A stretch of 16,757 bases of DNA, taken from the NCBI GenBank assembly GCA_000388065.2, contig KB932207.1; one strand, 5' to 3'. This DNA comes from Fonticula alba ATCC 38817 (taxonomy: Eukaryota; Protista; Nucleariida). Under the pieces are notes generated by a model that made no database searches, was not told the DNA's origin, and saw only the letters and a list, made by a program, of their open reading frames with translations. A program made the translations under genes and the position numbers. Positions 1-16,757 of this stretch are shown here, piece by piece (the first letter of the stretch is position 1; the number at the start of each line of letters is the position of its first letter).

Positions 1-194
1 CCCCCACGCGTGTCGCCCAGGCACCACCGCGCCCAGGCCGCTTTGTCCCTCCTCCGCCCCCGATCTGGCGTGGGCCCGGGTGAAGGGGGCCGGGCGATCT
101 TTCCCGGCCTCCGCCGACGGAGGGGGGGGAAGGAGCGCACACTAAATTGCCCAGCCCGGCCACATGCCGCCTGGCTGGGCGATTGAGTGCCCCC

Positions 195-209
195 GGGGGG
201 GGGGGGGGG
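195..209. repeat. G15 homopolymer (a C17 run also at 477-493)
   Basis: Read directly from the sequence. Confidence 0.9.
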
Positions 210-320
210 CCTCACAGCAAGAGCCGCGGGAGGCCCCCCCTCCCACCACCACCCTGTGTCGGAGGGGCCCACTCTGCCTGCGGGGGCCCCGCGGACGCAC
301 CCGCGGGCCGCGCGTGCAAG

Positions 321-342
321 TGCGCGCGCGCGCGCGCGCGCA
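321..342. repeat. T(GC)10A perfect palindrome; alternating CG tract with Z-DNA potential
   Basis: tgcgcgcgcgcgcgcgcgcgca read directly. Confidence 0.9.
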
Positions 343-626
343 TTCACACCCGGGCACCGGGCGATGGCGCCGCGGCCCCCTGTCCCATGTCCGTCATAAC
401 GCCGTCGCCGGCTGCCGAGGCAAGAGGCATAGATGCTCTTCGCATGCCTGCCGCGGGCGCGCGAGCCCCCTCGCCGCCCCCCCCCCCCCCCCCGGGGGAA
501 GGAGGACTTCTCAGAAGCTGGGAGAATCGAGTTCTGTCTCCTTTTCCCCCCCGCGCCCCGCACCCCCGTCCCCGGGCCCATTTTCGCCCAAGCGGGGAGC
601 GGGCGGCGCTTGCCCAGCCTTTCAAC

Positions 627-629
<3 letters not shown>

Positions 630-661
<32 letters not shown>
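630..661. repeat. (CT)16 microsatellite
   Basis: Read directly. Same strand polarity as the intronic CT tracts of + strand genes. Confidence 0.95.
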
Positions 662-664
<3 letters not shown>

Positions 665-868
665 GCACACGCCCATGGGCGCAGAGCACAGACGCTTTTT
701 CAGCGCACATGTCCCCGGCCCTCGGGGCCCCACCCTTGCACAGAGCCCCCCTCCCCTTGCCCCTCCTCCCTCCCGACCAGATCGCTTCTCCAGCGTACCT
801 TGCCCCTCCCCTCCCCCCTCTCCCTTGAGAGCCTCCCCTTTCACCCCCTCCCCCCCCCTCTTGCCTCC

Positions 869-1829
869 NNNNNNNNNNNNNNNNNNNNNNNNNNNNNNNN
901 NNNNNNNNNNNNNNNNNNNNNNNNNNNNNNNNNNNNNNNNNNNNNNNNNNNNNNNNNNNNNNNNNNNNNNNNNNNNNNNNNNNNNNNNNNNNNNNNNNNN
1001 NNNNNNNNNNNNNNNNNNNNNNNNNNNNNNNNNNNNNNNNNNNNNNNNNNNNNNNNNNNNNNNNNNNNNNNNNNNNNNNNNNNNNNNNNNNNNNNNNNNN
1101 NNNNNNNNNNNNNNNNNNNNNNNNNNNNNNNNNNNNNNNNNNNNNNNNNNNNNNNNNNNNNNNNNNNNNNNNNNNNNNNNNNNNNNNNNNNNNNNNNNNN
1201 NNNNNNNNNNNNNNNNNNNNNNNNNNNNNNNNNNNNNNNNNNNNNNNNNNNNNNNNNNNNNNNNNNNNNNNNNNNNNNNNNNNNNNNNNNNNNNNNNNNN
1301 NNNNNNNNNNNNNNNNNNNNNNNNNNNNNNNNNNNNNNNNNNNNNNNNNNNNNNNNNNNNNNNNNNNNNNNNNNNNNNNNNNNNNNNNNNNNNNNNNNNN
1401 NNNNNNNNNNNNNNNNNNNNNNNNNNNNNNNNNNNNNNNNNNNNNNNNNNNNNNNNNNNNNNNNNNNNNNNNNNNNNNNNNNNNNNNNNNNNNNNNNNNN
1501 NNNNNNNNNNNNNNNNNNNNNNNNNNNNNNNNNNNNNNNNNNNNNNNNNNNNNNNNNNNNNNNNNNNNNNNNNNNNNNNNNNNNNNNNNNNNNNNNNNNN
1601 NNNNNNNNNNNNNNNNNNNNNNNNNNNNNNNNNNNNNNNNNNNNNNNNNNNNNNNNNNNNNNNNNNNNNNNNNNNNNNNNNNNNNNNNNNNNNNNNNNNN
1701 NNNNNNNNNNNNNNNNNNNNNNNNNNNNNNNNNNNNNNNNNNNNNNNNNNNNNNNNNNNNNNNNNNNNNNNNNNNNNNNNNNNNNNNNNNNNNNNNNNNN
1801 NNNNNNNNNNNNNNNNNNNNNNNNNNNNN
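869..1829. other. Assembly gap (961 N)
   Basis: Run of N flanked on both sides by C/T-rich sequence. ORFs in the supplied track that span it are artefacts. Confidence 1.
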
Positions 1830-1881
1830 CCCTCCCCCTCTTCTAGCCACCACCCCTGAGGCCGAACTCCCCGGTACCCCC

Positions 1882-2495
1882 ATGAACCAAGCCGGCACCG
1901 CGACCGTTGTCCCTCTCTCCTCCATGCAGCAGCCCAACCCGTCCGTCGGCGGCGGGGCAGGCACCAGCACCGCCCCCGGGGTCTTCCAAGCCGGCCAGGG
2001 ATTGCTCCTCTCGCCGATGCAGATCCTCGGCTTCCCTTCATCCTCCTCCGGCGACCAGTCATCCATGGGCTTGCTGTCGACCGGCACCAGCGGTCAGCTA
2101 CTGTCCTCGCAGGACATGTCCTCGGCCAATATCGGCTCTTCGCAGCAGCAGCAGCAGCAGCAGCAACAGCAACAGCAGCAGCTCCAGCAGCTCCAGCAAC
2201 TCCAGCAACTCCAGCAGGTCCTGCAGCTTCAGCAATCCGGCCAGCAGCAGTCACCATCGCAGCAGCAGCAGCAGCAGCAGCAGCAGTCGCTCCTGCTCCT
2301 GCAGCAGCTCCAGCAGCAGCAGCTCCAGCAGCAGCAGCTCCAGCAGCAGCAGCTCCAACAGCAGCAGCTCCAGCAGCAACAGGCCCAACAGCTCCAGCAG
2401 CAGCAGCAGGCCCAGCAGCAGCAGGCCCAGCTTCGCCAGCAGTTCCAACAGCAGCAGCAGCTCGTTCAGCAGAACCTCCTCCTCCAACAACAGCA

Positions 2496-2530
<35 letters not shown>

Positions 2531-5500
2531 TCCAGCAGCCTGGCGGCTCTCTCTCAAGTGCCCAAATCCTTTCCCTGCTGACTAATTCCGGGTCGTCCGG
2601 GACTGGCGACATCTCCTCCCTGCAAATCAGTCGCCTCCAGGCTCAGCTCCAGCAGCTCCAGCAGCAGCAGGCCACTCAGCAGGCCCAGGCCCAAAGCAAG
2701 CAGAGCCAGCAGCAGCTTCTCCAGCAGCAGCTTCTCCAGCAGCAGCAGCAGCTCCAGCAGCAGCAGCAACAACAAATTCAGCAGCAGCAGCAGCAGCAAC
2801 AGCAGCAGGCCCAGCAGCAGCAGCAGCAGCAGCAGAAGAACCAGCTGTTCATCGAGACGCTCCTGCATAAGCAGCCGTCCGGCACCGGAGTCCAGGCCTC
2901 CTCCTCATCCTCCTTGCCGATCGACCTCCATGGCGGTGTTTCTCCAGCACGCGGGCCTTCCTCCTCCTCTTCCTCCTCGTTGGCCGCTTCACTGGGACTC
3001 ATCCAGCAGAATCTGATTTCCAACAACGCCGGAGGCAATGGGGCCCTTCTGTCGCAGCAAATCCAGCAGATCATTGCCTCGCTTGAGGACGGCGGCACCG
3101 GTGCCGGTGATGCTGGCGCCGCGACTGGCGCATCCAACGCCGCGCTCATTTCATCCGTGCTGAATTCCACTGCCACCGCTGGCATTTCCACCGGCCCGAC
3201 TCCCGGCGGCACGGCAACCGCCTCTACCACAGGTGGCAGCAGTGCCGGCGGAGCGTCCGAAGGCCCGGCATCGGCCATTTCCTCCCCCTCCTCGACGGCC
3301 GCCGGTCCAGCTGGCAGCCCCTTCCCAGCTGGCGGCATGAAGTCCGATCAGGGAGGTGCCCCAGGGGGGGGCTCGAGCCTTCCCCTGGGCGGCGGTGCCA
3401 GCCCCGGCCCCGGCAGCGCCCTTCTGTCGGACATGCTCTCTCGGCCGGCGGATGCTGCTTCCAAGTCGACGACCGCTAGCGCCGCGGCCGCGGCCACCAC
3501 CACCACACTGCCGTCCCCGGCCACGCTGCCGTCCCCCGCCCCGGGGTCCTCCTCCACCACCACCACCACCACCACTCCTGGTCCCTCGGCCACCGGGCAG
3601 CAGGACACCTTCCTGTCAGCCGGGGGATCTGCCGCGTCGGCCAACGATGTGGCGGCCTTCCTGGCGTCCATGGCCTCCTCCAATCGGATCAAGTCCTCGG
3701 TGTCGGCGGCCCCCACGACGGATCCCCTGCCGGCGGATGGCGCCGTGGTCATGGTTTCCTCCTCGCAGCAGCAGGCCCAGCAGCAGCAACAGCAGCAGCA
3801 GCAGCAGCAACAACACATCAGCAGCCAGCCCTCCTCCTCCTCCTCCTCCTCCTCCTCCTCCGCCGCCGCCGCCCCCGCCTCTTCCCAGGTCCAGCAGGCC
3901 GGTGCGTCGCCTCAGCCGCAGGGCACCGCCTCTCGCCCGGCGTCGGGCATTAGCCCGGACCTGCTGGCTTCACTTCTCCAGCAGCAGGTGGCGCAGCAGC
4001 AAGCCCAGCAACAGGCGCAGCAGCAGGCGCAGCAGCCCCTGGTCGCCGGGATGGCGTCCACCTCATCCTCCTCATCGATGCTGCCGCCGCAACTTCTCCA
4101 GGCCATGGGCCGGTCAGCTCTCCTGCCGACCTTCAACGCCCCGGATATCGGCACCACCTCCTCCATGGTCAACCGCGCGGGAGCCAGTTCCGATCTGTTG
4201 CCCGCCCCGGCCAGCCCCCTGCTCCTGGGCGTCTCCTCGTCAGATGTCGGGCTCGGTGGCGGTGGCCTTGCCCCGCCGCCGGTCCAGCTGCCCACTTCGG
4301 CCTCCCCCTCGACTCTGTCCTTGCGCTCGATCCCCCTGCTGTCGTCGAGCATCGGTACTGGTGGCACCGGCGCCGGGGGCCATCACCTGGACCTGGCCCA
4401 GCAGCTGCAGCAATCCGGCGCTGGGCTTCTGTCGGAGAGCCCCTCCCTTGGCCCCGGCGGCCTTCTCCCTGGGGCATCCAGCCTGGGTCTCCTGCCCGGG
4501 TCTGTGATGGCCGGCTCCGGCCCTGGTGGCATGCTATCCTCCTCGACCTCGCTTGCGGGGCAGCTCGACCCGGCGACCCTCCTCTCGCTGCATCGGCAGA
4601 TCAGTGCCACCGGCGGTGTTTCCTCTTCCCTTGTCTCCAACCCCTCTTCACACATGGCCGGTGGTGCGCTGCTCTTTCCCCGTCTCCCTGGTTTTTCTTT
4701 CTCCTCCTTCTTTCCTTTTCTCCCCTGCTGACAATCTGCCTCCCCGCCCCCGGCCCCCCGCCCCCTCTGGTCGCCTCTTTCTCCGCATCCCCCTTTCGCC
4801 TCCATCATCATCCACACGCACACAGTCCTCTCCTCCGCCGGCTCCAGCAACTGCTCTTCCAGTGCATCGTCCCCCTCGCCTGTTCCCTTCCTGTCGATGG
4901 TCGGAGACAATGTCCCGGGGCTCCACATGAAGGCCGACTCCGTGGCTGATTCTTCCTCATCGCCGCAGATGGTTGCCAGTGCGCTGAAGCTCATCGGCCT
5001 GGATCCGGCTGCCGCGGCGACTGCCGGCCCGAATGGGCTTCTCTCCGGCACGACCACCCCCATGCCCGGGTCTCCGACGGCCGGCGGGCCCCTGGTGCTT
5101 TCGTCCCCCGGCGGCGCCAGTGCGCCTGGTGTCGGTGGTGGCAGCGTCTCCGGCAGCACCGGCGACGGGGTGCCCTCCAATGCCGGCGGTGCCGCCACCG
5201 GCAGCAGCGGCAAGTCCAAGTTCGGCGACAATTCCGCCTTCCCTGGGGCCCTGCTGGCGGACCCGAAATCGCCAGCAGCCCAGGCCATCGCCGCTGGGGC
5301 CACGCTGGTCCCCCTGCCGCTGACGCACGCCCATGCCTTGGCCACCCCGGGCACCCGCAAGCTCACTTACCTGTGCACGCATCCGGACTGCCGGCATCGG
5401 GCCCCGTTCAAGCGCTTCCAGCACCTGAAGCGCCACCGGCTGACGCACTCCGGCGAGCGGCCCTTCGCCTGCGAGGAGCGCGGCTGCACCAAGACCTTCG

Positions 5501-6003
5501 CGCGCCTGGACAACTTGACACAGCACCAGCGGACACACGGTCGGCATGCGGCGGCGGCGGCCGCCGCCGCGGCCGAGGCCGCCGCCGCCGCCGCTGCTGC
5601 CACCAACTGCCCGCTGTCATCCGAGCTGCAAAGCCATCACATCCATGCGGCGGCCCTGGCTGTTGGGCATCACCACATGCATGGCGGCGGCAGCATGCAC
5701 CCCCACCACCACCATCACCACTCGGACCAGCTGTCGTCTTCGTACTCGCCCTCGGGCTCGCCCTCGCCCGGGCTCAATGGCGGCAGCGGCGCCGGCGCCG
5801 GCGGCAATGGCAACGGCGGTGCTCTGGGAAGTGGGTCGTCGGCCAACAAGCGCCCCCGGCCGGCCGGCGGCTTGGCTGACAGTCCCTCCTCCGGTGGCAA
5901 TGATGCCAATAGCATGGCCAAGAAGATCAAGCGTGCGGCCCTGGCGGCTGCCGCGATGGCCGCGGGTTACTCTCCCTCTGAGGCGCGTCACTTTGAGGGA
6001 TGA
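1882..6003 (+). CDS. PolyQ/low-complexity C2H2 zinc-finger transcription factor (two fingers, Msn2/Seb1/Ste12-like recognition helices); possibly 5'-partial
   Basis: Exons 1882-4663 and 4826-6003. Intron 4664-4825: GTGCGC...cacacAG, pyrimidine-rich, phase 1, junction MAG-V-LSSAG. About 1,319 aa from Met 1882, TGA at 6001-6003. The frame stays open from the gap edge to 1882, with a possible acceptor ttctAG at 1846. Fingers: YLCTHPDCRHRAPFKRFQHLKRHRLTH-SGERPF-ACEERGCTKTFARLDNLTQHQRTH. Confidence 0.85.
2143..2835 (+). repeat. Coding CAG/CAA trinucleotide repeat region (interrupted polyQ); further polyQ at about 3766-3810 and 3982-4035
   Basis: Dense CAG/CAA tracts in frame with ATG 1882. Includes (CTC CAG CAR)x4 at 2182-2217 and a 15-bp LQQQQ unit x5 at 2308-2382. 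Confidence 0.95.
4664..4825 (+). other. Spliceosomal intron of the zinc-finger gene (162 nt)
   Basis: GTGCGC donor (an in-phase alternative GTGGTG sits at 4661), C/T-rich body with an in-frame TGA at 4729-4731, and a cacacAG acceptor. Splicing joins ORF 1882-4731 to ORF 4897-6003. Confidence 0.8.
5368..5538 (+). other. Tandem C2H2 zinc-finger pair
   Basis: C-x4-C...H-x3-H twice, with a TGEKP-type linker (HSGERPF). Confidence 0.95.
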
Positions 6004-6326
6004 GAAAGGTGTCTGGTTGACGGAAGAGGAGGGTGGGGTGTGCGGCCCACCTCCTCCCCACTCCCTCTCCTCCCCCACCACCACCGCCCACGATGAGACG
6101 CTTGCACGCGCGCGCCACAGGCGCAACGCGCTGTTTGTATTGTGCCATCACGTCTAGATGTTTCCTTGTTGTTTCCCCCCTCTCTTGCCCCCCTCCCCCC
6201 CCCCCACTTCCCGCTCTCTTTCTTGTGTTTTCCCTTCATTCCATAATATACCCTTTCTCTTGCCCTTTCCCCTTCTCTGTTGTGCTTTTTTTCCTTTCAC
6301 CACTTTGCCCGTGGATGTAGGCGCAG

Positions 6327-6328
<2 letters not shown>

Positions 6329-6360
<32 letters not shown>
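6329..6360. repeat. (GT)16 microsatellite between the convergent genes
   Basis: Read directly. Confidence 0.95.
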
Positions 6361-6362
<2 letters not shown>

Positions 6363-6713
6363 GCTGATGCGTGAGACTGCATGCGCAGGCGCCCCTCTCA
6401 CACGCACATATGAGGCACACGAAATGCTCACATGCAAGTTCGTGAATAGAGGGAGTTGGGCCGGGCCAAGCATGCGCGAGACAGAGTGGCTCCTACCAAG
6501 TGCAGCTGAGCACGAGGTGCAGCCGTCGCCCCTTCTTCCCGCCTTTGCACACACCCAGCTCCCCGGCATGCGCGCCGGCGCGCCCGGTCCCACACGGGCA
6601 TGCCCCGGCGTCGGCGACTGGACGCGCCCTGCCGCGGATGTCCACCTGGCAGATGGTCAGCCACACTTCTTACACAGCGCCCAGGCACATGGGACATCGT
6701 CCCCTCCCAGCAG

Positions 6714-6736
6714 ACACACACACACACACACACACA
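6714..6736. repeat. (AC)11 microsatellite between the convergent genes
   Basis: Read directly. Confidence 0.95.
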
Positions 6737-6895
6737 GCGCAGTTACAAGCGACAGGATCAGCCAGAAATGGCAACAGCAGTAAACAATACCCAACGATGT
6801 ATTCCTCTTTCGCGGGTGTCTTTCAACAGTACACTAGCAGGGAGAACTGCTCTCCATGGAAATCTAAAAATATTAATACCATCACCGCACACACT

Positions 6896-9800
6896 TCAGG
6901 CAAGGTGCTTCATGATAGACTGGGCCAGGCCACGCAGGCGCGGCTCACCGGCCCGGGCAAAGGCATTCAGCACCTTCAGCAGGACGGTGCGAGCGCGCAT
7001 CTCCTCCCGGACGTCGGTGGCCCGGGCGCCGGTGGCCCCCTGCAGGCCGAGATCCGCCAACACCGACGCCGGGGCTTGGCGCACCGAGATGTCCGCCTCC
7101 AGCATGGAGTCCAAAGTGTACAGAACACGCTGGTAGATGCTCATGTGCTCCGGGGTCATGGTCTTGGGCCCGAACTCCAGCAGAGTGTCGGTGGAGTTGT
7201 CCAGGAAGGAGGACTCCTTGCTGGCCAGCAGCCGAGCCACGGCCGGCGCGCTGGACAGGATGGCCAGCAGCCCGCCAGCGGCCGAGCGCGTGTCCAGCGC
7301 CAGACGCTCCGCATTGGCGACCCCCTCCTCGCGATCGGCCATGGACATGGCCAGGAAGATGCGGAGCTTGTCCACGGAGTTGATGTGCTCCACCAGGGCC
7401 GAGAAGACCTGACCCCGGCGAAGCAGGCCCATGTCCAACGGGCAGTAGGCGCATCAGGCGTCATGTTAGAATGCGATGCTGAAGGCGTGCGGGGAAAAGA
7501 CACAGAGGCAAAAAGCAGACCGCCGGGGTTCCTGTCTTCACCATTCGGCGCACAGGCACACATGCGCACAGGCACACATGCGCACAGGCACACTCACAGA
7601 CACATACTCACACACACACACACACACACACACCCACACACGTATACGCACCGGTGGGTAGTAGCTCAGGTTGCAGAGGAGAGCGCAGGCAGCGAAGCGC
7701 ACACGAGCATTGTCATGGAAGAGCAGCGCCTGGGCATCCTTCAACACGTTCTCCTGGAAGAGGCGCTGCTGGATCCGATCGTCCCCCTTGGACGCAAGGT
7801 TGCCCAGGGTCAGGAGCGACTCGAAGATGGCCAGCGAGTCGTTGCCACCGCCGAAGTTGCCATCACGGTCCTTCGGGTCGGCGAAGGCCTGAATGGTCTC
7901 GGCAGCCTTGCTCAGCAGCGAGTTGACCACCTTGGAGTCGTCCTCCGGCTGGTCATTGCGCAGCAGCCACACCAGCGGCCGGACCAGCATCAGCGACCGC
8001 TCCCCGGGGAAGGCCACCGACGGGTCGAGGGTGGTGCCGATCTTGGCCAGCGCATGCGACGCGATGAAGGAAATGGCGTACGTGATGACGCGCTGACTGC
8101 CCGGCACTTCCAGGCGCAGCATTTGGCTGAAGCTCACCAGCAGCCGGACCGCCCCGCATTGGACCAGATACCCGCGGTGCGCGGGGTCCGTGGCCACCGC
8201 GTGCAGAACCCGAACCGTCAGGCTCAGCAGCGGGAAAAGCATGCCCGAGGACATGGAGCTGCTCTTGCCGGGGTTGAAGGTCGACGCCAGGTGCACCGCC
8301 AGGTTGGTCATCGTGGCCACCAGGCCGGACTCGACCACCTGCGAGACGCGCTTCTTCACATGCTCGCTGCCATCCAGTGGGTGAACCTGGGGGGGCGGGG
8401 AGAGGAGGGAGGGGGGGGGGGAGATTGCCGTTGTCGCCGACAGGGGAAAAAACGAAGCAGGGACGGGTGAGTGAGGCAGCGGGCAGAGGAGATCGAGGGG
8501 GAGAGAGAGAGAGAGATAAAGAGAGGGAGGGAGGAGGGTGTGCCCCTTTTTGAGGCATTCCATTTGCGCGGGTGGGGAGAATGGCCAAAGGGAAGGGAGC
8601 CCGGCCGAGGTCGCGCTTGCCCCTCGGTGTTGGTGGCGGTGCAGGCATGTGCCCGAGCCCCGGGGGGAGGCCCGGGCAAAGGAAGGACACATCAAGACAG
8701 GCGTACCTTGGCAGGGCCCTCGCCGGAGATCTCGCGCAGCTTCATGAACTGCTCCATCTCCTCCGAGCGCCGCGGGGCATAGGTGGAAATGTTGAAGATG
8801 ATGACGGCCACCGCGTATTCCAGGGCATTGGACGCGCCGAAGGGCGAGTCCACCAGCGGCGCGGCAAAGCCGCCGGACTGGTCGCCAGCCGGCGTGGCCT
8901 GCTTCTCCTTAAGCCGGGACAGCTCGCCCTCCAGCAAATCGCGGAAGAGCCGAAGCATGCGCTCACTGCCGGCCAGGCGCTCCTTCACCGGAGGCATGGA
9001 CGACAGGAAGACCAGCGCCTCGATGGCGCCGGCCTGGGCCGTCCGGTCGACCGTGGCCGCCGCGTCGCCCGACGACGATGCCTCCAGCGCATCGACCACC
9101 AAGGTGTCGAGGTCCACGCCGCCGAGGAACTCGCGCCGGTCCTTCGGCACCACGGACACCACCTTGGCCAGGATGATCACGGCACGAAGGACAAAGCTGG
9201 CGCGCAGGGGACGAGACAGGGGTCAGAGGAGGGAGAGAGGCAGAGGGAGGGGGGGGGGAGAGAGAGAGAGAGAGAGCGCGCGCGCGCGCGCGAGGCAGGG
9301 AGAAGGATGAGTCGGAGGGAAGGGGAAAGGGGCCCGGCGAGATGGGGGCCCACAAGCAGGGCGCCCGCACGCACTCGATGTCCGACGAGCGGGACAGGCC
9401 ACGCAGCAATCCGGCCGCTGGACCACCGGCAATGGCCTGGCGAACGGACTTCAGCGACGAGGAGCTCGCCAGCACATCGAGGATGCACAGCTGCAGGGGC
9501 TTCGGCATGTTGCCCACGTCGAAGGAGTACACCATGTTGTCCAGAAGGCCCTGGGAGAAAAGCACCCCGGAAGAGAGCTCCGGGCTGCCGGCGGCCACGC
9601 AGGCCAGCGCCCGCAGAGCCGCATGCTTGGTGGCCAGGTCCTCCACCGAGTCGATCGGATCGCGCAGCAGGTCCGCAAGGACCTGCGCCGTTGGGCAGGA
9701 GGGGATCGGGGCAACGGAGCGGCATCAAGACGAGGCATGGACATGGTGAGTGCCAAGCATGAATGGGGGAGGGCAGGTGACCGGACGGAGAGGCAGCGGG

Positions 9801-11774
9801 GAAGCGCAAGAACAGGGGGCCGAGGAGGGGGGGGGGGGGGGGGGGGGGCAAACACAGCCGGGCTCGAAATGCGCACCGCCTTGACATCGTCAGTCATGAC
9901 CTCCACCGAGGCCAGCTGGCGGAAGAAGTAGGAAACCGAGGACCGAAGCATCGGCAGGGCGGTGACGGCCCCGGCCGGGGCAGCCTCGCCCGGCCGCGTG
10001 CCCAGGCTGGCAAAGCGCAGGAGCAGCGAGAAAACCGGAGTCGCCAGGATGTACTGCACCAGGTTGGCGGCGTACGTCTGGCAAAGAGGATCGTCCGTGA
10101 TGGACGGGGTCACGGCCCGGGCCAGCAGGGTCACCCCCGAAGCCAGGGCCGGCTCACGGGCCGCCAGGCAGGCCCACCGGTGAGCGGCCAAGTCCACCGG
10201 GAAGTCCACGAACACCGGCAGGGCCATGGACCGGGGGCCGGGCTTCCGGCCGCCGGCCGCCTGGCCACCCTCCGAGGTGATGATCCCATCGATCTCGGCC
10301 CCATCGCCCACAAGCAGGCCCAGCCCCTCGACATCGGCCAGGGTCAGCTCGCGCAGGGCGGACACCAGGGCCGGGTAGTCCAAGATGAAGAGCATCTCCA
10401 GCAGGGAAATCAAGTGGATGGGGAAGTCCCGATACAGGGGATCATGCCCGCGCTGCTCGACCAGGCGCTTGCTCAGGTCCCGGTCGGCCAGGATGTCATC
10501 GGACAGGTGGGCCACGCTGTGCGCCAGGACGGCCGACAGGGCCCCCTGTGCGGCCAGGGCGGCCACCGTGTACGTGGTCTCCGGCAGGGAGCCATCCTTG
10601 GGCCCCGTGAAGGACTGGTGCAGGGAAAGCACCGGCAGAAGGCGAGCCGAGGCGAATTTGCGCGCCGGCTCGCTCAGATCCAGCGAGTCGGGGAAGGCCA
10701 GCGCCGGGACCAGGGCCTCGGCCACCAGGCGCCCGGCCACCGGCGACGACTCGGCCACCAGGGCCAACGTCCGGAAGAGGACCGCCGAGCGGTTGGGCGG
10801 GGTCCGCGGCGAGGCGGCCGCCACCACCAGCAGGTTCAGCAGCCGGGGGAGGAAGTCCGGCACAGGGCTCTCAGGGGCCGAGAGCCCGGGCCCAGCCGGC
10901 TTCGGCACCTGTGACACCATCCAGGGAGCAAGCTTGAAGACGGCCGCCGCATCTGGCACAGGGGTCAGGGCAGGTTGTGAGGCCGGGCAAACGTCAGTGG
11001 TCAATCGGCAGCCGGGTGTTGGTCGTAAGGAGGAGGCCGGCAGGCAACGCACCCTTGAAGGCGGCCGACTGGTCGGTGGAGTACATGACCGAGCTCATCA
11101 GCTTGAAGGCCTGGCAGGAGGGGGCCTGGATGCACTTTTTGCGCCGGCAACCGTCGCAACAGGAGCCATCTGCGCGCACGCATCACAGGGAGACGGCATG
11201 TGAGTGGACCAGCCGGGCGGGAGGGGCGGGAAGGGCGGGAGGGGCGGCATGGCGACATGGAGCAGGATCAAACGCACCGAGATCCAGGCTGGAAATATCC
11301 TCAACAATGCCCTTTGTTGGGCAAGAGGGCGAGGGGGCAATGAGGAGGGAGCAGCAGCAACCGCGGAGGGCCGCGTTCCAGGGAGAGTCAGTACATCGGG
11401 CACCGATGGCGGAAAGCACCAAAACCGACAGCAGCGCAGGGGGGGGGGAGACGGCAAGGATCCCGCCCCCCGCCCGGTCAGACTCGCACCATCGAGCGCA
11501 GCGTCTCGGTCAGCATGCGGAAGAGTTCCGGACGCAGGGTCGTGTCGCCCGGGCGCAGGAAGATGCTGGACAGGGCCCCGCGCAGCAGCGTGGACGCGGC
11601 CTCCCACTCCTGGGCATCGATCTTGCCCTGGGCCTGGGTCTTAAGCCAGACCGGGCACCAGGCTCGCAGGGCCGGGCCCTGGGCAATAACACACGGCTGC
11701 GACAGGCAGTACTGACACGCCTGGTCTGCGTGGCCCGCAGGCTGGGCAAGGTTCGGAGAAGCGGCAGAGGACAT
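6896..11774 (-). CDS. UNC45: UNC-45/CRO1/She4 (UCS-domain) myosin chaperone with a degenerate TPR-like N-terminus
   Basis: Eight exons (minus strand): 11774-11490, 11311-11278, 11169-11053, 10952-9877, 9682-9375, 9196-8707, 8386-7652, 7408-6896. Total 3,558 nt = 1,185 aa + TGA; all junctions GT-AG and phase-consistent. UCS hallmarks: KVHPLDGSEHVKKRVSQVVESGLV, RGYLVQCGAVRLL, ASHALAKIGTTLDPSVAFPGERSLMLVRPLVWLL, FESLLTLGNLAS, VRFAACALLCNL, DKLRIFLAMS. The frame is open a short way upstream of Met 11774 (LQQFSSTSS-M), so an extra 5' exon cannot be excluded. Confidence 0.9.
7549..7593. repeat. 16-bp minisatellite (CGCACAGGCACACATG) x2.8, followed by a (CA)n tract to about 7640, in UCS intron 7
   Basis: Units start at 7549, 7565 and 7581 (partial). 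Confidence 0.85.
9249..9292. repeat. Composite G10-(AG)9-(CG)8 repeat in UCS intron 5
   Basis: Read directly. Confidence 0.9.
9827..9848. repeat. G22 homopolymer (C22 on the sense strand) in UCS intron 4
   Basis: Read directly. Confidence 0.9.
11278..11311 (-). other. 34-nt micro-exon (exon 2) of the UCS gene, encoding GIVEDISSLDL + 1 nt
   Basis: caaAG|GGCATTGTTGAGGATATTTCCAGCCTGGATCTCG|GTGCGT. It converts phase 0 to phase 1, which exon 3 needs in order to read open. Confidence 0.75.
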
Positions 11775-12742
11775 GCTACTGGTGCTGCTAAACTGCTGCA
11801 GCGGTGGTGATGGTGGTAGTGGTTTGTGAAGGGGGAGAGTGGGGAGGGGGGGACAGTGGTGTGGATTCTCCGGAGCAAATGGACCAGCACGAGCGCGACG
11901 CAGGGGACGACGACGCGACAGGCAACTAGGAGAGGAAGGAGGGGGGGGGGAGGGGCGGAGAAAGGAGAGGGGGAGGGAAAGTGCACAAGGCCTGTCAGCT
12001 CTCGGGCGGCCGAGAGGGGCCCCACCACGGCGTGAGATGACCTCGTAACCTCCTCGGCCTCGGCGGGTCGTCCCCCACCCATCTTGGTGCCCTGACCACC
12101 GATGCTCCCCCCCCCCCCCTGTTCCCGGCTCATTGGCCGGGGGCGGGAAAGCACTCTCGGGCGGCCGCCGGCGGCCTTTGTCGCGAAGGTTCAGCGTTGG
12201 CCAAGCGGGGCCGCTGACGGATACCCGCCCGGGGCGCCCGAGGGAGGAACACAGCCAGGGGGGATCCACCGGCAGGAGGGAACTAAAAATGGAGAGTAAA
12301 GATATGTGGCATGGAAAGGTGGAGACACATTCCGTACGGCTCACGTGTGGGGAGATTCCCTGGCCGGGCGAAACCCATGAGTGTCCCGTGGTCATTGAGA
12401 GCGCGCGCGTGAGCCCGCCATCGCGCGCCGTTCCCCCCCCGCCGTCCGGCCCCGGGGGCGCCGTCGGTCGCGGCCGCATGGTGTCCGCGCACGGGCACAC
12501 ACACGCGTCGCCCCGCGCCCCGGCCCCGCAAGCGCGCCGCAGTGTTCGTAGAGGCGTCGAGTGGGGCGGTGGCGCATGCGACGCACGTCCCAGGACGGAC
12601 CATCCTCCCCTGGTTCGCCGGGCTTCGGCGCGCGGGTCGCGCCCTCGCAATAAAAAAGACATCTTGCAGATGACGCGTGTCCCCCCCCCCCCCCCGCCTT
12701 GCTTCCCGAGGAGCGGTCTGAACGGGATCTCGAGGCGTGTCC
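11775..12742. promoter_or_regulatory. Divergent (putatively bidirectional) promoter and 5' UTR region between the UCS and DHX33 genes
   Basis: About 970 bp between head-to-head start codons. Contains CACGTG at 12342-12347, a short CG tract near 12400 and an A-rich patch (caataaaaaag, about 12648-12658). No individual element is proven. Confidence 0.55.
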
Positions 12743-14008
12743 ATGGCGCCTGCCCTAGAATTGGCCCCCCCTCGGCCTCCTGGCACCAGGACCTCAGTCA
12801 TATCGTGCGCTTCTTGGCACCCCCCCCCTTCCACCGCCCTCCTCATATCGCCTGTTCCTCCTGCCCCTTCCCCTCCCCCTCGTTAGCTCCTTTCTTTCCT
12901 TCCTTCTTTCCCTCTCTCTCTCTCTCTTCCCGCCCCCCTCTCCTCTCCCTTCCCTCCGCATCCCGGCCCCCTCTTGCCCTGCTGCCACACGACAGCGAGC
13001 CCGAGCGCAAGAGCGCGAAGGAGAAACCAACGCCCATGTCCGAGCGTGAGGAGCTAAAGCGCCCGCTGGCTGACAGTAGTCTCGAGCGCAAGAAGCGCAA
13101 GAAGCTCAAGCTGGCCCGTCTGGCCCGGCAGCTGCAGGATGAGATCGGTGACGTTGTTGCCCCGGCCTCGGCCGATGGTCAGTCCAAGATCGGCCCGGCC
13201 TCCATCAAGCCGGGGCTCACGCTGGATGTGTCGAAGCTGACGACGAAGGAGCTGCGGAAGTTGCAAAAGCTTGCGGCGCGTGCGGATGCCCGTGTCGCCG
13301 CCCGCCAGGCAGCCGCCGGGACTCTGCCAGGCGCGAGCGATGCGACCGATCTCATGCCTGCGGCTCCCCCGGGCGCCGTGGGGAATGTCCCTGCCCCGGC
13401 CCCGGCCCCGGCCCCTGCCCCTGCCTTGGCCCCCGTGGATGCGGCCGGCCCGACAGTCGCCACGCAGGCTGCCGGTCTCGCCTCTGCCCCTCCCGCGGTC
13501 GCCGTGCCGGCCACCGTGCCGGCCATCGTGGCCCCTGCTCGCGATGCTCCCGCCAAAGACCCACAGCCCCTGACCGAGAAGCAGCTCATGCGCCAGAAGC
13601 GCGACAACCTCCGGCGCGAGTCGGCCCTTCTGCCAATCAGCTCCGGTATGTTGCTTGATTCTCTGCCTTCTCCCGCCTGCCCGTTTCTTTCTCTCTCTCT
13701 CTCTCTCCCTCCCTCTCTCCCTCTCTTTCCCCTTCCACTGGTTCAGCTACTGACTCCATCTCCGCTTGCCTTCCCTTTCGGGCCTCTCCACGTCCACTGG
13801 CTGGATGGGCCAGCCGAGAGCATTATTATCGACCAGATCCGTAAGCACCAGGTGGTTGTTCTCGTTGGTGAGACGGGTTCCGGCAAGACCACACGTGCGC
13901 TCCCTGCTCCGGCTCCTTTCCCCCCTCTGCTCGGGCCCCTTTCATTGCCTAACTCAGATGTCATCGATGGCTTTCGCTCGATCCGCCCTTTCGCCTTCCC
14001 TCGGGCCG

Positions 14009-14066
<58 letters not shown>

Positions 14067-16312
14067 GCACGCATGCCCACACAGAGGTTCCCCAGTATCT
14101 CCTTCGCGCGGAATTCGGCAAGACCGGGGTCATCGCCGTGACGCAGCCTCGCCGAGTGGCCGCCATCACCCTGGCGCAGCGTGTTTCGGAGGAGGTGGGG
14201 ACCCGGCTCGGGCACCGGGTGGGCTACTCCATCCGCTTCGATGAGTGCTCATCCCCCGGGACGCGGATCAAGTTCATGACCGATGGTATGCTCCTGCGAG
14301 AGTTCCTCTCGGACGCGGATCTGACCAAGTACTCGGTCATCGTGCTGGATGAGGCTCACGAGCGCACCGTGCGCACGGACCTGCTCTTTGGGCTGCTGCA
14401 TCAGATCCTGGCCCGGCGGGCGGACTTGCGCGTGGTGGTCATGTCGGCTACCATTGACGCGGAGCGCTTCAGCGCCTTCTTCGGCGGGCCATCCCGATGC
14501 CCGATCCTCTTTGTCGAGGGCCGCCAGCATCAGGTGGTGCAGTACTTCCTCGAGCAGCCGACCGGGGACTACATCGATGCCGCGCTGGTGGCCGTGATGC
14601 AGCTCCATGTGGACGAAGCCCCGGGCGACATCCTGGTATTCATGCCGGGCCAGGAGGAAATCGAGTCGCTGGAGAAGATGCTCATCGAGCAGAGCCGTCT
14701 CCTGCCGGCGAACTTCCCCCTGCAGCTGTTGCCCCTGCCGCTGTATGCGGCCCTGCCCCCGTCGCAGCAGGTGCTGGTGTTCCAGCCGGCGCCGGCCGGA
14801 GTGCGCAAGGTCATCATCTCCACCAACGTCGCCGAAACTTCGGTCACCATCAACGGCATCCGGTATGTTGTGGACACTGGCTTTGTCAAGCAGCGCATCT
14901 TCGACCCGGCCACCGGGGTTGAGCGCCTCGAGTCGCTGCCGGTGTCGAAGGCGGCCGCGCGCCAGCGAACCGGTCGTGCCGGTCGTGAGGCCCCGGGCAA
15001 GGCATACCGTCTCTTCACCGAGGAGTCGTACCACAAGAACTTGGCCGAGAACACGGTTCCGGAGATTCTGCGGTGCGTCATGTGGCTGTCTCTCTCTCTC
15101 TCTCTCTCTGTCTCTTTCCCTCTCTCTGGCCGGCTTGGCCCGCTCTTTTCCTCCCACTGCCCCTCTCCCTGAAATCCGTGGATCTTGCTAATACTGTTGG
15201 GGTTCCTTCTTCCCCGCGCCCCTCCTCGCGCAGGACCAACCTGGCGTCGGTGGTCCTGCAAATGAAGGCCATCGGCATCGATGCCATTCATACCTTCCCT
15301 CTGATTGACCGGCCGCCGCTCGGGGCGTTGAAGAATGCCTTCGAACATCTGTATGCCCTCGGGTGCCTGAGCGACTCGGCGCACTTGACCCCCCTCGGGC
15401 GGAAGATGGCCAGCTTCCCGCTGGACCCGATGCTCGCCAAGGCGCTGATTACCTGCGGGGCGGCCGAGCCGCCGGCCGGTGGGAGTGGCGCTTCGGCCGA
15501 TGCCTGGACCCGGGCCCTGGCCAGCGTGGCGCCCGAGCTCCGGTCCCATGTGTCCGGCATCGTGGCCATGCTGTCGGTGGAGAATGTCTTCCACACCCCG
15601 CTCGAGGCGCGGGAGAAGGCCAACCGGGCGCGGCGCCGTTTGGCCGCCGCCTCCGGCGACCATGTTACCCTGCTGAATGTGCTGCGGTCCTTCGGGGCGG
15701 CTGGGGCCCGCAATGCCCGGAAGTGGGCTGACGACAATTTCGTCAATGCCCGGAGCATCGCCCAGGCCAATGACATCGAGCTGCAGCTGGCGCGCGTGTG
15801 CGAGCATGCCGGGCTCGGGGTCATTCATCCGACCACCGCGGCCGCCGGGTATCGGGAGTTCAACCGGGCCGCGGCCGGGAGCTCGGCCGGCCGATCGGCC
15901 GGCTTCGGCGCTCTGGCTGGCGTGTCGGATGTCCCGTCGGCCGCCCGCTCCGTGGCCATGCTCAATGGGTCGGCCGTCGGGGACAATCCCTCGCCCGAGG
16001 CGGCGGACCTGCTGCGTGCTCTGCTCTCTGGCCTCTTCCAGAATACGGCCCTGCTGGAGAAGGATGGCGTCTACCGGACCACCATCAGCCGGCAGCGGGT
16101 GTTCATTCACCCCTCGAGCGTGCTCTTCGGCAAGAGCCCGCCCCCGCGGTGCCTGATGTTCAGCGAACTGGTACGCATGCCCTCACCTGGTTGCACCGGG
16201 CGAGAGGGAGGGAGAGAGAGAGAGGGACCCCGTCGTCCCATCTCCGGGTCTTTTTTTTTGTCCTCCGCTCCTCCGCCTCTTCCCTCTGTCGCGCCTACTG
16301 ACCAGTGCCGTT

Positions 16313-16345
<33 letters not shown>

Positions 16346-16516
16346 CCACCACTTGTCCCAAAGGTTGAGACCAAGAAGACCTACGTCAAGACCGTCAGCG
16401 AAATCGACCCCGCATGGCTGGCCGAGGTGGCCCCCAAGTACTTCGGTCGGCTGTCGCCCTCCACGGCCTCCTCTCAGGGTGATGATGGCGATGCCAGCAC
16501 GACCCCCCGCAAATAG
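12743..16516 (+). CDS. DHX33: DEAH-box ATP-dependent RNA helicase, DHX33/Dhr2/Prh1 type
   Basis: Exons 12743-12804, 12996-13645, 13814-13894, 14085-15072, 15234-16170, 16364-16516. Total 2,871 nt = 956 aa + TAG; all junctions phase-consistent. Exon 1 is the least certain; alternative start ATG 13036. Motifs: [24 protein letters not shown] (14348), [25 protein letters not shown]2 ([14 protein letters not shown]), OB-NTP (HPSSVLF...ELVETKKTY...IDPAWL). [31 protein letters not shown] and GRAGRE favour DHX33/Dhr2 over Prp2/16/22/43. The DEAH call is near-certain; the subfamily call is from memory. Confidence 0.85.
14010..14062. repeat. (CA)26 microsatellite followed by (GCAC)n in helicase intron 3
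   Basis: Read directly. Ends about 20 nt before the acceptor AG at 14083-14084. Confidence 0.95.
15089..15109. repeat. (TC)10 microsatellite in helicase intron 4
   Basis: Read directly. Confidence 0.9.
16314..16344. repeat. C31 homopolymer in helicase intron 5
   Basis: Read directly; lies just upstream of the ccaaAG acceptor at 16363. Confidence 0.9.
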
Positions 16517-16706
16517 ACGATCTGCTGCCCCGTACACGCGCCCCCCCCCCCCCCCTCCGCGAGTGAGAAAGCACCACCCTCGCCCCCATGCGGCGGAGCA
16601 GGCATGCATGCGCATCGCAGCAGCAGTCAGGCGAATGGGCAAAAACATCGGCGCGTGTGTCCTCCCACCGCACGCCCTCCTCTCCGCAATTTCGTTCGCT
16701 GGGCCC

Positions 16707-16712
<6 letters not shown>

Positions 16713-16757
<45 letters not shown>
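16713..16757. repeat. (TC)n microsatellite running off the window end
   Basis: Read directly. Confidence 0.95.

Follow-up and report, generated by a model that had tools for sequence, protein, structure and literature searches.

A UCS (UNC-45/She4/Rng3) chaperone gene of Fonticula alba lies at 6896–11774 on the minus strand of the window, the stretch of 16,757 nucleotides that was analysed, and it is composed of eight exons and seven introns. Fonticula alba is a slime-mould-like amoeba belonging to the sister lineage, and thus the closest outgroup, of the fungi. The ends of all seven introns are GT-AG and the reading frame stays open through all eight exons. The spliced translation was letter-for-letter the NCBI protein H696_04411 (P0001) of Fonticula alba, 1185 amino acids long. 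Because the two are identical, the gene model is already in public annotation, contrary to the earlier note, which expected that annotation at the level of open reading frames would miss it; only the N-terminus was uncharacterised. In the genome, H696_04411 was the sole match for the UCS gene at E ≤0.01, and the peptide strings quoted by the earlier note were all found in this minus-strand gene where it had placed them.

Exon structure, transcripts and UCS identity

All features described below are on the minus strand. Exon 1 (11490–11774), which starts with the ATG at 11774 and covers codons 1–95, is followed by an intron that separates M95 from G96 in phase 0. The exon encodes an N-terminal extension with a first CX2CX4C motif (C20, C23, C28), candidate TPR1 (~43–76) and helix A of candidate TPR2 (~81–95). 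After intron 1 (11312–11489; 178 nt, GT..AG, phase 0), exon 2 (11278–11311) is a micro-exon of only 34 nt, encoding GIVEDISSLDL and the first base of D107, and intron 2 (11170–11277; 108 nt, GT..AG) lies in codon 107 in phase 1. Exon 3 (11053–11169, codons 107–146) encodes a Cys-rich insertion with a second CX2CX4C motif (C111, C114, C119; also C110 and C125), followed by helix A of candidate TPR3 and the first residues of its helix B (..QSAAFK). Intron 3 (10953–11052; 100 nt, GT..AG, phase 1), whose position was unique to Fonticula among the genes examined, splits codon D146 as G/AT, and the AFKD string is indeed formed over the exon 3/4 junction, as had been noticed earlier. Exon 4 (9877–10952) encodes the rest of helix B of candidate TPR3 (DAAAVFKLAP, with P155), a Pro-rich linker (~160–178) and ARM repeats of the central domain. 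Exons 5–8 (9375–9682, 8707–9196, 7652–8386 and 6896–7408) encode the UNC45-central, neck and UCS domains, and the stop codon (6896–6898) is the end of exon 8.

The splice junctions were compared with transcript contigs from four runs on two samples of one study, in which the run type is tagged “RNA?”, that is, RNA was guessed. Because introns were absent from the contigs and exons alone were covered, the contigs behave as cDNA. The joints 10952/11053 and 11169/11278 were present in all four runs and the joint 11310/11489 in three of them, confirming the four N-terminal exons of the earlier note, and three of the four downstream introns likewise appeared as joints. One more contig joint, 7394/11803, was taken as a chimera (20-nt side, AG..GC ends). 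An exon of 34 nt is unusual and the runs were merely guessed to be RNA, which might suggest that the exon model arose through faulty annotation or assembly and that the true protein begins downstream, in the central domain. However, the intron-less contigs from two samples show all three junctions with GT-AG ends, the frame is open over eight exons and an independent public model is identical; this explanation is extremely improbable and, as far as the present data go, it is refuted.

The downstream part of the protein is readily recognised. Exon 7 matched the UCS armadillo-repeat domain of the PDB UNC-45 entries 3now/4i2w with an E-value of 1e-11, and PF11701 (UNC45-central) was found upstream of the UCS domain at residues 485–618 with 27.5 bits (cut-off 25). 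At E ≤0.001, 202 relatives were collected, of which the named ones are UNC-45 or fungal UCS proteins, and a word-based homologue search with the UCS region gave three distant matches. As judged from these matches, the gene is one for a UCS myosin chaperone, as proposed before, with myosin binding and folding as its predicted activity. The best matches of the protein were in fungi and in animals at similar E-values, and the fungal look that the earlier note ascribed to the UCS part was not evident.

Searches for a TPR in the N-terminal region

The same note read a cryptic TPR domain in the N-terminus. Pfam searches with the separate exons and with residues 1–175 and 36–160 returned no TPR family even at E 10 (a match to HRI2_3H at E 0.1–0.2 was regarded as chance), and neither exon 1 nor residues 1–175 found a PDB sequence at E ≤10. 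Word-based homologue searches with residues 1–175, and also with a chytrid N-terminus, found the query itself alone, and phmmer with residues 1–520 found nothing significant among 172 other collected proteins. Over residues 1–175 in the word-based search and 1–520 in phmmer, no sequence relative of the N-terminal half of the protein was detected.

An HMM specific for UNC-45 TPRs scored 0.5 bits on the N-terminus, a value equalled by 15 of 500 shuffles, and hhalign against the UNC-45 TPR gave a probability of 1.1% with a score of 16.7, equalled by 4 of 300 shuffles. Both methods chose residues 141–155 opposite TPR3 helix B, the only stretch covered by the Viterbi alignment and the sole TPR likeness above noise. 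The candidate helix-B signature here, AAFKDAAAVFKLAP, is faint and lies just upstream of the linker to the central domain. An unsupervised MAFFT alignment of full-length proteins also put the 141–155 segment on TPR3 helix B, Pro on Pro, and aligned the N-terminus with the TPR domains, both introns falling within 4–5 columns. By the shuffle comparisons, the N-terminal similarity to TPR is only marginally beyond chance.

The UNC45B strings given in the earlier note were close to those of a real fish UNC45B (P0153; ..IQLKDEGNKHFQ.., ..IYRNRSACYLKK..). The claim of that note that the matches fall in register over TPR1–3 was not supported, as the long alignment is a low-confidence extension of one 15-residue match; since the 98-column “in-register” hhalign alignment was produced by realignment outward from a core of 15 columns, we treated it as an artefact and left it out of the evidence. 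In a language-model atlas, exon 1 was nearest to TPR clusters (0.93), below the level of meaningful recognition, and residues 30–165 had just generic solenoid neighbours at 0.83; both were treated as leads at most.

Two single-sequence AlphaFold2 models, of residues 1–330 and 1–175, had mean pLDDT values over residues 1–125 of 57.7 and 46.7, respectively, and because of this low confidence the packing of their helices is not trustworthy. At that low confidence, the predicted helices are 13–25 and then the pairs 33–49/54–72, 81–94/109–116 and 123–136/140–159, that is, seven helices made of one N-terminal helix and three pairs. A VIA-align fold search with the 1–330 model found generic ARM/HEAT alpha-solenoids alone, from residue ~120 onward. 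Since helix B of candidate TPR2 is short and followed by the Cys-rich loop, the fold may be broken. Neither a profile nor a structural match to TPR was found, the outcome that the earlier note had named as refuting; this concerns only the fold part of its proposal, a possibly retained TPR fold.

A micro-exon and introns shared with unc-45 genes

The exon–intron structure of the N-terminus gave independent evidence of descent from the TPR domain. In Fonticula, an intron in phase 0 follows codon 95, the 34-nt exon comes next, and an intron in phase 1 then interrupts codon 107. The same order was seen in fish UNC45B (phase-0 intron after codon 74, 37-nt exon, phase-1 intron in codon 87), in cnidarian unc-45 (after codon 63, 37 nt, in codon 76) and in the chytrid Polychytrium (after codon 6, 34 nt, in codon 18), whose UCS gene has two introns in total, both flanking its 34-nt exon. 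Elsewhere one of the pair was seen: Capsaspora keeps the phase-0 intron, at Q80/S81, Cladochytrium the phase-1 intron, in codon 26, and Umbelopsis one of the two, probably the phase-1 intron; a TPR-bearing relative, P0031, has a phase-1 intron at the corresponding codon. The phase-0 intron at the boundary between TPR2 helices A and B is common to Fonticula, fish, cnidarian, Capsaspora and Polychytrium.

Fonticula exon 2 corresponds to the micro-exon that encodes TPR2 helix B in unc-45 genes, with the same phases, 0 then 1, and the N-terminus matches the TPR-coding exons of these genes both in its position in the protein and in its exon–intron scaffold. Random intron placement would give such a coincidence with a probability of 6.5e-3, or ~8e-4 when the position relative to the TPR3 proline is added. 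Fish and cnidarian introns are likewise found at the place of intron 7, a phase-0 intron that follows codon 1015, which makes it plausible that the intron positions are shared by descent. Because the micro-exon and the intron phases are common to animal and chytrid genes, the UNC-45 TPR domain is very probably the ancestor of the H696_04411 N-terminus. The earlier idea of a cryptic TPR stands as to descent, through the micro-exon and intron phases, on which the note did not draw, but not as to recognition, as neither profiles nor structures matched a TPR. The intron argument shows the descent of the locus; it does not show that fold or function is retained.

Nine of the 16 cysteines of the protein fall in residues 20–125 (P 2.7e-7), and they include the two CX2CX4C motifs, at residues 20–28 in the N-terminal extension and 111–119 in the insertion between TPR2 and TPR3. 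Compared with other UCS proteins, Fonticula has 8–9 additional residues from the phase-1 intron to the TPR3 proline. When the two Cys-motif regions were tested for an origin by internal duplication, 248 of 2000 shuffles scored as high, which is not significant. With this strong cysteine enrichment and its two motifs, with neither profile nor fold searches matching a TPR and with no sequence relative detected for the N-terminal half, the ~160 N-terminal residues could be a lineage-specific Cys-rich, possibly zinc-binding domain unrelated to TPR, in which the micro-exon and phases coincide by chance or the scaffold was inherited with its coding sequence replaced. We regard this as unlikely, because chance alone would produce the spacing and phases at only ~8e-4 to 6.5e-3, the micro-exon pattern recurs at the homologous place in animals and a chytrid, the above-noise similarity coincides exactly with TPR3 helix B and lies at the correct distance from the linker, and the predicted helices fit three hairpins in number and order.

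Clamp residues and comparison with known UCS proteins

Among 23 animal UNC-45 TPRs, the Asn, Asn and Lys columns of the clamp were invariant. Opposite them, Fonticula has Q49, M87 and, depending on the alignment, G113, D112 or C125, assignments that rest on low-confidence alignments except for M87, which occupies the TPR2 Asn position when the alignment is anchored on the introns. None of three alignments placed a Lys opposite the TPR3 Lys, and in C. elegans UNC-45 the substitution K82E of this Lys abolishes binding (PMC3549490). Of the clamp residues, only K45, which aligns with the TPR1 Lys, is kept, together with a Lys or Arg at the position of the TPR3 Arg, where K129 or K117 aligns. The full set (Lys/Asn in TPR1, Asn in TPR2, Lys/Arg in TPR3) was not found, in agreement with the earlier note, which held that the canonical clamp is not kept.

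The ligand tail is still present, as the C-terminus of Fonticula Hsp90 reads ..STMEEVD. Together with K45 and K129 or K117 opposite the TPR1 Lys and TPR3 Arg, and with the report that TPR-less yeast UCS proteins still associate with Hsp90 (PMC9331494), this tail could speak for a domain that works as an Hsp90/Hsp70-binding TPR through a non-canonical clamp, formed for example by the basic run R115–K118 and K45/K129. Such a clamp seems improbable to us, since the invariant Asn, Asn and Lys were kept in none of the alignments, and helix B of TPR2, which contributes to the groove, is shorter and has an insertion behind it.

The explanation that we consider probable is that residues ~43–156 are a diverged descendant of the three-repeat TPR of ancestral opisthokont UNC-45, in which canonical EEVD docking was lost and the helical module was kept. 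The ancestral domain, with its three repeats, would have diverged in Fonticula beyond the reach of sequence profiles, with its exon–intron scaffold surviving: exon 1 to the TPR2 A/B boundary, the micro-exon for helix B, the phase-1 intron and TPR3. Because the TPR2 Asn is M87 and the TPR3 Lys is without a Lys counterpart, canonical docking of the MEEVD/EEVD tails of Hsp90/Hsp70 has presumably been lost from the domain. The domain may have been retained as a helical module tied to the ARM-repeat body via the Pro-rich linker, with a structural, self-association or regulatory role, and the folding of myosin would be left to the conserved UCS domain. The Cys cluster, contributed by the N-terminal extension and the 9-residue insertion, may stabilise or regulate this module. 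A more speculative and rather doubtful extension is that the relic TPR was rebuilt as a metal-binding or redox switch, the two CX2CX4C motifs clamping the repeats through zinc or reversible disulfides, so that metal/redox regulation replaced Hsp90 docking, and that a stepwise loss of the TPR on the fungal side can be read from one micro-exon, as erosion in Fonticula, 5′ truncation to TPR2B–TPR3 in early fungi and complete loss in Dikarya.

A review of UCS chaperones describes the TPR that binds Hsp90/Hsp70 in the animal and apicomplexan proteins as “totally absent” in fungi, and states that the manner and time of its loss are unknown (PMC9331494). Our comparison offers a testable series, from Holozoa including Capsaspora with a full TPR, through Fonticula with a relic that has its full length but is eroded, clamp-less and Cys-studded, and the chytrids and Umbelopsis with a truncated, well-conserved TPR2B–TPR3–cap, to Dikarya, described as having none. 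A conserved micro-exon of 34/37 nt can mark the ancestry of a domain once sequence similarity is gone. The series also makes testable what the UCS N-terminus does when it is not binding Hsp90, and suggests a reason for the persistence of the last repeat and capping helix. In C. elegans, the last-repeat/cap region bears the self-association motif-1 (L121), and the She4p N-terminal helix has a similar role (PMC3549490), binding the neck of the adjacent molecule (PMC3549490, PMC9331494).

Animal UNC-45 (C. elegans, PDB 4i2z/4i2w; vertebrate UNC45A/B) has the same order of parts as the Fonticula protein, namely an N-terminal helical module, a linker, the ARM domain (PF11701), the neck and the UCS domain, and the two share intron positions including those of the TPR2-B micro-exon. 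Unlike that of animal UNC-45, the Fonticula N-terminus is not recognised as a TPR by profiles, its clamp Asn and Lys residues are replaced, and it carries ~40 additional N-terminal residues and the 9-residue Cys-rich insertion; the whole protein is ~230 residues longer. In UNC-45, TPR3 is connected to the central domain by a long kinked helix (PMC3549490); in Fonticula, the Pro-rich linker takes its place.

The early-diverging fungi compared (Polychytrium XP_052962614, Cladochytrium KAI8803798, Batrachochytrium salamandrivorans KAJ1332617, Rhizophlyctis, Synchytrium and Umbelopsis) are, like Fonticula, Holomycota whose UCS proteins have a reduced TPR, and Polychytrium shares the 34-nt micro-exon and its phases. 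In these fungi, TPR1 and helix A of TPR2 are wholly lost, whereas TPR2B–TPR3–cap is well conserved: it matched the animal TPR in hhalign at 99% (E 9e-18), the N-terminus gave a profile match to residues 67–137 of C. elegans UNC-45, and each protein had one sub-threshold Pfam TPR. The premise of the earlier note that UCS proteins of fungi are TPR-less is accordingly wrong for early-diverging fungi. Fonticula has the full length with an eroded sequence, and the early fungi a truncated domain with its sequence kept. Because chytrids and Umbelopsis keep TPR2B–TPR3, Fonticula is not the simple halfway stage of TPR loss that had been suggested but shows a separate route. The Dikarya proteins She4p, Rng3p and CRO1, described as being without any TPR (PMC3549490, PMC9331494), resemble the Fonticula protein in being the single UCS chaperone of the genome, in presumably serving non-muscle myosins and in having no canonical Hsp90 clamp.

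Gene model, transcripts and neighbourhood of H696_04411

The UCS gene lies on the minus strand of the window (6896-11774) and consists of eight exons: exon 1, 11490-11774; exon 2, 11278-11311; exon 3, 11053-11169; exon 4, 9877-10952; exon 5, 9375-9682; exon 6, 8707-9196; exon 7, 7652-8386; and exon 8, 6896-7408. The seven introns all have GT-AG ends, six of them beginning with GTGCG. The spliced product of 1185 residues is identical to the public NCBI protein H696_04411 of Fonticula alba, labelled in UniRef as UNC-45/Cro1/She4 central domain-containing; the expectation of the earlier note that annotation would miss the gene was therefore wrong. Its exon model and the peptide strings it quoted were correct, because intron-free contigs from four small public runs, which represent two samples of one study, contain all three junctions of exons 1-4 (10952/11053, 11169/11278 and 11310/11489). 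The first of these joints also confirmed that AFK|D is formed over the exon 3/4 junction. Three of the four downstream introns appear as joints in the same contigs. The RNA label of the runs was only guessed by the tool, but the exon-only coverage and the GT-AG joints are consistent with cDNA. A contig joining 7394 to 11803 occurred in all four runs at high depth (59-76). We rejected this joint as a splice: one of its sides has no more than 20 letters, and its ends are non-canonical. A chimeric contig, or else a short shared word, is the probable explanation.

Judged from its sequence, H696_04411 is a UCS chaperone. Exon 7 matched UNC-45 proteins of known structure from Drosophila and C. elegans (E 1e-11), and the whole protein, at 27.5 bits, lies above the Pfam cut-off of 25 for UNC45-central. 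When 1.84 billion representatives were searched exhaustively, 202 relatives were obtained (best E 1.9e-17), the named ones being animal UNC-45s and fungal UCS proteins, and a six-frame genome search with a UCS exon as query found this single UCS gene in Fonticula. The UCS part had been described as fungal in appearance; however, fungi (Syncephalis, Lobosporangium) and animals (a cnidarian) are mixed among the top matches at similar scores, so it is not distinctly fungal.

Upstream of the gene, about 1.26 kb (11775-13036) separates it from a divergent DEAH-box helicase-like gene, which starts at about 13037 on the plus strand and has several introns. This interval is very GC-rich with long C and G runs and is probably a bidirectional promoter. 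On the other side, the plus strand carries a 949-residue open frame made mainly of poly-Q/Leu-Gln and Ser/Ala low-complexity runs (1882-4731) and, at 4897-6003, an open frame whose product has C2H2 zinc-finger motifs (..HLKRHRLTHSGERPFAC..); the two may belong to a single gene or be separate genes. Positions 869-1829 consist of 961 N, either an assembly gap or a withheld stretch.

Sequence, fold and intron positions of the N-terminus

The N-terminus is not demonstrably a TPR domain by sequence or fold. No Pfam TPR family was found even at E 10 with single exons or residues 1-175, a PDB sequence search with the N-terminus gave nothing, and a word search with residues 1-175 found no relative in collections that hold no close relative of Fonticula. 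An HMM built from 26 UNC-45 TPR domains among the relatives scored the N-terminus at 0.5 bits, a value reached by 15 of 500 shuffles, and hhalign, run with 23 aligned animal TPR domains (A2), gave a probability of 1.1% (P 0.048). The core of the latter match is 15 columns placing residues 141-155 (SAAFKDAAAVFKLAP) on TPR3 helix B, with a score reached by 4 of 300 shuffles; against an alignment of fungal UCS N-termini (A1), the same 12 residues only were matched (P 0.16). The in-register TPR match reported earlier was reproduced in its register by a 98-column hhalign alignment, but we rejected this as a long TPR match because the extension is a realignment around the 15-column core.

AlphaFold2 run without an alignment yielded models of low confidence (mean pLDDT 57.7 for residues 1-330 and 46.7 for 1-175), with an N-terminal helix at 13-25, helix pairs at 33-49/54-72, 81-94/109-116 and 123-136/140-159, and a Pro-rich coil at residues ~160-178 after the last helix. 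The predicted helices would fit three TPR hairpins in number and order. Structural comparison of the model found generic ARM/HEAT solenoids only, from residue ~120 onward.

Gene structure is independent evidence for a TPR ancestry. When annotated proteins of relatives were mapped onto their own genomic loci, the introns of the TPR-coding region showed a recurrent arrangement. In the two animal genes, a micro-exon of 37 nt encoding TPR2 helix B lies between a phase-0 and a phase-1 intron: after codon 74 (..CYLKK|ENY..) and in codon 87 in fish UNC45B, and after codon 63 (..CFLKM|GNY..) and in codon 76 in a cnidarian UNC45A-like gene. In Fonticula the phase-0 intron follows codon 95 (..LRSM|GIV..), the micro-exon is 34 nt and the phase-1 intron lies in codon 107; in the chytrid Polychytrium the corresponding values are codon 6, 34 nt and codon 18. 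Capsaspora has the phase-0 intron (Q80|S81) at the boundary seen in fish and the cnidarian and lacks the phase-1 intron; P0031, a relative with a full TPR, and Cladochytrium lack the former and have the latter in the homologous Ala codon (codon 26 in Cladochytrium). Umbelopsis has a probable exon of ~37 nt, with a consistent donor and acceptor for the phase-1 intron. The two introns flanking the micro-exon are the only ones in the Polychytrium aggregatum gene (L007), whose exon 1 measures only 18 nt. A short new first exon seems to have taken the place of the 5' part for TPR1 and TPR2 helix A. Read directly, the micro-exon peptides of Fonticula (GIVEDISSLDL) and chytrids (NWDQAIESLTQ, DLEKTIEELTE) share hydrophobic residues at positions 2, 6 and 9.

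If three introns are scattered randomly over the first 534 bases of coding sequence, a phase-0/phase-1 pair spaced 34 or 37 nt is expected with a probability of 6.5e-3, and one that also lies 30-50 codons before the TPR3 proline with 8e-4. In an unsupervised MAFFT alignment of 12 full-length proteins, the N-terminus of Fonticula faces the TPR domains, both introns lie within 4-5 columns of their counterparts, and AAFKDAAAVFKLAP is placed on a 14-residue segment, proline on proline. Moreover, Fonticula intron 7 (7409-7651, phase 0 after codon 1015, ..YYPP|VFS..) has the exact position and phase of an unc-45 intron of fish (L004) and the cnidarian (L003) in the well-aligned UCS domain, which makes it plausible that intron positions of this gene are shared by descent. 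We consider it highly probable that residues ~43-156 descend from the ancestral TPR domain.

Clamp residues and a cysteine cluster

The A2 columns for the clamp residues TPR1 Asn, TPR2 Asn and TPR3 Lys are invariant in the 23 animal domains, and the K82E substitution of the TPR3 Lys in C. elegans UNC-45 abolishes Hsp70/Hsp90 binding (PMC3549490). Measured backwards from the phase-0 intron that the genes share, M87 of Fonticula takes the place of the TPR2 Asn; this assignment alone is anchored, and all others come from weak alignments. hhalign places K45 opposite the TPR1 Lys and Q49 opposite the TPR1 Asn. The TPR3 Lys falls opposite C125 (gapless from P155), G113 (hhalign) or D112 (MAFFT), and the TPR3 Arg opposite K129, K117 or R116, depending on the alignment. 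The earlier claim that of the clamp residues the first Lys alone is kept thus holds broadly; opposite the TPR3 Arg, a basic residue stands in each alignment. The cytosolic Hsp90 of Fonticula (L010, G000:C1:1088935-1090425), a single 768-codon open frame, ends in ..STMEEVD, so the canonical TPR-docking tail is still present. From the residues at the clamp positions, the UCS protein would probably have lost canonical Hsp90 docking.

The N-terminus also carries a cysteine cluster absent from the earlier description. Residues 20-125 hold 9 of the 16 cysteines of the protein (binomial P 2.7e-7 against the rate in the remainder), including the only two copies of CX2CX4C, both on the minus strand: one in the N-terminal extension (exon 1, residues 20-28, 11691-11717) and one in exon 3 (residues 111-119, 11131-11157; 11418..11444-equivalent coding positions). 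The second copy lies inside the stretch that sets the TPR3 proline farther from the phase-1 intron than in the other genes: 48 codons in Fonticula versus 39 in the two animal genes and 40 in Polychytrium. No duplication between the two motif regions was detectable, and the Cys-motif region matched no known family. A reasonable guess, and no more than that, would be that the cysteines form a metal site or a redox-sensitive cluster, stapling the N-terminal helix to the loop between TPR2 and TPR3.

A TPR remnant in early-diverging fungi

A 2022 review describes the TPR as "totally absent" in fungi (PMC9331494), and the earlier note likewise took the UCS proteins of yeasts and filamentous fungi to lack it. 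This premise fails for chytrids and Umbelopsis. Twenty-one UCS proteins of 724-1036 residues start with a segment matching UNC-45 TPR HMM positions ~60-138; the named ones are the chytrids Batrachochytrium salamandrivorans, Cladochytrium, Rhizophlyctis, Polychytrium, Polyrhizophydium, Quaeritorhiza, Synchytrium, Clydaea and Thoreauomyces and the mucoromycete Umbelopsis (proteins P0085, P0115, P0129, P0050, P0022, P0059, P0016, P0062, P0086, P0092 and P0160; loci L002, L007, L008 and L009). Their alignment (A1) matched the animal TPR alignment over 74 columns (hhalign probability 99%, E 9e-18) spanning TPR2 helix B, TPR3 and the following capping helix, and as a profile it matched consensus TPR proteins, Hop and, with E 5.5e-10, residues 67-137 of C. 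elegans UNC-45. Pfam finds one full 34-residue TPR per fungal protein, mostly just below threshold, which explains why these proteins are annotated without a TPR; our literature search found no mention of the remnant. In-frame stops precede the start codons, and the available upstream flanks gave no TPR1/2 signal, more distant 5' exons being possible in some species; in Cladochytrium a neighbouring gene ends 333 bases upstream. The UCS protein P0003 (ENA, 933 aa) begins in the middle of TPR3 (MRRALSLNPGNQE..), and the model of its gene is probably truncated 5'. The absence of a TPR hit from a database model need not be real.

Fonticula stands in the lineage that is sister to Fungi. The earlier interpretation of its N-terminus is supported in part: descent from the TPR and loss of the clamp are both likely. 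The evolutionary framing proposed earlier needs revising: the well-conserved remnant in early fungi, set against an eroded full-length N-terminus in Fonticula, means that the latter is no simple halfway stage from animals to fungi. The gene is relevant chiefly to specialists in chaperone and myosin evolution and less to general readers. In C. elegans UNC-45, the motif for chain formation (L121) lies on the helix after TPR3, and She4p binds the neck of the neighbouring molecule through an N-terminal helix (PMC3549490); self-association is thus a plausible reason why early fungi may have retained this segment. In low-confidence AlphaFold2 models, Fonticula has a Pro-rich linker in place of the long post-TPR3 helix of UNC-45. 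Its N-terminus retains the full length but not the sequence, whereas the early-fungal UCS proteins lack TPR1 and half of TPR2 and have conserved the remainder well.
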